In this document: positions 1 through 64,000 of the stretch, piece by piece
Numbering within the stretch: position 1 is the first letter of the stretch
How the letters are laid out: every line of letters starts with the position of its first letter
IMG/VR virus record: IMGVR_UViG_3300048803_000071
Span: 1-64,000 of that record
Length of the DNA stretch: 64,000 bases
Reading direction: 5' to 3' (one strand)
Source of the DNA: a virus
Lineage: Duplodnaviria; Caudoviricetes
The notes under the pieces: model-generated
Database searches by the model: none
What the model saw: the letters and a program-made list of their open reading frames with translations, nothing else
Told to the model about the DNA's origin: nothing
Position numbers and translations under genes: made by a program

Positions 1-855
1 TTATTCTTTTACCGTTCCACCGAACTTCTTTTCACATTCGGCCCAAAAGCCGCAGTATTTTCTGGAGCACATCATGTTACTTCTGTTTGGTAGAGGTTGT
101 GTGTATCCTCTTTTTAATAGTTCTATCTTCTGTCGTGATGTTGCTGTTATTATCTGGAAGTGCTTCATATCGGATGGTGATGGAGGTGGGATTTGTATTG
201 TCACTACTCTTGGATATTTGACCTTTATTGCATAATCTAAATATAATTTGTTACCTGCGTTTATTCCGGATTCCATTTTTTTAGCCATGGAATAGCACAG
301 CATTTGAAAGTGATGGTCCGGATTGATTAAATATTCACCGTCTCTTTTACCCGGGGTTTTACCGCTTGTTTTGTTGTCGTGAATTTCTCCGTTCTTTGTT
401 TCTACATCCGATATCCCCTTCAGGATCCAATCAACTCCGGGAAATTTGACGTTGTATTCTTTTTGTGCCGCAATGGGCTGTATAGAGGGAGATACTGTTT
501 TTTGATATGCCTGTACTAATTTAACTCCTACGTCTTTCATCTTATCCGCCGATTCGTTTTCCTGAAGTTCAGCATCCTGTTTTCTTTCATTAAATGATGT
601 AATAAATGCATCTACAACATCTTCTATTTCCAGGTCATTCTTTGTTTTTATCTTCTGTAAATAATTGGTGGTTAATGCATCGTCGTATGAACTTCCAAGT
701 ACCAATGCTCCTGTTGGCGGGATTTTTAATCTACAAACGTATCTGAACCAAAATGCAGCTTCACATCTCTTTAACATATTAATCATCGAGGGGGAAAGAT
801 GCTCAGTCCTCTCCTCCTCAATCATAGCTACACCATTCTTTTTTTTTATAGGCAT
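1..855 (-). CDS. PD-(D/E)XK nuclease (Cas4/RecB-like exonuclease)
   Basis: HLSPS N-terminal motif, G-I-S-D...D-N-K-T catalytic motif, Q-x-x-x-Y motif, and C-terminal Cys cluster (C-x3-Y-C-x5-C) plus an N-terminal Cys. Confidence 0.85.
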   Translation of the reverse strand: MPIKKKNGVAMIEEERTEHLSPSMINMLKRCEAAFWFRYVCRLKIPPTGALVLGSSYDDALTTNYLQKIKTKNDLEIEDVVDAFITSFNERKQDAELQENESADKMKDVGVKLVQAYQKTVSPSIQPIAAQKEYNVKFPGVDWILKGISDVETKNGEIHDNKTSGKTPGKRDGEYLINPDHHFQMLCYSMAKKMESGINAGNKLYLDYAIKVKYPRVVTIQIPPPSPSDMKHFQIITATSRQKIELLKRGYTQPLPNRSNMMCSRKYCGFWAECEKKFGGTVKE

Positions 856-856
856 A

Positions 857-1396
857 TTAGAATATGCGATAACCGATCTTTAAACTAAGCCCAAATGGCT
901 GGCGTGCTAATGGAATGTTTATTGCCGGTTGAATTCTAAAGTCTTTTATTTTAAAGTGGAACTCTCCATAAATTGAATTTTGAATGCCCTGTAGAAAAGT
1001 TGACTTTGTTATTATGGAATCCTGAAATAAATAGGTTCCTTGATAGCCCACGAAAAATCCTTCGAAAGAGAATAACTTTTCTCCTGTCCCTGTAAATATT
1101 TTTATTTGTTCATTGCAGATACTGATTTCCTTATCCTTATTCTTAATGATTGTATCTTTCCCTTGCAGTCTCTCGTTTTGCATAACAATTACATCCTCAT
1201 AATCGCTTATTATGGTGTCTTGAAGTTTAACAATAGAATCTGCGGATTTATATTTCAGGTTGTAAGTTATTGCACTATCTAAAAACGCATTCCAAACCTG
1301 ATCGGGTATTTTAGTATATCCGTTTTCGTGGGTGATTTGTGAATATGATATTGTTGATATCAATATTATCACTAAAGTTAATATTATTTTTCTCAT
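857..1396 (-). CDS. Secreted coiled-coil protein, spanin-like or outer-membrane lysis accessory
   Basis: Sec signal peptide (SYS|Q), coiled-coil middle, beta-signal-like C-terminus (LKIGYRIF); lies downstream of holin-like and TM+coiled-coil genes. Confidence 0.4.
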   Translation of the reverse strand: MRKIILTLVIILISTISYSQITHENGYTKIPDQVWNAFLDSAITYNLKYKSADSIVKLQDTIISDYEDVIVMQNERLQGKDTIIKNKDKEISICNEQIKIFTGTGEKLFSFEGFFVGYQGTYLFQDSIITKSTFLQGIQNSIYGEFHFKIKDFRIQPAINIPLARQPFGLSLKIGYRIF

Positions 1397-1755
1397 TTAT
1401 TTCCTCCAAAACCATAAAGCTTTGAGAAAAGATTTTCTTTTTCCGTTAAAGATAAATTATGAATGGTATTTAAATTGTTTTGGAGATTGGTTTTGATAGT
1501 ATTTATATTCTCTTTTGTTACACTTACTTTTTTCATCATATCATCAATGAATAAATTTTTAATACTGTCAATTACCTCAAGTTTAGCATTTTTAATCTCA
1601 AGTTCTGCCTTTTGATTTTCAAGAACTATATATTCCTGAAAATCTTTTTTTGATATAGAATCAGAGTTGCAGCTACTTTTAAAGAAAGTAAGATATATCA
1701 GCCCGACAACAATGAGTATGTTAAGAGCATAATTTATTATTTCGTTGATCTTCAT
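1393..1755 (-). CDS. Putative inner-membrane spanin subunit
   Basis: Single N-terminal TM helix followed by coiled coil; overlaps neighbouring genes. Confidence 0.45.
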   Translation of the reverse strand: MKINEIINYALNILIVVGLIYLTFFKSSCNSDSISKKDFQEYIVLENQKAELEIKNAKLEVIDSIKNLFIDDMMKKVSVTKENINTIKTNLQNNLNTIHNLSLTEKENLFSKLYGFGGNK

Positions 1756-2153
1756 TGTTTTATTACCTCCGGGCCTACTGTATCTGCTAAATCTTTAGAA
1801 TCTAAAACAGGTACTTTGCTTATTGTATTGGAAAGTATCTTTTGTGCCGCTAATCCTACTAGCCATGCTATGAAAAAGAATTGAGCTGGTTCCTCTCCTG
1901 ATATTGCTCCTCCTGTAAATAATTTCGTAAACCAGTGATTAATATCGGTTGAAATGATAACTCCAAAAGAGATCATTATTAATATGTTTACTACGATGGG
2001 CCAGAAATTCAATATTAAGTATGCTTTTAATACTAAAATATTACCCCAAAAAGTCCCTAAAGAGGGTGTTGATTTATTGAATTTTATTAAACTGATTCCT
2101 ATGCAGGTTAATAACCCCAGTAAAGCCATTGCTTCAAATTTAACGAATAACAT
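1752..2153 (-). CDS. Putative holin (3 TM helices)
   Basis: 133 aa with three hydrophobic segments and a hydrophilic C-tail; precedes spanin-like pair. Confidence 0.45.
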   Translation of the reverse strand: MLFVKFEAMALLGLLTCIGISLIKFNKSTPSLGTFWGNILVLKAYLILNFWPIVVNILIMISFGVIISTDINHWFTKLFTGGAISGEEPAQFFFIAWLVGLAAQKILSNTISKVPVLDSKDLADTVGPEVIKQ

Positions 2154-2194
2154 AACTACTCCTTTTTTTTTATTTAAAAAAAATTTATAAGTAT

Positions 2195-3997
2195 TTAATC
2201 GGATATACTTGTTGTATTTAAAATTTCCAGCTGTTCCAACGGTAATATGTCAACTTCAGCAACATAAAAAGGTCCGTCGTTTGAATCTGCTGTTAATTCT
2301 TTTAATGTCTGACCCCCTACTATTAATTGAATTTTTTGTGTGCTGCTATTGAAATAGACACCAACACCCTGATTTTGACTTATATCGGCAAGTCCACTTC
2401 CATTGACACTTTCTACAGAAGATGCTATAGCATTTGCCTTAATATATCTGGGGGTAGTTCCTTTTCCCATGTAATCCACTGCTAATATGCTTTCATCTCC
2501 AATCTCATTCACATTAAATCTAATCCTGGCAAACTTAAGAACTCTGAAATTAGTGGTTACAAGAGTTGGCGCACAGAGTCCGTTAAACATAAACCATGAA
2601 TCCTTATTTTCCTCTATGTATAATGAAAACCTTAATTTTTCTTCTTTTCTTATTTGACCAATATAATAATTTAAAGTAGTGAGCATTGCGGGAACACTTA
2701 CTATCTCAACTTCTTCGGTTCCTGTGTTGTCAATTTTCTGCTTTTGTAAAAAACATTTGTTATCTTTGAAATACAGATCTCCTAAAGAATAATCATTTGG
2801 CTTATCCCCTAATTTAATAGAAGATTTTAAACGTGCTGTGATTTTTTCTTCTTCCCAGCTGTACGGACTTCTTATCGGAGTATTGTATACTAATTTTCCA
2901 ATGGATATTACATTTCCTGATTGTTGTGTTTGGAAGCATTTATAACTATAAGAGCCGTAATCAGAAGGAAATAAATAAAAATAATTTGTTCCTTCATTTA
3001 TTTGACTATCTGCTACCCAATCATCGAGATTAATTTGAGTTGCTGATAAATGTACTTCTCTTCCTAGTGGACTGTATGCATAAATCTCGGTAAGTAATAA
3101 TTGATTTCCCATAATTATACTCCCTACTCCTCCGCTCCTTACTCCCGGGGTTATGAAATTTCTCATGAACTCAGTAAGTGTATTAATTATTCTGGCTTCT
3201 TCTATAGTTGTTACTTGTTTGTTGATTCCATTTAATATACTATCGGCATTCACATTTCCGGAAAATTTTTCCTTGTATAAATTTGATGTTCTTCTGTCTG
3301 AGATTCTGTCTATTTCAGCACCGAGTATTGAAACAACGGCTAAACAGATACCATTTATTTGGTCCGTGGTTATTAAAATATCATAATCGTTATATTCGTA
3401 TAAAGGGTTATCCTCTGTGTTGGGTGTAATTTCCTGTCCGTAATATCCCATGATCTTCCATGGTAAATTATTTTCTGTGGTACCGGTAAAAGATTCTGTT
3501 AATTCAATTGTGGATGTGCCAATATTAGCAACTTTATATAAACCGTTATTTCCGCTTATACTATCATATATACCAATATATTCGAAAGGATATATTTTAG
3601 TGAATGTCCCACCTGCTATACTTACAGTTTTTGAGCCGTTAGTAAATGAAAGTATTCCTTCTTCGTAACTTGATTTTTTAGGAACTACTGTTATATAAAA
3701 ACTACCATCACCATATTCGGATAAATCTATTGACGTTCTATCTACTTTTATTATTATAATTTCATTGTTTAAATTCCAAATACAGTATCCGCCATTTATA
3801 TCGATTGATAGTTCTGATTCTTTTCTTACTCTGCAATCTTCTGTATATATTCCCCCGGTTGTTTTTTCAAGAACTACACCAAAAGTTATTGCTTTTGCTC
3901 TTATTAATTCTTCCAGGTTTGAGTTTGTCGATTCCATAAATTGCTTCATAATTTTATTATGGATTCTTAATTTTGTACCGAAGTTTACTTTATTCAT
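2195..3997 (-). CDS. Baseplate/tail fibre-associated structural protein
   Basis: 600 aa, beta-rich, follows gpI-like gene; internal beta domain (GILSFTNGSKTV...NNGLYKVANI). Confidence 0.55.
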   Translation of the reverse strand: MNKVNFGTKLRIHNKIMKQFMESTNSNLEELIRAKAITFGVVLEKTTGGIYTEDCRVRKESELSIDINGGYCIWNLNNEIIIIKVDRTSIDLSEYGDGSFYITVVPKKSSYEEGILSFTNGSKTVSIAGGTFTKIYPFEYIGIYDSISGNNGLYKVANIGTSTIELTESFTGTTENNLPWKIMGYYGQEITPNTEDNPLYEYNDYDILITTDQINGICLAVVSILGAEIDRISDRRTSNLYKEKFSGNVNADSILNGINKQVTTIEEARIINTLTEFMRNFITPGVRSGGVGSIIMGNQLLLTEIYAYSPLGREVHLSATQINLDDWVADSQINEGTNYFYLFPSDYGSYSYKCFQTQQSGNVISIGKLVYNTPIRSPYSWEEEKITARLKSSIKLGDKPNDYSLGDLYFKDNKCFLQKQKIDNTGTEEVEIVSVPAMLTTLNYYIGQIRKEEKLRFSLYIEENKDSWFMFNGLCAPTLVTTNFRVLKFARIRFNVNEIGDESILAVDYMGKGTTPRYIKANAIASSVESVNGSGLADISQNQGVGVYFNSSTQKIQLIVGGQTLKELTADSNDGPFYVAEVDILPLEQLEILNTTSISD

Positions 3998-4692
3998 TGA
4001 ATTACCTCTCCAAATTTAAATGTTCCAAATTTTATTCTGTAAGTGTTTTTTATGTCAAACCATGTAATTATATGAGGTTTGATTATGATGATGTTTAGAT
4101 TAATTGTTAATGGCACAAATTCTTTTCTTATTATGTCTATTACTTCATTGTCCGAATATCCGGAATTATTATTGATTGTTACTTCTAATAGATTGTCCAG
4201 GTCTAATCTGCAAACTCCGTCAAGTGTTGTTTCCGTAGGGGAACTGTATTCAGGAAAGGTTTGATCTAACCACCATCCGCACTCGGTCCAGGGGTAATAA
4301 TTAATTTCCTTAAGTCCCTGAGCTAATCTGCTTATATCGTCTCTTATTCCCTGTTCTTTTCCTCTGTTTTGATGGATTGCATAAATATTATTAATGGCAT
4401 TTATTATTTCTTCCTTACTGGAGTTTCTGCTTAAGAATATTTGTGAATCACTGTTTGCGTATTTTAAAGCATCTGAATATTGTTCAATATGTACCGTTTG
4501 TAATTTCTTTAATCCGTTGTACCACCTTACCATAGATATAGCTATTGAAGTTAATATGTCTTTACATAACTTATTTATGACTATAAATTTTGGTAAATAA
4601 TCAATTAACGCGAGTAAGAAATAAAATCTGATCGGCTGCCCGAATTTGAAAGTGCCAAATTTAGGTACCGAATTGTCTTTTCTATTTATCAT
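3994..4692 (-). CDS. Baseplate wedge protein (gpI-like)
   Basis: LIDYLPKF N-terminus, H-x-x-RG-x-x-x-GI motif, IIRKEFVP C-terminal motif typical of gpI-like proteins. Confidence 0.6.
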   Translation of the reverse strand: MINRKDNSVPKFGTFKFGQPIRFYFLLALIDYLPKFIVINKLCKDILTSIAISMVRWYNGLKKLQTVHIEQYSDALKYANSDSQIFLSRNSSKEEIINAINNIYAIHQNRGKEQGIRDDISRLAQGLKEINYYPWTECGWWLDQTFPEYSSPTETTLDGVCRLDLDNLLEVTINNNSGYSDNEVIDIIRKEFVPLTINLNIIIIKPHIITWFDIKNTYRIKFGTFKFGEVIQ

Positions 4693-5672
4693 TATGGTTT
4701 AAGAAAAAATCCTGTATTTTTATTGTGATTGTCATAGATAACATTAACTTGAGTGCCAATATTAAGAGTGTCGTTCGACATATTCCCTATTAATCTTGTT
4801 ATTGCTGTATTAGAATTAAAAATATTGCCTCCCCATTGGTTATATATTTTGGAATTAATCATAAATAATTTACATCTATTATCACATGATATAACAATAC
4901 TTGAAACATTTACCATATTAATTATCCTGCAATTTTCGATATAAGCATTTGATCCGTCTTTATTATAGATATTGATCCATTCTTCATAACCTTCAAGTCC
5001 TTGATTAAAACCATAGATTAAAGAATTTGTCAATGTATATGAGGCGCTGTCGGAATATATAGCATATCCGTAAATATCTGCACTTCCATATAATTTTAAT
5101 ACTAAATTATCAAATATAATCTTTGAATTTTCTGTCGAATCACTCCATGAATTTTTTATTCTTATTAGAGTAGAAGATGCATTCCCTGCATTTGAGAATA
5201 TTGTAATATTCTTCATAGAGAAGTTACTGCAGTTTATAGCATATACAACTGCCGTGTCTATTCTGGATATGATTACCCTGCTTGGATCATCTCCTACAAT
5301 CGCTACATTGCTTTTTGCCGTAATACGTTCTGTATATATTCCCGGATGAACATATATTACTCCACTGTCTATATTTGTGAGAGCTGCTGATATTGAAGGT
5401 GATGTTTTTCTCCAAATGCTCAAGGGATATGATGGTGATACTTCCCAATAATTTCTTGGGATAATAGTTGTATCCTGTATAATGGTTTGAACTTTAATAG
5501 ATGATCCGCTCATGTCGATTATTCCCGGTGTTCTGTTGGATATAGTATCACCGGACGATAATTTTATCGAAGGATTCTTCCGAAACCTTATAGCATCAAA
5601 ATCCGTATATTGGACTTCATAATATGCGAATCCGAACAGGAATAATATGAATATAAAAATTTTGGTTCTCAT
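4692..5672 (-). CDS. Pectin-lyase-like beta-helix protein with signal peptide
   Basis: SISAAL...IYVHPGIYTERI...VAIVG motif followed by beta-helix repeats; hydrophobic N-terminus. Confidence 0.7.
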   Translation of the reverse strand: MRTKIFIFILFLFGFAYYEVQYTDFDAIRFRKNPSIKLSSGDTISNRTPGIIDMSGSSIKVQTIIQDTTIIPRNYWEVSPSYPLSIWRKTSPSISAALTNIDSGVIYVHPGIYTERITAKSNVAIVGDDPSRVIISRIDTAVVYAINCSNFSMKNITIFSNAGNASSTLIRIKNSWSDSTENSKIIFDNLVLKLYGSADIYGYAIYSDSASYTLTNSLIYGFNQGLEGYEEWINIYNKDGSNAYIENCRIINMVNVSSIVISCDNRCKLFMINSKIYNQWGGNIFNSNTAITRLIGNMSNDTLNIGTQVNVIYDNHNKNTGFFLKP

Positions 5673-5673
5673 T

Positions 5674-6699
5674 TTATTTCTCCTTTTTAGGTTTTTGTTT
5701 ATATTTATCTTTTATTATTTCTACTGCTTCTCTTAGTTTGTACTTGTAATGTGTTTGATCTATTCTCCCGCTGTAAAATAGTTCAAAAGCTTCTTTGTAT
5801 ATTTTTATTATATTGCTGATTTTTTTTGTTGCTTCTCCGTTTTTAAATGAATCTGTATATTCTTTGTATACCATCTGAGCCTGCGGCATATTAATTTTAT
5901 ATTCTTCTGCAATAACTTTAATTTTACTCATATATATCTGTTGTTTTTCGGATGCCTTATAGTTTTTTCTCTTCTCTTCTTTTCTTAATATTCTTATGTT
6001 TTTCTGAATAAGAGGAGTATTTAAAATGACTTCGGTAGATAATTTCTTTAGAATCCTCGCTTTAATGTTCTGTTGGAAATTATAAGAGTAATTTGTGTTG
6101 TGCAAAGCATCTATTTTCGCAAGTTCTTCAAATGCGGATACTAGCATTGCTTCTGTGTTAATTGCTTGCTCTTGAACTTCTACTCCTTTCATAAGTAGTT
6201 TTACTTCGTTTTGCCTGAGTTTGTAGTATTCAATTCTTATCGTTTCGTCAGTTTGCTGAAATTTTATGATGTCTTTGATGTTCACATCCATTTGAAACAT
6301 ATTCGATATTAACTCTTTTATTTCATCTGAGCTGTCTTTTTTTAATAATAAATCTTTTACTTTTTCAAAATATGTTAATATCAAATTTATTTTTCTATAA
6401 CCGGCCTGATTGTCTTTCGAATATTTTGCAATTGTTAAATCGTATTCCTGAATGGCTGCTCTTATCTGATTTACAATATCATATCCTTCTATAAACGTTG
6501 GTCGTATTTTCCATCTCTTTATATCTACTAAAATTCTGTCAATAGATATTCTGGGTAATCCGTTCGGATTATTACCGTAAAGGTTGGATATTTCTTCTAC
6601 TTTAAGTTGATAGTCCCATATATAACTTTTTAAGGTTTCTTCGTCATACCTTGTTGGCGGTGGTGCCTGTGGGATTTCTAATATGTTTGTTTCGCTCAT
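5674..6699 (-). CDS. Hypothetical helical protein (possibly DNA-binding or small-terminase-like)
   Basis: 341 aa, helical, basic C-terminus; no decisive motif. Confidence 0.3.
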   Translation of the reverse strand: MSETNILEIPQAPPPTRYDEETLKSYIWDYQLKVEEISNLYGNNPNGLPRISIDRILVDIKRWKIRPTFIEGYDIVNQIRAAIQEYDLTIAKYSKDNQAGYRKINLILTYFEKVKDLLLKKDSSDEIKELISNMFQMDVNIKDIIKFQQTDETIRIEYYKLRQNEVKLLMKGVEVQEQAINTEAMLVSAFEELAKIDALHNTNYSYNFQQNIKARILKKLSTEVILNTPLIQKNIRILRKEEKRKNYKASEKQQIYMSKIKVIAEEYKINMPQAQMVYKEYTDSFKNGEATKKISNIIKIYKEAFELFYSGRIDQTHYKYKLREAVEIIKDKYKQKPKKEK

Positions 6700-6732
6700 A
6701 ATTTTTATTTTTTTTACTGACTACTACTGTTC

Positions 6733-7524
6733 TCAATATGTTGGTTTTGGTTCTACCCCTTCTTCTACATTTTTCTTTAATGAAAAAGCTGTTCCTTCAT
6801 TTATTGTTCCTTCACAATCTGAGTTTTTCATCACGTATGTTCCCCCTGTCATTCCGGCTGCAAGTGTTAATGATGCTCCATCCGTCCCCAGGATATTATC
6901 AACATTTGTGATGAAAAGTTTATTGTTGTTTCCCGATACACTTATTGCACTCCAGTGCTCACAATTATGTATTAAAACCGTTGAGCCTCCGGACTGTAGG
7001 AAGTTCCCGGAAACCTTGGAACAATTTATAAAGACCGCTACTCCGCCTGTAATAGAGATGTTGTTGGAGAATTTAACGTTTTCGAATATGTGTACACCGG
7101 TACTTAATATTATGTTTCCGCTGATTATTGAGGTGTCTTTTTGTATCCCCCTGAAAACAACATAACCATCATGGTTTAATGTCAGTGCTTCTCCGTAACT
7201 TGTTGTCTTTGCCCTTATTTCAATTAGTGCTTTATCTGTAGAAGAAGAACCATCCGTTATAACACCAGCATAAGCATCCGATACCTTGCTAAAATAAGGT
7301 TTATTAAGAGAGCTGTAATTTTCTCCTACCATATAATGCTTCTGCGGTAATAAAGCAATCGCTGCGTCTTTTAGGTATTTATGAATATTGTCTAAAAAAT
7401 ATTGTTTGTTCGCATTCGTTCCGTTTAAATCCCCTTCATATTCAGCATCTATTATAGCTACTAAATCTGCAAGGTTTGTTGTTGCCGCATATACTAAATT
7501 AGATGTAGATGTAGGTGTAGTCAT
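6733..7524 (-). CDS. Structural protein with short beta-helix
   Basis: FSKVSDA...LIEIRA beta-helix cap followed by repeats; downstream of baseplate J. Confidence 0.5.
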   Translation of the reverse strand: MTTPTSTSNLVYAATTNLADLVAIIDAEYEGDLNGTNANKQYFLDNIHKYLKDAAIALLPQKHYMVGENYSSLNKPYFSKVSDAYAGVITDGSSSTDKALIEIRAKTTSYGEALTLNHDGYVVFRGIQKDTSIISGNIILSTGVHIFENVKFSNNISITGGVAVFINCSKVSGNFLQSGGSTVLIHNCEHWSAISVSGNNNKLFITNVDNILGTDGASLTLAAGMTGGTYVMKNSDCEGTINEGTAFSLKKNVEEGVEPKPTY

Positions 7525-7539
7525 TAATCAGTTCCTTTA

Positions 7540-8724
7540 TTATTTTGTTTGATAAAATTTTTGGTTTATTTGTTCATTGTATTTTGTTACCCTAGCTGTC
7601 ATGTCTGTTATTTTTAAAGACTGAAAATATGGTAAACTGTTAGAGTTAAGGTTTATGTTTGTCGCTATGCTTCCGTTCATTTTGAATGTTTGTAAATCAA
7701 TGTAGTTTGTTTGAGGACAGGTTAATGCCGCTGCATAACTATCTTCCAATTTTATATTTGGACCAAAATTATATTTGCTCCAATCAAATAATTTCGAAAT
7801 GATATCTGCCATGTTCACATAATATAAATCAAAATCAACTGTCCCACTGTTATTAATGGGTTTTAATTTTACTCTCATTTCTATAGATATTATAGTAAAC
7901 TGTATGTTAACACATGTTACTTTCGTATATGTTTTTTGGCTGCTTTCGATTTGCTGTGTTAATATTCCCAGCTCAGCATCTGAGAGAGGGACTCCGTTTT
8001 TTGTTACTATAATTATCTTTACAGCGTCTGGTGAGTTCCCGTCTTTCATGGGTTTTATTCTCAATATCCTGTTGTCGAGATCATAACACAATGCTTCATA
8101 AAACCTTGTAGTGTCCTGGGATAAAAGTTTGACGTAATTTTTTATCCGGTATTTAAATTCGTCATCACTTTCTCTGTCCTTTCCTCCAACTGTAGGTGCC
8201 GGATTTGTTGCTGTTACTCCGTCAATGTTTATTTCCGTTATTTGATTAGCATAGCATTTTCCTTTTGTTCCCGGTACTAAACTTTCAGCCCATGCTACAT
8301 CTCCCAATGAAGTATTGCTTAAATTGATTAATCCGTTTTGTACGAATCCTGGATTCACCGCTCCTATTTCGATAGTCTCTTTTATTAAATAGCCGGCTTT
8401 TGATGTGGGGTTGTATATAATCGTTCCTGAACTGATTATAGTCCCTGCCGTTCCTTTAAAGAGTAATAGAGCCCCTGCACTTGTTTCCCCGTTTCTCACT
8501 ATGCCTTTCTCGGCTGCGTAATTATCCAAATCCTGCCCGAAGCATGTATCTATAAATAATTTTCTCTTTACCTGCGTTGTATCATTCCATAGCTCTCTGA
8601 GCTTTAAAGCTACAGAAGTAAAAATCCCCCTTATCACTCCGCCTATCCCTAAAAAGGTAACTGTGTCATTTCTCGATACGAATTCTTGTACAAGTTCCTG
8701 TTCTATATCCTGCGCTGTTTTCAT
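7540..8724 (-). CDS. Baseplate J-like wedge protein
   Basis: GQDLD...KGIVR, GTIISSGT and GGKDRESDDEFKYRI motifs of the gpJ family. Confidence 0.9.
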   Translation of the reverse strand: MKTAQDIEQELVQEFVSRNDTVTFLGIGGVIRGIFTSVALKLRELWNDTTQVKRKLFIDTCFGQDLDNYAAEKGIVRNGETSAGALLLFKGTAGTIISSGTIIYNPTSKAGYLIKETIEIGAVNPGFVQNGLINLSNTSLGDVAWAESLVPGTKGKCYANQITEINIDGVTATNPAPTVGGKDRESDDEFKYRIKNYVKLLSQDTTRFYEALCYDLDNRILRIKPMKDGNSPDAVKIIIVTKNGVPLSDAELGILTQQIESSQKTYTKVTCVNIQFTIISIEMRVKLKPINNSGTVDFDLYYVNMADIISKLFDWSKYNFGPNIKLEDSYAAALTCPQTNYIDLQTFKMNGSIATNINLNSNSLPYFQSLKITDMTARVTKYNEQINQKFYQTK

Positions 8725-8730
8725 TATTCT

Positions 8731-9651
8731 TTATTTAAAATTAGTAGCGGGAGTTGGGGTCGCACCAACCTTTCCAAGAGAATGAATCTTGGCTACTCCT
8801 AACCGAGCGTCCCGCAGTGTTTTTTCAAAATCTTTTAATAAATTATTATCATATTCCCAATGATGATTTGGACACAAAGCTATCAAATTATCAATATGAT
8901 TTACTTCTGATAGCATAGTCCCGTTTGGAAAATCTTTCACATCTTTTTTATGGCAAATATCTATTCTTTTATCATATCCGCAAACCTCGCATACATATAG
9001 TCTCTTTGCCCTTTTATAAACTTGTCTTGCATTCTTTGCTATTCGTGTTCTATATTTTATCCAATGAGGAGATGATGTTTTGAGTTTTTCAATTGATATA
9101 TCTCTTTCTTTAATATAACATTCTCTGCATAATTTACTTGAAGATGTTCTTGATTTAATTTTTCCACATTTGCAAAAACGAGTACGATATTGATTTAAAC
9201 CCTTAACATTATATATTTTTATATAACATTCTCTGCATGATCTGGATACTTTCCTTTTTAATTTTCCACAATCGCAATAATCATATTGAATTAATTTTTT
9301 AATTTTCCGGCTTTCAAGATTACATTTTTTACAGCATGTAGATGTTTTCTTTTTCAATTTTCCGCAGACACAATAATTATACCCTCTTAAATCTTTAATT
9401 TTATTTTGATATTTACTTGGACTTTCATAATGTTTTTTATTATTGTATATAGCTGCACAACTACAATTACAGAATTTCTTCATTCTTATTTGTCCCGGCT
9501 TTTTTCCTTCCGGGATCTCTATTCTTTTATTACATTGTAAACAATAGGGGGGATTTTCATAATATTTTTTTATAGCATTATCTCTTGATATAATCGCCAT
9601 TTTCTGGCCGCCGCCCTGTCCTTTTATTTTTCCTGTTGATGTTAACGTCAT
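8731..9651 (-). CDS. Free-standing HNH homing endonuclease with tandem Zn-finger repeats
   Basis: C-terminal CEVCG...DICH...DNLIALCPNHH; three CxCG-x-x-K...CxxC repeats; inserted between baseplate genes; probable start MAIISR at 9600. Confidence 0.85.
   Translation of the reverse strand: MTLTSTGKIKGQGGGQKMAIISRDNAIKKYYENPPYCLQCNKRIEIPEGKKPGQIRMKKFCNCSCAAIYNNKKHYESPSKYQNKIKDLRGYNYCVCGKLKKKTSTCCKKCNLESRKIKKLIQYDYCDCGKLKRKVSRSCRECYIKIYNVKGLNQYRTRFCKCGKIKSRTSSSKLCRECYIKERDISIEKLKTSSPHWIKYRTRIAKNARQVYKRAKRLYVCEVCGYDKRIDICHKKDVKDFPNGTMLSEVNHIDNLIALCPNHHWEYDNNLLKDFEKTLRDARLGVAKIHSLGKVGATPTPATNFK
8745..8816 (-). tRNA. tRNA-Met(CAT)-like element, atypical or pseudo
   Basis: GCGGGA/TCCCGC acceptor stem with 1:72 mismatch, CAAGA-TTCATTC-TCTTG anticodon arm, GTTGG-TGCGACC-CCAAC T-arm; poor D-arm, no encoded CCA. 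Confidence 0.6.
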
Positions 9652-9697
9652 GATTCTTGTTCTTTGTTATTAATTACTCATTATTAATTATTAATGG

Positions 9698-10573
9698 TTA
9701 ATTGTTTCCAAGGTTTTCTGTTAATTTTTCTTTTTCAACTTTTATATTTCCAAAAGTATTAATAGCATTTAAGTTGACCGTTACTATTTTTCCGTTATAT
9801 TGAGAATTTATAATTACATCGTTTATTTCCGATACTCTTTTATCCCTTAACAATCTGCTTTTTACTTTTATTAGTGTTAATAAATCAATCATTGTTGAGT
9901 TGTAATCTGAACCCCAGTCTAAGTCTATTGTATTGCTTTCATATCCGGGGATATCACCGTAACTCCCGTACCTGTTAATTAAACCCTGTATTAAACAATC
10001 TGTCCCATCTATGATTTTTAAATCTCCGTTGTCTACGACCAGTTCGTTGGTTGCATCTGTACCTAATGCCTTTATCCCGTCGATTGAACCGAATACCGGT
10101 AATTGAGAATAGACTGCCGAGCTTTTCAAATCGATTATTAAAGGTATTAATATTTTTTCCCCCCTGGTCTTTTTATCGTTAAATTCTTCCGTTGATATTT
10201 TATTGTAATTTAATATATCATCAATGTTAATGTTGTATTGGTCGTAAAGCGATTGCAAGGTGTCATAATCTGTGAGCTTGTGTTCTTTCCCTACTGTAAT
10301 CAATGTTGTCTTTTTGCCTTCTAATACATTTTGAAGAACTTTATTGAATTCTTCTTTATCCATTCTGTCGAATTTATATTTCACCTTTTGCTTCTCTAAA
10401 TCCGATATCACTTTCTCCAGCTTGAAAATTATATTGTCAAAATTAATATTATGTAGATCCCTTTCTGTTGACGGAATGGCAAGAGATTCGAATTTAATTT
10501 TTTCGAGAACAATATATCCCTTGTCTAGTGTATCCGATATTGCCTGATCATATTCTGCTATTGATTTAAACAT
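9698..10573 (-). CDS. LysM-like plus gp25/W-like baseplate wedge (sheath initiator)
   Basis: DTLQSL...DDILNYNKI...GEKILIP LysM-like segment; NGDLKIIDG...LLRDKRVSEI gp25-like C-terminus. Confidence 0.75.
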   Translation of the reverse strand: MFKSIAEYDQAISDTLDKGYIVLEKIKFESLAIPSTERDLHNINFDNIIFKLEKVISDLEKQKVKYKFDRMDKEEFNKVLQNVLEGKKTTLITVGKEHKLTDYDTLQSLYDQYNINIDDILNYNKISTEEFNDKKTRGEKILIPLIIDLKSSAVYSQLPVFGSIDGIKALGTDATNELVVDNGDLKIIDGTDCLIQGLINRYGSYGDIPGYESNTIDLDWGSDYNSTMIDLLTLIKVKSRLLRDKRVSEINDVIINSQYNGKIVTVNLNAINTFGNIKVEKEKLTENLGNN

Positions 10574-10586
10574 TAACTTTTATCTA

Positions 10587-11465
10587 TTAATAAAGTAAAC
10601 TTATGAAATCCTTAAGTGTATTATTAAAATTACTTATATTATTAAGCCCATTCGCTATTCCTGATCCTAATCTCCATGCATCACCTAAAAATGAATTTGT
10701 AATCGCTCCTTCGTAATTGTTTCCCATTATAACTGCTATATTGAGCGCTTCTTCAAATGATGCTATATCTACTAATATCTCGTTTATTCCTGCAAGTATA
10801 CTGTTTTCTTTTAAGAATGAATCAATTTCACTGTTCCATTCATCAAATTTGTTCTGTATATCTATCAAATACCTTAAGTTTCTTAGTATAGGATCTGCCG
10901 TTTCTACATCAATTAATTTTCCAATCCCTGTCATTTGTAATTCATACATCGGGACTGTTGAATGTCTTTTCGTGTCCGCTCTTATTCTGAATGTGTCTAA
11001 GTTTACTGCCATCCATTCGTGAAAATTAAAATCATAATAATTCATACCATATACACAGGGTTGCTCACCGTCTTTTAGATTTAAAGGTATACTATTGGAT
11101 TTCTTATACATCGCCCTGAACTCTTTTAATCTTCCAAATCCATCCTGTACTTTTATTCCCCTTTGTATGAATCTTTTTCCAAAACATCCGGCAAATTGTA
11201 TCTTAACAGGTGCTAATCCTCCCTTGTTAACAAGTGTGTTTCCGTCCCCAGGCCCAACTTGATATCCTTGTTTTGCACCGTAGTCATAATTTATAGTCTC
11301 CGGCTGCACGTCCATTAATAGAATATCCGTTTCTATAGGTTTCGATACTACACTTAAATCCTCCATTTTTGTAGAATCCTCAGAATATGTCGGCTCCTTT
11401 ATGGTATATTTTATCATTTCGAAAATAATATATGGTAAGGCCGGGAGATTCAAAAGTGAAAGCAT
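10587..11465 (-). CDS. Baseplate or tube-initiator protein
   Basis: Synteny; VQPETI...KIQFAG-x-FG motif typical of tube-initiator proteins. Confidence 0.5.
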   Translation of the reverse strand: MLSLLNLPALPYIIFEMIKYTIKEPTYSEDSTKMEDLSVVSKPIETDILLMDVQPETINYDYGAKQGYQVGPGDGNTLVNKGGLAPVKIQFAGCFGKRFIQRGIKVQDGFGRLKEFRAMYKKSNSIPLNLKDGEQPCVYGMNYYDFNFHEWMAVNLDTFRIRADTKRHSTVPMYELQMTGIGKLIDVETADPILRNLRYLIDIQNKFDEWNSEIDSFLKENSILAGINEILVDIASFEEALNIAVIMGNNYEGAITNSFLGDAWRLGSGIANGLNNISNFNNTLKDFISLLY

Positions 11466-11570
11466 TATTTATCTCCCCGCTCTTTATATTTTATTTTTAA
11501 TTTTTCCATTTTTATTCTTTGCTCTTTATCTTTTACTGATTACTTACTACTGTCTACTGACTTCTGTTCT

Positions 11571-11828
11571 TCAGAACTCTATCCCGCATTCGTCCGTTGA
11601 TTCTGAAGTATGTGGATGAGGTACAGTAGTTGTACTTTCTACCGTCTTTTTGGCTCCGCTAATCCAGTCAAATATTACATCTGTTACTCCTTCAGATAAT
11701 TTTTCGCATAATATGTCTCTGTTTTGCTGAATATCTTCAACTTTATTACTATAACTCGTTTCAAAAGCCTCTTTGAATTTAGCTTTTAATTGTTGCTGCA
11801 TACTACTTTTATTTGATGATAAACTCAT
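11571..11828 (-). CDS. Small baseplate/spike-tip associated protein
   Basis: Follows spike gene; C-terminal HPHT motif. Confidence 0.35.
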   Translation of the reverse strand: MSLSSNKSSMQQQLKAKFKEAFETSYSNKVEDIQQNRDILCEKLSEGVTDVIFDWISGAKKTVESTTTVPHPHTSESTDECGIEF

Positions 11829-12763
11829 TATTCTACTTCATTTGATTTATACAGCAAACTTACTACATCGGATAGTATTAAATCAAGTTTGTTTTTAACA
11901 TCAGCTTTAATCTTCTCCCCGTCATTGAAAGAGAGTCGTGCTACTATACCTGACCCTATCCATGTTGCCGCTACTAAGTCATCAATTAGTATTTCCAGTA
12001 ACTTCTTCAGCGTTACTCCCATTACTGCATTCTGAAGCTTTGGTGTTAAATATTTATTATCTTCATCAATTAATATTTCTTTCCCCCTTTTATTCGAATG
12101 TCCTAAACATATCTTTTTCGCATAAATGTTAGTATTCTCAGCTTTATTTTTTTCATTGTCTGCGGTTTCTTTTGCAAAATCATTGTTCCCGCCAATTTCT
12201 ACTTCATTCCCTAAAAGATTTAATAATTCTTTCCCTTCAAATGTTGCGTTTTTGTTTGTAGTGAAAATCATATTACCATTAATCACATTTCGTATAAAAT
12301 CACCTTTTACAAGATTTACCTGGTCCCCCTTTTCATCTGATATACTATATATTTCGAATCCATTACTATTTTTTTTATAAGTAATATCTGCAAATAAATT
12401 GAGTTTGGTAATCGCTACTTTTGACGATACTTCTTCCTGTAATAATAATTGATTTACGCATCCTATAATTATTGGCGTGTTTCTGCCTTCGGGGAACTGA
12501 ATTATAATGGTGGCTCCCTCTTGTAATATTTTCCCGGAATTGTCTATAATATATGGTTTCGGAAATCTTACACTATATTGATCCTCAGCATATTGTTCAC
12601 TTATAATACAACAATGCTCCAGTAAATATCTTTTTTTATATTCATCGAGTACATACATATTTGTTATTTGTTCATCTTCTTGAACAAATATTATCTTTGC
12701 AAACCTCGGAGGTCCGCTGCTTATTCCCTTACTGTTGTCATCTATATATTCAAATTGATTCAT
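11828..12763 (-). CDS. Baseplate central spike (gpV-like)
   Basis: OB-fold-like EGATIIIQFPEG...PIIIGC motif; beta-strand repeats; NAVMG-x-x-L C-terminal motif. Confidence 0.7.
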   Translation of the reverse strand: MNQFEYIDDNSKGISSGPPRFAKIIFVQEDEQITNMYVLDEYKKRYLLEHCCIISEQYAEDQYSVRFPKPYIIDNSGKILQEGATIIIQFPEGRNTPIIIGCVNQLLLQEEVSSKVAITKLNLFADITYKKNSNGFEIYSISDEKGDQVNLVKGDFIRNVINGNMIFTTNKNATFEGKELLNLLGNEVEIGGNNDFAKETADNEKNKAENTNIYAKKICLGHSNKRGKEILIDEDNKYLTPKLQNAVMGVTLKKLLEILIDDLVAATWIGSGIVARLSFNDGEKIKADVKNKLDLILSDVVSLLYKSNEVE

Positions 12764-15715
12764 TTAAAATCTCTCACAGAAAAATACATGAAAATGATTA
12801 AAATGGTCTCCGTATACACCACCGACACTTCTTACCCTTTCTCTTAAATCACAAGGATAATAACGTTGATAACTTTCTTTTTGCCAATTAGTTTTATCCC
12901 GATTTTCTATTTTATCATGCCTAAATAACACTCCCTGCCCGGATTCCCGGATTCCGATGTCATTTATTAATACATCTAAAACGTGAACTATATCTGTTAC
13001 TGTTTTATCCGATGTATTCCCTTGACTATTATGTTTTGCTGTTGATACTAAACCTGTAATTACAATATCTGCAGAAGCCCCGTCATTGTGGGTTTCGTGA
13101 CCGCTTAAAGCTACCCATCCGTCATTATAACCGCTCATATCTCCTACTTGAACATTTTGCCCTGTTATATTATGTACCTGCTCAGCCCAGGTTAATAATC
13201 TTTCCATAGTTAATTCATATCCCCATTGCCTGTCATCCGATTTAAAAGATGTTACATATTTATGCCGGTTATCAGTAGGTTTGTATTTTGATAATTGAAC
13301 CGCTTTCCCTCTGTCCCCTGTTACTTTTTTGACATTGAGGTTTTCTTTCTTTTCTTCAACTTTTACAGGTGTTTCACTTTCATCACCATTATAAGGGAAT
13401 GAAGGATCAAATATTTTAATATTATTACAAATGGTTTTTGTGTATTCCTTACCTTCTGAACTGTCGAGTGAATAATTTACTCCTAAATGATATGTTCTTA
13501 AGGCTGTCAATGGGTTATCGCCATAATTGTATTCATTTTTTAGAATATTACATATACCCTTTATTGCAGATTCGGGGTCTAATCTGTCTCCGTATTTACT
13601 GCTGAAATTTTCTGTTATTCCGCATAATCCTGCTTTTACGCCGCTTTTATAGTTAGGATTAAAATTACTTTCCGTTAATATTATGCCTAATATGACGTAT
13701 GGATTTATACCATTAGCAACTGCCTGAATTATATCTGCAAGTTCATAAGCGGTATTTACATTGTGTTTTTTATAATCTGATTCATATGTATTATAATAAT
13801 TTTTTAATTTATCTTGTGCTTCTTTTAATAATTCTCCGGTATTCCATTTTCCACCCGAGCTGTATCCGCCGATTGTGGTCCCGATTCCCGTTGCATAATC
13901 TATTTTTATCATTGGATTTTTTCTTACTGTTCCGCCTGCTGATTCCTCGCTTATGCCTTTATCAGATAGATCATATCCCGCTGAATATTTGTATTGTTCC
14001 ATCTCTTCGGTATTTTCACCCCTGTCTAAATTAAGTGACATTTCGTAAATATTTCCATCTTCTGTTACTTCGTATTTTCTTCTTACTCCTTTTATATAAT
14101 AAAATATTCCCTGTCTGCCGGTCTTTGAAAGATGGTGCGGAGCAAATATTTTATCCCCCTTCCTTATATAATCATGCCCTAACATTAATTGCTCACCTTT
14201 ATAGAATGTCGGATTAAACCGGTACCAATGGAAGAGTTTCTCTCTCAGCCGTATTGATTCTTCAACAGGATAAGCCACTTCATTGTATATGTTTTTTTTA
14301 ATGATTCTATAACTGTCGGGTATCTCATCTAAGCCTATTGATAAAGTTCCTTCTTTATACATCTTACTTTTACCTTCTAATTTCCGGATTCCAAACTTTC
14401 TGATCGATAATGTATCGAGCAATGGATACATATAGCCGTATCTCGCAAGTGCTGTCGTGCTGGTGATATCTTTCGAGGAAGTCATAGTATAAAAATTAAC
14501 AACATCTGTAAGTGTCTGTCCTATCGAATTTCCATAGTCCTCTCCCGGGTCTAATGTGTGATATGGTTTCTTTGTGATTAATGTTTGGAATATACTTTTA
14601 TCCTTATACTTTAATCCTTCAATATTTATTTTGCTTGTAATTGGCTTGTCGTTATCCCACCAGTTTCCCACTCTTTCCTTTTTCTTTTCGTCCGGTAAAG
14701 ATACTATCCAAACGTCTGCTTCCGATGCTTCTACCTTTTTATGAACTTTTTCAAAATCAAATGCATCAAGTGGGGGATTTATTAAATTTAATATTGTGTT
14801 GAATATATTATCATTTGTCGTTGATAAATCTCCGTTTTCATTTAATAAATTCCAATCTGATGTTCTGTCAAAAGGTTTTGGTCTAACTATTAAGCAAGGT
14901 CTTAGTTTGTTTATTTTTTTATCTATGATTGTTTCTACAAAGCATTCGTAAAACATCGGATCTATGCATTGAGTAATATAATTCCATACTTTGCCTGAAA
15001 ATTGTGACAGATTATCATCATATAATAAATCGTTCCAATAACAGGATAAATCAAAAGTAAAATACCTGCCTATTGCGAAGTGATTTTTTTCTTCCAAATG
15101 CTCCGCTATAACATTTCCTTTTTCATCAAAATCTATATATGGTATTTCTATGTTCATCGCCGGCATATTAAGCATAATCCAGATAATAGCACTTAATGGA
15201 CATTGTTTTTTAAATTCTGAAAAACCGTCGTTTCCAAAGCCCCTTAATATCCCTAAAAATTGTACTCTGTTTTCTCCTAATAATTCAACAGCCCTTGGAT
15301 CATAAGCTAGCTCAGGAGCCATAACTATATCATCATCTATTAATAGAGATGCAAAATTTCTGCCGCTCAATAGAAGTGCTCTTGCTATTCCTTTCTCGGT
15401 TGCTTTTTTTGTTTCGAATATTGTATCTATTCTGAATAGCCAGCTGTCTTTTTGCTCGATGCCTATCGAAAGTATATCACCTTTGCTTAATACCCTTCTC
15501 CACATAGAATATATTCTTACGCTGTTATATGAAGGCTGCTGGTCTATTGCATGCGGTAAAATGGTAAGCTGAAAAGTGTCTGCAGGCTGGTCCAAATCCC
15601 CGGAATCCGAATAATTAATTACATAATCACTAAGATCATATGGCTGCCCGTTGATTGTCTTATTGATTACATAAACTTTTGCTCGATGTGATGTGTATCC
15701 CGGCCTGTTTATCAT
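12764..15715 (-). CDS. Baseplate hub/tail lysin with SLT and MepA-like endopeptidase domains
   Basis: Hub N-terminus (DLSDYV, LLLSGR); SLT motifs IILTESNFNP, GLCGI and YHLG; LAS/M74 motifs VGDMS, GHETHNDGASAD and HFNHFHV. Confidence 0.85.
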   Translation of the reverse strand: MINRPGYTSHRAKVYVINKTINGQPYDLSDYVINYSDSGDLDQPADTFQLTILPHAIDQQPSYNSVRIYSMWRRVLSKGDILSIGIEQKDSWLFRIDTIFETKKATEKGIARALLLSGRNFASLLIDDDIVMAPELAYDPRAVELLGENRVQFLGILRGFGNDGFSEFKKQCPLSAIIWIMLNMPAMNIEIPYIDFDEKGNVIAEHLEEKNHFAIGRYFTFDLSCYWNDLLYDDNLSQFSGKVWNYITQCIDPMFYECFVETIIDKKINKLRPCLIVRPKPFDRTSDWNLLNENGDLSTTNDNIFNTILNLINPPLDAFDFEKVHKKVEASEADVWIVSLPDEKKKERVGNWWDNDKPITSKINIEGLKYKDKSIFQTLITKKPYHTLDPGEDYGNSIGQTLTDVVNFYTMTSSKDITSTTALARYGYMYPLLDTLSIRKFGIRKLEGKSKMYKEGTLSIGLDEIPDSYRIIKKNIYNEVAYPVEESIRLREKLFHWYRFNPTFYKGEQLMLGHDYIRKGDKIFAPHHLSKTGRQGIFYYIKGVRRKYEVTEDGNIYEMSLNLDRGENTEEMEQYKYSAGYDLSDKGISEESAGGTVRKNPMIKIDYATGIGTTIGGYSSGGKWNTGELLKEAQDKLKNYYNTYESDYKKHNVNTAYELADIIQAVANGINPYVILGIILTESNFNPNYKSGVKAGLCGITENFSSKYGDRLDPESAIKGICNILKNEYNYGDNPLTALRTYHLGVNYSLDSSEGKEYTKTICNNIKIFDPSFPYNGDESETPVKVEEKKENLNVKKVTGDRGKAVQLSKYKPTDNRHKYVTSFKSDDRQWGYELTMERLLTWAEQVHNITGQNVQVGDMSGYNDGWVALSGHETHNDGASADIVITGLVSTAKHNSQGNTSDKTVTDIVHVLDVLINDIGIRESGQGVLFRHDKIENRDKTNWQKESYQRYYPCDLRERVRSVGGVYGDHFNHFHVFFCERF

Positions 15716-15726
15716 TTTATATTTTT

Positions 15727-18339
15727 TTATCCATTATTTATATAAGCCGTCGTTTGAATTTCCGATAATATTTTTTCTTTCAATTCTTGTAATCCTAAAT
15801 CTAATTTTTCAGTTAATTCTTTTCCGTTAATATTGATTGTTACTTTATTATCAAAGTTAAAACCATTCATATTTTCTCCGTGTGGTATTGGATGTTTAAA
15901 AGTATCATATATATCTTCCCATCTTCCTTTGTTACCTTGCAGCATTTCTTTTAACATATCCCATAATCTTTGTTCAGCTTTTTTACCGGAAAATAACCCG
16001 TATAAATCTCTTTGTTGTGTTCCTTCAACTCCTAATTCGTCAAATTTATATTTATTAAGTTTGACTCCCTTAACTTCGAATATACTCGGGTCTATTTCGA
16101 AATATCTATTTTCCCCCATAGGCAAATATATGTTTTTTCCTTTTTTTTCTTCTGTGCTAACAGTTCTTACACCTTTCTTTAATTCTCCGTTTTCTTTTAA
16201 TTGACCCATCATATTATTAGGATCGTTTTCCCAGTTATATAATAAATTCTGCCAAAACTCTTTCACATCCGTTTTTTCTTGTCCTTCTTTCTTTTCTTCA
16301 GTAAGATCATCCAATAGTTTACTCATATCTTTAAGGCCGCCTGTTACAGCATCTACAACTTCTTTTATTTTTTTAGGAAATAAATCATTGTAAAACTCTT
16401 CTGTATAACTTTGTATAGACCATATATCTTTTGCGATTTTCCCGCCTGTGCTCATCATCCAGTTCATAATTTCCGCATGGTGTTTATCTGCTTGCGATGT
16501 GTTTTTCCCTCCTATACCAACTAGTTCTTCAAGCTTCTTTTTCTGCTCTTCGCTGTCAGGTGCTAAATCTTTCGTGTTTTCGTCGATGTATCGTAACCAT
16601 TCATCCAATCCTTCCCCGTATCCCTCTATTGATTTGTCTTTATTGAAGTTGTAAGCTTTATCGATAACTTGTTTAGCTAATTGCGGACTCTCTATTCCTA
16701 ATCCTTGCATTGCAAAGAATGTTCTTTGTTCATCACCAAAGCCCTGTAATCCCTTGAATAATTTACTCCGTACGTCTTTATCGTAAATTCCCCTCTCTTT
16801 TTGCAGTTCAAATTCCATAAGACTTTTTGGCTTTAAAGCACTCATTAAAAATGCATCACCTGCGGAACCCGGTGCTTGATTGAACATCCCTTGTAATCCG
16901 GATAGTGTCCATTGTCCCATATCTCCCATTCTGCCTTTTGCTGTATCTCCGTATAAAGCAAATGGTAGAAATGATGTTTCTAATAAATTCCTCTCGCTTA
17001 CTTTCATTCCGGATTTTGTCATAACTACCGATAGTTGATTCATAGCGTTTATTAAATCACCCATCCTTGCATTCATTCCGGTTACGTTTGATAATCCACG
17101 TCTCGATTGAAGCTCTGCCGCTCCTACTTCTTCTCCTGTATAACGGGTTGCTACTGATGCCTGGAATATCTCCTGCGGATTGTAACCGTAACCCCTTGAG
17201 AATGCAAGTTGCCCTTTAAATGTGTCCTCTTTGTATTTTCCTGTAATTGCGGATTGTTGATATTGTAATTGATATAATTCAGAATCCGAATAGCCTAATC
17301 CTCTTCCTGTTACCCCACCCATTCCGAATCGTGCCTTTGCTATTGCCCGGCTTCGGTCATATTCTTCGTATACGGCTACTCTCTGTTCCATTTCAGGGTA
17401 CATCTGCATCATTAGTTGATTAGATTGTTTCTGTGGTAATTGAGCCTTTATTAGTTCGGATTCTTTAGTTGAACCAATTAAATTTCCTATCCCTCCTCCC
17501 AATGCTCCCATTATCATTGAACCTATTGCAAATCCGGGTAAACCGCCGCCTAATGCTAATCCGCCTAAACCGCCTATCATTCCTAATCCTAACTGTCCGA
17601 ATGTTTGATATGCCTGTTTCTTTAACATCATATCTCTCATTTCATTAGCCATCCTTGTCTCTGAAATAACAGCTGCGTTTTGTACGAGATTTGAAACATT
17701 AAAACCTAAACCCGTCGCCTGCTGTTTTTGTGCAGATATAAGTTGGTATTCTGATGCATAAGCTCCTATGCTTGTTATTGCCTGTGCGATTAATCCTGCT
17801 GCTATGTATTTTCCTATAATAGACATGCTGCTTTTTGTTTCCGGATTATTCTTTACTATGTTTTGAGATGCTACATCTACTCCGGATATCATATGTCCGT
17901 AAGTTCTGTCAAATGCCTCTCTCCCTGCTTCAGATGGTATACCTTGCCTTACAGCTTCATCTTGCCAGTGGGCCCGTTGCTCTGACCATGTTTTTAATAA
18001 TTTTGGTGAAACCTTCGTTAATTGTTCGCTGAACATTTTTTCTATCTGGGGAGTTGATGCAGCATTTACTCCGTATAAAGCTCCCTGGAATTCTTCAAAT
18101 GCTTTTTGTAACCTCGGATCTTTAGATAATCCTTTAATAAATTGTGATAGGTTTTCAGGTGTTTGCTTTGATGCGAAAGGTGTGACCGTTTGAGGAGTCC
18201 CGGTGCCGCTTCCACCACTCGTTACTCCTCCTAAGTCTTGGTTTACGTCTTTTACCGCTTGGCGAAACTCGTTCACCTGCCTTGTTGCTCCGGTTAGTTC
18301 ACTCGCATTTGCTCTTAGATTAAACTCTAAATCTGCCAT
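15727..18339 (-). CDS. Tail tape measure protein
   Basis: ~870 aa, helical, with Gly-rich hydrophobic stretch (GGLGGLALGGG...); lies between chaperone and hub; probable start MADLEF. Confidence 0.85.
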   Translation of the reverse strand: MADLEFNLRANASELTGATRQVNEFRQAVKDVNQDLGGVTSGGSGTGTPQTVTPFASKQTPENLSQFIKGLSKDPRLQKAFEEFQGALYGVNAASTPQIEKMFSEQLTKVSPKLLKTWSEQRAHWQDEAVRQGIPSEAGREAFDRTYGHMISGVDVASQNIVKNNPETKSSMSIIGKYIAAGLIAQAITSIGAYASEYQLISAQKQQATGLGFNVSNLVQNAAVISETRMANEMRDMMLKKQAYQTFGQLGLGMIGGLGGLALGGGLPGFAIGSMIMGALGGGIGNLIGSTKESELIKAQLPQKQSNQLMMQMYPEMEQRVAVYEEYDRSRAIAKARFGMGGVTGRGLGYSDSELYQLQYQQSAITGKYKEDTFKGQLAFSRGYGYNPQEIFQASVATRYTGEEVGAAELQSRRGLSNVTGMNARMGDLINAMNQLSVVMTKSGMKVSERNLLETSFLPFALYGDTAKGRMGDMGQWTLSGLQGMFNQAPGSAGDAFLMSALKPKSLMEFELQKERGIYDKDVRSKLFKGLQGFGDEQRTFFAMQGLGIESPQLAKQVIDKAYNFNKDKSIEGYGEGLDEWLRYIDENTKDLAPDSEEQKKKLEELVGIGGKNTSQADKHHAEIMNWMMSTGGKIAKDIWSIQSYTEEFYNDLFPKKIKEVVDAVTGGLKDMSKLLDDLTEEKKEGQEKTDVKEFWQNLLYNWENDPNNMMGQLKENGELKKGVRTVSTEEKKGKNIYLPMGENRYFEIDPSIFEVKGVKLNKYKFDELGVEGTQQRDLYGLFSGKKAEQRLWDMLKEMLQGNKGRWEDIYDTFKHPIPHGENMNGFNFDNKVTININGKELTEKLDLGLQELKEKILSEIQTTAYINNG

Positions 18340-19676
18340 TCCCATCTCCAATTATTTCTAAAATATTTATCAATTATTTTAACCGATATACTCCCCAATC
18401 CTTCAATTATAACTCTCGTACCCTTACAATGTGTACTCTTTGCAATATATTCTTTACCTTTAATCCAAACAGAATCTAAAGGTTGTATATTATATCTCTG
18501 TTTTCTTATTGAAGGTTTAAACCCTTTTCTACTTACTTGCAATTTTCTATTGTTTCTGTGCTTTTGTATTACCCAAAAAGGTCTACATCTTTCTTGAATT
18601 TCACCTCCTGCTATACAAAATGCATCATTAAAATGTTCTTTACTTAATCCTAATTTTATTCTTTTAACGAATGTCTGATAACCATAAGCAATCTTACATT
18701 TCATATCTTTTAAAAATCTGTTTTTGATTATATTCATAAATGTAGATTCTTTGTATTGCTTGTTCTTTTTTAACAAATGTAATAAATTTTCTTTATGGAT
18801 TTTATCGTGACATTCTTTATGAAGTAAGGCAAGATTATCAACAGAATTTGTACCACCCTTTGATTCTTTAATTATATGATGTATGTGCCAGCTGTTATTT
18901 TTATCATATTCTTTTTGACAAAATTGACATTTACCATGTTCCCTCGAGATTAAATATGAACGTACATTTTGATAGCCATAAAGATTCCCTTGCTGATATT
19001 CTATTCCTTGAATTTCCGGATTTTTAATCTTTTGAATGTCAAAATTTCCCGATTCAACAACGGTTTCTGAAATTGGTAAAATTTTCTCCAATCTTTTTAT
19101 CAGATTTAAATGTGTATCATATCTTCGCTGAATTGATGGTGGTAACCATCCTTCTTTTTTTACTCGATTCAACCATCTTGCTTCTCGATACCAATGATGT
19201 CTATTCCTTCTCCCTCTTCTATGTATTCTTTTTTCTGTTAATCTTTTTGATGTTTTATCATCTAATTTTAATTCACCTGAAATCAATTCTTTCTTTTCAG
19301 ATATGCAAGAAAAACCAATATATTTATATCCTGAATCAATTCCACAGGTTACATCCTGTGTTTTTTCTTCACAATCAAAATTTAATTGGATTGCGAAGGG
19401 AACACGTTTAATTACTTTTGCTCTGCCTCCTTTTAATAGTTTACGTGCTTTTGCCGGTTTGCATGGCATTAAAGGTTTCCCTGATTTTGCTATTACAAAC
19501 ACATTGACTTTACGTCCCACTGTTTGTTGTGGTTGATCCACTTCGAGGTTGTTACAATCCAGAACTTTATCTGCAACACTAAGACTTTGGTCTTTGTTTA
19601 ATTGCAAATTCGTAGAGCAAAGGACTTGTGGAGTATCCCTTGGTACGCTCTTAATCTCTAATTGTAACTTCTGCAT
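18327..19676 (-). CDS. iscB: RNA-guided endonuclease IscB
   Basis: PLMP domain; RuvC-I GIDSG; Arg-rich bridge helix; RuvC-II VVESGNFD; HNH (HHI...N...H); RuvC-III HFNDA; all catalytic residues present. True start may be GTG at 19502. Confidence 0.95.
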   Translation of the reverse strand: MQKLQLEIKSVPRDTPQVLCSTNLQLNKDQSLSVADKVLDCNNLEVDQPQQTVGRKVNVFVIAKSGKPLMPCKPAKARKLLKGGRAKVIKRVPFAIQLNFDCEEKTQDVTCGIDSGYKYIGFSCISEKKELISGELKLDDKTSKRLTEKRIHRRGRRNRHHWYREARWLNRVKKEGWLPPSIQRRYDTHLNLIKRLEKILPISETVVESGNFDIQKIKNPEIQGIEYQQGNLYGYQNVRSYLISREHGKCQFCQKEYDKNNSWHIHHIIKESKGGTNSVDNLALLHKECHDKIHKENLLHLLKKNKQYKESTFMNIIKNRFLKDMKCKIAYGYQTFVKRIKLGLSKEHFNDAFCIAGGEIQERCRPFWVIQKHRNNRKLQVSRKGFKPSIRKQRYNIQPLDSVWIKGKEYIAKSTHCKGTRVIIEGLGSISVKIIDKYFRNNWRWEWQI

Positions 19677-19747
19677 AAATTTTTCTTTTTTAATTTAAGC
19701 CCTCTAATCAGCTCTTTTTAATTCGACTGATTCACTTGTCTCGTTGC
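19503..19747 (-). ncRNA. omegaRNA (scaffold ~19503-19731 plus predicted 16-nt guide 19732-19747)
   Basis: ~230 nt directly 5' of the PLMP domain; ATCAG...CTGATTAGAGGGC 5' stem and omegaRNA-like internal motifs; boundaries inferred. Confidence 0.8.
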
Positions 19748-20644
19748 CACTTTCTTCTTATATCTTTTGTTTCTTCTTCGAACATTTTTCTTCTTGTAAT
19801 CTGTATTGATCTTACTGTGTCAATATCACTTATAAATTTTTGGTTTTCATACGATTTTCTTAATTGTTCCTCTTCTTCTTTCGCTTCTTTTACATCGGCG
19901 TCTGTTGAATAGTTTTCTTTACAATTCAAAATTGCATGTGCTTCTTCTTTTAGTTCATTTTCAAATTGCTCAGCTGTAAGGGAACTTTCACCGGCGGGTA
20001 GTCTTTCTTCGAATACTTCTCTTAAACTTGCTAATCTTATTAATAAGTAATCTTTGAATATCTCTGGTTTCGTTGCTTTTAAATAGCGTTCATCTGTTAA
20101 AGGTAATTTATAATAATCTCTCCAATAGTTTACTATGCTTTTCGATTCTAAATATTCATCGGATAATTCTTCGGATAACTCGATATTCTCATTATTAAAA
20201 TCAATGTCGTGTAATTCATTTATTAGTTGTAGTAGTTTTTCTTTTTTTGACGTTTCGAAAAAATTGACTAACCGCTACCTCGTGAGCGGCTTGGATTTCT
20301 TTTAGTTCCTCTTCCGTTATTTCTGAAAGAACTTTTGGTTTTCTTGTCCCTAATACTTTTATTGTTGCATATGTCTCACATTTCTTCATTAAATTATTAC
20401 AGCCGGATACTAATGCTATATCATAAGAATCGTTTATGCTTTGGATTTTTATTTCTCCGTTTTCTCCGGGCTTAAGCCTTTGATATATTTTTAATATATC
20501 CTGCCGTGCTCGTTCAAGCGGGACTATACCACCGTATAGTCCCGCTAAAGTAGATTCGATTCGTCGTTTTTCAAGGAAAGTTGGTTCTGCAATAATTTCG
20601 AACTCTCCAATCCCTTTAACGTCGAAAGTTATTGTTTCTCTCAT
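19732..20644 (-). CDS. Tail assembly chaperone GT (programmed frameshift product)
   Basis: Frame 19732-20274 is stop-free, has no ATG before its conserved motif, and overlaps the end of G at TTT TTT CGA (20255-20263); contains YWRDYYKLPLTDERYL. Confidence 0.75.
20216..20644 (-). CDS. Tail assembly chaperone G
   Basis: Between tube and tape measure genes; ends ...QFFRN at the slippery site. Confidence 0.75.
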   Translation of the reverse strand: MRETITFDVKGIGEFEIIAEPTFLEKRRIESTLAGLYGGIVPLERARQDILKIYQRLKPGENGEIKIQSINDSYDIALVSGCNNLMKKCETYATIKVLGTRKPKVLSEITEEELKEIQAAHEVAVSQFFRNVKKRKTTTTNK

Positions 20645-20653
20645 GATATCCCT

Positions 20654-21238
20654 TTAAGGTGTCCCCGCTGATGATACCATATCAACTTCTGAAACATCAC
20701 CCGGATAGAATGCCATTGGATTCATAAGCTTCCAGTCTTTGCCCGTTAATCTGTATCTGTACATACCTCTGAGCGATTCCATTACTATGCCATTAGGTGA
20801 CATTGTTGAACCTCTTCCGGCAAACCGCGCTCCATACCAGGAATTTAATACCATACCCGGTGTTGGTGTGTCCTGTCCTGCACTTTGTATGAGCGTAAGC
20901 TCTGTTTCCCAGGCTAAGGTTTTGACCGTTGGTAAACTGTCATTCAGCCTTAATGTATACATCGCTTGACAGTCAAAACTTCCCATTTCCTGCATTCCTA
21001 ATAATAATTCTTGAATGAAATAGGTGTCCCATTCAAGTACCGGTAATATTTGATAGTTTTCCTGGTAATTGAAGTTCTGTCCTCGGGCTACTAAATTCTT
21101 TGGATCTACATCTGAAGGTAATGATACTCCCCGGGTGAATAAGACCTTTAATGCATTACCGACGAAAGATTTTGTATAAGTTGGATGGTTGATATCCCCT
21201 TTATAATAAGATCCCTTTCTGTTAAATGTTATTTTCAT
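20654..21238 (-). CDS. Tail tube protein
   Basis: Immediately downstream of sheath; 194 aa, beta-rich. Confidence 0.75.
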   Translation of the reverse strand: MKITFNRKGSYYKGDINHPTYTKSFVGNALKVLFTRGVSLPSDVDPKNLVARGQNFNYQENYQILPVLEWDTYFIQELLLGMQEMGSFDCQAMYTLRLNDSLPTVKTLAWETELTLIQSAGQDTPTPGMVLNSWYGARFAGRGSTMSPNGIVMESLRGMYRYRLTGKDWKLMNPMAFYPGDVSEVDMVSSAGTP

Positions 21239-21330
21239 TCGGCTTTTTTTCTTTTAATTTTAAATTATTTTATTTGTTTCTTCTGCTCTTCCTGCTTCTG
21301 CTACTGCAACTGCTCCTGTTCTTTTGCTCT

Positions 21331-23283
21331 TTACGCTATCACCGCCCCTGTGACCACATAATTCTCTATACCTATGAAGTCGGTTACATCCGGTAATACA
21401 ATTTCCGTTTTGATTAAGAAGCCTAATTCCACCTTCTTAATCTCTTTAAATCTTATCGTAATTACATATCCGGCTTCGATGTAAGCTGAAGCACTTGCAT
21501 TTAAAAATCCTATTACATCATTGAGAGTTACTCTGTCATTACCTATTAATGCTTCATCGAGACCTTCCATTATTCCAACGTGGAAATAATCCGCCAACCC
21601 TCTTTGTTGAATTAAATATGTCATTTTATCGGCTTCGTTCCATTCGTGACTGTGGTCCTGATAAGTGTTTATTCCCTGTGAAATTTTAATTCCATATTTT
21701 CCTTTTATCGCTAACATGACTCCGTTTTTTGTACAGTATGCTATTTCCGTATCGGTTAATTCACCCTCTAAACTCGATGCTATCACCCTGTCTCTGGTTA
21801 GATTGTGAGTTACGGGATTTGCAAGCATAGCTCCGAATACCTGCGGTGCAAAGGATAAATATGAAGGTTTATCGTCAAATCCAATTGCCGGTAATATTAC
21901 CTGGTCTGAATTTAGGTTCTTCGCTCGTGTAACCCATTGTGCCGGTGTCTCTCCGGCTGCTGTCCCCGCTACTATTTGTAATGGCTGTTTGTACTCATTC
22001 CCTTTCATTAATGTTGCTAAAGCATCGAATGCACTGTGAATTGCAGTATCGGAGGTTGCAAGATTTATTACTCTTATATTTATTTTATGTTCATATAAAA
22101 AATCTTTCCTCCAATCAGGGAAAAGTCCTGCGATTGCTAAATAATCCGTTGAACTAACTGCCGGTGTTGTACCCAATGTTGCCGTTCCTATTTCTGAAAA
22201 ATAATCACTTGAAAAAGCTGCCGGTGTTGTAGTCGCTGCTGTATGTATCGCAAATATTAATTCATCTTGATATTCATTTAATTTGTGAACTATCGTTTCT
22301 AAATCCCATTCGGCAAATGTAAAATCAACAGTTGTTTCTTTACTTGTATCTGATTGGATTAATCTTGCATAGTTTGCCTTGGTAACTGTTGCGCCGACTA
22401 TTGCAGTTTCTATTAATACTTTATATCCTCCAACTGTTGAATTATATGTGGTATTTATAAAGGTTATTGTAACTGATGTTAATTTCCCGTCTGCTGATGT
22501 CATTAAATCAAATACGTTTCCTACTGAAATACCCTCTATACTGTCTATCCATAAAAAATTTTGTCCGGCTATTGCGTTTGCAGCTATCATTTTTTCATTC
22601 TTTGTAGGAATAAATGAAAATGTAAATAATGGCTGAACAATCTGGTATCCCGAATCTGTCGAGGGATTTACTGTCCAGGTTGCAACAGTTAAAGCAGTTG
22701 CTGTATTGTCTGTTATTTTCCTTGTCTGCCCTATTCCTGTCCCGCTGACTATTTTTACCCATTTCCCTATTAATGCATCGATAGTCCATGTGGCTCCGGA
22801 ATCTGTTAAAGATGTTGCTCCTCCGGCCGTCGCTGTTCCGGAATCGATGACCGTTTGTTCATCACCACCTGCGGCTTCTGTTAATCCTAACTTTATATCA
22901 TTACCAAATACACCATAGTTTTTAAGTGAAGCCTCTACATCTAAAACTATGGCTGCAGAACCATTTACAACCCCTGTTGATGCTTTTGTTGTAGGTTGTG
23001 CGTTTAATACAAATATTGCCCCAGCTCCTAATTTCTGAGCCTCTTTGAAGTTGTTGTATATATCATCATATCCGTAATCCGCAGCTACTGCCCCGGGATT
23101 ATCATATAAACACATAACTTCACTTCCTTTTTCGGATGCATTATAAGGTGTTCCTTTCGGTGACTTCCCTATAATTAATCCTACATTAAAATCCGGTAAA
23201 TTAGCACCGGCTTGTTGTATAACTCCCAGAAGTCCAACTACTCCTGGTACGTCGTAAGTTTTACCATTAAATTGAAATCCCAT
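21331..23283 (-). CDS. Tail sheath protein
   Basis: FNGKTYDVPGV N-terminus, NYGVFGNDI, KISQGINTY and DFI C-terminal sheath motifs. Confidence 0.9.
   Translation of the reverse strand: MGFQFNGKTYDVPGVVGLLGVIQQAGANLPDFNVGLIIGKSPKGTPYNASEKGSEVMCLYDNPGAVAADYGYDDIYNNFKEAQKLGAGAIFVLNAQPTTKASTGVVNGSAAIVLDVEASLKNYGVFGNDIKLGLTEAAGGDEQTVIDSGTATAGGATSLTDSGATWTIDALIGKWVKIVSGTGIGQTRKITDNTATALTVATWTVNPSTDSGYQIVQPLFTFSFIPTKNEKMIAANAIAGQNFLWIDSIEGISVGNVFDLMTSADGKLTSVTITFINTTYNSTVGGYKVLIETAIVGATVTKANYARLIQSDTSKETTVDFTFAEWDLETIVHKLNEYQDELIFAIHTAATTTPAAFSSDYFSEIGTATLGTTPAVSSTDYLAIAGLFPDWRKDFLYEHKINIRVINLATSDTAIHSAFDALATLMKGNEYKQPLQIVAGTAAGETPAQWVTRAKNLNSDQVILPAIGFDDKPSYLSFAPQVFGAMLANPVTHNLTRDRVIASSLEGELTDTEIAYCTKNGVMLAIKGKYGIKISQGINTYQDHSHEWNEADKMTYLIQQRGLADYFHVGIMEGLDEALIGNDRVTLNDVIGFLNASASAYIEAGYVITIRFKEIKKVELGFLIKTEIVLPDVTDFIGIENYVVTGAVIA
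22681..22848 (-). repeat. 168-bp segment duplicated at 24355-24522
   Basis: Ungapped alignment, 141/168 identical by hand count; encodes IDSGT...WTIDALIGKWVKI...RKITDNTAT domain. Confidence 0.95.
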
Positions 23284-23315
23284 TGCATTTCCTTTTTTAA
23301 GTTAATTAAAAATAT

Positions 23316-23717
23316 TTATTTCAAAAAATCTAAATATAACTTCTCCCATTCCTCATTTGTCTTTTTTTCGTTCTCGGGAATTTTTGCCAGCTGGCATTTC
23401 ACTGTCATAAATTTCAAAGCGAATTTATTCACAGCATTTTTTTCTAACCCTTTACAAAACTCGTGTAATGTCAGCCCTGCCACTTCTTCTGCCCCTGCAA
23501 CTTCTTGCTTTTGCTCTTGCTCTTTATCAACTGCTACTGCTCCTGCAACTTCTTGTTCTTGCTCTTTATCAGTTGCTTCTGCTACTGCCCCTGCTACTTC
23601 TTGCCCCTGCTCTTGCTCTTTATCAACCCCGGCTACTTCTTGTTCTTGCTCTTCAGCTGCTTCTGCAACTGCATCTGCTACTGAAACTTCTTCTTTGTCT
23701 CTTTTAGTTTTACCCAT
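23316..23717 (-). CDS. Small acidic low-complexity protein
   Basis: Repeats of EQEQEVAG and AVA-DKEQ. Confidence 0.55.
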   Translation of the reverse strand: MGKTKRDKEEVSVADAVAEAAEEQEQEVAGVDKEQEQGQEVAGAVAEATDKEQEQEVAGAVAVDKEQEQKQEVAGAEEVAGLTLHEFCKGLEKNAVNKFALKFMTVKCQLAKIPENEKKTNEEWEKLYLDFLK

Positions 23718-24837
23718 TGTCGTTTATGAATTCAGTTTCGAAAAATAAGTTATTTAATAATTCATCCTCTTCTTGCGATGATATTAAGTTTTGGATAAGA
23801 ACATTTATTAATAAACCGCCGTACATTAGATTCTTACCCGTATATCGCTGATCTATCCCATCACCTATAATGGATATTTTTACATCCAATATTCCGTCTC
23901 CGCCTTTTGTGTTGAGATATCTTTTTATTACTCTTTTTGTTCCCCGGAATATGTTTGTTAATTTATCCCTTAATCTTGGATTATCCGCACATTCCCAGAT
24001 TACCGATAAAACATCTGTATCGATATCACCTGTTAATATTAAATTGCCATTTGTAGCAGAAATATCGGACCAGAACCTGTATGAATTCTCACCTGAACTC
24101 CTTGTAACTACAATAAAGCATGGATCTGTTACTTCTACAGGGAATTCGTTATAAACCATTATTTCCGATTTGGTCTGCCTTGCAACGCTTCTTAAAAGCT
24201 TTTTAAAACATTCTATTACTAAATCTTTTGTATCTGCTACTGAAATAACAGCCTCAAAATCCTTTGCTAAAATATTTGCAGATAATATATCCGATATGTT
24301 ATTTTCGAAAATTTCATATAGGGATGTACTGTTTGGAAGAGGCGTCGACCATGCTGCAATAGTTAAAGAGGTTGCTGTATTGTCTGTTATTTTTCTTACT
24401 TGACCGGCACCTGCTCCGGATATTATTTTTACCCATTTTCCTATTAATGCATCGATAGTCCAGGTGGCTCCTGTATCTGATAAAGATGTTGCTCCTCCGG
24501 ATGTTACTGTTCCGGAATCGATTAAAATTTTTGCTTTCTCAATAACAACAGCCCTGTAATAATATTTTTGCTTCCCTTCTACATCTACATCACGAACCGA
24601 TAATTGATTGTTAGATAAGGTGTAGTAGACAAATAATCCTTTTGTTATGCTTTCCGGTACAGGGTTTGCAATATAATTTGTTATTTCTTCGTTTGTAATG
24701 TCTGATTTGGACCTTTTGAAAATATATAACTGATAAAGTGGATCGAGCTTTTGTTCGAATTGCCAGTTTATATCGATTTCATTACCGAGTGGATGTGCAT
24801 ATAATTCGAAAACTATAGGTGTTGGCGGTGCTACCAT
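23710..24837 (-). CDS. Tail terminator/neck protein with FN3-like N-terminus
   Basis: IDINW...YIFKR...YYYRAV FN3-like pattern; C-terminal terminator-like domain (IWE...RLRDKL); upstream of sheath. Confidence 0.6.
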   Translation of the reverse strand: MVAPPTPIVFELYAHPLGNEIDINWQFEQKLDPLYQLYIFKRSKSDITNEEITNYIANPVPESITKGLFVYYTLSNNQLSVRDVDVEGKQKYYYRAVVIEKAKILIDSGTVTSGGATSLSDTGATWTIDALIGKWVKIISGAGAGQVRKITDNTATSLTIAAWSTPLPNSTSLYEIFENNISDILSANILAKDFEAVISVADTKDLVIECFKKLLRSVARQTKSEIMVYNEFPVEVTDPCFIVVTRSSGENSYRFWSDISATNGNLILTGDIDTDVLSVIWECADNPRLRDKLTNIFRGTKRVIKRYLNTKGGDGILDVKISIIGDGIDQRYTGKNLMYGGLLINVLIQNLISSQEEDELLNNLFFETEFINDNG

Positions 24838-24897
24838 GATTTATTTTCAAATAAAGGTTTCAAATAAAAGCTTCAAATACTGTATTTCCAAATATGA

Positions 24898-24947
24898 TAC
24901 AAAAATCTCGATGTGCGTGAGGAAATTACAAGGGGGGGTGGTTCTTT
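24898..24947 (-). promoter_or_regulatory. Putative late promoter, copy 2 (tail operon)
   Basis: 50-bp exact duplicate of 34862-34911; contains TTGTAA...GATTTTTG on the minus strand. Confidence 0.75.
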
Positions 24948-24948
24948 A

Positions 24949-25311
24949 TTAAAAGTTTTTAAATATTAGGAGAAGTATTGCATAATCCAAATATACACTC
25001 ATTACTTCATACCAAAGCCATTCTTCAACGATCCACCACCTTTTACCTATTGTGTGCAGGAATGAATCTTGTTTTGTATGCAATCCCCAACCGGGAAACC
25101 ATCTCATATATTTGTTAATCTTTCCATAGTGTGCAGAATTATACCAGGCGTAACCGTCTTTTTTTACCCTTGCTTTGTATTCGCCGTATAAGTCCGGAAC
25201 TACTGATATTCCTCCGAATACCGCTGCTGTTATAATAAATGCTGTAGGGTCAATAAGCTTAACCGGATATGCTGTAATTCCACCCTGTATAAAATGTGTT
25301 ATTAGATTCAA
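24949..25311 (-). CDS. Membrane metal-dependent hydrolase-like protein (YdjM-like)
   Basis: TH, PD, H and H-x-x-x-D motifs with hydrophobic helices. Confidence 0.5.
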   Translation of the reverse strand: MNLITHFIQGGITAYPVKLIDPTAFIITAAVFGGISVVPDLYGEYKARVKKDGYAWYNSAHYGKINKYMRWFPGWGLHTKQDSFLHTIGKRWWIVEEWLWYEVMSVYLDYAILLLIFKNF

Positions 25312-26126
25312 GAAAACGATTTTAATAAATTCTGAAATTCAATTGTTACTATACTTTCCATATCACTCTTCATGTCTGTAAATATGTGCTTCGGTAGACA
25401 ACCCGGATGTATCCAGGAATCTGCAGGGGAATTTTTACTTATAGTCCGGAATGATGCAAATTTCTGCCCTGCAGTTGATTTTGTGTATTTTGTGTTCCCG
25501 GTTAAATTTTCAAATTTCCCGCTTTTCCATGTGTAATCTATAGTTTTCTTAACTCCTGAATTTTCCTGACCGAATTTATTATTTAAATTAAGAGGTGAAA
25601 AATATTTCCTGTTTCGTTCATTTACAAGATTAGGGCGTGCATTCGGTCCTAAAAGTTCAGGGAAGTTTTTTTTCGATAATGGGTAATCCTGAAAATAATT
25701 ATGCGTTTTTGCAAGATTAAATAAACTTTTTGGGACCTGTATCCCTGAACCTGCCATTACTCCCGGAGCTCCTATATCAAATTTTATGTGGACTTTATCC
25801 CTGCCCTTTAATAGCTTTTCTTTCATATCAAAAGCATCGAATCCATATTCCAGCAATTCTCCAATATTAGTTCTTCCTTTTTCTTCGAACTTTGGTTTGA
25901 TTGAATAAAATAACGGATCACCATTGTTTGGGTAGGAAGCTCCCTGCTCTACCGCTTCGATATATTTTTGTGGGTTTTTTATTCTTTCGGATGCGTTGCT
26001 GATCCACTTGTTTAAAGCTAAATCCCCCAATTCCTTTACTTTGTTCCTGAGTGCAATTTGTATTTCATCAAATCTGCTTTCGATATCAGAAATTAAAGAA
26101 AGATCAATATCTACGGTAATATTCAT
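25308..26126 (-). CDS. Neck/tail completion protein
   Basis: LEYG-x-x-x-FDMK and FRTIS-x-x-SP-x-x-SWIHPG motifs typical of large-myovirus neck proteins. Confidence 0.75.
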   Translation of the reverse strand: MNITVDIDLSLISDIESRFDEIQIALRNKVKELGDLALNKWISNASERIKNPQKYIEAVEQGASYPNNGDPLFYSIKPKFEEKGRTNIGELLEYGFDAFDMKEKLLKGRDKVHIKFDIGAPGVMAGSGIQVPKSLFNLAKTHNYFQDYPLSKKNFPELLGPNARPNLVNERNRKYFSPLNLNNKFGQENSGVKKTIDYTWKSGKFENLTGNTKYTKSTAGQKFASFRTISKNSPADSWIHPGCLPKHIFTDMKSDMESIVTIEFQNLLKSFS

Positions 26127-26349
26127 TTTTTTTACTAATGCTTATTCTTTTGCTCTTTATAATCTTACTTACTCACTTACTTACTCTCTTACTTACTTAC
26201 TATTTCTTTCTCACTCTTTGTTAACGGAAGATTATATTTTTCCTTTTTCTTAAGTAAATCAAGATATTTCAATTCAACATCGTTAAATTTACTCTTATCC
26301 AAATGAGAAGTTAAATCGTTGTTTTCTTTTGTTTTTATATTATTAATTT

Positions 26350-26838
26350 TCATTTCTTCTTTAATTTTTGTTTTTTTATCTTCTTCACTTCCTCGTTCGG
26401 AAAATATTTAGTTAATGTTTCCTCTTTAACTACTAACACAGGGATTTTATCCGTAAACTTTCTTTTTATACAATCCCGCAATAGTGACCCGAGGAACTTA
26501 TTATCTTTTGGAATATATATTTTCGAATCATGTTTGTTTAGCCGTATCTCCGGTCTCCTCGTTAACCAATGTTTCCTTATATTCCCGAAATATGTCTGAG
26601 GAATTAAATTTTCAGATTTTATACTGAATAAATATTTATTTATACTGCCGTTTGGTGCATACTCGTGAATCACAATGAAATCATCCCTCCTTAATGAATC
26701 CGCTTCTTGCACTAAGATCATAATATTTATTGCTCCATTATTCTCGTTCCATTCAAATTCCTTCTTTCCAATAATATTGAAAAGTTTTTTGTATTCCGTA
26801 TATGGAATATCCCTTAATATTTCTTGATCTATTTTCAT
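26350..26838 (-). CDS. Degenerate paralog of the adjacent peptidase
   Basis: Shares DF-x-V-x-H, YFGNIR-x-H and C-terminal PV motifs with 26854-27477 but lacks the NIH...SLGC segment. Confidence 0.55.
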   Translation of the reverse strand: MKIDQEILRDIPYTEYKKLFNIIGKKEFEWNENNGAINIMILVQEADSLRRDDFIVIHEYAPNGSINKYLFSIKSENLIPQTYFGNIRKHWLTRRPEIRLNKHDSKIYIPKDNKFLGSLLRDCIKRKFTDKIPVLVVKEETLTKYFPNEEVKKIKKQKLKKK

Positions 26839-26853
26839 AATATTTTTTTAGTT

Positions 26854-27477
26854 TTATGAAATTTTGTTATAAAGCTCTTCAAATTTATTGTCCCGAATAA
26901 TCATAACCGGGACATAATCTTTATTAGTACAATTTTTTAATAACGGATAAAATTCTTCGTGATAATCTGTTTCATCTGCAAGTATAACACATCCCAGTGA
27001 AGAATTATAAAAACCTCCATTATCATGAATGTTTATTGTAAAATTCCCCTCTCTATCAATATAGTGACTTGGATCTTTATCATAATATCTCCTTACCCAT
27101 ACTTTACAATTATCCTGAGCTATACAAAGTCTGCCTGGTGTCCAATGATGATTTCGGATATTGCCAAAATATAACTGCGGATCGTAAATATTAGCAATAT
27201 ATTCCCTATGTGTTTTTGGATCAGTTGTAACAGATAAACATAATTTAACGCATTGAGTATCGGTATAATGTAAGACAACAAGAAAATCATTGTTTCTTAT
27301 TTGGTCATTTGCAATTCCAATATCATTACACCTTATGGCAAATACATTGATATTCCCAACTTCTGTTTTCATAGAAATATCTTTAAAGTATTTTGTGTCT
27401 TTTTGTTCATTTTTTAAAAGTTCAAATACTTTTTCGTATTTATCGTAATCGACATTTAAGAGAAATTCTTTATCCAT
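26854..27477 (-). CDS. L,D-transpeptidase-like (His/Cys) cell-wall peptidase
   Basis: TTDP, INIH and SLGCV motifs. Confidence 0.65.
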   Translation of the reverse strand: MDKEFLLNVDYDKYEKVFELLKNEQKDTKYFKDISMKTEVGNINVFAIRCNDIGIANDQIRNNDFLVVLHYTDTQCVKLCLSVTTDPKTHREYIANIYDPQLYFGNIRNHHWTPGRLCIAQDNCKVWVRRYYDKDPSHYIDREGNFTINIHDNGGFYNSSLGCVILADETDYHEEFYPLLKNCTNKDYVPVMIIRDNKFEELYNKIS

Positions 27478-27708
27478 GATTTTTTATTTTAAGTTTTCCA
27501 AAAATTAATTACTAATTTTAAATCAAGGGTTGAGTTTCGCAACATTCCAAAATATTTATTAACATTTTTAATTTTAATTAAGGAGAATATCTCAACCCTT
27601 TTAAATTATTTTTTATTCTCTATTCTTCGTGTTTATCTTTTGCTCTTTATAATCTTTCCTGCTACTGCAACTGCTACTTGCTCTTTATGCTCTTCCCTAT
27701 TCACTTTC

Positions 27709-28464
27709 TCACTCACTCACTTCCTTCGTTCCTTCAATAATTGGATTTAAAGGTGTAAAATTAACGTCGACTTCCATTGATTTATTAAAGTCACCGTCAA
27801 AGAATGGTCTTAACCTGCAATATACCAGACGTGGTAAATCGCTGTCTACTGCTCCTCTTGGCTTTGGCATATCTTCCCAAACTATATAATTTATATCCGC
27901 TAAATATTCCACCGCATAAAAACCGCTTTCCGGATATTCACCCCCCTCTATCCAGTTGATTGTAGTTTTCTCCGGAGTTATAGTTAGTGAATAATCCGTA
28001 TCTTCTACAAAAGTTTTTCTTTTTTCCGATACAGATAATACTTTGTTTACATTGAAAGCTAATAAGTCGTTGTTTCGTCTGTAATCGTTTATATCCCTCT
28101 CCCTGCGGATATCACCTTGCATGACTATTACATCGCCTCTCGTTATTTCCGTATACGCTCTTTGCAAGTTATGGTCCTTGTCATATTTTGGAATGGTTAT
28201 TTTACATCCTCCTTCATACATCGCGGCTGTCTTTTCGTGCAGCCACCTTAAACTCATACCGGTACGAATTACAGAATGTTCTACAGCCGATGTTTCGTAT
28301 ATTATTCCATAGATGCACTCTTCGCAAGTTGGATCGTAAACTCCCTGTTTCGAAACGCAAGAACAAAGTTTTCCGAAAAAGATATCTGAGTTTGGACTCG
28401 AATCTCCATTGCCGAATACTGTATATAATGATTTTATTTCGCTCTCAGGTATTATTATTCCCAT
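27709..28464 (-). CDS. Head closure/neck protein
   Basis: CSC...CEEC-x-x-G-x-x-Y and RGDVI motifs; synteny. Confidence 0.7.
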   Translation of the reverse strand: MGIIIPESEIKSLYTVFGNGDSSPNSDIFFGKLCSCVSKQGVYDPTCEECIYGIIYETSAVEHSVIRTGMSLRWLHEKTAAMYEGGCKITIPKYDKDHNLQRAYTEITRGDVIVMQGDIRRERDINDYRRNNDLLAFNVNKVLSVSEKRKTFVEDTDYSLTITPEKTTINWIEGGEYPESGFYAVEYLADINYIVWEDMPKPRGAVDSDLPRLVYCRLRPFFDGDFNKSMEVDVNFTPLNPIIEGTKEVSE

Positions 28465-28470
28465 TACTTT

Positions 28471-28923
28471 TTAATCCGTAGTGATTTGGTTTATTGTTTG
28501 TAGAAAATGTGTTAATTCAAAAGGCTTGAAAGCATATTTATTTGCATTCATATCAGCACATTCTATTAAATAGAAATTGACATCTTCATTATTCGTGCTG
28601 TATAAATAAAATGAAGTTATGATGTATTTTATTCTGTTATTTATGACTGAACATACGGGATCACCGATGCTGAAGGGTGATTCTAAATAGATGATATTAT
28701 TCTCCCTTTCTTTTTTATCACCATTTAGTATTAATTCCTCCGGTTTGAATGCGAATTTCTGGCAAAATTCATTTGTCACCTCAGCTACATAATATACAAC
28801 TTCATTTTTTAATACTTTCAAAACATAAAACGAAGTTAAGTTGTATTTTAAATTAACATCAAGAATCGGAGATACTGAATCCCCTATCTTAAAAATGGTC
28901 TTTATAAATATGCTTGAATTCAT
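28471..28923 (-). CDS. Tandem SH3/KOW-like domain protein
   Basis: Two internal repeats F-x-IGD-x-V...TSFY...AFKP-x-EL. Confidence 0.55.
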   Translation of the reverse strand: MNSSIFIKTIFKIGDSVSPILDVNLKYNLTSFYVLKVLKNEVVYYVAEVTNEFCQKFAFKPEELILNGDKKERENNIIYLESPFSIGDPVCSVINNRIKYIITSFYLYSTNNEDVNFYLIECADMNANKYAFKPFELTHFLQTINQITTD

Positions 28924-29624
28924 GGTTGATAATCGTTTTCTAACTCCTGAAATTCATCCTGATATAATTTTGTGTAATCCACTTCCCCGGGTTGTTTTAT
29001 CTCTTCAAAATACTCAAGCATCTCTCCCCACGTCTTTCCTTTAATAAATTTCTTGTAATCGAATTCCGGATTCCATTGGTTTATTTCGTAAATCAGACAG
29101 CTTATTTTATACATTTGGACAGCTAAAAAGTAATTATCGAGAATTGTCTGTTTTTTCTTTAATTCTTTTATTGTCTGTTCTCTATCTGCACTTTCTATGT
29201 TATCGGATGGTTTCTCTAATTCTTTAATCCTGTTGTCATAATCGTATGCGTTTGAAAACCACGTTGTTTCCATCTGTCCGTATGTTACACATTGTAAAAA
29301 AGGATTATCTTCTATCAAATATTTATTAAAGGATTCCCATTCCTCGACTGTTATTTTATCCGGATATTGCTCTGTGTAAATTTTATCTTCTTCGTTTATA
29401 CCGGCTTGCTGCTCACCCGCTTTTATTCCCTGAGCCTGTGCTTCTGATGTCGATAACCATCTCCTTACGCCAGACGGCGCATATCCTAAAACTCTTTGTG
29501 AACCGTCCGGGAAGTCCTTAGTATCACCAATGTTATATCCGCTTGTATCTTCCCAGGTGTGCGGTTGACCCTTTTTCCTTAGTGCTCCGGATAGCGCCTT
29601 CAATATTTTTAATTTGAACTTCAT
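28920..29624 (-). CDS. Hypothetical protein, possible head cargo
   Basis: N-terminal ILKAL motif matching the putative protease consensus. Confidence 0.35.
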   Translation of the reverse strand: MKFKLKILKALSGALRKKGQPHTWEDTSGYNIGDTKDFPDGSQRVLGYAPSGVRRWLSTSEAQAQGIKAGEQQAGINEEDKIYTEQYPDKITVEEWESFNKYLIEDNPFLQCVTYGQMETTWFSNAYDYDNRIKELEKPSDNIESADREQTIKELKKKQTILDNYFLAVQMYKISCLIYEINQWNPEFDYKKFIKGKTWGEMLEYFEEIKQPGEVDYTKLYQDEFQELENDYQP

Positions 29625-29689
29625 TTTTTATAAAATTCGTATAAATAAAGGTATATTGACCCTCACTGCTTCTGCCACTGCCACTTCCT

Positions 29690-30748
29690 TTACGCTGTTA
29701 TCATTTTTATATGCTTATTGTATCTTCTCTTATAAGTTTCTACCCAGTCCTTTTCATTTCCTTTTAACTCCTGTAAATATGCAAATCCGTTTCTCGTTAC
29801 TCCATATGACGCTCCATCTACGCTCTTTTGAACACTCTGGTTCAATACTGCCGGTGATATTGACCCTAAACCATTCAATAACGCCCTTCTTGCGATGGCT
29901 AATCTTATTTCAGCTTGTTCTTCTTCCGGAATGTTCATAAAATCTATTCCATAGGTGTATGATATTCTGAATACTGCCGGTAATCTTGGTGCTCCTAATC
30001 CTCTGGAGAATAGTTGTAACTGAGTCGATTCAATTCCTAAGTTTTGGAATATCAGAAAGAATGGTTGATTTGGTGCAGGTAAATATTCTACTGTTCCCAT
30101 AATCTTCTCCAGCAGCAAATATTCTGTTGGGATCTCTACCACTTTTGAAGTGCCAAAATAGAGTTGATAACTTTGAACGGATATTATAGGATAGTTGAAA
30201 AACTGTATCATCCATGATGTCTCTCTGAGATTGTCCTGGAACCAGTCATGAGCTTCGTTTTCTATGGTCTTGGGGGTGAATGACATTTCACAATCTGTTT
30301 GTAATTGTCCCGTGGCAGATAATAAAAGTTCTTTTACTGCATCATCTGGGTAAGCTAATATCGTTTGTCTGAATTCATCGATTAAATTAGCATTTAAAGT
30401 GTAATCTCTGAAATACTCATTCGGTACTAATTGTATACTGTTGCTCTCTATGATTAAATTAACAAGAGCGTAATTCGATACGATGTAAATACCATCTGCA
30501 TCTGTAATATCAAATACTAATCTGTAATATTTACCCTTTGATGTGCTCGATAATTGGAATGAAGCGTAATATCTATTAAACGTATCGTCAAATTCCGCAT
30601 CTTTATTCTCGATGGGATCATCCTCATTGTTAAGTGCTACCTGGCCTAATTCGTTTAAGACTCTGTATTTAACCGTATAATCGTCCGTTGCTATGTCGGT
30701 GTCCTCGAGCAGTAACTTATTAAGGCTGTATTTCGTGATTGATTTCAT
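29690..30748 (-). CDS. Head-tail adaptor (neck) protein
   Basis: YPIISV, FRISYTYG and SVDG-x-S motifs; synteny. Confidence 0.75.
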   Translation of the reverse strand: MKSITKYSLNKLLLEDTDIATDDYTVKYRVLNELGQVALNNEDDPIENKDAEFDDTFNRYYASFQLSSTSKGKYYRLVFDITDADGIYIVSNYALVNLIIESNSIQLVPNEYFRDYTLNANLIDEFRQTILAYPDDAVKELLLSATGQLQTDCEMSFTPKTIENEAHDWFQDNLRETSWMIQFFNYPIISVQSYQLYFGTSKVVEIPTEYLLLEKIMGTVEYLPAPNQPFFLIFQNLGIESTQLQLFSRGLGAPRLPAVFRISYTYGIDFMNIPEEEQAEIRLAIARRALLNGLGSISPAVLNQSVQKSVDGASYGVTRNGFAYLQELKGNEKDWVETYKRRYNKHIKMITA

Positions 30749-30766
30749 TCTTTTACTCTTTTAACT

Positions 30767-30801
30767 AAAAAAGGGCTCAAATAAATATATACTTGAGCCC
30801 T
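30767..30801 (-). terminator. Intrinsic terminator
   Basis: AGGGCTCAA/TTGAGCCCT stem followed by a T-run on the minus strand. Confidence 0.75.
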
Positions 30802-30830
30802 GTAAATTCAAAGTTTTATTTTAGAATATG

Positions 30831-31307
30831 TTATTTTTTCTTCTCATCTTTATCTTTTAACGGTTTTGGCGGTGGCGGCTCATCGTCTTTAATCGATTTT
30901 GGCGGTAGCTCATCAATTAAAGACTTTAAATCCTCAACTTCTTTTTTTAGAGCATCGTTTTCTTCCGTCAGAGCTTTCACGGTTTTTGGAATATTTGTAT
31001 CAACTTCCTCAAGTTTCTTCTTGAGACTAGCATTTTCTTCCCTGAGTTTTTTCATATCTATCTCTAACTGAGCAACATAAATCTTATTCTTTTTATCGTC
31101 TGCTTTTAATTTTGGGAATTTCCAGTCCGGGTGACCTTCCTCGATTATGTTCTTTTTATCTTTATCTGAATCAAGTAACGCCTTCATTTGAGCTTCGTTT
31201 TCAACAGTAAATGTTCCTTCGGAGTCAATATTTTTTATAACCAGATCTCCGTCAAGTAAGCTGACGTTTTTTTTGCTTTTGAGTTTAGTGTGTTGTAGCT
31301 TAAACAT
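30831..31307 (-). CDS. Hypothetical coiled-coil protein (head module)
   Basis: ORF with coiled coil and Pro/Lys-rich tail. Confidence 0.5.
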   Translation of the reverse strand: MFKLQHTKLKSKKNVSLLDGDLVIKNIDSEGTFTVENEAQMKALLDSDKDKKNIIEEGHPDWKFPKLKADDKKNKIYVAQLEIDMKKLREENASLKKKLEEVDTNIPKTVKALTEENDALKKEVEDLKSLIDELPPKSIKDDEPPPPKPLKDKDEKKK

Positions 31308-31335
31308 AATGTTTATATTTGTTTTTTAAAAAAAA

Positions 31336-31854
31336 TTATTTAAATGTCGCTGCGTCCAGGTCGTTTTCAGGAATGTTTAAATACCCGTAAAGATTCCTGT
31401 CATACTTCTCTGATTTCAGCTGTAATGTGATATACCAAAATGGCACCTTATAATTCGGCTGTATATTTACTATGCCTTTTCCTCCAAGTAATAGTATAGT
31501 ATCAAGAGGTATTCCTTTCACAGTTTCATCCCAATAAGCGTAAATTGTCATGGTGATAGTATCTGTCTTTGTAATACCCGCACTATCTATTTCATAAGTA
31601 TATGGGAAACTTGTTTTGTTATCTGCCCACGATACTTCTATTTTTGGTAATGTTATAAGTTTTAAAGAATCAATGTTTGTAACGAAGGTTCTTATAAACA
31701 TCCCGCTCCCGCTGTTTGGGAGAGATTGATATCTTATCGAATAAGATGCTCCGTTATTTGTCCCGGATATTGAATTACCCGGCTTTATACCTGACCCGGT
31801 GAATGCCATTAATATTAATGACAAGGATAATACTATAAGAATTAATTTTTTCAT
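31336..31854 (-). CDS. Signal-peptide-bearing protein downstream of the major capsid gene
   Basis: MKKLILIVLSLSLILMA N-terminus; beta-rich body. Confidence 0.6.
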   Translation of the reverse strand: MKKLILIVLSLSLILMAFTGSGIKPGNSISGTNNGASYSIRYQSLPNSGSGMFIRTFVTNIDSLKLITLPKIEVSWADNKTSFPYTYEIDSAGITKTDTITMTIYAYWDETVKGIPLDTILLLGGKGIVNIQPNYKVPFWYITLQLKSEKYDRNLYGYLNIPENDLDAATFK

Positions 31855-31902
31855 TTTTAATACTCCCGCAACCATTTTTTTAAAAGATCGTTTTTAAAGA
31901 AT

Positions 31903-31950
31903 TGGAGAAGTCCCGATATTGGTGTTTAAGCACGATATTAGAACTTCTCC
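31903..31950 (-). terminator. Stem-loop after major capsid gene
   Basis: GGAGAAGT...ACTTCTCC inverted repeat with inner pairing. Confidence 0.5.
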
Positions 31951-31961
31951 CTGAATTTTAT

Positions 31962-33374
31962 TTAACTGTTCGGTAAATCTCCGACGTTTTCAAATACAAC
32001 AATCCTGTTTGGATTGAAGACTTGAAGTACAACGTATATCTTTTGAAGCCATTCTTTCTTATCATACCTGGTGCCGTAAGGTAATTTCATCATATCCGAT
32101 AATTGAGAGCAGCATATTGTTTGGTCTGAATCCCATTCGATAAGAGCACACGATGTGGTCCCGGGGATATATTGACCGTCGTCAAATACGGTTATTTCTG
32201 CTGCTGTCTTTTTATATGTTTTTACAAGAAAATATCTTCTGATATCCGTTAATTCACCCGACCTTCTGTAAATCTTGTAGCCCAGTGTGGCTTCTCCTGT
32301 AGCTGCTGCTGTTATTACAAACTGACTTTTTTTCCCGCCACCGGAATGCTCGATAGTGCTCTCTAATGCAGTCCCTTCACCATATTGGTTAAATGGTACA
32401 ACCGCATAATCGTAAAATCCGTCATCCAATTGGTAATCTGTATCGGTTACAACCGATGTTAAAGCTACAGTTGGAGCATCAGGAGCCTTTGTGTGGTTTT
32501 TCTTGAAAGCATCGCCTATTGCGGTTACGATCCTATTGCTGTTTGGATTTTCCGCTCTTAAGAAGACGTCTGTTTTCACTTCACCTTCACCGTTTGCAAC
32601 TTCAAAATTTCTGAAGGTTTGTGTTGGATTTAAATCCCCACCGGCATTTGTGAAGTAAGTTTTATTTAAAATCTTTTCTTTTACATAACCGTTTTTAGCA
32701 TTTAAACTCATCCAGAATTTTAATTGACCTTCACCGTAATTGTCTTTAATGCAAGTAACTGCATCGTTGACATCTTCATCGGTTATCCTTTTTCCTCTTT
32801 TATCGATGACATTTTGGGATGGGTTTTTACAGCTGTCTTTTACGATTTTAAATACTCCGTCAAATTCAAGTACATTAATTGACGAATCACCTTTCCATAA
32901 TCCTATATCAAGTCCTCTGCACATGCTTCTCATCTTGTTGTTCGTCTCGGTAATTTCTGCATCTTGTATCATCTTTACCGATTTTGCGGCATAAGTGACC
33001 GTTCCTTTTACACCCATGTACTTTATCAGGTCATACTTTCTATCCATATCGTCGTCTTGATTATCAACATCTCCGCCTTCAGAATAAAATACTGAATTAG
33101 CGACTTCGTTAATTCTTGCATATTCGAGTACTGTCGAACTTACTTTCTTTTTTGGAATTTCCTTCCAAAATCTTGCTGCTTCCTCCTTGAATGTGATTAC
33201 CTTAAAGGTTTCTTCAAGGGATTGGACTCTTCCTGCTTGACCACCGGTTAAGCTGGATATGTCGATATCATGACCTGCTTCAAAAGCTTTCTGGATCTCT
33301 TGCAGTATCGATATATTATCTGCAAAATCCGGAGCATCATAAGCGGTTACGGATTCAGGACTGTCAAATCTCAT
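31962..33374 (-). CDS. Major capsid protein (Herelleviridae/A511-like), with Ig-like insertion
   Basis: KAFEAG...GG-x-A-x-R-x-QSLE N-terminus, LEFDG motif, YKIYR insertion domain, FENVG C-terminus. Confidence 0.92.
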   Translation of the reverse strand: MRFDSPESVTAYDAPDFADNISILQEIQKAFEAGHDIDISSLTGGQAGRVQSLEETFKVITFKEEAARFWKEIPKKKVSSTVLEYARINEVANSVFYSEGGDVDNQDDDMDRKYDLIKYMGVKGTVTYAAKSVKMIQDAEITETNNKMRSMCRGLDIGLWKGDSSINVLEFDGVFKIVKDSCKNPSQNVIDKRGKRITDEDVNDAVTCIKDNYGEGQLKFWMSLNAKNGYVKEKILNKTYFTNAGGDLNPTQTFRNFEVANGEGEVKTDVFLRAENPNSNRIVTAIGDAFKKNHTKAPDAPTVALTSVVTDTDYQLDDGFYDYAVVPFNQYGEGTALESTIEHSGGGKKSQFVITAAATGEATLGYKIYRRSGELTDIRRYFLVKTYKKTAAEITVFDDGQYIPGTTSCALIEWDSDQTICCSQLSDMMKLPYGTRYDKKEWLQKIYVVLQVFNPNRIVVFENVGDLPNS

Positions 33375-33433
33375 TAATAAAATCTCCTATAATTGATTTT
33401 TAATAAAAGTTATTTTAATTTATTTCCTTAAAC

Positions 33434-34831
33434 TTACTTGCTTAATTCATCGAGAATTTCTTCTTGAATCGATTTTTCAACCTTGTCTAATTTGAAGCCG
33501 TCGAATTCATAACGGGTTAATGCTTTTTGATATGCATCTGCTCTTATTGTATCTTTAGATGATTCAATCGATTTGGATAAGAAGCTTTTTACCCTGTGGG
33601 AATCTAAGCTTTCAATCTTTTCTTTTCTCTCTTTTGTTTCTTTTTCCTTCTGAACATCCAGTTTATTCAGCTTTGAAGGGTCGGTAACTATCCCCGGATC
33701 AGCTTCGAATGATTTCAAAATCTTTTCATTATCTTCGATGATAAGTCTGGTGTCCTGCGTTAATTCAACGAGATCTTCGTGTAATGATTTTATCATCTCA
33801 AGTTCAGACTGCGCTACGGATAATGTTATTCCGAGCACTTTTGTCAACTCAGCATTTTGTGCAGGAATTGATTTTTGGATTGTTAACAGCGTGTTACCAA
33901 TCGCTTCTAAGAATGGCATAGGATCTATACCTTCGTCTTTTGAACCGGTCTTTAAAGAGTCTTCGAGAGATTTCTTTAAAGTATCACCGGCTTTGTTTTC
34001 CTCAAGTGATGCGCTAAACACTTTAATGGTTTCGAGAGCTGAAGAAATCGTGTTCATACTTTTTGTATAATTTTCTGTTCTGTTCTTTTCTTTTGTGTTT
34101 GCTTCTTCCCATGCTGCGGCTTTTGCATCAGCTGCGGCTTCCGGCAAACCCTGTTCGATAAAGAATTTCTTTGCTTCGGCTTTGTTTGAAAATTTCATTG
34201 GTTTTACTCCTTTAAGGTTTACTGATAATGTTTTATGTGTTTTATCTAAATGCTGTTTTCTTCCGGCTTCTCCACCCGACATATCTCCGGGATTTATATC
34301 ACTGCCGGCACAAAAACTTTTTATTAATTCTGCGTAAGTTCGTGGATTTTTGGGGTTGGCGGTTAATACAACATTTGTTACTACGGCTTTTAATACCTGA
34401 TTGCCTTTTCTTTGGCGTACACCGCCTTCTATTGAAAAACCGATTCTTCTCTGGTCTTTAGGATGAGTTTTGTTGTATTCCATCATATTTTGTAAATCAC
34501 CTACAGCCTGTTGCGCTATCTCATACTGCGGAGTTCCCGGTCTGGCATAAATAACCCCTTCCATCTTTGTTTCTACACCTTTGTTTAATGCAAGTTGAGG
34601 ATAACCGATGTGATACTTTGGGTCTTTGTTGTGCTCGTACTTTAATTTCCCGTATCCCTTTTTCCACATGCTGAAATCTAATCCATCCTGAGAAACTTCC
34701 TCTTTGTCAAAATCTTCTTTATTATCGGATATTATTCCGCTGATTTTAACGTCTATTATCCCATTCTTCCCATTGTCAGGACCTTTGATTAAATCGTCAA
34801 CCGGTGCAAAAAATTCGAAGTTATCTTCCAT
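33434..34831 (-). CDS. Prohead protease fused to scaffold
   Basis: D-x-D-x-E, YEH, GFSIEG and VVLT-x-NP-x-N motifs; long helical C-terminal part. Confidence 0.88.
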   Translation of the reverse strand: MEDNFEFFAPVDDLIKGPDNGKNGIIDVKISGIISDNKEDFDKEEVSQDGLDFSMWKKGYGKLKYEHNKDPKYHIGYPQLALNKGVETKMEGVIYARPGTPQYEIAQQAVGDLQNMMEYNKTHPKDQRRIGFSIEGGVRQRKGNQVLKAVVTNVVLTANPKNPRTYAELIKSFCAGSDINPGDMSGGEAGRKQHLDKTHKTLSVNLKGVKPMKFSNKAEAKKFFIEQGLPEAAADAKAAAWEEANTKEKNRTENYTKSMNTISSALETIKVFSASLEENKAGDTLKKSLEDSLKTGSKDEGIDPMPFLEAIGNTLLTIQKSIPAQNAELTKVLGITLSVAQSELEMIKSLHEDLVELTQDTRLIIEDNEKILKSFEADPGIVTDPSKLNKLDVQKEKETKERKEKIESLDSHRVKSFLSKSIESSKDTIRADAYQKALTRYEFDGFKLDKVEKSIQEEILDELSK

Positions 34832-34861
34832 TAATGTTTGTTAGTGTTTTGTCTTTTATGG

Positions 34862-34911
34862 TACAAAAATCTCGATGTGCGTGAGGAAATTACAAGGGGG
34901 GGTGGTTCTTT
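34862..34911 (-). promoter_or_regulatory. Putative late promoter, copy 1 (head operon)
   Basis: 50-bp exact duplicate of 24898-24947, 30 bp upstream of the protease start and just after a terminator. Confidence 0.75.
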
Positions 34912-34947
34912 TCTGAATTTTGAGTTTTTATTCTGAAATCTTTAAAT

Positions 34948-34981
34948 AAAAAAAGCCGGGAATCATTATAATTTCCGGCTT
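34948..34981 (-). terminator. Intrinsic terminator
   Basis: AGCCGG...CCGGCT stem followed by T7 on the minus strand. Confidence 0.75.
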
Positions 34982-35054
34982 AAGAATGAGTAGAAGTATT
35001 TTTGAATACGTTTTTAATCTAATGGATAAATAATTTATTTCAAAGGATTTTCTT

Positions 35055-35267
35055 TTATAAGTAATTTATAAAACTCAATGTCAATCCTAACATATAAAAA
35101 AGTGTCAAAATTATGATTATGAATATACTCAAAAAAAGCAAAAGTGAATATGGTCTCGGACCGCCTAACTCTTCATACCGCTGCTTGCATCCGTCATATC
35201 TGATTAGAGAACAGACTGCAATACAATATGCAATATTCATTGAGCCGCATTTTATTTTTTCTTTCAT
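35055..35267 (-). CDS. Small membrane protein
   Basis: Cys-containing N-terminus, C-terminal TM helix. Confidence 0.4.
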   Translation of the reverse strand: MKEKIKCGSMNIAYCIAVCSLIRYDGCKQRYEELGGPRPYSLLLFLSIFIIIILTLFYMLGLTLSFINYL

Positions 35268-35274
35268 TCTTATC

Positions 35275-35562
35275 CTATATTGGAATTTTTAATTTCATAA
35301 TTTTTCGGACAGTCTTAACACTTATTTTATATTTCTTTGCAATTGTCGTTAGCGGAAGATTGGTGGTGTTAATAGCTTTCTTTATCTCAACTCTCTTTAA
35401 ATAATCAATTAACGGTTTGAGTGTGATCTTCTTACCGCCGACTATCTCGAATATCTTTTCAGTATTTTCTTTGCCTATTGCTTCAAGGATTCCGATATGG
35501 TCCTCTGTTACATTTGAACCGTTAGGAAAGCTTTTAAGTATTTCTATTCTCGATTTCGCCAT
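35275..35562 (-). CDS. Mor/C-family transcription activator
   Basis: IG-x-E...GG-x-x-I motif and C-terminal HTH (TTIAKKYKISVKTVRKI). Confidence 0.75.
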   Translation of the reverse strand: MAKSRIEILKSFPNGSNVTEDHIGILEAIGKENTEKIFEIVGGKKITLKPLIDYLKRVEIKKAINTTNLPLTTIAKKYKISVKTVRKIMKLKIPI

Positions 35563-35896
35563 TCAACAACTCTTTTTGATATGATAATATACTTTTTGTT
35601 AACACTGCTTTGTCAAGTAATGAATCTTTAACTTGAATATTGTTTGTTTCGTGTATGTACCCCAACATTGCAATCGAATCGTCGATATGCTCAAGTGCCT
35701 TTTCTATATTTGCTTTCTTTTCTTTAATTGTCTCATCATCTAACTCCATTATTATTTTAATGGAATCTATTGCCTTTATAAAATCATCTGAGTTTTCGCG
35801 CTCCTGTAAAACCATATTATCCTCAGAAGCAAAAGATTTTATCATTAAATCCTTTGTTCTTTCGTCCTTTTTTTTCTTCTTTAATGGAAGTATCAT
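35534..35896 (-). CDS. Hypothetical protein rich in x-K-[SA] motifs
   Basis: MIKSF, FIKAI, IEKAL, LDKAV, LTKSI. Confidence 0.45.
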   Translation of the reverse strand: MILPLKKKKKDERTKDLMIKSFASEDNMVLQERENSDDFIKAIDSIKIIMELDDETIKEKKANIEKALEHIDDSIAMLGYIHETNNIQVKDSLLDKAVLTKSILSYQKELLNGEIENRNT

Positions 35897-35930
35897 TGTT
35901 TTTTATTTTATTCTTTTTAATCTCTGCAAC

Positions 35931-38900
35931 TTATAATATCGGGTCCCTATAAATTGATACAGGTTTATTTTTTTCTTCATCCCATCCGGCTTCAATTATA
36001 GGTAATGATTTTTCAATCTCTTGAAAGTTCGGCTGTCTGATGATATCTTCCTGCCTGTCTAAAAGCAAACAAAACACATATAAGTTATCCTTAAATGATT
36101 TTAAAATTTTATCATAATCATTATTTAAACTGCCGCTTAAATGTATTATCCGGGATAAATTTTCCAATCCTTCTCTCCTGTAACTGTCAGCATTTTCCCA
36201 TACTTCTCTGGGGCTCAAACCTTTTATTAAATCGACAGTCCTTTCCTCTGAATTCCTGATAAGTTTCATTTTTTTGTATTTTTCGGAAAGATAATAATAA
36301 GGCTGTGTTATAGATTTTATAAATGCCCTGACTGCTCCCATTTTATCTTTTGACAATCCTATTTTCCCTTCGTTTTCTAATTGTTTTAAATGCTTTTTTA
36401 TCTCAATATCTGTATATCTGTTCGGTTTTATTCCTAATTTGGTTGCTATCTGCTCGGTGTTGTATGAACTGTTTCTTATCGAGTCAAGATTTTTATAAAT
36501 ATTTTCCTTTGTTATTGTGCTTAAAGGATGCACTTCATCATAATTTCTTGTTTTTTTGTCCAGTTCGTTTAATTTCGATGTGGAATGAAATCCCATTAAA
36601 TCAAAATCGGGTTTGGATAATTCTTTTAATTTATAATTTAATTCACTCAATTCTTTTTCATGGGGTTCCGCTAATTTCGCTCTTTCCTCTTCTACTTTCG
36701 CTCTTGCTTCATCTCTCATACCTCTTGCTTTTTTGTCCTGGCTGATATTTATATGAGCTATATTTTGGATTATCTCTTCTTTTCTGTTGTTTATCTTTTC
36801 GATTTTTTCCTTATTTTCTTTCGGTAAATAACTTTTGAAGTTAGGGTTTTTTTCAACGTTTCCTTTGAAGTCCTCAAAGTCGTGGTTTTCCTTGGCTAAG
36901 TTCTGCAGTTCAGGATGTTGCTGCAGTAATTCAGGATCTTTGTTCTCAATCTTATCGTGATAGTCGGGATTTGCAGACGGGTGTAAAAGATTAAACACTT
37001 TATCTTTCTTTTGATTGATTAAATTTTCATAATCTTTCTTTTTATCATTATATTCCTTAACGTTTTTTGCATACTCGCTGTTAGGGTCAAATTCATTGCC
37101 TAAGTTTTTTAAGTTGTCGATATCTTCCGATTTGTAATTTCCCTCGTTATCCAATAGGTTCATTATGCTGCTTTGCTCTGCAAGTTTTTTCTTTGACTTT
37201 TGCCCTCTCTCATATTCCCCGGGTATGGGTTTTTTGCCATTAATATAATTGTGAATCTTTTGCATATCGTCTTTATTGTATCCTAAACTTTTCAATTTCT
37301 TGATAAGAGGCGTTTCTCCCATTTCGTCTATGTCAAAATCAGACGTGAGCATATCCATATCATCTTTTTTCTTACCTCTTAATAAATCCTTAAACTTTTC
37401 AGAGTGTATGTCGAAATCCGGAGTCGCGTGTTTTATATTTTCGATATCTGCTTTCTTTATGGCTCTTTTCCTACCATCGTCACCTTTTGCAAATACAAAA
37501 TCATCTTTTACATCATTAATAGTGTGGTTTTGACCTGCGTAATTGAATTTATCACCTTTCTTGTAATCTGAATAAGAAACAGCATTGTTTTCTAATTCCG
37601 GATTGATTTTAGGATTAGCTTTGGAAGTCTGATATTCTTTGGAGAAAGGCTGTTTTTTATTCCGTCCGCCTGTTTCTTCTTTTAAAGCATCAAACATCTC
37701 ATTACTTATTTTTTTATCGGCTAATCTTTTCAAAAGTACTGTGTTTCTCTTTGCCTTTTCTCTGTCAAATTCACCGCTTTCATTAATTGTTTCCCGGTTG
37801 CTCATGGTCGGGAATTTAAACCATCTTTTTAAATTATCGGAATCCCATATTTCATCATTCTTGGAATCTTTGCCTTTATACATCGTCCAGTCTCTCTTCT
37901 TGTTTATTTTCTCATTGTCTTGATTGATATGGTCCGTTTTGAATGTTTTTAAATATTTTTTTAATCCCGGGGATATCTCACCGCTCTTTACGGCATTTGC
38001 AAATTTTTCTCCTGTTCCGAATTTGTCAATTTCTTTTTTATGCTCTTCCGGTAAATCCTGAACTTGTCCGTATTCCGGATTATCTGTAAATCTCTCGTGG
38101 TCCATTAATGTAGCTCTCTGGTCGGGCATCACCGGTTTTGTATCGTGGTTCCTCCACCTGCCTACTGTATTATTAAAATGTTCTCTAATCTCATCATCGT
38201 TATTGTTGTGTAACTTTTTAACTTCATCAGCTAAAGCTTTATGTTCCGGTTTGGGATTATTTAAAAAGTTTGTGTGAGTGTTGTATTCGTTAAGTTTCTT
38301 TCCTAAACTCCCCCCTTCAAATAAATCTGTTCCTTCTTCGTGCCATTTTCCGTCTTTTATATTTATTTTTACCGGGTTGAATTTCTTAGAAACTTCTTCT
38401 TCACCTGATAATCCGTTAACATAATTGTTTAAAGTTTCTGCCTTTTCTTTATCTTCCGGAGTATGAGTACCGGCTTTTAATCTCGGCAGTAGTTGCTTTG
38501 TATATTCTTCCTTTATACTCGGGTGTAATTTATCAAATCTCTCGAATGCGTTTAACTGTGTCCCCTTAGGCTCTCCTTGGCTGCCTACTGCAACTGTTTT
38601 CACCGGCTTTATTATATCTTTTAATTTCGGTGTTTCTTCTTTCCCAAATAAACTTAGTTGATTAGGATTCGGTTTTATCGCTTTCATCAACCTTAGTCCT
38701 AAATGCTCTATTAAAGCTTTCGGTTCAATCTTACCGCCAAAATAATCATTAAATTTACTTAAGTGACTCTCTTCTGTTGCCGATAAAGGGAAATTATTTT
38801 CTTTTTTGTGATTAATCCTTCTGAAGTATTCCCTTTCATCACTTCCTAAATCGTTTAATTTATTATTCCTTTTAAGACTTTCTAATAAATGGTCCGATAT

Positions 38901-39332
38901 CTTATTTACATCTTTTATACCGATGGTCTTTTTTTCCTTGTGTTCAACTTTTGCAGGATCAAGTATTGTGATTTTATTTTCTGATTCCGGTTTATCTTCT
39001 CCGAATATATTCCGGGTGTTCTGATAATCTTTTTTTGGAATACTTAAAATTTTTCCTTTTTCTGATACGTTTACCCTTCCCCTCTTTAAATGGTCCGGAA
39101 TATTTATTTTTGATACTTCTGAAAACTCGGGTAATTTAAATTTTGTTTCAAGCTCTTCCCTGGAAATTTTTCCATCTAAGAAATTGTTGACATGGCTCAT
39201 CTTTTCATAATCTTTATCATCAGCCATGCCGCTTAGATGTTTCGAATATAAATTTTTATACTCGTTTTTTATAGTCGGGTGCAGGTTATTGAATATTTCC
39301 TGCTTCTCTATTGATTTAAATAATGATTCCAT
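35931..39332 (-). CDS. Large putative internal head/polyvalent protein
   Basis: 1133 aa, K/E/D/H-rich; three F-x-x-LHP repeats; K[SAG] motifs clustered mainly at the termini. Confidence 0.55.
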   Translation of the reverse strand: MESLFKSIEKQEIFNNLHPTIKNEYKNLYSKHLSGMADDKDYEKMSHVNNFLDGKISREELETKFKLPEFSEVSKINIPDHLKRGRVNVSEKGKILSIPKKDYQNTRNIFGEDKPESENKITILDPAKVEHKEKKTIGIKDVNKISDHLLESLKRNNKLNDLGSDEREYFRRINHKKENNFPLSATEESHLSKFNDYFGGKIEPKALIEHLGLRLMKAIKPNPNQLSLFGKEETPKLKDIIKPVKTVAVGSQGEPKGTQLNAFERFDKLHPSIKEEYTKQLLPRLKAGTHTPEDKEKAETLNNYVNGLSGEEEVSKKFNPVKINIKDGKWHEEGTDLFEGGSLGKKLNEYNTHTNFLNNPKPEHKALADEVKKLHNNNDDEIREHFNNTVGRWRNHDTKPVMPDQRATLMDHERFTDNPEYGQVQDLPEEHKKEIDKFGTGEKFANAVKSGEISPGLKKYLKTFKTDHINQDNEKINKKRDWTMYKGKDSKNDEIWDSDNLKRWFKFPTMSNRETINESGEFDREKAKRNTVLLKRLADKKISNEMFDALKEETGGRNKKQPFSKEYQTSKANPKINPELENNAVSYSDYKKGDKFNYAGQNHTINDVKDDFVFAKGDDGRKRAIKKADIENIKHATPDFDIHSEKFKDLLRGKKKDDMDMLTSDFDIDEMGETPLIKKLKSLGYNKDDMQKIHNYINGKKPIPGEYERGQKSKKKLAEQSSIMNLLDNEGNYKSEDIDNLKNLGNEFDPNSEYAKNVKEYNDKKKDYENLINQKKDKVFNLLHPSANPDYHDKIENKDPELLQQHPELQNLAKENHDFEDFKGNVEKNPNFKSYLPKENKEKIEKINNRKEEIIQNIAHINISQDKKARGMRDEARAKVEEERAKLAEPHEKELSELNYKLKELSKPDFDLMGFHSTSKLNELDKKTRNYDEVHPLSTITKENIYKNLDSIRNSSYNTEQIATKLGIKPNRYTDIEIKKHLKQLENEGKIGLSKDKMGAVRAFIKSITQPYYYLSEKYKKMKLIRNSEERTVDLIKGLSPREVWENADSYRREGLENLSRIIHLSGSLNNDYDKILKSFKDNLYVFCLLLDRQEDIIRQPNFQEIEKSLPIIEAGWDEEKNKPVSIYRDPIL

Positions 39333-39335
39333 TAA

Positions 39336-41300
39336 TTAAATAATTTCACTTTCCTTCTGTAATTCTTCAAAAATTTCCGCTATCGATTTATACTTGAATT
39401 TCCGTGCATTTACAGCGAATTGAGCTTCGCTTATTGTAGATTCATCAAAACCTTCCTTGTGGGATAAAACATGATCTGCAAATGCCTGCACTTCCATTTT
39501 ATGCTCTTTTGCTTTTTTAGTCAGTAATCCCGGGTGTTTTATTTCTATTGATTTGAATAATTCATCGAATAAATTTTCACATGGATTCTCCGCCGGCTTT
39601 AAATCTGTAAATTTCCTTTTGGGAAACAAAATAAAAGATTTTTTAACCACTTCTTTTTTTTTAATAATTAATGTTTTCATTCTGTTTGTATTTAATGATT
39701 TTTCAAATTTGCTGTTTTCACCGGCTTGCTGTAAATGACTATTAAGTAAATTTTCCATCCGTGTATGTGATATCTCACCTTTAGAATATTTCCCCAGATG
39801 ATGTAGTAATTTTTGTTCCTCTTCTGTTGACGTTCTGTTATCGTGTTTTTTATAATAATTTTTATAAATCGCTTTAGGGTCAGCCATTTCTTTTATTTCC
39901 TTGAACCCTATTCCGTTTATGTTCTTTGTCCCTATTGCAAATCTTTTATCGATACTCGGATCTATCTTTTTATGCAGTTCGTCGATGTTTTGATTGAAAT
40001 TGTCCGGGTGTAATATCTCTATCTTTTCAGGCTTCACACCAAATAATCCTGTCTGCGATTCGTCAAAGGATTTATCTATGTCTAAAGTTGTAATTATATG
40101 CAGATGTTCTTTTTCTTTTTCATCTGGCTGTAAATCAAGCATCCTCAGTGTTACATTTGGATTGGAATGAAGATTATTTAATATATCCTCCGGTAAACCT
40201 TTTTTTACGTCTATCCAGTCCCATTTACTTACTTCTTCATCAGGGTCTTTGGCGCTCGAGGTCCTGTTGAACCTGTCATTTAAAAGGAATGCGTGAATCA
40301 TCAACTGCTCACCTTCCTTGTTTGTTATTCTCTCGTGACCCAAATATGTTAATTCATTCTTATCCGCTTTAATACCTGATTCTTCATGTAATTCCCGCAA
40401 AGCACATTCTACAGGGTTTTCGCCTTGCTTCCCGTGGCCCCCCGGTAATACCCATTTCCCGTTATCTTTTCTCTTTCCCATTAATATAAAACCATCATGC
40501 ATTACAGCAACACTGCTTACCATGGAATCACTGTCTTTTTCTGATATTGATTTTGAAACTCCTATATATTTTATTGATTTGAATACGGCATCTAATGGGT
40601 TTTTAACTGCTTTGTCCGCTCCCTTAAATCCATAAGCTGTGTTGTAATCGTCCCAAAGTTTCTTATGATATTTTTCTTCATTTTCAGATGGTTTTAAGAA
40701 ACCGGTGTCCCCTTTATTCTTATTTTTGAAATCAACATATCCATGTAAAGCATCTATAAAGTCTAACTTATCTTTAGGCTCTTTTATTCTGCCGTAAACT
40801 GTGTGTGGTTTATAATAACTGCTCTCTGAAACATTAAGCTGTGGAGCATATTTCTCTGTTAATGATTGAAGTGTTTTTCTGTATTTCGTCTCCGGTTGAA
40901 CACTTTTTCCCATCGGCAGCAAGCTTTTAAAGAAAGTTTTAAGCTTTGATTCTTTCTTTAAATATTCACTTGGATTATAATTCTTTGGTAATGGTCTTTC
41001 TGTTGTGGGCTTTGTCCTGATATCGTGATAAAACTTGTTTACATTATGCCACTCATCCATGAAATGACGCGGGTTATTCTGTCCTTTAACTTTTTGTACT
41101 TCGTTATATAAATCCTTGTTTTGTTTGAAATCCTCTTCAATTCCTGCTCCGTGGTATCCTGTGAAAAACTTCCAATCGTCAAACTTCGGCTTTATAGCTT
41201 CCTTCGCTAATAAGGGATATTTTTTTTCAAGTGCATATCCCGGATGCGTTTTTTCGAATATACTCGGCTGTTCATATGCTTTTATCAATAATAGTTTCAT
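39336..41300 (-). CDS. Polyvalent protein with Nudix hydrolase domain
   Basis: Intact Nudix box GHGKQGENPVECALRELHEESGI; about ten K[SA] motifs. Confidence 0.8.
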   Translation of the reverse strand: MKLLLIKAYEQPSIFEKTHPGYALEKKYPLLAKEAIKPKFDDWKFFTGYHGAGIEEDFKQNKDLYNEVQKVKGQNNPRHFMDEWHNVNKFYHDIRTKPTTERPLPKNYNPSEYLKKESKLKTFFKSLLPMGKSVQPETKYRKTLQSLTEKYAPQLNVSESSYYKPHTVYGRIKEPKDKLDFIDALHGYVDFKNKNKGDTGFLKPSENEEKYHKKLWDDYNTAYGFKGADKAVKNPLDAVFKSIKYIGVSKSISEKDSDSMVSSVAVMHDGFILMGKRKDNGKWVLPGGHGKQGENPVECALRELHEESGIKADKNELTYLGHERITNKEGEQLMIHAFLLNDRFNRTSSAKDPDEEVSKWDWIDVKKGLPEDILNNLHSNPNVTLRMLDLQPDEKEKEHLHIITTLDIDKSFDESQTGLFGVKPEKIEILHPDNFNQNIDELHKKIDPSIDKRFAIGTKNINGIGFKEIKEMADPKAIYKNYYKKHDNRTSTEEEQKLLHHLGKYSKGEISHTRMENLLNSHLQQAGENSKFEKSLNTNRMKTLIIKKKEVVKKSFILFPKRKFTDLKPAENPCENLFDELFKSIEIKHPGLLTKKAKEHKMEVQAFADHVLSHKEGFDESTISEAQFAVNARKFKYKSIAEIFEELQKESEII

Positions 41301-44300
41301 TTATACTAATAATGTTATAAAATTATTTTCAATTGGATCATAAAATGATTTTTTTACCTGGTTTTTCTTAAAGTCGTAAAAGTCTGCGTATCTTTTAAAG
41401 AAATTGTTCTTGAATTTTTTAATGTCTTTTTCTTCATCTGTTATAGTTCCTGCATATAATGAATCTCCTGCGTTCTTTAAATTGTCAACTGACTCTTGAT
41501 ACTTTTTGAATGCTTCCTTCTGCTCATCTGCCGGTAAGTCCATTATGAACTTTATTCCTTTGACAGGTGTGCTCTCTTCATATAGTTTATCCTGACCCTT
41601 TAATTCTTTTTTTCCTGAATTTTTGTCTTTGATTACTTGCTCTATATCCGGCTTTAAATCGTAATAAGGATTGTTCGTTTTTAAGTCTATTAAATCCTTA
41701 ATATGATTGTTCTTGAACTCCAGTATTTGTCGTTTTTCTTTTTCCGGTAATTTATCTATTAAATCCTCAGTCCCTTTACTGAAATATCCACCCTTGAATA
41801 TTTCATTTATTTTTTCCTTGCCTTCAGGTGTAAGTCCTTCTTTGTCGTTATAGTAATTCATCTTCTCATCATCGGATACTACTCCCATTTTATTGAGTTC
41901 GTCTATCATCTTAATCGCATTCTTCGGCTCGTTCAAGTGCCTGTTAATTGTAGTTCCTTTCGGAATCATATTAAATAATTTACTCCTGTTTTCTTCCGTT
42001 AATGAGGATTGCAGCATCTTATTTTGTGCTTCTTTCGATAAAGTTTTTGTAACATCTTTATCCATAGCAGCTGTAAGTTTTGTATAATCTTCATTGTGCT
42101 TGCCAAAATTGTAAGGCGTTCCGTCTTTATGTATTGCCATTCTTACAAGGTCCGGATTTCCTGCGCCGTCAATTTCTTTATGTAAATTATTTTTTTGTTC
42201 CTCTGATAATTTATCAAAATTTGGCATCTGAGGTAATATGGTTTCCTTAAGATATTTTTTATTATCTGCTATTTGCTCCGGTGATAATAATTTCTTACTG
42301 TTATCCCTGTTCCTGCCTGCCATTAAATCCCCTTTTTCACCTACTACTGAAGTGTTTGTCATTGCCTGCGGTGAAGTGTTTATCGCTTCTTCTTTCTTGA
42401 ATTTATCTGCTACATCTAATGTGAATTTTCTGTTTGCTTCCCCTTCCGTACCAAGATCGTGATAGTTCTTTATCTGAGTATCTTTTCCTTCTAAAGAAGT
42501 TTGTGGAAATTGTTCGTTTTTTATAAATGGTATTTTTTCCGCTTTGTCTGCTCTTTTAAAGTGTGCTTCTGTTGGATTGTGTGAATTTATTGTGTCTCCC
42601 TTTGATAAGTCTATCAGGTGCCATTCTGCGTCTGTATTATCAAAGTCCTTATTTTTCATCGATAATTTTGTCTTGCCAAGGTCTATACCTAATTTCCCGT
42701 TTATCGATCTTTCTTTAAGAGGAGATATTTTGTTGTATACATCTTTTATGTAATCCGTTACCGGTTTTTGTTCCTGTTTCTTATTTTCTTCAACTGCCTT
42801 TGTTTGTTCTTGTTTTAAGTTTTTTCTTGTTTCTGTTGCTTCTTTCAAATTCTGTTCAGCTTGCTTTTTGTCACTCTCTTCTTTTTCTCTCACTTTGATT
42901 CTATCGGCTACTTTTTCGTGCCATTTATTTTTATCATCACTTAATATTTTATCCAGTTCACCACTTCCGTTCTTTTCATAATTATGGTTTACAGGTTTAT
43001 AATCCGGTGGTTCCGTTAAACCGGTTCCTCTGTTGATTTTGTTTACATTCTCCCCGTATTTATTAACGGCGTCGTGAATATCTTTTCCTATATCGTTTTC
43101 GTGCTTATAAAGTGATTCCTCATTGTAATCTTTGTTTATATCCGGGACATTGTGTTTTTGATGGAGCTCTGCAAGCTTATCTACTAATTTTTCTTTTTCT
43201 TTCCCTAATTTTGAGACATCCGGCTGGTAATTTTGAGATTGTGAGTTTTTGAAATCATTTATGTTTACGATCTTTAATCCTTTTATTTTACCGTTAGGTG
43301 ATTTTTCTACTCCAAATTCTGTCATCGGAGCTATATGCAGCTCACCGTTTTTTAAATCAACATCTACTACTTTAAATTTCTTTCCAGCAGCTGTTTGTCT
43401 TTTGGCAAAATCTTCTTCTCCTTCACCTTCTTTTTTCTTTAATGATTTATTTGGGAATGTGAATTCAGGATTAGTTATTTTTTTCTTGATCTGATTTGTC
43501 TCAGGGTCATACTCGGATTCTATACCTACATCTCCAACTCCTAATTTATGATTGTATTTATTTTCTCCTATTTTCTCCCTGTTGTGTTCACCCGGGACCA
43601 GATTATTTAACTTATCAAGATGATTTTTCATGTCGACACTTTGTGTTTCAGGAGATTCTGTTTGTGCTAATCTCCTCTTAAGCTCATCAATTTCCATTGT
43701 AGGCTGCTCTTCACTGCTTGTTTCAATTGAAGGCTTGGAATTCCTTTTTAAGTTTTCCGATATCTTCTCGTGACCCTTTTCTCCTGTAAACTTATAATCA
43801 TCATGCTTTACTAAAAATGGTTCATCGGATTTATTTACCTGGACGATCGCTCCTTCCGGATGCTCCGCTAATACTTCTCTGTACTTTTTTGCACCCAGAT
43901 GATTGAATTCAATTACATCGCCTTTCTCAGCAACTTTATTTCTGTTATATTCATTGTGCTTGAAAGGTTTGTCATAATCTGCAGCGTCTGTATAATATAA
44001 TTTGTTGTCTCCTTGTCTTGCCGTTATATGACCCTGGGAATCTGCATAAGTAACGTCATGCTTCTTCCCGTCTTTCATAATTACATCACCTTTTTTTAAC
44101 TCGTGATGATATTTTTTTGTGCCGTTATCTAATGTTACTTTCTCCGATTTCGCAAAGTCAATTCCTTTTTGCTTTACGTTTGCTCTGTTCACTGAAAATA
44201 AATTCCCGGTCTTATCTTTCACTAACATTTTATTGTAGTCCTGTAATCCGTTTTCCGCAGGTAGTGGGTTTATATGTGAATGGACCGTATATTCTTTTCC

Positions 44301-45206
44301 CTGGTGCTCAACTTTTTCACCCGGCAGGAAAATCTTACCCTTGAGAGCAGGGTGGTCAATCGTGGGATTCCCGCTTTCATCAAGAGGTGTAGTGCTGGTT
44401 GTAAAACTATTGCCTTTCTTGTAATGATAATTGTACCTGTCTGTTTCAGATTTCGAATTATTATTTAAAGAAATATGACTAAGGATATTAGAGGAAGAAG
44501 GTGTTTCTTTTGATTTATCGAGCCTTGCTACTTTCCCTGTGTCGAGGTCCATAACTGCCGGATTCAACGGTTTATTTATAGTTTCTGTACCGGAACTCTT
44601 TAATCCTGTTACTAAATTCTTTAATTTCGAACCGAAAGATTGTTTGACTTCCGGAACTTTTTCGATTGATGGTGTCTGGGGAACTTGCTTAAACGAACTT
44701 TCAGGCTGCTCGGTAAAGCCGGTCTTTGGAATTTTACCTTTCATAGCATCTAACTCGTAATCAAATCCTTTATTTATCCGGGAAATAAAAGATTTATATA
44801 TAAACGTATGGTTTTTTCTTTCTTCTTCATTTACTGTTTCTTTTATATCTCGTGCTATTGCAAGAGATTTTAATAAAACATCTAATCTTACAGGATGTAA
44901 ATCTTTTCTGTGTAATACTTTGTTTCGAACACCACCTGTATTTACAACTGCGAAACGCTCGGAATAATCGACTAAAATCCCGGTACAATTATTTATTTCA
45001 ACAGGAATGCCCTTTTTCAACCAATTGTTTTCTAAATAGAAATATCTGTCTTTGATTTCCGTAACTTCGTATCCTCCTAATAGTATCTCTTGGTATCCGT
45101 CCTTTGGCGTTGAAAATAATTCCACACCTTTTTTAAGGTCCTCTGTGTAGTAATATTTATTTTCAGTCTCTATTATCTTCATTTTCATTAAATTTGTACC
45201 TGCCAC
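41301..45206 (-). CDS. Large polyvalent protein with SH3-like repeats and DdrB-like ParB domain
   Basis: GEKV, KGDVI SH3-like repeats; NSHNP...FPQ...Q-x-x-NY...VVG...MAGRNR...LVR pattern of ddrB-ParB. Confidence 0.6.
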   Translation of the reverse strand: MAGTNLMKMKIIETENKYYYTEDLKKGVELFSTPKDGYQEILLGGYEVTEIKDRYFYLENNWLKKGIPVEINNCTGILVDYSERFAVVNTGGVRNKVLHRKDLHPVRLDVLLKSLAIARDIKETVNEEERKNHTFIYKSFISRINKGFDYELDAMKGKIPKTGFTEQPESSFKQVPQTPSIEKVPEVKQSFGSKLKNLVTGLKSSGTETINKPLNPAVMDLDTGKVARLDKSKETPSSSNILSHISLNNNSKSETDRYNYHYKKGNSFTTSTTPLDESGNPTIDHPALKGKIFLPGEKVEHQGKEYTVHSHINPLPAENGLQDYNKMLVKDKTGNLFSVNRANVKQKGIDFAKSEKVTLDNGTKKYHHELKKGDVIMKDGKKHDVTYADSQGHITARQGDNKLYYTDAADYDKPFKHNEYNRNKVAEKGDVIEFNHLGAKKYREVLAEHPEGAIVQVNKSDEPFLVKHDDYKFTGEKGHEKISENLKRNSKPSIETSSEEQPTMEIDELKRRLAQTESPETQSVDMKNHLDKLNNLVPGEHNREKIGENKYNHKLGVGDVGIESEYDPETNQIKKKITNPEFTFPNKSLKKKEGEGEEDFAKRQTAAGKKFKVVDVDLKNGELHIAPMTEFGVEKSPNGKIKGLKIVNINDFKNSQSQNYQPDVSKLGKEKEKLVDKLAELHQKHNVPDINKDYNEESLYKHENDIGKDIHDAVNKYGENVNKINRGTGLTEPPDYKPVNHNYEKNGSGELDKILSDDKNKWHEKVADRIKVREKEESDKKQAEQNLKEATETRKNLKQEQTKAVEENKKQEQKPVTDYIKDVYNKISPLKERSINGKLGIDLGKTKLSMKNKDFDNTDAEWHLIDLSKGDTINSHNPTEAHFKRADKAEKIPFIKNEQFPQTSLEGKDTQIKNYHDLGTEGEANRKFTLDVADKFKKEEAINTSPQAMTNTSVVGEKGDLMAGRNRDNSKKLLSPEQIADNKKYLKETILPQMPNFDKLSEEQKNNLHKEIDGAGNPDLVRMAIHKDGTPYNFGKHNEDYTKLTAAMDKDVTKTLSKEAQNKMLQSSLTEENRSKLFNMIPKGTTINRHLNEPKNAIKMIDELNKMGVVSDDEKMNYYNDKEGLTPEGKEKINEIFKGGYFSKGTEDLIDKLPEKEKRQILEFKNNHIKDLIDLKTNNPYYDLKPDIEQVIKDKNSGKKELKGQDKLYEESTPVKGIKFIMDLPADEQKEAFKKYQESVDNLKNAGDSLYAGTITDEEKDIKKFKNNFFKRYADFYDFKKNQVKKSFYDPIENNFITLLV

Positions 45207-45475
45207 TGCTCCTGCAACTTCTTCCTCATCTCAAGTGCCCATAATGTCCAATTATCGTGACACCCCTGGCAGCATAATATTCCGTTCTCGATGCTTTGAA
45301 TTTTCTCATTCCCATACTTTTTCCTGTTTGGTTTTGTGTTTGCAACTAAGTGATGTATCGATAATCCATTTTTCTCTCTGCAATTAGCGCATTTTCTTCT
45401 GTAAAATATCCATATTTCTTTTCTTCTCTCTTCATCAAATGTTTCACTTTTCTTTTTTTGTTTACTTTTTTTCAC
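45188..45475 (-). CDS. Small HNH endonuclease
   Basis: CANC, IHH and ENGILCCQGCH motifs. Confidence 0.8.
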   Translation of the reverse strand: MKKSKQKKKSETFDEERRKEIWIFYRRKCANCREKNGLSIHHLVANTKPNRKKYGNEKIQSIENGILCCQGCHDNWTLWALEMRKKLQEQWQVQI

Positions 45476-45517
45476 CTTCCTTCTCCTGCTATTTCCTCAC
45501 TGCCACTGCTACTTCTT

Positions 45518-45691
45518 CTATAATCCACTAAATTTGTTTATCTTACTTCTCAAATACTTAATTCTATTTTTTAACGTTCGATATGTAAACCAACCCCTGT
45601 AATTATCGATTATATAATTTATTTCCTTTATCCTGAATTGTAACTCGATAATACTTTCAACTCTTTTTTTTATTTTTGGTCTTTTATCCAT
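45518..45691 (-). CDS. Small basic protein (57 aa)
   Basis: ATG overlaps the portal stop (TAATG); MDKRPKIKK...FSGL. Confidence 0.4.
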   Translation of the reverse strand: MDKRPKIKKRVESIIELQFRIKEINYIIDNYRGWFTYRTLKNRIKYLRSKINKFSGL

Positions 45692-47427
45692 TAATTTTTA
45701 ATTTCTTCCGGCTGCCCATATTTTTGAACTATGTTTTTATCATTATCGCTTAAGTTTCCTTGGCTCGGAGGTTGATTCTGCCCCGGGGGTTGATTCTGCC
45801 CTGCTGGTTGATTCTGTTGCTCAGCAGCTGCTTTTTGCTCTTTCTCAGCTGTTAAAGCCGCTAATTTTGATTTTAAGAATTCACCGATTATTGAAGAATC
45901 AGCGCCTTTTATATCGTAAATATTAATACCGCCTACCATTAAGACTTGCGGTTCGTCGCCATCTTCAACTATTAAATCGTTATATGATTTGGTTGTTGCA
46001 AGTTCTTGCTTTCTTACTTCAATCTTTACTCTCTGATCCTCAACTTCTATTCCACGGAATCTGCAAATTATATTCATCCCGGTCATTTCTTTTAAAACAT
46101 TCGATTGATTTATTATATCCGATATGTATCTTAAGAATGTGTTTAATCCTTTATCCTTGGATATCTGCAATATTCCGTCGGGTGCCTGGTCGAAAAGCTT
46201 CTTTCCTGTCATAGCGCTTTCGTGCGAACTCATAGATACTTCTTCAGGATTTGTACCGCTCAGCTGGCAAAGGACTGTAAATAAGAGTACCATCCATAAA
46301 TGGAATTCCATTTCTCTTGAATTCGCATTGAAAGGTATAAACTTTGCATCTCCTTTATCATTCAATCCGATGATGGGAAGCCGGAATCTGTTCTGTGCTC
46401 CTGATAAATAAGAGTATAATATCTTTTTAAACTGCTCGATAACTATTCGGTTGGTATTTCCACCTTGGAAGGCAAGCATACCTTGCGGCGTTCGATTGTT
46501 ATTGAAGTTACTGCTGTTGTAAGATATGCTGTTCATTATATTAAGGATCATCCGTATTCCCTGCTCGCAAATACTATATCCCCGGTAAGCATCTCTGAAA
46601 TCCGAAGCTATAAAGAAGTGACTCTTGATCATATACCTATCTGTAAATCCGGCAAGTCTTACATTATTTTTCTCAAGTACATATCGTATCGCATTGTCTT
46701 GGTTCCCGGCAAGTCTGTAATCTGTTGCTCTTTTATAAGCATCCGTTTGTATGTCCCATCTTGGAAATTTCGTCAAACCTTTGGGTAAAACATGATATAT
46801 TATAGACGGGTCCACTAAATGAAAACCCAATGGTTTACCGCCTTTAGTTCTTCGGATTTCCGTCGATATATCATCCATATCAAAAAAATCATTGTATGCA
46901 ACACCTAACCATTTGGAAAAATTAAATTGATTCCCGTGTTCAAAAGGAGTTACAAAAAAATTCTTTATGAATTTTCTTGAAAATTCCTTTAAATTTTGTT
47001 TTTCAAGCGATGATGCTTTATATTCCGGATCCTCAAACTCCAATATTAAACCGGCTCTTTTACCCTGTGCTAATCTGCCAAACTCTGTGAACTGCAAATC
47101 CCTTGTATTCTTGATAAGACGTGCAGCTTCTGTTTTTCCTGCATTTCTTAATATCCTGTATCCTAATGGAATTTGAAATCTTGTGTCGAGGAAAGTATAT
47201 TCACTGTCCGATTGTTCACCCGGGACAAATTCATCTGTGTATAGAATGCTCAATAAGTCCTGATTCAAAGATGCATTTAGATTGTTGCTTTCCTGCATAG
47301 TCTTATACCAGGCATTAAAGTCGCCGTCATTTTCCAGTTTATTGAGTAGTTCTTGATTGTTGTTAACAAGTTCCTCCATAAATGGCATAGGATTAACCAT
47401 AGGGGTATCTTTGGTTGGATTCTCCAT
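45691..47427 (-). CDS. Portal protein
   Basis: LVDPSII, GYSICE, N-x-x-x-F-x-N-x-x-TPQGML and REMEF-x-x-W motifs. Confidence 0.92.
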   Translation of the reverse strand: MENPTKDTPMVNPMPFMEELVNNNQELLNKLENDGDFNAWYKTMQESNNLNASLNQDLLSILYTDEFVPGEQSDSEYTFLDTRFQIPLGYRILRNAGKTEAARLIKNTRDLQFTEFGRLAQGKRAGLILEFEDPEYKASSLEKQNLKEFSRKFIKNFFVTPFEHGNQFNFSKWLGVAYNDFFDMDDISTEIRRTKGGKPLGFHLVDPSIIYHVLPKGLTKFPRWDIQTDAYKRATDYRLAGNQDNAIRYVLEKNNVRLAGFTDRYMIKSHFFIASDFRDAYRGYSICEQGIRMILNIMNSISYNSSNFNNNRTPQGMLAFQGGNTNRIVIEQFKKILYSYLSGAQNRFRLPIIGLNDKGDAKFIPFNANSREMEFHLWMVLLFTVLCQLSGTNPEEVSMSSHESAMTGKKLFDQAPDGILQISKDKGLNTFLRYISDIINQSNVLKEMTGMNIICRFRGIEVEDQRVKIEVRKQELATTKSYNDLIVEDGDEPQVLMVGGINIYDIKGADSSIIGEFLKSKLAALTAEKEQKAAAEQQNQPAGQNQPPGQNQPPSQGNLSDNDKNIVQKYGQPEEIKN

Positions 47428-47437
47428 TAATTAAGGT

Positions 47438-47755
47438 TTAGATTTTTTCAAATTCCGCATCTACGGATAACGAAAAATCAGCACTGAAAATAACAAGAAA
47501 ATGATTTTTTGGTAAAACCATATCTTTTAGAGTTAATGTTTCGTGTGATTCTATAGAATATGCGTAATAAATAGATCCTGTCTTTGCATTTGCGACACTA
47601 TCCGGAACGGTAGAATAAAATCCTATAGTCACTTCTGCTTTGGCTGCAGTAGAGTTACAAACCACAATATTGGTTAATTTCAAATCTGCGCCTTTGTTAT
47701 TGTAGCAGGTTGTTATTGCAGAACTAATCCCATGAAATAATTTTTTTACGTTCAT
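47438..47755 (-). CDS. Small beta-sandwich structural protein
   Basis: NIVVCN...ETL...VL pattern common in virion decoration proteins. Confidence 0.5.
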   Translation of the reverse strand: MNVKKLFHGISSAITTCYNNKGADLKLTNIVVCNSTAAKAEVTIGFYSTVPDSVANAKTGSIYYAYSIESHETLTLKDMVLPKNHFLVIFSADFSLSVDAEFEKI

Positions 47756-47771
47756 TTTAATTTTCCTTATT

Positions 47772-48542
47772 TTATTTGATATACCATTGAAAATTTTTGT
47801 AAATAAAAGTTTTTGATTGCCATTGAGTATTCCACTTCTCCTCAGATGCTCCGTCTATTAATAATCCGCCTTTTGCTTTTACAACTACGTATGTTGCATT
47901 TGCATCGATTTTTTTCACCGTACATTCAAACCCATTTGTTATCCCTATGTTAGCTAAATAAACAGTATCATTATTCGAGGCATCACAATTTACAAGCATT
48001 GTGTTTCTGCCCGAATATATTGTATCGCTTTTATTAGCACCTATTGAATCAATTGCAAGTATCAATGAGGCACCCCTTAATAAGAACCTTAAGCTGTCAG
48101 ATTTTGCCATATAGTTAAGAGAATCAGCATTTTTCAAGAACTTTGTACTATCTGCCTTAGCCATATAATTAAGAGAATCAGCATTTTTTAAGAATCTTAC
48201 ACTATCTGCCTTAGCCATATAATTAAGAGAATCAGCATTTTTTAAGAATCTTACACTATCTGCCTTAGCCATATAATTGAGAGAATCAGCATTTTTTAAG
48301 AATCTTACACTATCTGCCTTAGCCATATAATTGAGAGAATCAGCATTTTTTAAGAATCTTGTACTGTCTGATTTTGGCATTTTAGTATCCATATCACCCG
48401 GAGTTGATAAATCCGAATACCACTTACCATTAACATAAAAAGAATCAAGAGCAATTATTCTTTTTGCTTTATATTCTCTTACCTGCGAAAATAGAGGGAC
48501 CGAAACCAGTAACAATAAAAATAAAAATATGAACTTTTTCAT
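47772..48542 (-). CDS. Signal-peptide fibre-like protein with 18-aa repeats (paralog 1)
   Basis: LFS|Q signal peptide; C-terminal VKKID...IDG...QWQS...WY domain. Confidence 0.7.
   Translation of the reverse strand: MKKFIFLFLLLLVSVPLFSQVREYKAKRIIALDSFYVNGKWYSDLSTPGDMDTKMPKSDSTRFLKNADSLNYMAKADSVRFLKNADSLNYMAKADSVRFLKNADSLNYMAKADSVRFLKNADSLNYMAKADSTKFLKNADSLNYMAKSDSLRFLLRGASLILAIDSIGANKSDTIYSGRNTMLVNCDASNNDTVYLANIGITNGFECTVKKIDANATYVVVKAKGGLLIDGASEEKWNTQWQSKTFIYKNFQWYIK
48091..48375 (-). repeat. 54-bp tandem repeat, about 5 copies (ADSVRFLKNADSLNYMAK)
   Basis: gccatata recurs at 48106, 48160, 48214, 48268 and 48322. Confidence 0.95.
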
Positions 48543-48573
48543 TATAGATTTTTTATTTATAAGTTATTAAAAT

Positions 48574-48897
48574 TTAATTTGTAATTTCATCTTCAGTTAT
48601 CTTTCTTAATTCTTCATCTTCTGCCCTTCTTCTTCCCCACTCTTTCTCGAAAGATGCATTTAATGCTTTACCAAATTCAGCATAATCACCTTCCATTGTT
48701 CTAAATGCGACGATTAAAACATCGAATTTTGTTTGATATAATTTATTTTTAGCTATAACTCTTGCTGTAAACTTCTCATCTTTTCTTATTTTCCGTATTA
48801 AAAGAAAAGTAAACATGGAAAAAATAAAAGATATAAAACCTCCTACTGCGTATAATACAACTATACCTATGGATAATGTTGATTCAGAATCTGGCAT
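48574..48897 (-). CDS. Single-TM holin-like protein
   Basis: N-terminal TM helix followed by charged helix; near amidase. Confidence 0.45.
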   Translation of the reverse strand: MPDSESTLSIGIVVLYAVGGFISFIFSMFTFLLIRKIRKDEKFTARVIAKNKLYQTKFDVLIVAFRTMEGDYAEFGKALNASFEKEWGRRRAEDEELRKITEDEITN

Positions 48898-49498
48898 GTA
48901 ATAATCTGTTTATATGATGTCTTAAAATAATTGAAATAATTACAAAGATAGTTAAAGTATTAGGTGCTACTCCGGAAGAAATATTTTTGATATACCAAAA
49001 TAAAATAGATACATTCAAAAAATGACCTATTAAACCTATAATGGATAAAAACATTAAACTGTATATTAAAACTCTGGCTAAAACATATTTATCATCTCTG
49101 CGAAAAGCTATTAAAAAACTAACAGTTATCAAAATTAGAAATCCTAAGGTTGTCCCGAAAGAACTTGGTGTTTTACCGTCCCATACTACAGTCGCTTCTG
49201 AATTATCTATTATTGAAACTATCCGTAAAAAATAAGAACTAACTATTAAGAATAATACCATAGTATTCAATCCTGTCACTATTGCTAACTTCCAAGTAGG
49301 TAATTCAATATTATCATCTATGATTAATATCCAGGTTATCCCGAATAAAATCAAAGATACAGAAGTATTAAATTTCATTGAAACTTCTGTTATATGAAAT
49401 GTCGTATAAAAATCATAACCCAATAACCAAGAAACTGTTACTATTAAACCAAAAATAATAAGTAACATTCCTATTCCATATTTTATAAATTTAATCAT
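48884..49498 (-). CDS. Polytopic membrane protein resembling sensor-kinase membrane input domains
   Basis: ~6 TM helices; repeated MKFNT and VAPNT motifs; no output domain. Confidence 0.55.
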   Translation of the reverse strand: MIKFIKYGIGMLLIIFGLIVTVSWLLGYDFYTTFHITEVSMKFNTSVSLILFGITWILIIDDNIELPTWKLAIVTGLNTMVLFLIVSSYFLRIVSIIDNSEATVVWDGKTPSSFGTTLGFLILITVSFLIAFRRDDKYVLARVLIYSLMFLSIIGLIGHFLNVSILFWYIKNISSGVAPNTLTIFVIISIILRHHINRLLHARF

Positions 49499-49646
49499 AG
49501 TAAAAATATATTAATTAATGAAATAATTACCATTGTGCAAAAGATGCTCCCAATATAAAAAGAAATGTTGAAATTATAAAAAATATTGCAAACGCTATGC
49601 CTATTTTTATTTTTTCCATAATTTTATGCTGTTGCCTTATTTTATA

Positions 49647-50402
49647 TTAAAATTTATACCAGTTGCCGTTTCTGTAGATGTAATTATTGCTTTGATATTG
49701 TGTGTTGAAAATATCATTGGTTACTCCGTCAATCGTTCCTTTTACTACCACATAATTTACACTCGCATCAATTTTCTTAACAATTATTATTGCTCCATTA
49801 ACCGAAGGAGTATGGAGTATTATTGTATCATTCGCATTAGCAGCGTTAACCAATATCATATAACTATCCGCGGTTGTTGTAGTGTTTACTGCAACACTAT
49901 CTATTGCCAATGTCAATCCTGTTGTTATAATATTTGATGAAAAAGTATTTAATCCTGTCCAAATATTATTAAGAAGCAAGAGATTTCTCCCGAGGGGAGA
50001 AAGGACGCCGGAATTTCTTTCGATCCGGATAACTGCCTTTCTCCCTCCTTTTAGAGAGTTTTTAAGTCTTGCAATATATTTTGTTGTTCCAACATTCAGA
50101 ATGGAATAACTCTTTGAGGAGCTTGTGAGTGAACCAGCGGATAGAACAAACATATTATAGATTTGTCTATCTCCTTGCTCCACTCCAAATAGAAGTATTT
50201 CCCTGTATGGATTCGAGAGAACTGCAACTACCTCTATACTGTCATTAGTCCCGGTCAATGCTGTAATTGTAAGTACGAAATTATCGCTTACATTTACGCT
50301 TGTCAGGTTGACTGAGGTATGGACCGAATCCAATATTATTTCTTGTTGGGGATAGCAAAATGTTGCTACACTTAAAAACAAAATTAAGAGTAAAGTTCTC
50401 AT
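49647..50402 (-). CDS. Signal-peptide fibre-like protein (paralog 2)
   Basis: CYP|Q signal peptide; NIWTG-x-NTF motif; same C-terminal VKKID...IDG...QYQS...WY domain. Confidence 0.7.
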   Translation of the reverse strand: MRTLLLILFLSVATFCYPQQEIILDSVHTSVNLTSVNVSDNFVLTITALTGTNDSIEVVAVLSNPYREILLFGVEQGDRQIYNMFVLSAGSLTSSSKSYSILNVGTTKYIARLKNSLKGGRKAVIRIERNSGVLSPLGRNLLLLNNIWTGLNTFSSNIITTGLTLAIDSVAVNTTTTADSYMILVNAANANDTIILHTPSVNGAIIIVKKIDASVNYVVVKGTIDGVTNDIFNTQYQSNNYIYRNGNWYKF

Positions 50403-50454
50403 TAATTTATTTTTATATTTCGGAAAAAACATAGTCTTTTTCATTAATAAATTT

Positions 50455-51090
50455 TTAATTATTCATAATTTCTTCACAGAACTCAATTGTCAGGTCAATT
50501 ATTTTTTGTTTATTCTCAGGATTGCAAAGCCATATTACTGAGTCAAGATTATCTTGAAATCTGAATTCAATAAGAATTGCCGGAGGTTTGCAAAGCAGGA
50601 CTGCAAAATCGCTTTCGTAGTCGATATCACCATCACTATAATCACCCTTAACGGGACAATCGGGTAACTCTTCTTCATACTTTTCCATATAATTAGTAGC
50701 ATAAGCATCTGCTCTTGTTTTACCTCTTGTCGTCCATATAGTTACAAAATCTGCTGAATGAAACTTGTCATCTTTATTTGCTGCGTTCGTATGGAATGAC
50801 ATAAGTAATGCGTCATCGTAAGATTTCGCAATCTGATTAGCAACCCTCACCCTCACAGATAATCCGGGCTCGGTTTCTCCTGTAACCGTAAGACCTACAG
50901 GAATATTCCTTGCCTTCAGTCCCTGATATACACCTGCTACTATCTGATCAGACCATGCATATTCCCGGAATCGGTTATCAATGATTTCCGGTTGATCTAA
51001 AAACGGAAAGTCATCGGGTAGTACCGGACTTCTTTTTCCCGTAACATTTTCGCCGTGTGCCCTGTCAAGAATAAATACAAAGTCTTTCAT
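50455..51090 (-). CDS. N-acetylmuramoyl-L-alanine amidase (endolysin, Amidase_3)
   Basis: LDRAHG, RE, R-x-x-x-AN, SFHTNA and ILIE Zn-amidase motifs. Confidence 0.92.
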   Translation of the reverse strand: MKDFVFILDRAHGENVTGKRSPVLPDDFPFLDQPEIIDNRFREYAWSDQIVAGVYQGLKARNIPVGLTVTGETEPGLSVRVRVANQIAKSYDDALLMSFHTNAANKDDKFHSADFVTIWTTRGKTRADAYATNYMEKYEEELPDCPVKGDYSDGDIDYESDFAVLLCKPPAILIEFRFQDNLDSVIWLCNPENKQKIIDLTIEFCEEIMNN

Positions 51091-51288
51091 TTTATATTAT
51101 AGTTAAGTATTGTTGATAAAAATTTTCTACTTCTGCTGTTCTGTCTTCTGGATCTAAAACAAATTTACCGTTTTCTTCGATTGGTTCTTTCTTTATAATA
51201 CAATCCATTGCTGATTGATTGTTCACCCAATGAATGAATGTTTTTATTTCTTCTAATGTGTTAAATTCCATTTTAATTTTCCTTTATT

Positions 51289-52023
51289 TTATTTGATATA
51301 CCATTGAAAATTTTTGTAAATAAAAGTTCTTGATTGCCATTGATTATTCCACTTATCATCAGATGCTCCGTCTATTGTTAATCCGCCTTTTGCTTTTACA
51401 ACTACGTATGTTGCATTTGCATCAATTTTTTTCACTGTACATTCAAAACCGTTTGTTATTCCTATATTAGCTAAATAAACAGTATCATTATTTGAGGCGT
51501 CACAATTCACAAGCATTGTGTTTCTGCCTGCATATATTGTATCTGATGTTGAAGCACCTATTGAATCTATACCAAGTGTTAAAGATGCAGTGAAAATATT
51601 TCTCCAAAATAAAGCAGATGTTCCTAAATCATAAATTTTATTTAGAATAGGATTTACCAATGATAAATTAAATCTGGACACTCCGCTTATACTTGAATCA
51701 GTTCCGTTCAAATATATACTGCCTACGTTAAGCCTACTCAACCCGCTTATACTTGAATCAATTCCGTTAAGATATATACTGCCTGCTTTAAAACTTCCTG
51801 CTGAATCTATATAATTCATTACAACCGTATCAATAATAACTTTGTTGAATGTATTTATACCTAACCAAACATTGCCTCCACGAAGGTCTGGTAAAACAGT
51901 AAACCAAATTCCGCCAACTTGAACTGAATCCCCTACAATTAAAACCTGTATTGTTTGTTTTCTTATCTGTGCATTTAAACTTAAAGAAATCAATAAAAAT
52001 ATAATTAAAAATAATTTTTTCAT
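51289..52023 (-). CDS. Signal-peptide fibre-like protein (paralog 3)
   Basis: LNA|Q signal peptide; two 20-aa repeats; YDLGT-x-x-x-x-W-x-x-IF fibre motif; C-terminus near-identical to paralog 1. Confidence 0.7.
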   Translation of the reverse strand: MKKLFLIIFLLISLSLNAQIRKQTIQVLIVGDSVQVGGIWFTVLPDLRGGNVWLGINTFNKVIIDTVVMNYIDSAGSFKAGSIYLNGIDSSISGLSRLNVGSIYLNGTDSSISGVSRFNLSLVNPILNKIYDLGTSALFWRNIFTASLTLGIDSIGASTSDTIYAGRNTMLVNCDASNNDTVYLANIGITNGFECTVKKIDANATYVVVKAKGGLTIDGASDDKWNNQWQSRTFIYKNFQWYIK

Positions 52024-52028
52024 ATTCG

Positions 52029-54836
52029 CTATATTAAAGTTATTGTTTTTCCTGTTACTGATGTTCCGCTGCAGCTTAATTTTAATAAATCCCCTGCTTT
52101 GATTGTAAAGGGTAAAGTAGGTTGAGTAAAAGTAGCGCCTTCATCTTCACTTAAATAAATAACAACTGTGCCTTGCCCAAATTCAAGCATCTCTTTTATT
52201 AATCTTTCGTTTGGTGCGATATAATATTTATCTTGGTCTCCCTCAAACATCATATAAAACAAAGGTTCTGCTTTATCTACTACTCCATTTACCGCATATG
52301 TACCATTTCCTGTAAAATGTATAGTTGAAATAGGTTTCGCATCAAAAGTATTTAATCCTTTCAAATTGATTGTTGCTGGTAATTGAGTAAATCCTGATAA
52401 GGCATAATTACACCCCATTATCACAGGAGTAAATCCTGTTAATCTATTGGTTTTATCCCATGCTTCTAAATCACAATTCTCCAATGTTAAATATTGAGTA
52501 TTCCAAAAAACTTCACCTTCTGCCCAGTCCGACCTCATCATCAATACATTGCCTTGCCTTGATTTTAATGCAGTGTTCTTTATATATACTTTATTTGGGT
52601 AATAAGTATTCATCTGAACAGCACACCAATTATATTTGTTTTCTGCAATATCAACTTCCAAAAATAAATCACAACCACCTACTGACACAGGACATTCTCC
52701 ATCAACTTCTATTTTTCTTCCTTTATAAATAATATATCCCATATCAGAACCTAACCCCGTAGCTCCATTATATCTTCCTCTATTAAAAATCATCTCATCA
52801 ACTTCAAAAATTGACGTTGTACCAGTGTTTGCTTGATTAGATATTTGAGCAATAATACCTACTCTATAATCGTCGTTGTTAGCAGTTGAAATCAATCTTC
52901 TCACCTTAAAATGCATAATATTATCTCTATGACTTATACAATGTCCTACATTATTAACAATTATTTCATCTCCTTCATAAGTCCCATGACATCTTGTAAT
53001 TAAACCTGTTGAGCCTGTGTCCGGTAATCCTTTAGTTCCCGTTTCAATACTTCTTACCTTCCCTTCAAATCTCCCGTATAAACTCCATAACAATATTCCG
53101 CAATTTCTTCTACTCAATACTTTGTTACAGTTTAATTTAAGATTTGCGCAAACTACATATAACGCTGGGTCTCCGTTATTGGGGGTATTATTTGGACCTA
53201 ATTGGTCTATACTATCAAATTCAAGTTCTATATTTGGTCCTCCATATATAGGTATCCATTGCCTGCCATCAAATCTTTTCATTAGATAATATCCATAAGT
53301 AAATAAATTATCTCCTACCTTATAAATGTATACATTAGAATAAGCAGTAGTTACACTTATTCCTTTGTTAACACATTCCCAATGTTGTTCAGTTGTATTG
53401 GTATTTGCACTTTGTAACCTAAACACACCATATTTACTTATGCTTAAAAATACATCTTCATAATTATTATCGTTGTAAGTTTCAGCATTAGAAATTGCAA
53501 CTAAACTACTACAAGTTAAAGAAGTTAATGATATCTCAAACGGAATTTCTTCCCATACTGTTGATACCTCTAATACCCATCTATAAACTTTATGTTCTGT
53601 TGAATTAAAAATATAAACCGTATTTTTAGGTGGGTCAGAAACAAATAACTTTGTACTTACTGTTAAATGAGATATTGTATCCCCCTCAATCCCGCTATCC
53701 ATAAGAGTCCATGTAGTAACACTTCCTCCACTGCTTTCAACTCCTCTATATATTTTCCCATCTGCTAAAGCAATTACATCTACTCCCACAGTAAATAATT
53801 TTGACACAACTGTAAAAGCACCATCACTTTCAAAAGGTTCGGTATATCCTCCTCTTGTTACATATAAACCATTATTTGTTCCTATATATACATTTTGATT
53901 TGCCGAGGTATAAGCCCCACAATTTAAACTAGCTGAAGGAAGACCAACAGAATTTTCAATCCAAGTTTTTCCGTTATCTTCACTGTAATAAAATTTATAA
54001 ATGCTGTTATATGATTTATACCCCAATACTAAATTTGAATCATCTTTATAAAAACTTTGCAAGAAATATGGAACAGAGTATTCAGTTGCTCTTGCAAAAT
54101 TCATTCCATCCTGACTTTCATAATAAGGATGAGGGTCAGTATTAGCGTAGTTAGAACTTGGGAATAAAACTAAACCTCCGTTTAAATCGATGCCTTTGTC
54201 ATAATATAAATTTGAAAAATCCGAAGTTTTCCCCGTTAAAAATATCCCGCTTGTTGTCCCCGGCTCTGTGTCTGTTATGAACTTTCCATTACCTGTCAGT
54301 TTAAAATTTGTTAGATTCGTTCCATATAGAGGTTTAGAATTAGTCAAAGGATGAATAACAACACCATCCTCTAAATGTAAATGAATTCCGTCTCTTACAA
54401 CTAATGCTTCATTGTAAGTTCCTTTTTTTACGTAGATTATTACATTATCGGGGGCTTTATCTATATAATCCTGAATTGTTTGCCCCGGATATACAACAAT
54501 ATCATTCCTACCGTCACCAAATCTTCTTGTTATCCACCCGGGTCTTGGAGTAATTCCATCATCACATAAATTCATAGTATAATCATACTCTATGTAATCA
54601 TTAGGATATAATTCTGAATATACTTGATTAGAAATAATATTATTAGAAAGTGCTAAACAAATTATTGGTTCTACCGGTCCTGCACCGTTTCTTTGATAAT
54701 CTGTGATTCTATAATAGTAACCGGCTGAAAGTGATTCACTATTTATGGCAGTTATTAACTGAGCGTATGTTAAATCGATTAACATAATACATACGTTTTG
54801 ATTGGACATTTCACCTCCGAATTTAACTGTTATCAT
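52029..54836 (-). CDS. Tail spike/receptor-binding protein (beta-helix with beta-propeller insert)
   Basis: LTYAQL...YYRITDY N-terminal anchor; TIQD...IYVKKGTYNE beta-helix cap; Asp-box YYSEDNGKTW. Confidence 0.7.
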   Translation of the reverse strand: MITVKFGGEMSNQNVCIMLIDLTYAQLITAINSESLSAGYYYRITDYQRNGAGPVEPIICLALSNNIISNQVYSELYPNDYIEYDYTMNLCDDGITPRPGWITRRFGDGRNDIVVYPGQTIQDYIDKAPDNVIIYVKKGTYNEALVVRDGIHLHLEDGVVIHPLTNSKPLYGTNLTNFKLTGNGKFITDTEPGTTSGIFLTGKTSDFSNLYYDKGIDLNGGLVLFPSSNYANTDPHPYYESQDGMNFARATEYSVPYFLQSFYKDDSNLVLGYKSYNSIYKFYYSEDNGKTWIENSVGLPSASLNCGAYTSANQNVYIGTNNGLYVTRGGYTEPFESDGAFTVVSKLFTVGVDVIALADGKIYRGVESSGGSVTTWTLMDSGIEGDTISHLTVSTKLFVSDPPKNTVYIFNSTEHKVYRWVLEVSTVWEEIPFEISLTSLTCSSLVAISNAETYNDNNYEDVFLSISKYGVFRLQSANTNTTEQHWECVNKGISVTTAYSNVYIYKVGDNLFTYGYYLMKRFDGRQWIPIYGGPNIELEFDSIDQLGPNNTPNNGDPALYVVCANLKLNCNKVLSRRNCGILLWSLYGRFEGKVRSIETGTKGLPDTGSTGLITRCHGTYEGDEIIVNNVGHCISHRDNIMHFKVRRLISTANNDDYRVGIIAQISNQANTGTTSIFEVDEMIFNRGRYNGATGLGSDMGYIIYKGRKIEVDGECPVSVGGCDLFLEVDIAENKYNWCAVQMNTYYPNKVYIKNTALKSRQGNVLMMRSDWAEGEVFWNTQYLTLENCDLEAWDKTNRLTGFTPVIMGCNYALSGFTQLPATINLKGLNTFDAKPISTIHFTGNGTYAVNGVVDKAEPLFYMMFEGDQDKYYIAPNERLIKEMLEFGQGTVVIYLSEDEGATFTQPTLPFTIKAGDLLKLSCSGTSVTGKTITLI

Positions 54837-54872
54837 TATTTATTCTGTAATTCAGGTCTAATTTGATTTTAT

Positions 54873-55202
54873 TCATATTATTCTCAACACTTCGTCCGCC
54901 ACGCCTTTTGCAAACACTCTATATGCCTGATATTCTGTGTATTCTGACTGATGCTCAGTATTGCCATCATCCTTATTATATAGGAGTGCGAGTTGTCTTC
55001 CTGTGGGATATTTATCAAGCAATATTGCCTCGATAATTTCCGACCTTGTGGGTTGGGTTGATACTTTTACCTGTTCGTATTCAAATCCTTCTTCCGTTAC
55101 ACTTATTCGTTTTTTCGTATATGGAGCAATGTCAAAGTTAATTAACAAGCCGCCTTGTAATTTTTGTAAAGCTTCAGGTCTGGTATTCGATTGTACTTTC
55201 AT
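54873..55202 (-). CDS. Small protein downstream of DGR RT (tail-fibre chaperone-like)
   Basis: II-x-x-I-x-x-x-KY...EY-x-x-YR-x-x-AK pattern; not Avd-like. Confidence 0.45.
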   Translation of the reverse strand: MKVQSNTRPEALQKLQGGLLINFDIAPYTKKRISVTEEGFEYEQVKVSTQPTRSEIIEAILLDKYPTGRQLALLYNKDDGNTEHQSEYTEYQAYRVFAKGVADEVLRII

Positions 55203-56211
55203 TTTTTATGTGGTTTAATATTTGTAAAATTTCGTCTGTTATGTATTTATTCCATAAAGCATGTCTGATTGGTTTTATCCATCCCCAATAACTTGCTACG
55301 CCGTTTAGTATTTGTTCCCTTGTCATATACCGCCAGTTTTTCTTAACAATCAGTATCTTTTGCTTAAATCTTTTTGCGATGTTGCCTCTCAGTAATGTTA
55401 TCCCTTTGAAGAATCTGTATCCGCAGAAGTCGAGACCTCGCGCCTCTAAGGGGAATATCTGATAATTAGACTTTAATGATAAAATTAATTTACTTTGTAG
55501 ATAAGTTCTTATTGCTCTTAATAGTCGGTGTAGTTTTTTCTTGAAATTACTTAACACTACTATATCATCGCAGTATCTGAAATAATGCTTTATTTTCTGC
55601 GTTCCTTTTACCCAATGGTCAAAATATGCCAGATATAAATTGCCGAAATATTGAGATAGATAATTCCCAATTGGCATTCCTTTTGCGGAGAATACTATTT
55701 CGCGGAGTAAAAACAGTGTTTGGCGGCATTTTATTTTTTTCTTTAAAATTTGCATTAAGATAGTATTGTTTATTGACGGGTAATATTTTTTTATGTCCAG
55801 TTTCAAACAATATTTTGCTTTACCTGTCCTTACCGCCCTTTGCACTCTCCTTCTCGCATCCGATACGCCTCGACCTTTGATGCTTTGATATGTATCTCGA
55901 ATTAAAGTTTTCTTCCAAATCGGTTCTAATATCTGCATTATTGCATGGTGTAATATCCTGTCGGGAAAATACGGTAACCTGTAAATCGTTCTTTTTTTCC
56001 CTTTATCCATCTTATCAGATATTTTATATTTGCTGTTTTTAAAAGTTTGTGTGATAAGAGTGTTTTGAAGCTGAGTTAAATATTCATCCGGATTTTTATC
56101 GATTCTCTTAACTTCAGCGTAATGCGTTTTACCTTTCCTTGCATTTGAATGTGCAAGTCTAAGGTTATTAATGTCGTAAATTTTATGATATAAGTTGCCG
56201 TATCGTTTCAA
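55174..56211 (-). CDS. DGR reverse transcriptase
   Basis: KLDIKKYYPSI, GMPIGNYLSQ (DGR SQ signature), RYCDD and DFCGY motifs; no maturase or endonuclease domain. Confidence 0.97.
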   Translation of the reverse strand: MKRYGNLYHKIYDINNLRLAHSNARKGKTHYAEVKRIDKNPDEYLTQLQNTLITQTFKNSKYKISDKMDKGKKRTIYRLPYFPDRILHHAIMQILEPIWKKTLIRDTYQSIKGRGVSDARRRVQRAVRTGKAKYCLKLDIKKYYPSINNTILMQILKKKIKCRQTLFLLREIVFSAKGMPIGNYLSQYFGNLYLAYFDHWVKGTQKIKHYFRYCDDIVVLSNFKKKLHRLLRAIRTYLQSKLILSLKSNYQIFPLEARGLDFCGYRFFKGITLLRGNIAKRFKQKILIVKKNWRYMTREQILNGVASYWGWIKPIRHALWNKYITDEILQILNHIKNESTIEYQT

Positions 56212-56340
56212 GCCGCTGCTCCTTGCCTGTTTTTCGTTCCAGAATCTTCGCTTTCGCTACCAATACTTTGTGGAACTCTACCCGCTCTTTCGAGCTGGCA
56301 TAATGTTTTACCAAGAGGTAAGGTTATATAACGCTGTTTG

Positions 56341-56463
56341 TAACAGGATAGACGACACCCAATATTCTGATTCGCATTACCAGAATCATTATTCAGATTC
56401 CAATAGAAAGCACCAGCATTCGTACCATTATTCGCATTACCGCCGATTAACGTGACGTGCCTT
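56341..56463 (-). repeat. DGR template repeat (TR)
   Basis: Aligns ungapped to 56531-56653; in the core (56351-56463) 19 of 22 mismatches are at TR adenines; rich in AAT codons. Confidence 0.97.
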
Positions 56464-56526
56464 GCTGCATTATGTAACCCTCTTACTTTAATCATTTAAT
56501 TTATTCTATTTATTCAAAAATTTTTT

Positions 56527-58095
56527 TTAAAAGCAGGCAAGACGACACCCAACATACTGATACGCAGGACCAGAATCATAAGCCAGAATCCAATCGAAAG
56601 CACCAGCCTTCGCACCATAATACGCATAACCGCCGAAGCACGCGACGCGCCAACCTTCTGCATCTTCATTGGCTTCATAATAATCACAAAGCCCTACGCT
56701 TGAACTCCCGTCGGCACTCGTAGGTAAGAAACCACGCTTATTAGGGAGTATTGTTCTTATGTATCCACCACTACTTCCGAGTGTTCCAAGCAATGTGTAG
56801 TTACTGTCTGAATCATCCGTGTATTCGTTCGGTGTGCTATGAACATAAGCAGCGTTTGCATTGATTGATATTCCGTCAACAAATTTCATAATATGTCCCC
56901 AGAAGTTTTCAATGCCTCTGTAACTTAAATATTTTGTGCTTTCCGTCGCAGCTGATGTACTTCCTGCATTGTTACCACTCGCATCGCCGATTGCATTTGA
57001 ATTACCTGATATTGCTATCGGATTGTAGTTGTTGTAAGCCGCCCAATCATTCACGTTAGTAATCGCTACGCCTAAAACCGATTGTGAATTGAAACTTCCG
57101 TATTCAATCAAGAATAATAGTTGTATTGCACTTACTGTATCGAAGTCCTGCTGGAACCATCCTGCACCTCTGTTACTTGCAAGTACTCTTGTATTTGCAC
57201 GTGTAAGATTCGTTATAGGCATCTTATCGTTTACTGAGGAAAGCTTATCGCCTGTTGTTGCTGTGTAGTCTTTTTGTGTACTGATTTCGGTATTAGCTTC
57301 CGTCGCATCACTAACATCCTCGGTAACTATTATTTTCGTTGCACTTGAAACCGTTGCCACTGTATAAGTACCGTTTAATGCACTTGTACCCGTGATAACT
57401 AATTTATCACCTGCCTCAAGTCCCGCAAATCCGCCTATTAAACTTGTAGTAATTGAATTATCTGTATCTGCAAAAACTACACTATGAGCGGGTAAATACT
57501 TTCCGTTTGCATAACGACTTGCAGAAGTGTCGTAAAGCATTCCCTCATAAGCTCCAATGTAGGCAAATGGTTTTTCAGTACCTGCTTTATTAAACATTGG
57601 ATGTACTTCATACCCTGAAAGAGGTACAGCGGAAATTTGCCACGTATGAATTGTATCTCCCGCAACAACTGCTATTGAATACTTATAGTAGAATTTTGGA
57701 ATCTCTACCATGACTTGACCATCAGTTCCATCAAGCACAGCACTTGTTACTCCATCTTCTTTTTTTGTTGAATCTGTAGCTGATAGATAATATTCTACAA
57801 CCCCCGCTGCTTTCATAAGACACCGTCTCATTTGTGAATGGATTGGGAGATTAGCATCACCTGCCGAAACTCCAGTTGCTATTCCTATAAGACTTCCTGT
57901 TCTTGCATAAGTATCATCTGTTTCATTCCACGATAAACCTTGCGGTAATAGGTTTTCAAGAGAGGTCCCGATTAAATTCTTCGGTGAGATTTTTTTAAGT
58001 TGCCCCGTTGATGCGTCAAGAATCTTAAGTAAGTCGTTATTTACGTCAACAGTAATTAATTCTTGTAATTTTTCTACAGGTGGTTCGTAACTCAT
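56527..58095 (-). CDS. DGR target protein (C-type-lectin-fold tail/adhesin protein)
   Basis: MVEIPKFY, YIGAYEG and YRGIENFWG motifs; C-terminal VR ending GCRL. Confidence 0.92.
   Translation of the reverse strand: MSYEPPVEKLQELITVDVNNDLLKILDASTGQLKKISPKNLIGTSLENLLPQGLSWNETDDTYARTGSLIGIATGVSAGDANLPIHSQMRRCLMKAAGVVEYYLSATDSTKKEDGVTSAVLDGTDGQVMVEIPKFYYKYSIAVVAGDTIHTWQISAVPLSGYEVHPMFNKAGTEKPFAYIGAYEGMLYDTSASRYANGKYLPAHSVVFADTDNSITTSLIGGFAGLEAGDKLVITGTSALNGTYTVATVSSATKIIVTEDVSDATEANTEISTQKDYTATTGDKLSSVNDKMPITNLTRANTRVLASNRGAGWFQQDFDTVSAIQLLFLIEYGSFNSQSVLGVAITNVNDWAAYNNYNPIAISGNSNAIGDASGNNAGSTSAATESTKYLSYRGIENFWGHIMKFVDGISINANAAYVHSTPNEYTDDSDSNYTLLGTLGSSGGYIRTILPNKRGFLPTSADGSSSVGLCDYYEANEDAEGWRVACFGGYAYYGAKAGAFDWILAYDSGPAYQYVGCRLACF
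56531..56653 (-). repeat. DGR variable repeat (VR)
   Basis: 3' end of the target gene (WRVACFGG...VGCRLACF); adenine-biased divergence from TR. Confidence 0.97.
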
Positions 58096-58110
58096 TATAT
58101 TCTCCTTGTT

Positions 58111-58677
58111 TTAAGATGTTTTTATAAAATTTGAAATTATTAAGATTAATAACCCGATGATTGCTGAGAGTCGGAAAGTTTGATAATTATATTCTTTGAG
58201 CATCCAATATCCGGATTGATACCAATGTGTTAACCAGGAAACGCGCCCCCGGTATTTTTTTGCAAATTTAAGTTGTGAGAGCAATACATAGTACCCGTAT
58301 TCATTAGTTAGGAAATAGTGTGCCAGCAATAAACCGGCTGCTTCCCCTGCGGACCCGAAAAAATAAGAGATTAAAATAAATGTGATTTCTAATAACTTCT
58401 GGATTATTCTATAGCGTATCGGCTCATATCCTCCGTAAAAGAATTCCGGCTCCATAAGCCAGAGCCAAAATCCCCTGAACTTCTCATATATTCCCCTCGA
58501 TAGTTTCCCCCCGAAAATTCCACTCGGATTTTCCACCGCTCCCTTAATACAAATCTCGTTAATGTAACCATAACAAAATGCATCGATGAAAATTAATGCC
58601 CCAAGTAAAAAAACATTCAGCAACGTCCCGCTAAAACCAAAAAAGAAATTCATGCCGCTTCCCCCCTTGAAGAACAA
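58111..58677 (-). CDS. Membrane protein
   Basis: Several hydrophobic helices. Confidence 0.5.
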   Translation of the reverse strand: MFFKGGSGMNFFFGFSGTLLNVFLLGALIFIDAFCYGYINEICIKGAVENPSGIFGGKLSRGIYEKFRGFWLWLMEPEFFYGGYEPIRYRIIQKLLEITFILISYFFGSAGEAAGLLLAHYFLTNEYGYYVLLSQLKFAKKYRGRVSWLTHWYQSGYWMLKEYNYQTFRLSAIIGLLILIISNFIKTS

Positions 58678-58910
58678 AAGACTACCTTGTTACGCATTAT
58701 CGTGATATCTTCCCGTACAAAAACATTGTCCCCCAACATGATGTATTCGCTCCCCCTCGTCAACTTCCCCTCAATCGTACGAACCCGGGAGCGTGCCTTG
58801 CTGCGACTCCGGATTATTCCCCCCAATATCATCCGTTTAATAATATAACTGCTTAAACTTGTTTCATCACATAATTCTGTTATCGATTTGTACCCTGAAG
58901 GTTTTTCCAT
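58650..58910 (-). CDS. Small HTH-like DNA-binding protein
   Basis: YKSITELC...IKRMI-x-x-G-x-I excisionase/MerR-type HTH pattern. Confidence 0.5.
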   Translation of the reverse strand: MEKPSGYKSITELCDETSLSSYIIKRMILGGIIRSRSKARSRVRTIEGKLTRGSEYIMLGDNVFVREDITIMRNKVVFCSSRGEAA

Positions 58911-58933
58911 TCACCAGTTGACTTAATTTAATG

Positions 58934-58965
58934 CGAAATTAATACCTCGTTATCCTTAAAGTCAA
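58934..58965 (-). promoter_or_regulatory. Putative promoter
   Basis: TTGACT followed by TAATTTCG (close to the Bacteroidota TAnnTTTG element) upstream of 58910. Confidence 0.45.
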
Positions 58966-59749
58966 GTATCATTTTTAAAACCCTGTTTTTTTCATTGTGA
59001 AATTTTTGTCAATCAACTTCTTTTTTAAAAAATGTTTTCCCGCCTTTTTCGTTATTCCCTGTAAAATTTTCAATGTGACCGTTTTGTCATCTTATACTTT
59101 TTTCTATATTTTCCTATAAAATTTTTTATAATAATCCAAACAGGCTTTTTTTTCCTATAGATTTCTTAAAAAATTTTGTAACTCTATGTCTTTATTCTCA
59201 CATATACTCTGCCATTAGGGTGGTCGTGGGTGTCAACTGTTCCCCCTTAGCTCGTGGGCGGGGTGGTGGTGCTTTTTGTGGGTGCTTTGCCTTTCCTGTA
59301 ATGCGAATTATAGGAAAGTCAATATTGAGGGGTGGGCTTTGTGCGTGGGGTGGCCTGCGTGATGTTGTTTAATCTGCATCTATACGTTATGATTGAACAA
59401 ATTATTTTTTATCTTTCGGGTTTGGGGTTTGACTTGAGAAATAATAACGGAATTAAAATATAGCTTTAAAAAAGGGGTTTTTAAAAATGGGGGTTTTGTG
59501 GTGGGTTTGGTTGGTTGGTTATGCGTTCGGAATTAAAGAATTTTTGAATTGGTTATTTTTTGGGATTGTGTTTTTATATGATGAGTGATTAAAATAAGAA
59601 GTTTTATTTATGGTGTGTTTTGTTGTTGTGGTTGGTGTTGTTGTTATGGTGGTTATGTTATGAGTTGTGATATAAAGAGAATGTTTTCAAGTCTCCCCCT
59701 TCCCTCTGCTCTTATAGGGTTGGGGGGCTTGTGTCGTGTGCGTGGGTTG

Positions 59750-60079
59750 TTATTTCTCGAATTTTAAAAGGTTCTTGTTATCTTCAATGAATTTTTTAAT
59801 CTGTCCGCTTTCGTTTAAAAGTGTTACCCATTGAGAGGGGTATAAACTGACAGGAAAACGGGCGTTTATTCCATATACTGAGATTACTCCGCTCGGCTGA
59901 AGTTTTACGGCTTTGATATGGGGGGCGGTTTTTTGTGCCTGCGTTTGAATTGTTTCCTGTTGTTTCTTAATTACTTCTAAAAGTTGTTCAGTTGATAAGG
60001 TGCTTAAATCGTTGCTTGGTGCTGTTGTTGCTGTTGGTTCAAAAAAATTAACGGGATTAAATAAATTATTGCCTGCCAT
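59750..60079 (-). CDS. Hypothetical phage protein
   Basis: G-x-ISVYG...RFPVSLY-x-x-QW motif; strong SD sequence. Confidence 0.6.
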   Translation of the reverse strand: MAGNNLFNPVNFFEPTATTAPSNDLSTLSTEQLLEVIKKQQETIQTQAQKTAPHIKAVKLQPSGVISVYGINARFPVSLYPSQWVTLLNESGQIKKFIEDNKNLLKFEK

Positions 60080-60272
60080 TTGTTACTCTCCTTTTTAAGT
60101 TTGTTTTTTAAAGTTAATTAAAGATTATGATTCCTGTTATTATTGCTATCAATGAGACTATCCATATAATAACAACATCATAAGATTTTTTAATTTGTTC
60201 CATTTGTTAAACTCCTCTTTTGATTTCGGAATACAGTAATATAAATATTCGTGTGTGTTTCTTATCCGCTAA

Positions 60273-60881
60273 TTATTCGGAGATTGGAGTAATAAACGGA
60301 TTAATTACTTCTATCCAGGAGTTTAATTCGTTTGCATAAGCTCGGTATACTCTTAATCCTAAGTTATTACTTGCACTTAAGAAACTTCCATATAAGCTTG
60401 AGGTGTCCAATCTCCTGTAATGGTCGCTTAATATTCCCCTTACCTGTCCGTCAATCTCTCTCACTAATACTCTGTTTCTATCTGAATGGGTTGAATGTTC
60501 ATTCAAGATGTTAGATAAAAGTTTAATCTGCCATTCTTCCTTACTGTCACTCAAGGATTTAAGGTATCCTGCAAAGTTTGTGTTATTTGCTTTCAGCTTG
60601 TCCCCTGCTTGATAGATTGCGTTTGTATGCAAACTTAATTCTTTCGCTTTTAAATCTTCGCTGTCATATCCTACTCTCATCAATACTTGTTTCTTCTCTA
60701 AATCCGGTATAAAAGATAATTTCTTGTTACTTCCTAACTCAAGTATATAGTCATTTAATAAACTTCCCTCTTGTTCAATCCTGTTAATAAAGTGCTTGTT
60801 CTTTTCCATTTCTTGAGAAAGTTTCCTGTTAAGGATTTCTTCCTCTTTTGTTACTACTTCAATATTACTTTCTGTAAACAT
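60273..60881 (-). CDS. DUF932-like protein, possibly C-terminally truncated
   Basis: LVR...VRGILSDHYRRLD motif; ends shortly after it. Confidence 0.5.
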   Translation of the reverse strand: MFTESNIEVVTKEEEILNRKLSQEMEKNKHFINRIEQEGSLLNDYILELGSNKKLSFIPDLEKKQVLMRVGYDSEDLKAKELSLHTNAIYQAGDKLKANNTNFAGYLKSLSDSKEEWQIKLLSNILNEHSTHSDRNRVLVREIDGQVRGILSDHYRRLDTSSLYGSFLSASNNLGLRVYRAYANELNSWIEVINPFITPISE

Positions 60882-60918
60882 TAAACTCTCCTTTTTAAAT
60901 TTTTTGGAATACTGTAAA

Positions 60919-61497
60919 CTAATAATTCGTTTGTGTTTGGTGTGTCACTATGAATTCGTTTTTTTCGTTTGCTATGAAATAACCTATTAAGATTAACTCG
61001 TTATCTTCTGAAATAAGAAAATGGGAGTAATAGGAATTCTTACAAGGAATCTTTTCATCTAAACATTTCAAGTGTAAATAATGCTCTCTATTCTCCTGCA
61101 AACTATCTACCATAACAAGATAATTCTTTTGTTTATACTTGTTTGCAAGTTCAACAATCTTATTGCAAATGGTATCTTTACTGAATGTCAATGCTTCTCG
61201 TATTATTTCCATTTTACGCAATTCGTATAATTCCTTATCTTCGGGAAATACTATTTTCTTTATCTCTCCTTTTCTGATTAATTGTTTGTAGTCTCTTAAG
61301 CAAGGAATACCTGAAAAGAAACAATCGAATCCGTTTAATGAGAATAAGAACATTAACTCTATGTTTTCGGCTTGTGTATGTGGCTTGTTGTCTATTCTTA
61401 TTGGAATAGTTAATATTTCGTTTGGTTTGTATTCTCCTGTTTGTACTGTGTAGATTACATTTTTTGTTGCTGTGTCCATAAAGATTGAATATTTCAT
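60919..61497 (-). CDS. Hypothetical protein
   Basis: ORF with AAGGAG SD before MKYSIF. Confidence 0.5.
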   Translation of the reverse strand: MKYSIFMDTATKNVIYTVQTGEYKPNEILTIPIRIDNKPHTQAENIELMFLFSLNGFDCFFSGIPCLRDYKQLIRKGEIKKIVFPEDKELYELRKMEIIREALTFSKDTICNKIVELANKYKQKNYLVMVDSLQENREHYLHLKCLDEKIPCKNSYYSHFLISEDNELILIGYFIANEKNEFIVTHQTQTNY

Positions 61498-61526
61498 TTT
61501 TACTCTCCTTTTTGATTTCTGTAATA

Positions 61527-61560
61527 TAAAAAAAGGTCTGTGCATTTCTACACAAACCTT
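61527..61560 (-). terminator. Intrinsic terminator after the clamp gene
   Basis: AGGTTTGTG/CACAGACCT stem followed by a T-run on the minus strand. Confidence 0.75.
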
Positions 61561-61584
61561 TCATTTTCAAGGATAGGAGAGTTA

Positions 61585-63009
61585 TTAAGAAACTTTTACT
61601 TTTTTCTGTTTCTTATTGGTTTTCACTTTCTTTGTTTTGCTTGTCCTTTTCATCTTACCGCTTGGCGTTACTTCAATATGTTCTTTCTGTTCCTGTTCTT
61701 TCTGTTCCTGTTCTTCTTTGGTTACTTCTTCATCCGTGAATTCTGCATATTCTTTCTGTTCCTGTTCTTCTTCATTATGTGGCTCTTCAAATTCTGAATG
61801 CAGTTCATCAAGTATATCCGTTTTATTTTCATCCTGTCCGTCCTGTGGTTCTTCGGAGTGGTTTTCCTGTTCATTCTCTTGTTCTTTCTGTCCATTTCCA
61901 ACATCTACTCTTACCGGCATAATTAAGTATGTTAATATGCTATTGCAGGCAAGGAATGCTTGAGAAGGTGCTGTGAATTCAAAAGTCAACATTTCATCTT
62001 TGAAAAGGTTAAGCATTGCAAGTATATATTTTCCGTTCATTGCGAATTCGAAATTCTCTATTTCTGTCGGCTCTGGTGCTTCCTGCCCTTCTTCTGCTGT
62101 TGGAATGTATTTTGACCTGCAAGCAATTTTATCATAACTTGCAATTCCTTTTTCATTGTTCTCTGCTTTTAAGTATAGTTCACTCCCTGCTATTTCAAAT
62201 TTAATCCTGTGGCTTAATTCATCTGCACTTATTAATACTCCGTTTATAGCATTTATCCAGTCTTTCCTGTTAACTGATAATTCATAGATATGCTCTTTTG
62301 GAATAACGTTTTCATAGGTTGGGAATGAATCATCTATGCTTTTTGTATGAATAGATATTCCTTCCCCTTCCATATCTACTCTTCCATTTTCGTACGTTTT
62401 TATATCCATTGGTATCTCAAGACGTGCTAATATTCTCGATATCGTTTTCGGAAGTAAAATATCCCTGTCGATTTTTGTCCCTGCTTTGCAAACTACTAAC
62501 CTGAAGGCGTCCGTTCCTACAATATCACCGGTCTTTGATAATAATACTCCTGATAACTGTCGTCTTACTTCATCTGTTGATGAACAGGTTAATGCTCTTC
62601 CAATGTTGCTTACTGCTATCTTATCCAATGCATAATTATTTGTTTCTTCCCCTGCTTCTTCAAATTCCGGATAGTCTTCAAATGATTCTGTCTGTATGGT
62701 ATGAGAAACATTCCCTGCGGAGATATTAACGTATCTTCCTTGTTCTAATAACTGAAATTCTAAACTGTCCTGGTAAATATTCTCAAGGATAGTTTTTAAA
62801 TCTCGTGCTGTTAATAAAAATTTGATGTTATTTGCTGTTAACGGTGAAGATACTGTTATGAATGTCTCAAGGTCTGTCCCTGTTAAGTATAGAATGTTAT
62901 CTCTTACTTCAATCAATACCTTATCCAGTATAGGAAGGCTTGATTTAATCGGAATTACTAATAATACTTTGTTTAATAATTCCATAAATTTTTCTTTTAA
63001 AACTTGCAT
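61585..63009 (-). CDS. dnaN: DNA polymerase III beta sliding clamp with charged C-terminal extension
   Basis: PIL...GTDLE, R-x-x-L-x-GV, TDAFRL, FPTYENVIP and IMPVR motifs. Confidence 0.92.
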   Translation of the reverse strand: MQVLKEKFMELLNKVLLVIPIKSSLPILDKVLIEVRDNILYLTGTDLETFITVSSPLTANNIKFLLTARDLKTILENIYQDSLEFQLLEQGRYVNISAGNVSHTIQTESFEDYPEFEEAGEETNNYALDKIAVSNIGRALTCSSTDEVRRQLSGVLLSKTGDIVGTDAFRLVVCKAGTKIDRDILLPKTISRILARLEIPMDIKTYENGRVDMEGEGISIHTKSIDDSFPTYENVIPKEHIYELSVNRKDWINAINGVLISADELSHRIKFEIAGSELYLKAENNEKGIASYDKIACRSKYIPTAEEGQEAPEPTEIENFEFAMNGKYILAMLNLFKDEMLTFEFTAPSQAFLACNSILTYLIMPVRVDVGNGQKEQENEQENHSEEPQDGQDENKTDILDELHSEFEEPHNEEEQEQKEYAEFTDEEVTKEEQEQKEQEQKEHIEVTPSGKMKRTSKTKKVKTNKKQKKVKVS

Positions 63010-63067
63010 TTTTAACTCCTTTTTTTGATTTGATTTTTGGATTCGCTAATTTAATAAATCGTTTGTG

Positions 63068-63472
63068 TTACAATATTCGGATTTTAATATTTCGTATTGC
63101 ACTCCTGAATTCTTCACTTGCAGATTGCATAACTATTTCCCAGTCATACATAAGTCCCCCTTCTAATCCTTTCTTTATACTATGCTCGTGTTCATCAAAT
63201 ATTTCCTTTTTCTTCTCATCCGATAAGCTATTCCATATTTCTGTTTCTTCTTCATCCATTACTCCCAGTACATCATCAAGGCAAAATGATGTTTCCCATA
63301 TCTTCGGCTCGTATATCTCAATATTTGTTTCTTGTGTTAAGTTTGGAGTCTGTTTAATCCTATAGTCAAAATAATTGTATAAGGATTGTATATACTTTGA
63401 CATAAATTCCGGCTTTATATCCTTACCCTCTTCGTCAAAAGAGAATAAAGTTGTTGCTTTTATCTTTATCAT
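63068..63472 (-). CDS. Hypothetical acidic protein
   Basis: ORF with SD sequence. Confidence 0.5.
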   Translation of the reverse strand: MIKIKATTLFSFDEEGKDIKPEFMSKYIQSLYNYFDYRIKQTPNLTQETNIEIYEPKIWETSFCLDDVLGVMDEEETEIWNSLSDEKKKEIFDEHEHSIKKGLEGGLMYDWEIVMQSASEEFRSAIRNIKIRIL

Positions 63473-63651
63473 TTTTTCTTCCCCTTTCTATTTAGCATAT
63501 CTAAAATTTTATTTGCTATGCTTTTGGTTATGTTCTCTCTCCTCTTCCCCGTATGTATCATATTCTTAACTGTGATTATCCTTCCGTTCCCTGTTATTGT
63601 ATACTCGTCGCTGAAAGTCTCTTGACTTCTTTCAATTTCATAATTTGGCAT
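63469..63651 (-). CDS. Hypothetical protein
   Basis: Short ORF with AAGGAG SD. Confidence 0.45.
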   Translation of the reverse strand: MPNYEIERSQETFSDEYTITGNGRIITVKNMIHTGKRRENITKSIANKILDMLNRKGKKK

Positions 63652-63669
63652 AAATTACTCCTTCCGTTT

Positions 63670-63891
63670 TTAAATATAAATTATTTGAATTCCGTAATCA
63701 TTTTTCATTCCGAATACTATGTTATCCTCGTCGTATATCTTTATCTTTACTCTTTCTATTGTTGCTTCGGGGAACTGTTCCTTTATCTCATTAAAGGCAT
63801 CCAGTAACTCTCTTAAAGAAGGATTGTAATATTCGTTCTCATAATGGAATACTTTGCTTATCTCTAATGCGAATTCTTTTATACAACTCAT
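63670..63891 (-). CDS. Hypothetical protein
   Basis: Short ORF with AAGGAG SD. Confidence 0.45.
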   Translation of the reverse strand: MSCIKEFALEISKVFHYENEYYNPSLRELLDAFNEIKEQFPEATIERVKIKIYDEDNIVFGMKNDYGIQIIYI

Positions 63892-64000
63892 TTTTTCTCC
63901 TTTGCTTTTATTTAATAAAACAAGCGTAACAGTTTTTCGTGTTCCTGCCGTGAAGTCTGTAAGGTTCTACAGGATTTGTTAGGCTCGTGTTCATTCTACT

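Follow-up and report, generated by a model that had tools for sequence, protein, structure and literature searches.

The window analysed here (64,000 nts, positions 1 to 64,000 of the IMG/VR record IMGVR_UViG_3300048803_000071) belongs to a 92.8-kb record, itself part of a 241-kb contig, in which a single copy of IscB lies within a run of tail genes. The sheath gene (21331-23283) precedes the tube and chaperone genes, and the tube gene (20654-21238) is located directly before the tail assembly chaperone G-like ORF (142 aa, 20216..20644, minus strand). The latter was recognized from the ORF list and from synteny with the distant relative L002/L003; no Pfam or PHROG match was found for it. In L002/L003, the gene order is sheath (a weak PF04984 match), tube, a 139-aa ORF, a 132-aa ORF, the tape-measure protein (TMP) and an SLT protein. 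A second frame of the minus strand (19732..20274), in +1 relative to G, is open for 180 codons. This chaperone T frame, the probable product of a G-T frameshift, has no start codon until 19929, and an A7 run is found at 20248-20242. In L002, G and T are laid out in the same manner, and the two T frames can be aligned (score 305).

The gene at 15727..18339 (minus strand, 870 aa, native N-terminus) is probably, from its sequence and position, the tape-measure gene. It sits between the G/T chaperones and the gene for a 983-aa SLT/M74 protein. Its product contains a glycine-rich hydrophobic stretch and shares 31% identity, across 680 aa, with P0002, a syntenic protein of 822 aa. At this level of identity, P0002, the sole relative of the TMP, is too distant to inform on the target site discussed below. 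In the distant and IscB-less L002, the chaperone T frame overlaps the TMP gene by 41 nts. The T-frame stop of L002 overlaps the Val codon of RKVKEF, a peptide which aligns with RQVNEF of the window TMP (local alignment, p 0.024).

The chaperone T frame and the TMP gene, which are adjacent or overlapping in the IscB-less L002/L003, are separated in the window by a unit made of an omegaRNA and IscB, a placement of a nuclease gene between conserved genes that is a feature of free-standing homing endonucleases. The unit sits flush between the T-frame stop and the TMP start. The IscB ORF (18327..19676, minus strand) encodes 449 aa counted from the ATG at 19676; the conserved part of the protein begins around 19517, with ~53 initial codons that overlap the omegaRNA. 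Profile searches matched RRXRR (PF14239) across the full profile (E 2.2e-63) and HNH (PF01844, E 3.3e-12), and solved IscB structures, including that of OgeuIscB, were matched at E 5e-45 to 2e-44 (about 1e-44). The protein possesses the N-terminal PLMP/RRXRR region, the split RuvC and the inserted HNH of the IscB family. The catalytic residues of RuvC-I, RuvC-II, RuvC-III and HNH are present, and the motifs GIDSG, ESGNFD, HIHH and HFNDAF can be read in the sequence. In an alignment of a 46-member clade that includes the window protein, D114, E208, H266, H267, N281, H290, H348 and D351 are invariant. A first-pass annotation of this DNA had described the RuvC and HNH residues as intact, which the profile matches and the invariant catalytic columns bear out, and the window IscB is, by sequence, an intact member of its family and a predicted RNA-guided nuclease.

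The omegaRNA lies directly upstream of IscB on the same strand, with its guide at the 5′ end. The scaffold (HEARO, 19532..19731, minus strand) aligns over the full length of the Rfam model RF02033 (positions 1-211) with 77 bits and an E-value of 9.3e-16. The Rfam gathering score for this family is 83 bits, and the scaffold remains under this curated value because its nested P1 hairpins are deleted. In the window, the loop closed by the P1 stem ATCAG...CTGAT measures just 15 nts, while the two nested P1 hairpins (the IS-end hairpins) that are missing from it are present in all 15 of the relatives examined. The HEARO model starts at the same (G/A)TCA in all relatives. In the window, this start is at 19731, directly after the 16-nt guide GCAACGAGACAAGTGA (19732..19747, minus strand), and the guide/scaffold boundary proposed earlier can be retained. 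No promoter-like site was found in front of the guide.

Several hallmarks of IS200/IS605 elements are absent from this unit. No Y1 (HUH) TnpA (PF01797) was detected in the 92.8-kb record, which represents ~56% of the virus, and control genomes were positive. Subterminal hairpins were found at neither end, P1 being reduced to the short loop described above and a far end being absent. IscB is conserved right up to its C-terminus, and its reading frame runs into the TMP gene, the last 4 codons and stop overlapping the start codon of the latter. This leaves no room for a transposon end, whereas relatives have at least 50 nts or a tnpA gene behind iscB. Multiple copies or vacant sites were not seen in related genomes, the only relative without IscB being 31% identical. 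Judged from its ends and the missing TnpA, the unit is no longer able to transpose. The label "domesticated", which it had received in the first-pass annotation, is nonetheless not supported: the transposon ends are lost, yet the unit looks selfish and not host-serving.

The guide also corresponds to the last 16 nts of the chaperone T frame, including the TGA stop, a point missed in the first-pass annotation. It reads ..W-Q-R-D-K-stop in that frame and, in the other frame, is a synonymous variant of TMP codons 18-23. A protospacer-like site, GCAACAAGGCAGGTGA, is found in the TMP gene at codons 18-22 plus 1 nt (18273..18288, minus strand) and agrees with the guide (read 19747-19732 against 18288-18273) at 13 of 16 positions. 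The mismatches, at guide positions 6, 9 and 12, all occupy the third base of a codon in the TMP frame (A-T-R-Q-V), as checked by script, and are synonymous. The same three differences are non-synonymous in the chaperone T frame (R>Q, D>G and K>R), and the guide is untranslated in the TMP-type frame in which they are silent. At the TAM position, the resident site is followed by ACGA (18269..18272, minus strand, codons AAC GAG), which is one silent transition away from ATGA. The match had thus been reported with the right coordinates and letters, and the observation that the similarity stops at about the guide length also holds, the flanks agreeing at 15 of 51 positions upstream and 17 of 60 downstream.

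Taken alone, a 13/16 match is at chance level and not significant. Shuffles give an expected 0.55 such matches per window, a second match to the guide exists at 20061-20076, and the local alignment score is 17 for a shuffle mean of 18.2. Matches of this quality are common in this A/G-rich genome, where 13% of the phage's own 16-mers have one within +/-2 kb. When the match must also be synonymous in the target frame, the proportion of control 16-mers is 0.45% within +/-2 kb and 1.8% over the whole 92.8-kb record. A synonymous match in the 620 nts just behind a 1.39-kb gap was obtained for only 0.05% of control 16-mers. The window had been chosen because of its guide-TMP match. The decisive prediction, that IscB-less relatives would carry the perfect-match TMP allele, failed for this phage: searches of IMG/VR, GTDB genomes and JGI metagenome contigs yielded no GCAACGAGACAAGTGA+AAYGAR allele, nor did any search turn up an IscB-less sibling. 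The eight occurrences of the phage in metagenomes (peat) are 100% identical and all carry IscB.

The reading of the window changed because of another phage, L034 (ENA contig k119_200393), which has an IscB of the same clade, 59% identical to that of the window, in the same layout. The L034 guide ATATCAGCGTGAAATG matches codons 17-22 of the next gene in frame, as a silent-variant copy, and the resident TAM position is altered. The allele of L034 itself, TTACCAACGTGAAATG+ATTA, agrees with this guide at 13 of 16 positions, whereas three distinct IscB-less relatives, represented by seven contigs (L040-L046), carry ATATCAACGTGAAATG+ATGA, with 15 of 16 positions in agreement. The target gene encodes a 245-aa protein of unknown function and has its native N-terminus in 12 family members. 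The YQREMMIEEC block is invariant in 11 of them, and L034 departs from it solely by M23I. Upstream of the L034 guide, the original 5′ end of the target gene is still visible as a decayed remnant, and the guide was kept (15/16 to distant relatives) while the adjoining remnant has deletions. Similar to the window unit, L034 is without a far end, with 12 nts between iscB and the next ATG, and in both phages codon 17/18 of the downstream gene is where the guide copy starts. Unlike the window unit, however, L034 keeps the nested P1 hairpins.

This layout was found only in L034 among 49 other distinct loci. From the alignments, it is clearly not a product of chance in L034, and the 15/16 match beside ATGA in IscB-less relatives shows that the IscB clade does contain such an architecture. 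A role of ATGA as TAM, which the window would have lost through a silent AAT>AAC change, agrees by analogy with the ATGA found at the L034 target. The earlier logic, in which an IscB is directed against the allele that IscB-less relatives carry of the neighbouring gene, is seen in an independent phage, but no such target allele was found for the window phage in the databases searched.

On balance, it appears fairly probable that the immobilized IscB goes back to an insertion at protospacer|ATGA within the overlap of chaperone and TMP and that the 5′ end of the TMP gene was rebuilt downstream in a recoded and TAM-less form, giving rise to RNA-guided homing or rival killing. The ancestor would have inserted in the manner of IS200/IS605, right behind a 16-nt protospacer and before an ATGA TAM, at a site where the chaperone 3′ end overlapped the TMP 5′ end. 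Such an insertion would have split the TMP gene and spared the chaperone, which is left intact because its TGA stop is formed by the last three bases of the guide. The coincidence of the guide with the T-frame end points to an ordinary insertion into the overlap, after which the TMP gene regained a 5′ end, and the overlap in L002 is the geometry needed by this model. A complete TMP 5′ end now lies just behind iscB: the start codon and 17 codons are followed by the protospacer copy, with three silent differences from the guide and ACGA where ATGA is expected. During co-infection, the RNP would cut the TMP alleles GCAACGAGACAAGTGA-ATGA of IscB-less relatives while sparing its own. Repair of the break from the IscB+ genome would then copy in the cassette together with the resistant allele; otherwise the rival would be lost. 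One of the three differences between guide and resident site is an rG:dT wobble, hence self-protection may rest largely on the TAM. Against this model, similarity between the end of the chaperone gene and the beginning of the TMP gene is lacking beyond the 16 nts (15/51), so that one has to postulate a 67-nt duplication which either diverged to saturation or was acquired from another lineage.

The match could also be fortuitous, in which case the unit would be an ordinary non-autonomous IscB, with the flanking chaperone end as guide and the vacant chaperone|TMP junction of IscB-less genomes as target. IscB guides are indeed flanking DNA, with the TAM flanking the other end (PMC10055086). However, a vacant-junction reading requires a far end and a TAM, both of which are absent. 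Coincidence is in line with the 0.55 matches expected per window, the second match, the alignment score below the shuffle mean and the failure to find the perfect-match allele in IMG/VR, JGI metagenome contigs and GTDB genomes; furthermore, 48 other phage IscB guides have no copy in the next gene, and the finding was selected for its match. Nevertheless, the synonymous-only pattern directly behind the cassette, seen in 0.05% of control 16-mers, the TAM position one silent change from ATGA and the same layout in L034, with 15/16+ATGA in IscB-less relatives, make a chance match rather unlikely. It is less likely still that overlap insertion and duplication did take place and that the unit is now stranded, a decaying or silent passenger without a targeting role. 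A complete ORF with all catalytic columns conserved and a scaffold that aligns across the whole HEARO model argue against decay, even though both transposon ends and TnpA are lost, the scaffold scores 77 bits for a gathering value of 83, and IscB-less siblings with the target allele were not found. Moreover, the guide has remained a sequence synonymous for the TMP peptide even as the preceding 51 nts lost all likeness, which is the outcome expected from selection on the guide, and the guide of L034 was preserved while the adjoining remnant suffered deletions.

Nuclease-dead TnpB relatives act as RNA-guided repressors. By binding the mismatched site in its own TMP gene, IscB could similarly repress tail length or late expression, as might be suggested by the one point in favour of this view, the proximity of the guide to a near match at the beginning of the following gene. 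This is highly improbable for a protein with intact nuclease residues facing three mismatches, two of which are in the TAM-proximal half, and a non-ATGA TAM; in addition, the relatives of L034 place the better match in other genomes and not in the resident one.

By cutting the empty site, IscB and TnpB are known to protect or propagate the transposon that carries them, while phage homing endonucleases are known to attack the alleles of rivals on the strength of a few base differences. Similar to the IscB-omegaRNA systems of IS200/IS605 (GstIscB of ISGst5, Meers et al., PMC10055086; OgeuIscB, PDB 7utn/7xht), the window unit combines a protein of the RRXRR/RuvC and HNH family with an upstream HEARO-type omegaRNA, whose 5′ guide comes from flanking DNA. 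IscB cuts guide-matched sites beside a TAM, which for GstIscB is TTCAT, i.e., ATGAA in the IscB sense (PMC10055086), and the IS200/IS605 element is copied back by recombination. The window unit differs in having neither TnpA nor end hairpins and in the deletion of the nested P1 hairpins. It would also distinguish self from non-self by base substitutions in a gene common to both genomes, whereas for IS200/IS605 elements the distinction is whether or not the element separates protospacer and TAM.

The T-even free-standing homing endonucleases SegF, SegG and Mob perform "intronless homing" (PMC13565253). Their genes are wedged between conserved genes and they cut the conserved neighbour gene in rivals, as proposed for the window, the resident allele being protected by sequence differences, which leads to co-conversion or marker exclusion. 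These enzymes recognize DNA by protein contacts, whereas the window unit would use a 16-nt RNA guide and a TAM. A review of homing places OMEGA systems only under transposon +/- discrimination (PMC13565253). If true, an IscB that has no transposon and tells alleles apart by their silent substitutions would unite the transposon-IscB and homing-endonuclease ideas, and would provide a route for RNA-guided nucleases from transposons into inter-genome conflict, a step toward CRISPR-like roles.

Engineered "home-and-rescue" or "cleave-and-rescue" drives are synthetic Cas9 constructs in insects. They likewise direct an RNA-guided nuclease against an essential gene and link it to a recoded, cleavage-resistant copy; the window unit would be a natural phage IscB version and, if this function is true, a natural precedent. 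In a broader form, the proposal is that some phage IscB-omegaRNA units, having given up transposition, act as natural RNA-guided "home-and-rescue" drives on an essential neighbour gene, here the tape measure. Rivals would be cut, the carrier would keep a recoded and TAM-less copy directly behind the nuclease, spread would occur by break repair or competitor killing, and self would differ from non-self by a few silent bases. This generalization has, in our view, an even chance of being correct. Two natural guide/target/TAM sets are in hand; in contrast to the window cassette, that of L034 has known target alleles, and its set offers real alleles predicted to be susceptible and resistant. If true, the same process would account for clustered silent changes in phage structural genes beside such cassettes.

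The window covers the opening 64 kb of an IMG/VR provirus record 92.8 kb long, and the same DNA is contained in several peat metagenomes. The minus strand carries all long ORFs. On it, genes for the sheath (21331-23283) and the tube (20654-21238) are followed by a 142-aa ORF (20216-20644), a frame that lacks a start codon but is open for 180 codons (19732-20274), the IscB unit, the gene of an 870-aa protein (15727-18339) and that of a 983-aa protein (12764-15715). The latter protein, in which SLT transglycosylase and M74 murein endopeptidase domains are combined, is probably a tail-associated lysin. Among 5.8 billion proteins, the 870-aa protein has P0002 as its sole relative (31% identity over 680 residues), and the two contigs encoding P0002 (L002 and L003) show the identical gene order without IscB. 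The start-less frame aligns with the matching frame of L002 (score 305) and, in the window and L002 alike, opens at the A run ending the preceding ORF. We read the 142-aa ORF and the start-less frame as a putative G/G-T tail chaperone pair expressed via frameshifting and followed by the tape-measure protein (TMP), an assignment based on synteny, with no match in Pfam or PHROG. IMG/VR and INPHARED yielded no relatives of the TMP or the chaperone. The chaperone frameshift (19732-20644 (-) in the window; 6328-7300 in L002) appears to be +1 (or -2) and not the usual -1. The T frame, which runs for about 115 codons without a start, opens at an A7 run (20248-20242), just upstream of which lies a hairpin rich in G+C (20291-20270); the chaperone genes are laid out alike in the distant relative L002, with CGAAAAAAC.

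The ORF at 18327-19676 (-) encodes IscB, as indicated by matches to RRXRR (2e-63), HNH (3e-12) and OgeuIscB structures (1e-44). All its catalytic columns are conserved, and its closest relative, P0006, is 71% identical. Rfam HEARO matches 19731-19532 (-) across the full model length (E 9e-16), and both the protein and its RNA belong to the IscB/HEARO family. Because this alignment starts at 19731, the guide is the 16 nt at 19747-19732 (GCAACGAGACAAGTGA), precisely where the first-pass annotation had placed it. A sigma-70-type scan, the consensus of which may not be that of the host, detected no promoter before the guide. At its 5′ end, the called IscB ORF overlaps the omegaRNA by ~53 codons (19517-19676 (-)), and the apparent conservation of these codons in 46 clade members is probably due to conservation of the RNA and not to translation.

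The IscB unit is stripped of both ends. No TnpA was found in the 92.8-kb record, which contains a single IscB copy. The IscB C-terminus is conserved up to its final residues and overlaps the TMP ATG, hence leaving no remnant of a far transposon end, while in relatives iscB is followed either by tnpA or by 50 nt or more. In addition, the omegaRNA's P1 stem (ATCAG...CTGAT) holds nothing but a 15-nt loop in the window; two hairpins nested in P1 are kept in 15/15 relatives examined, and one of them is of the type found at the far end as well. As a mobile IS200/IS605 element, the unit tested negative throughout. In clostridial and other IscB relatives (L006, L008, L009, L010, L012-L016; 38-46% identity), the far end is a hairpin like one nested in P1, terminating in ..TTATAAA. 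In L006, L008, L009 and L010, iscB is directly followed by an apparent Y1 tnpA ORF, the rare autonomous form. The TAM, the motif 3′ of the target, inferred from the clostridial relatives was rejected as not transferable to the window, their end being different.

The guide agrees at 13/16 positions with the TMP at 18288-18273 (-) (GCAACAAGGCAGGTGA), which is followed by ACGA, and each of the three mismatches is at the third position of a codon within A-T-R-Q-V. The first-pass annotation had described this match, its silent differences and the ACGA correctly, and was also right that the likeness is confined to guide length, since the flanks (15/51 and 17/60) are at background; a duplication extending recognizably past the guide was therefore rejected for the window. 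Translated in another frame, the guide is the end of the T frame (W-Q-R-D-K-stop), in which the same three differences are non-synonymous. Taken alone, a 13/16 match is unremarkable. Shuffles yield 0.55 such matches per window, one quarter of the locus's own 16-mers reach 13/16 within 7.6 kb, and a second 13/16 match of the guide, GCAACGAAACCAGAGA at 20061-20076 (-), inside the chaperone T frame and not synonymous, was taken as chance. Among control 16-mers, a synonymous-variant match in the target's frame was obtained for 0.45% within +/-2 kb, for 1.8% over the whole record and for 0.05% in the 620 nt after a cassette-length gap.

The IscB clade of the window is frequent in viral contigs, with 131 IMG/VR stretches encoding a relative, from which 80 loci (L047-L126) were examined. 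An in-frame guide copy in the next gene was found for none of 48 distinct guides, and the guide-copy architecture is therefore rare, with an estimated frequency of about 1 in 50-70 loci. Phage IscB guides in general were not seen to resemble neighbour genes, as 13 loci and 48 further distinct guides gave background matches only. Look-alikes that arise by chance and show the synonymous pattern are less frequent than the architecture (0.05-0.5% per locus). The window had been chosen for its match and, with this selection allowed for, a real guide-TMP relation is several times likelier than chance.

The first-pass annotation proposed that IscB cuts the TMP allele of related IscB-less phages, its own allele being protected by silent differences. 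The test that it named, a perfect-match TMP allele in related phages, gave no such allele in metagenome, genome and viral contigs: neither the predicted allele GCAACGAGACAAGTGAAYGAR (AAYGAR behind the guide sequence) nor any allele encoding GATRQVNEF(RQ) had a match there. The exact guide 16-mer has seven matches in IMG/VR, all in unrelated genes and reading N-E-T-S-D/E, and the chaperone-end 22-mer has none in GTDB genomes. The remaining occurrences of the window phage are 100% identical and all carry IscB. Four peat runs, whose low-depth contigs are not evidence of absence, contained the same sequence, with neither an IscB-skipping joint nor a variant base at the site.

Six loci whose IscB proteins are among the closest to that of the window (57-59% identity) all sit in tightly packed, co-directional phage-like operons. 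One of them, the independent phage L034 (ENA contig k119_200393; features at 3894-3922 and 5366-5435), has the guide ATATCAGCGTGAAATG and a 13/16 copy of it, TTACCAACGTGAAATG, 50 nt inside the next gene, which starts 12 nt after iscB. This copy keeps the reading frame (Y-Q-R-E-M, codons 17-22) and starts at codon 17/18, the same as in the window. In three distinct IscB-less relatives of L034 (seven contigs, L040-L046), the upstream and target genes are 4-18 nt apart, and the site in all of them is ATATCAACGTGAAATG with ATGA behind it, a sequence matching the L034 guide at 15/16 with an rG:dT wobble as the sole difference. L034's own allele has ATTA in place of this ATGA, corresponding to M23I, the single deviation in a YQREMMIEEC block that the remaining 11 family members share without change; M23I is the only way to destroy an ATGA overlapping a Met codon. 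So the L034 guide still fits the alleles of IscB-less phages, the resident allele having apparently lost its TAM. Upstream of the L034 guide, at the gene-start place of the vacant genomes, the short ORF METIKYQREM matches the gene's E-T-(FG)-I-V-YQREM at 24/27 with one 6-nt gap, and this region looks like the decayed original 5′ end of the target gene. IscB probably inserted at the protospacer/ATGA within the gene, the 5′ end of which would then have been rebuilt behind the cassette. A cassette-borne 17-codon leader rebuilding the downstream gene was ruled out, because the N-terminus of the L034 downstream protein is native (12/12 family members open with MLDKKFLKKVTETFGVVYQREMMIEEC); the same idea was discarded for the window, where the TMP N-terminus aligns with that of P0002. 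The perfect L034 guide with ATGA has two matches in IMG/VR, both in one unrelated gene (peptide AEYQREMMNAVSD), which we take by eye to be terminase-like.

By analogy, the steps read from L034 would explain every feature of the window's IscB locus. The chaperone T frame naturally ends in the guide. The T frame of the IscB-less L002 overlaps the TMP by 41 nt, with its stop on the Val codon of RKVKEF. In local alignment, RQVNEF of the window TMP pairs best with this RKVKEF (p 0.024), and the last 16 chaperone nt of an IscB-less ancestor would therefore have been TMP nt 52-67. The L002 T stop and an alternative-frame TGA in the TMP do not share a frame (+2 versus +1), and agree in position alone. 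IscB would have inserted behind those 16 nt, leaving the chaperone whole and splitting the TMP, and a complete TMP 5′ end now lies behind iscB, silently different at three positions and with ACGA in place of the expected ATGA. As AAT>AAC is silent, loss of ATGA in the window TMP required no amino-acid change. The main weakness of this insertion-and-rebuild model is that the 51 nt before the guide and before the TMP copy have nothing in common, which would require long divergence or a 5′ end taken from another lineage; within the 16 nt, 3/5 silent sites already differ.

The full functional reading, RNA-guided homing or rival killing by the window's IscB, is to us the probable one, its cleavage, TAM, omegaRNA 5′ end and homing being predicted from sequence. 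In the elements studied by Meers et al., the guide comes from the DNA next to the end on the omegaRNA side, and TTCAT, the TAM (i.e., ATGAA in the IscB sense), adjoins the opposite end (PMC10055086). The guide of the window could similarly be ordinary flanking DNA that matches the TMP by chance, which would agree with the failure to find the perfect-match allele and with every other copy of the phage being identical and IscB-bearing. However, the anatomy of the unit, without TnpA and with both ends missing, is unlike that of an ordinary element, and L034 provides a parallel case with ATGA-bearing target alleles in IscB-less relatives, leaving chance an unlikely explanation. That the guide-TMP relation is real and the unit now a functionless remnant seems distinctly improbable, and self-regulation by the window's IscB can hardly be expected. 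A 2026 review places OMEGA systems solely under discrimination by transposon presence/absence, and 'intronless homing' is known from T-even phage protein endonucleases (PMC13565253); the window unit would do likewise with an OMEGA nuclease. No paper on a phage IscB of this kind, end-less and with its guide copied in the adjoining gene, was found in the literature.

Several units of the clade abut or overlap the start of the next gene, and in L036 the iscB stop overlaps the ATG as ATGA. L037 and L038 may represent canonical insertion before an ATGA start codon. An AT-rich, palindromic near-copy of the L075 guide, with two mismatches, is located on the opposite strand about 430 nt behind iscB (5312-5337 of L075). 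Furthermore, the IscB of IMGVR_UViG_3300028045_000018 (54% identity; L004/L059 4302-4818) immediately precedes a five-gene tRNA array.

Follow-up and report, generated by a model that had tools for sequence, protein, structure and literature searches.

An IscB nuclease lodged in the tail operon of a prophage appears to have shed the ends of the transposon from which it derives and, in the reading towards which we cautiously lean, now serves as a transposase-independent, RNA-guided, free-standing homing nuclease, probably cutting rival phages that lack the unit instead of jumping. IscB is an RNA-guided nuclease and a relative of the ancestor of Cas9. Here its intact open reading frame sits between a frameshifted tail chaperone and a gene in the tape-measure position, all on the minus strand, within an analysed window of 64,000 nucleotides (positions 1 to 64,000 of the 92,782-bp IMG/VR record IMGVR_UViG_3300048803_000071; Duplodnaviria, Caudoviricetes).

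With its catalytic residues, a dN/dS of 0.13 and a full-length omegaRNA, the nuclease looks functional by sequence. The ORF (18327..19676, minus strand) matches the Pfam families RRXRR (2e-63) and HNH (3e-12) and has the PLMP/RRXRR N-terminal region, split RuvC and inserted HNH domain of an IscB. It aligns with OgeuIscB (E 3e-44) at the RuvC D/E/H/D and HNH residues, through the motifs GIDSG, VVE, HIHH...N...H and KEHFNDAFC. Its nearest protein, encoded at the related locus L026, is 71% identical, and between the two genes the dN/dS of 0.13 applies to the body of the sequence, against 0.74 across the first 58 codons; the longest frame opens at ATG 19676, and the true start is probably GTG 19520. 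IscB homologues of Ralstonia phages lie in a different genomic context.

The cognate omegaRNA, of HEARO type with a 5' guide, lies directly upstream of IscB on the same strand. Its scaffold (19532..19731, minus strand) matches RF02033 over the full length of the model (positions 1-211, 77 bits, E 3e-15) and folds with a z-score of -3.6. The match falls 6 bits under the Rfam gathering score of 83 because stem P1 is shortened, by about 35 nt relative to L026, L028 and L002; the RNA is otherwise complete. At its 5' end, ATCAG pairs with CTGAT around an A-rich loop that we count as 15 nt, where the initial annotation had put it at ~17 nt. Directly 5' of the HEARO match stands the 16-nt guide GCAACGAGACAAGTGA (19732..19747, minus strand), which can be read in two frames: in the chaperone extension frame it gives (W)QRDK-stop, the final codons of the chaperone and its TGA, and in the tape-measure frame it gives ATRQV(N).

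The surrounding tail genes are named from synteny because PHROGs and Pfam searches of them, including chaperone G and the tape-measure-position gene, returned no match; the order sheath-tube-G-T-TMP is common to the window and its relative L024. Tail assembly chaperone G (142 aa; 20216..20644, minus strand), recognised from the ORF list and its synteny with L024, contains a run of seven A (20242..20248, minus strand) that three-frame translation points to as a likely slippery site, at which G would shift into the T frame by +1 or -2; L024, in which G and T stand in the same +1 relation, has an A6 run. The extension frame of chaperone T (19732..20274, minus strand) ends ...RRKWQRDK-TGA and is 39% identical to the T frame of L024 over 140 aa, which upholds the earlier claim that the guide doubles as the last chaperone codons and stop; beyond the aligned block the T tail runs for 25 aa here and 43 aa in L024, a difference of 18 aa. 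On the other side of iscB, the 870-aa gene at 15727..18339 (minus strand) is 31% identical to protein P0001, with the same synteny, and is assigned a tape-measure function from its position. Its first 17 codons, MADLEFNLRANASELTG (18289..18339, minus strand), begin inside the nuclease gene: the ATG at 18339 and a GGAG at 18349-18346 both lie within iscB, whose TAG stop occupies 18329-18327, so the overlap of IscB stop and tape-measure start that had been noted from the outset amounts to 13 nt. GTG 19750 is less likely to have been the ancestral start of the tape-measure gene, given that M1, L4 and E5 of the present start align with the L024 N-terminus, MVLEAD. Scans for sigma-70 promoters and terminators found nothing above chance in the stretch that runs from T through iscB to the tape-measure gene. 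It is plausible that the unit is co-transcribed with the late genes and its omegaRNA processed from their mRNA.

The guide has a counterpart downstream. Beginning 39 nt past the iscB stop and on the same strand, codons 18-23 of the tape-measure gene (GCAACAAGGCAGGTGA; 18273..18288, minus strand) match it at 13 of 16 positions, and are followed directly by ACGA (18269..18272, minus strand), which would fit a target-adjacent motif (TAM) of the NNRR type used by OgeuIscB (PMC9640706). All three differences, at TAM-proximal positions 5, 8 and 11, fall at third codon positions and are synonymous (chance 10/560), and 0 of 500 shuffled guides reached 13/16. For OgeuIscB, mismatches at TAM-proximal positions 1-14 abolish target cleavage (PMC9640706). 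A match of this quality is expected by chance about twice per record, and indeed a further one lies at 20076..20061 and a reversed control pattern also gives two at 13/16 in the record; the case consequently rests on position and codon phase. That the similarity is a coincidence is hardly credible when the match lies less than 40 nt from the end of the unit on the same strand, when every mismatch keeps to the codon phase, when in the IscB-less L024 the T stop falls across the homologous codons of the tape-measure gene (V-K in RKVKEF), and when the same layout recurs independently at L028. Judged from these sequences, the guide is the ancestral overlap between chaperone stop and tape-measure gene, of which a synonymous variant survives in the tape-measure gene itself. 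The initial annotation, in holding that the guide is fixed by coding overlap, was correct about the overlap and missed the main point, this synonymous copy. A comparison of codon usage in the two copies was weakly suggestive.

What the unit has lost can be gauged from relatives that are better preserved. L037, L067 and L026 carry matched GC-rich sub-terminal hairpins at about scaffold position 8, within P1, and at the iscB stop; in L037 both members of the pair read CCACTGAAcaagTTCAGTGG, the first of them at scaffold position 8, and the other two loci have similar pairs. Compared with these, the window copy has neither hairpin, and no GC-containing hairpin was found near either of its boundaries. 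The GC-rich hairpins fall in the part of P1 that is missing here, sequence identity to L026 stops at TGG AGR TGG G, exactly where the tape-measure start begins, and neither boundary is flanked by non-coding DNA. Alignment with the nearest IscB elements and with RF02033 thus leaves no recognisable end hairpin, and supports the loss of both IS200/IS605 ends from this copy that had been proposed at first sight. The absence of tnpA from the window, also reported at that stage, extends to the whole 92,782-bp record (no PF01797 match for a Y1 TnpA there, and no match to a custom TnpA HMM in the window), and is uninformative because only ~1.5% of iscB genes lie near a tnpA (Meers et al., bioRxiv 10.1101/2023.03.14.532601).

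Since a nearby tnpA is missing for most iscB genes, and since more distant relatives (L005-L010, L088, L101) have one directly after iscB, the unit might still be an ordinary non-autonomous insertion sequence, moved in trans by a TnpA of host or phage origin. We regard this as very improbable: both sub-terminal hairpins of intact relatives are gone, coding sequence runs up to either boundary, no second IscB copy was found in the 92.8-kb record, and no near-identical unit, at unrelated loci or elsewhere, was found (the best match being the 71% at the protein level). The earlier description of the unit as immobile accordingly holds for transposition only, spread by homing being still likely. The same losses could also mark a stranded remnant with no function left: a local duplication would have rescued a non-autonomous IscB insertion, which would now be decaying and have left the guide copy as a scar. 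TnpA and end hairpins are both absent, stranding is common (the hairpin test finds both missing from 31 of 78 related loci), and the HEARO score sits slightly under the gathering score; a remnant is nonetheless unlikely in the face of a dN/dS of 0.13 with all catalytic residues kept, an omegaRNA complete apart from P1, a guide that differs from the gene copy solely at sites synonymous for the gene, and the guide of L028, which is non-coding and yet fits sibling alleles better than its own.

That second locus has the same layout as the window unit. The L028 guide, lying in non-coding DNA, matches the alleles of IscB-less siblings at 15 of 16 positions and its own at 13 of 16, and its candidate target may be written ATATCAACGTGAAATG-ATGA; the flanking motif is ATGA in the IscB-less siblings and ATTA after the L028 allele, through a unique M23I substitution. 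Each sampled IscB-less sibling carries one guide mismatch, at a position where mismatches block OgeuIscB. The N-terminus of the downstream gene in L028 is conserved in 11 homologues, for which reason the idea that the 17-codon leader of the tape-measure gene belongs to the element was dropped. A test of whether the clade generally carries a copy of the guide beyond iscB came out negative: such copies occur in only 2-4 of ~69-78 distinct related loci, clearly in the window, at L028 and at L081 and possibly at L106, and a 14/16 match at L074 was set aside as falling inside the scaffold. Searches of viral and genome contigs for siblings of the window phage, using the tape-measure protein, chaperone G, and sheath and tape-measure alignments, yielded only the Logan contigs L024 and L025, and a degenerate DNA pattern for the empty site matched nothing; L024 is too diverged to supply a perfectly matching allele, and no sibling with such an allele was found in these contigs.

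From an anatomy legible in the DNA itself, a history may be proposed for the homing nuclease. An IscB element of the IS200/IS605 type would have inserted right after the stop codon of chaperone T, at a point where T and the start of the tape-measure gene overlapped, and the 5' end of that gene would have been duplicated downstream of the element, by a route that is conjecture, so restoring the gene. The upstream copy would then have shrunk to a 16-nt guide that still terminates T, and deletion of both end hairpins would have brought the IscB frame into the tape-measure start, leaving a compact unit that no transposase could move and that would be read through within the tail operon. The omegaRNA guide would match codons 18-23 of the tape-measure gene in an ancestral or sibling allele, and the three synonymous mismatches of the phage's own allele would spare it. 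IscB-omegaRNA would cut co-infecting relatives or homologous prophages with a matching allele, upon which the rival would either acquire the unit, through repair from the IscB-bearing genome, or be destroyed: in effect, intronless homing with an RNA guide.

The exact placement of the unit at the junction of T and the tape-measure gene, with the tape-measure start and its GGAG inside iscB, would also suit a domesticated regulator, in which IscB-omegaRNA binding the 5' region of its own tape-measure gene, or omegaRNA processing that cuts the operon mRNA, sets the ratio of chaperone to tape measure, and nuclease-dead repressors derived from TnpB (TldRs) provide a precedent (PMC13565253). We think such a role quite unlikely, for the nuclease residues, unlike those of TldRs, are intact, the TAM-proximal half holds two of the three mismatches, which speaks against stable binding of the own allele, and the IscB-less L024 does without the unit.

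A homing nuclease of this kind would resemble, and depart from, three known systems. With IscB-omegaRNA (OMEGA) ISC elements such as OgeuIscB (PDB 7XHT/7UTN) and GstIscB/ISGst5 it shares the domain set and catalytic residues, an upstream HEARO-type omegaRNA with a flank-derived 16-nt 5' guide, the lack of a nearby tnpA and co-orientation with the upstream gene, the latter being the norm for the family (Meers et al., bioRxiv 10.1101/2023.03.14.532601). It differs from them in lacking both sub-terminal hairpins, in an ORF fused onto the start of the next gene, and in a diverged second guide copy within an adjacent intact gene, such that self and non-self would be told apart by substitutions and not by the presence or absence of the element. 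The free-standing phage homing endonucleases SegF, SegB and Mob of T4, which act in intronless homing or marker exclusion (PMC13565253), are likewise encoded by genes wedged between conserved co-oriented phage genes, with a presumed target in a neighbouring gene and an own allele a few substitutions away; recognition here would instead use a 16-nt RNA guide and a TAM, not protein, the origin is a transposon, and cleavage and co-conversion are predicted from sequence. The third, put forward for OMEGA systems in general and shown for TnpB on plasmids, is 'transposon non-restorative homing' (PMC13565253, section 6.1), which also spreads independently of TnpA by cutting the orthologous site in another replicon and offering the element-bearing copy as repair template. 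It targets the empty site, whereas the element described here adjoins an intact copy of its target and would rely on mismatches, to which L028 would add a changed base on the TAM side.

More broadly, and with slightly less credence than doubt, we suggest that phages repeatedly turn IscB transposons into transposase-free RNA-guided homing nucleases, the element landing at the start of an essential gene, whose 5' end would be duplicated behind it while the upstream copy was pared down to a guide; the working copy would escape by losing the TAM or through synonymous substitutions, and rivals with an unrecoded allele would be cut and either converted or killed. To our knowledge, the only natural role demonstrated for IscB is that of a helper preventing the loss of IS200/IS605 transposons. 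The unit in this prophage, with its transposon machinery gone, its nuclease and guide conserved and that guide apparently directed against the essential phage gene next to it, would illustrate an IscB that is ceasing to be a passenger of transposons and becoming a fixed tool of the genome. Together with L028 it supplies the material for a test, namely a guide, a likely NNRR-type motif, and alleles predicted to be 'sensitive' and 'resistant', and it opens the question of whether phages may turn RNA-guided nucleases on one another as weapons of homing or competition.

Nearly all long open reading frames of the window, which takes in the opening 64 kb of an IMG/VR record of 92,782 bp classed as a provirus, lie on the minus strand. 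Around the IscB unit the order is a sheath-like protein (650 aa), a tube-position protein (194 aa), chaperone G (142 aa), the second chaperone frame T (an A7 run marks the +1, or -2, shift from G), the IscB unit itself, a tape-measure-position gene (870 aa) and a protein with SLT and peptidase domains (983 aa). The tail gene names rest on synteny, since these tail genes had no matches in Pfam or PHROG. The sole relative found, Logan contig L024/L025, has an identical gene order except that IscB is absent; its tape-measure protein is 31% identical to that of the window and its T frame 39%, with the +1 relation also kept. This G-to-T shift, into the +1 frame rather than the usual -1, falls at 20242-20248 in the window, just downstream of a 7-bp hairpin (20291-20270), and at an A6 run at about 6730 in L024; transcriptional slippage or +1/-2 ribosomal frameshifting is possible. 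From T through iscB to the tape-measure gene, no promoter- or terminator-like signal exceeded chance. A 70-nt direct repeat (24878-24947 and 34842-34911; 89% identical, with an identical 50-nt core including a G7 run) lies upstream of the tail module and of the head module on the minus strand and may act as a late promoter or activator site. Elsewhere, a 174-nt direct repeat (22675-22848 and 24349-24522, 83% identity) is common to the sheath-like gene and a 375-aa gene. A 133-aa ORF (23316-23717) contains about five degenerate tandem 48-nt repeats (23482-23715), and these repeats overlap the start of that 375-aa gene. A 306-aa ORF among the baseplate-region genes (8731-9651) weakly matches an HNH endonuclease (phrog_8048, E 3.5e-4) and may be a second selfish nuclease of the tail module.

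The single iscB copy in the record (19676..18327, 449 codons) encodes RRXRR and HNH domains and aligns with OgeuIscB (E 3e-44), with the RuvC residues D, E, H and D and the HNH residues in place. The Rfam HEARO model aligns end to end with 19731..19532 (77 bits, E 3e-15); this omegaRNA has a fold z-score of -3.6 and is overlapped by codons 1-58 of the long ORF. Against L026, the closest IscB relative, dN/dS is 0.74 over those codons versus 0.13 over the remainder, so the true start is probably GTG 19520 rather than the long-ORF ATG. By the same comparison 19520-19676, where the frame is open across the omegaRNA in the window and most close relatives, is RNA-constrained, and gene callers over-extend IscB by ~55 aa. 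The junctions are as the initial annotation had read them: the IscB stop (TAG, 18329-18327) sits inside the tape-measure gene, whose ATG is at 18339, and the guide, GCAACGAGACAAGTGA, the 16 nt directly preceding the scaffold, doubles as the final codons and TGA stop of T.

It had also been proposed that both IS200/IS605 ends were lost, and that tnpA was absent; indeed, a profile search of the whole record and our own TnpA HMM on the window found no TnpA. Missing tnpA nevertheless says little about end loss, since tnpA is near just ~1.5% of iscB genes; the same study found that IscB elements tend toward co-orientation with the upstream gene, and it places the omegaRNA at the transposon right end (Meers et al., bioRxiv 10.1101/2023.03.14.532601). 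More telling is the comparison with relatives. Among ~100 related loci, with omegaRNAs located by HMM, intact elements carry two matching GC-rich hairpins, the first at scaffold position ~8 (in stem P1) and the second at the iscB stop or immediately ahead of it. The pair is identical in L037 (CCACTGAAcaagTTCAGTGG at both positions), CCACTGTTtaaaAACAGTGG and CCACTGGTtaaaACCAGTGG in L067, and CCCAACCCtaaaGGGTGGGG and CCAACCCcgaaGGGTTGG in L026 (71% protein identity to the window), the pattern one would expect at the left and right ends of an IS200/IS605 element. The window copy has neither hairpin, so both ends have been deleted, as had been proposed. Its P1 (ATCAG/CTGAT) is ~35 nt shorter than that of L026 and closes an A-rich loop, as first described, though of 15 nt rather than ~17. 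Toward the 3' end, the nucleotide match to L026 extends to TGG AGR TGG G, beyond which L026 continues into a 13-codon tail with the hairpin and the window into AATGGCAGATTTAG, the tape-measure start. By the same test both hairpins are absent from 31 of 78 distinct loci, so that the hairpin-less state is not rare; TnpA adjoins iscB solely in more distant relatives.

What the initial annotation missed is a copy of the guide within the tape-measure gene. This copy, GCAACAAGGCAGGTGA, lies 39 nt beyond the iscB stop on the same strand (18288..18273, codons 18-23) and is 13/16 identical. In the tape-measure frame the guide, extended by two bases, encodes ATRQVN, the same peptide as the gene, and the guide-region and gene codons (ACG/ACA, AGA/AGG, CAA/CAG, AAT/AAC) differ only synonymously. 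Matches of 13/16 are expected by chance about twice per record; none of 500 shuffled guides matched so near the unit, and the chance of all three mismatches falling at third codon positions is 10/560. A rare GTG codon (9% of Val codons) is retained in both copies. The TAA stop of T in L024 lies across the V-K codons of RKVKEF, which is homologous to the window's RQVNEF, where the guide's TGA overlaps V-N; the guide is therefore the ancestral site where the T stop and the tape-measure gene overlapped. After the aligned block T is 18 aa shorter in the window than in L024, which fits a putative in-frame loss of 17 codons formerly overlapping the tape-measure leader. Searches of viral and genome contigs found no guide-matching sibling of the window phage.

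Siblings were found for L028, a parallel locus whose IscB is 59% identical to that of the window. A 13/16 copy of the L028 guide (ATATCAGCGTGAAATG) stands as TTACCAACGTGAAATG 51 nt into a downstream gene, whose start is 12 nt beyond the iscB stop. Because 11 of 11 homologues of this gene share the N-terminus MLDKKFLKKVTETFGVVYQREMMIEEC, the leader and copy are native to the gene, and it is the guide that is secondary. In three IscB-less siblings, all different, the upstream gene directly adjoins the downstream gene, and the guide site reads ATATCAACGTGAAATG-ATGA, a 15/16 match to the L028 guide, against 13/16 for L028's own allele. That allele alone is followed by ATTA, through an M23I change seen in 0 of 11 homologues. 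The sequence ahead of the L028 guide (ATGGAAAC...ATTAAATATCAGCGTGAAATG) resembles an L114-type allele's 5' end from which 39 nt have been deleted in frame. In L081 a flanking repeat of 18 nt, identical at 16/18 positions, lies 11 nt past the stop in non-coding DNA, and L106 is a possible fourth case; most related loci have no comparable guide copy. The metagenomic L081 contig holds two different IscB-omegaRNA units (2732-4170 and 5640-5792), 3 kb apart and with separate guides.

OgeuIscB needs ~16 nt of guide, loses cleavage through TAM-proximal mismatches at positions 1-14, and recognises the TAM NNRR (Kato et al., PMC9640706). Positions 5, 8 and 11 are mismatched in the window's own allele, which retains the flanking ACGA; after the DNA of the guide itself comes ATCA, without RR. 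These flanks, the motifs after inferred targets (ATGA in the L028 siblings, ATAA in L081, CGAG in L106) and the ATTA after L028's own allele are consistent with an NNRR-like TAM without establishing one.

That viral and proviral contigs can carry IscB genes is already known: such contigs hold >16% of HEARO loci (PMC9755519), and PHROG 119 includes IscB-type viral proteins. Restorative homing by IscB has been demonstrated for Geobacillus elements (Meers et al., bioRxiv 10.1101/2023.03.14.532601). A 2026 review names 'non-restorative homing', with co-infecting phages as recipients, as a theoretical possibility, and gives 'intronless homing' through sequence substitutions for protein endonucleases only (PMC13565253). 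In the literature searched, no report was found of an IscB guide directed at a recoded neighbouring gene. Among other carriers, L021, L022 and L023 have, at about 5914-7307, a strong HEARO match (117 bits) and behind it a 379-aa ORF; this ORF resembles the window IscB over the omegaRNA-overlap codons only and may be a divergent IscB or IsrB-type partner. An IscB-like 'HNH endonuclease' also occurs in cultured Ralstonia phages (Bakolyvirus and relatives; in phage Adzire at NC_054462.1 35523-36938), with ~900 nt of unannotated DNA upstream.

In the history we propose, an IscB element would have inserted after the T stop, within the tape-measure 5' end; duplication of that 5' end would have rescued the insertion, and the unit would then have been stripped of everything the phage could spare. 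Because of the guide mismatches, the TAM-side differences and the L028 alleles, the present unit may be read as an RNA-guided nuclease that needs no transposase and serves homing or competition, its targets being relatives with the guide-matching allele and the synonymous mismatches protecting the phage's own tape-measure gene. The omegaRNA may be processed out of the operon transcript. Purifying selection on IscB, and a guide conserved at every non-synonymous target site, fit an active system, and the Ralstonia phages could offer a tractable system for phage IscB homing.
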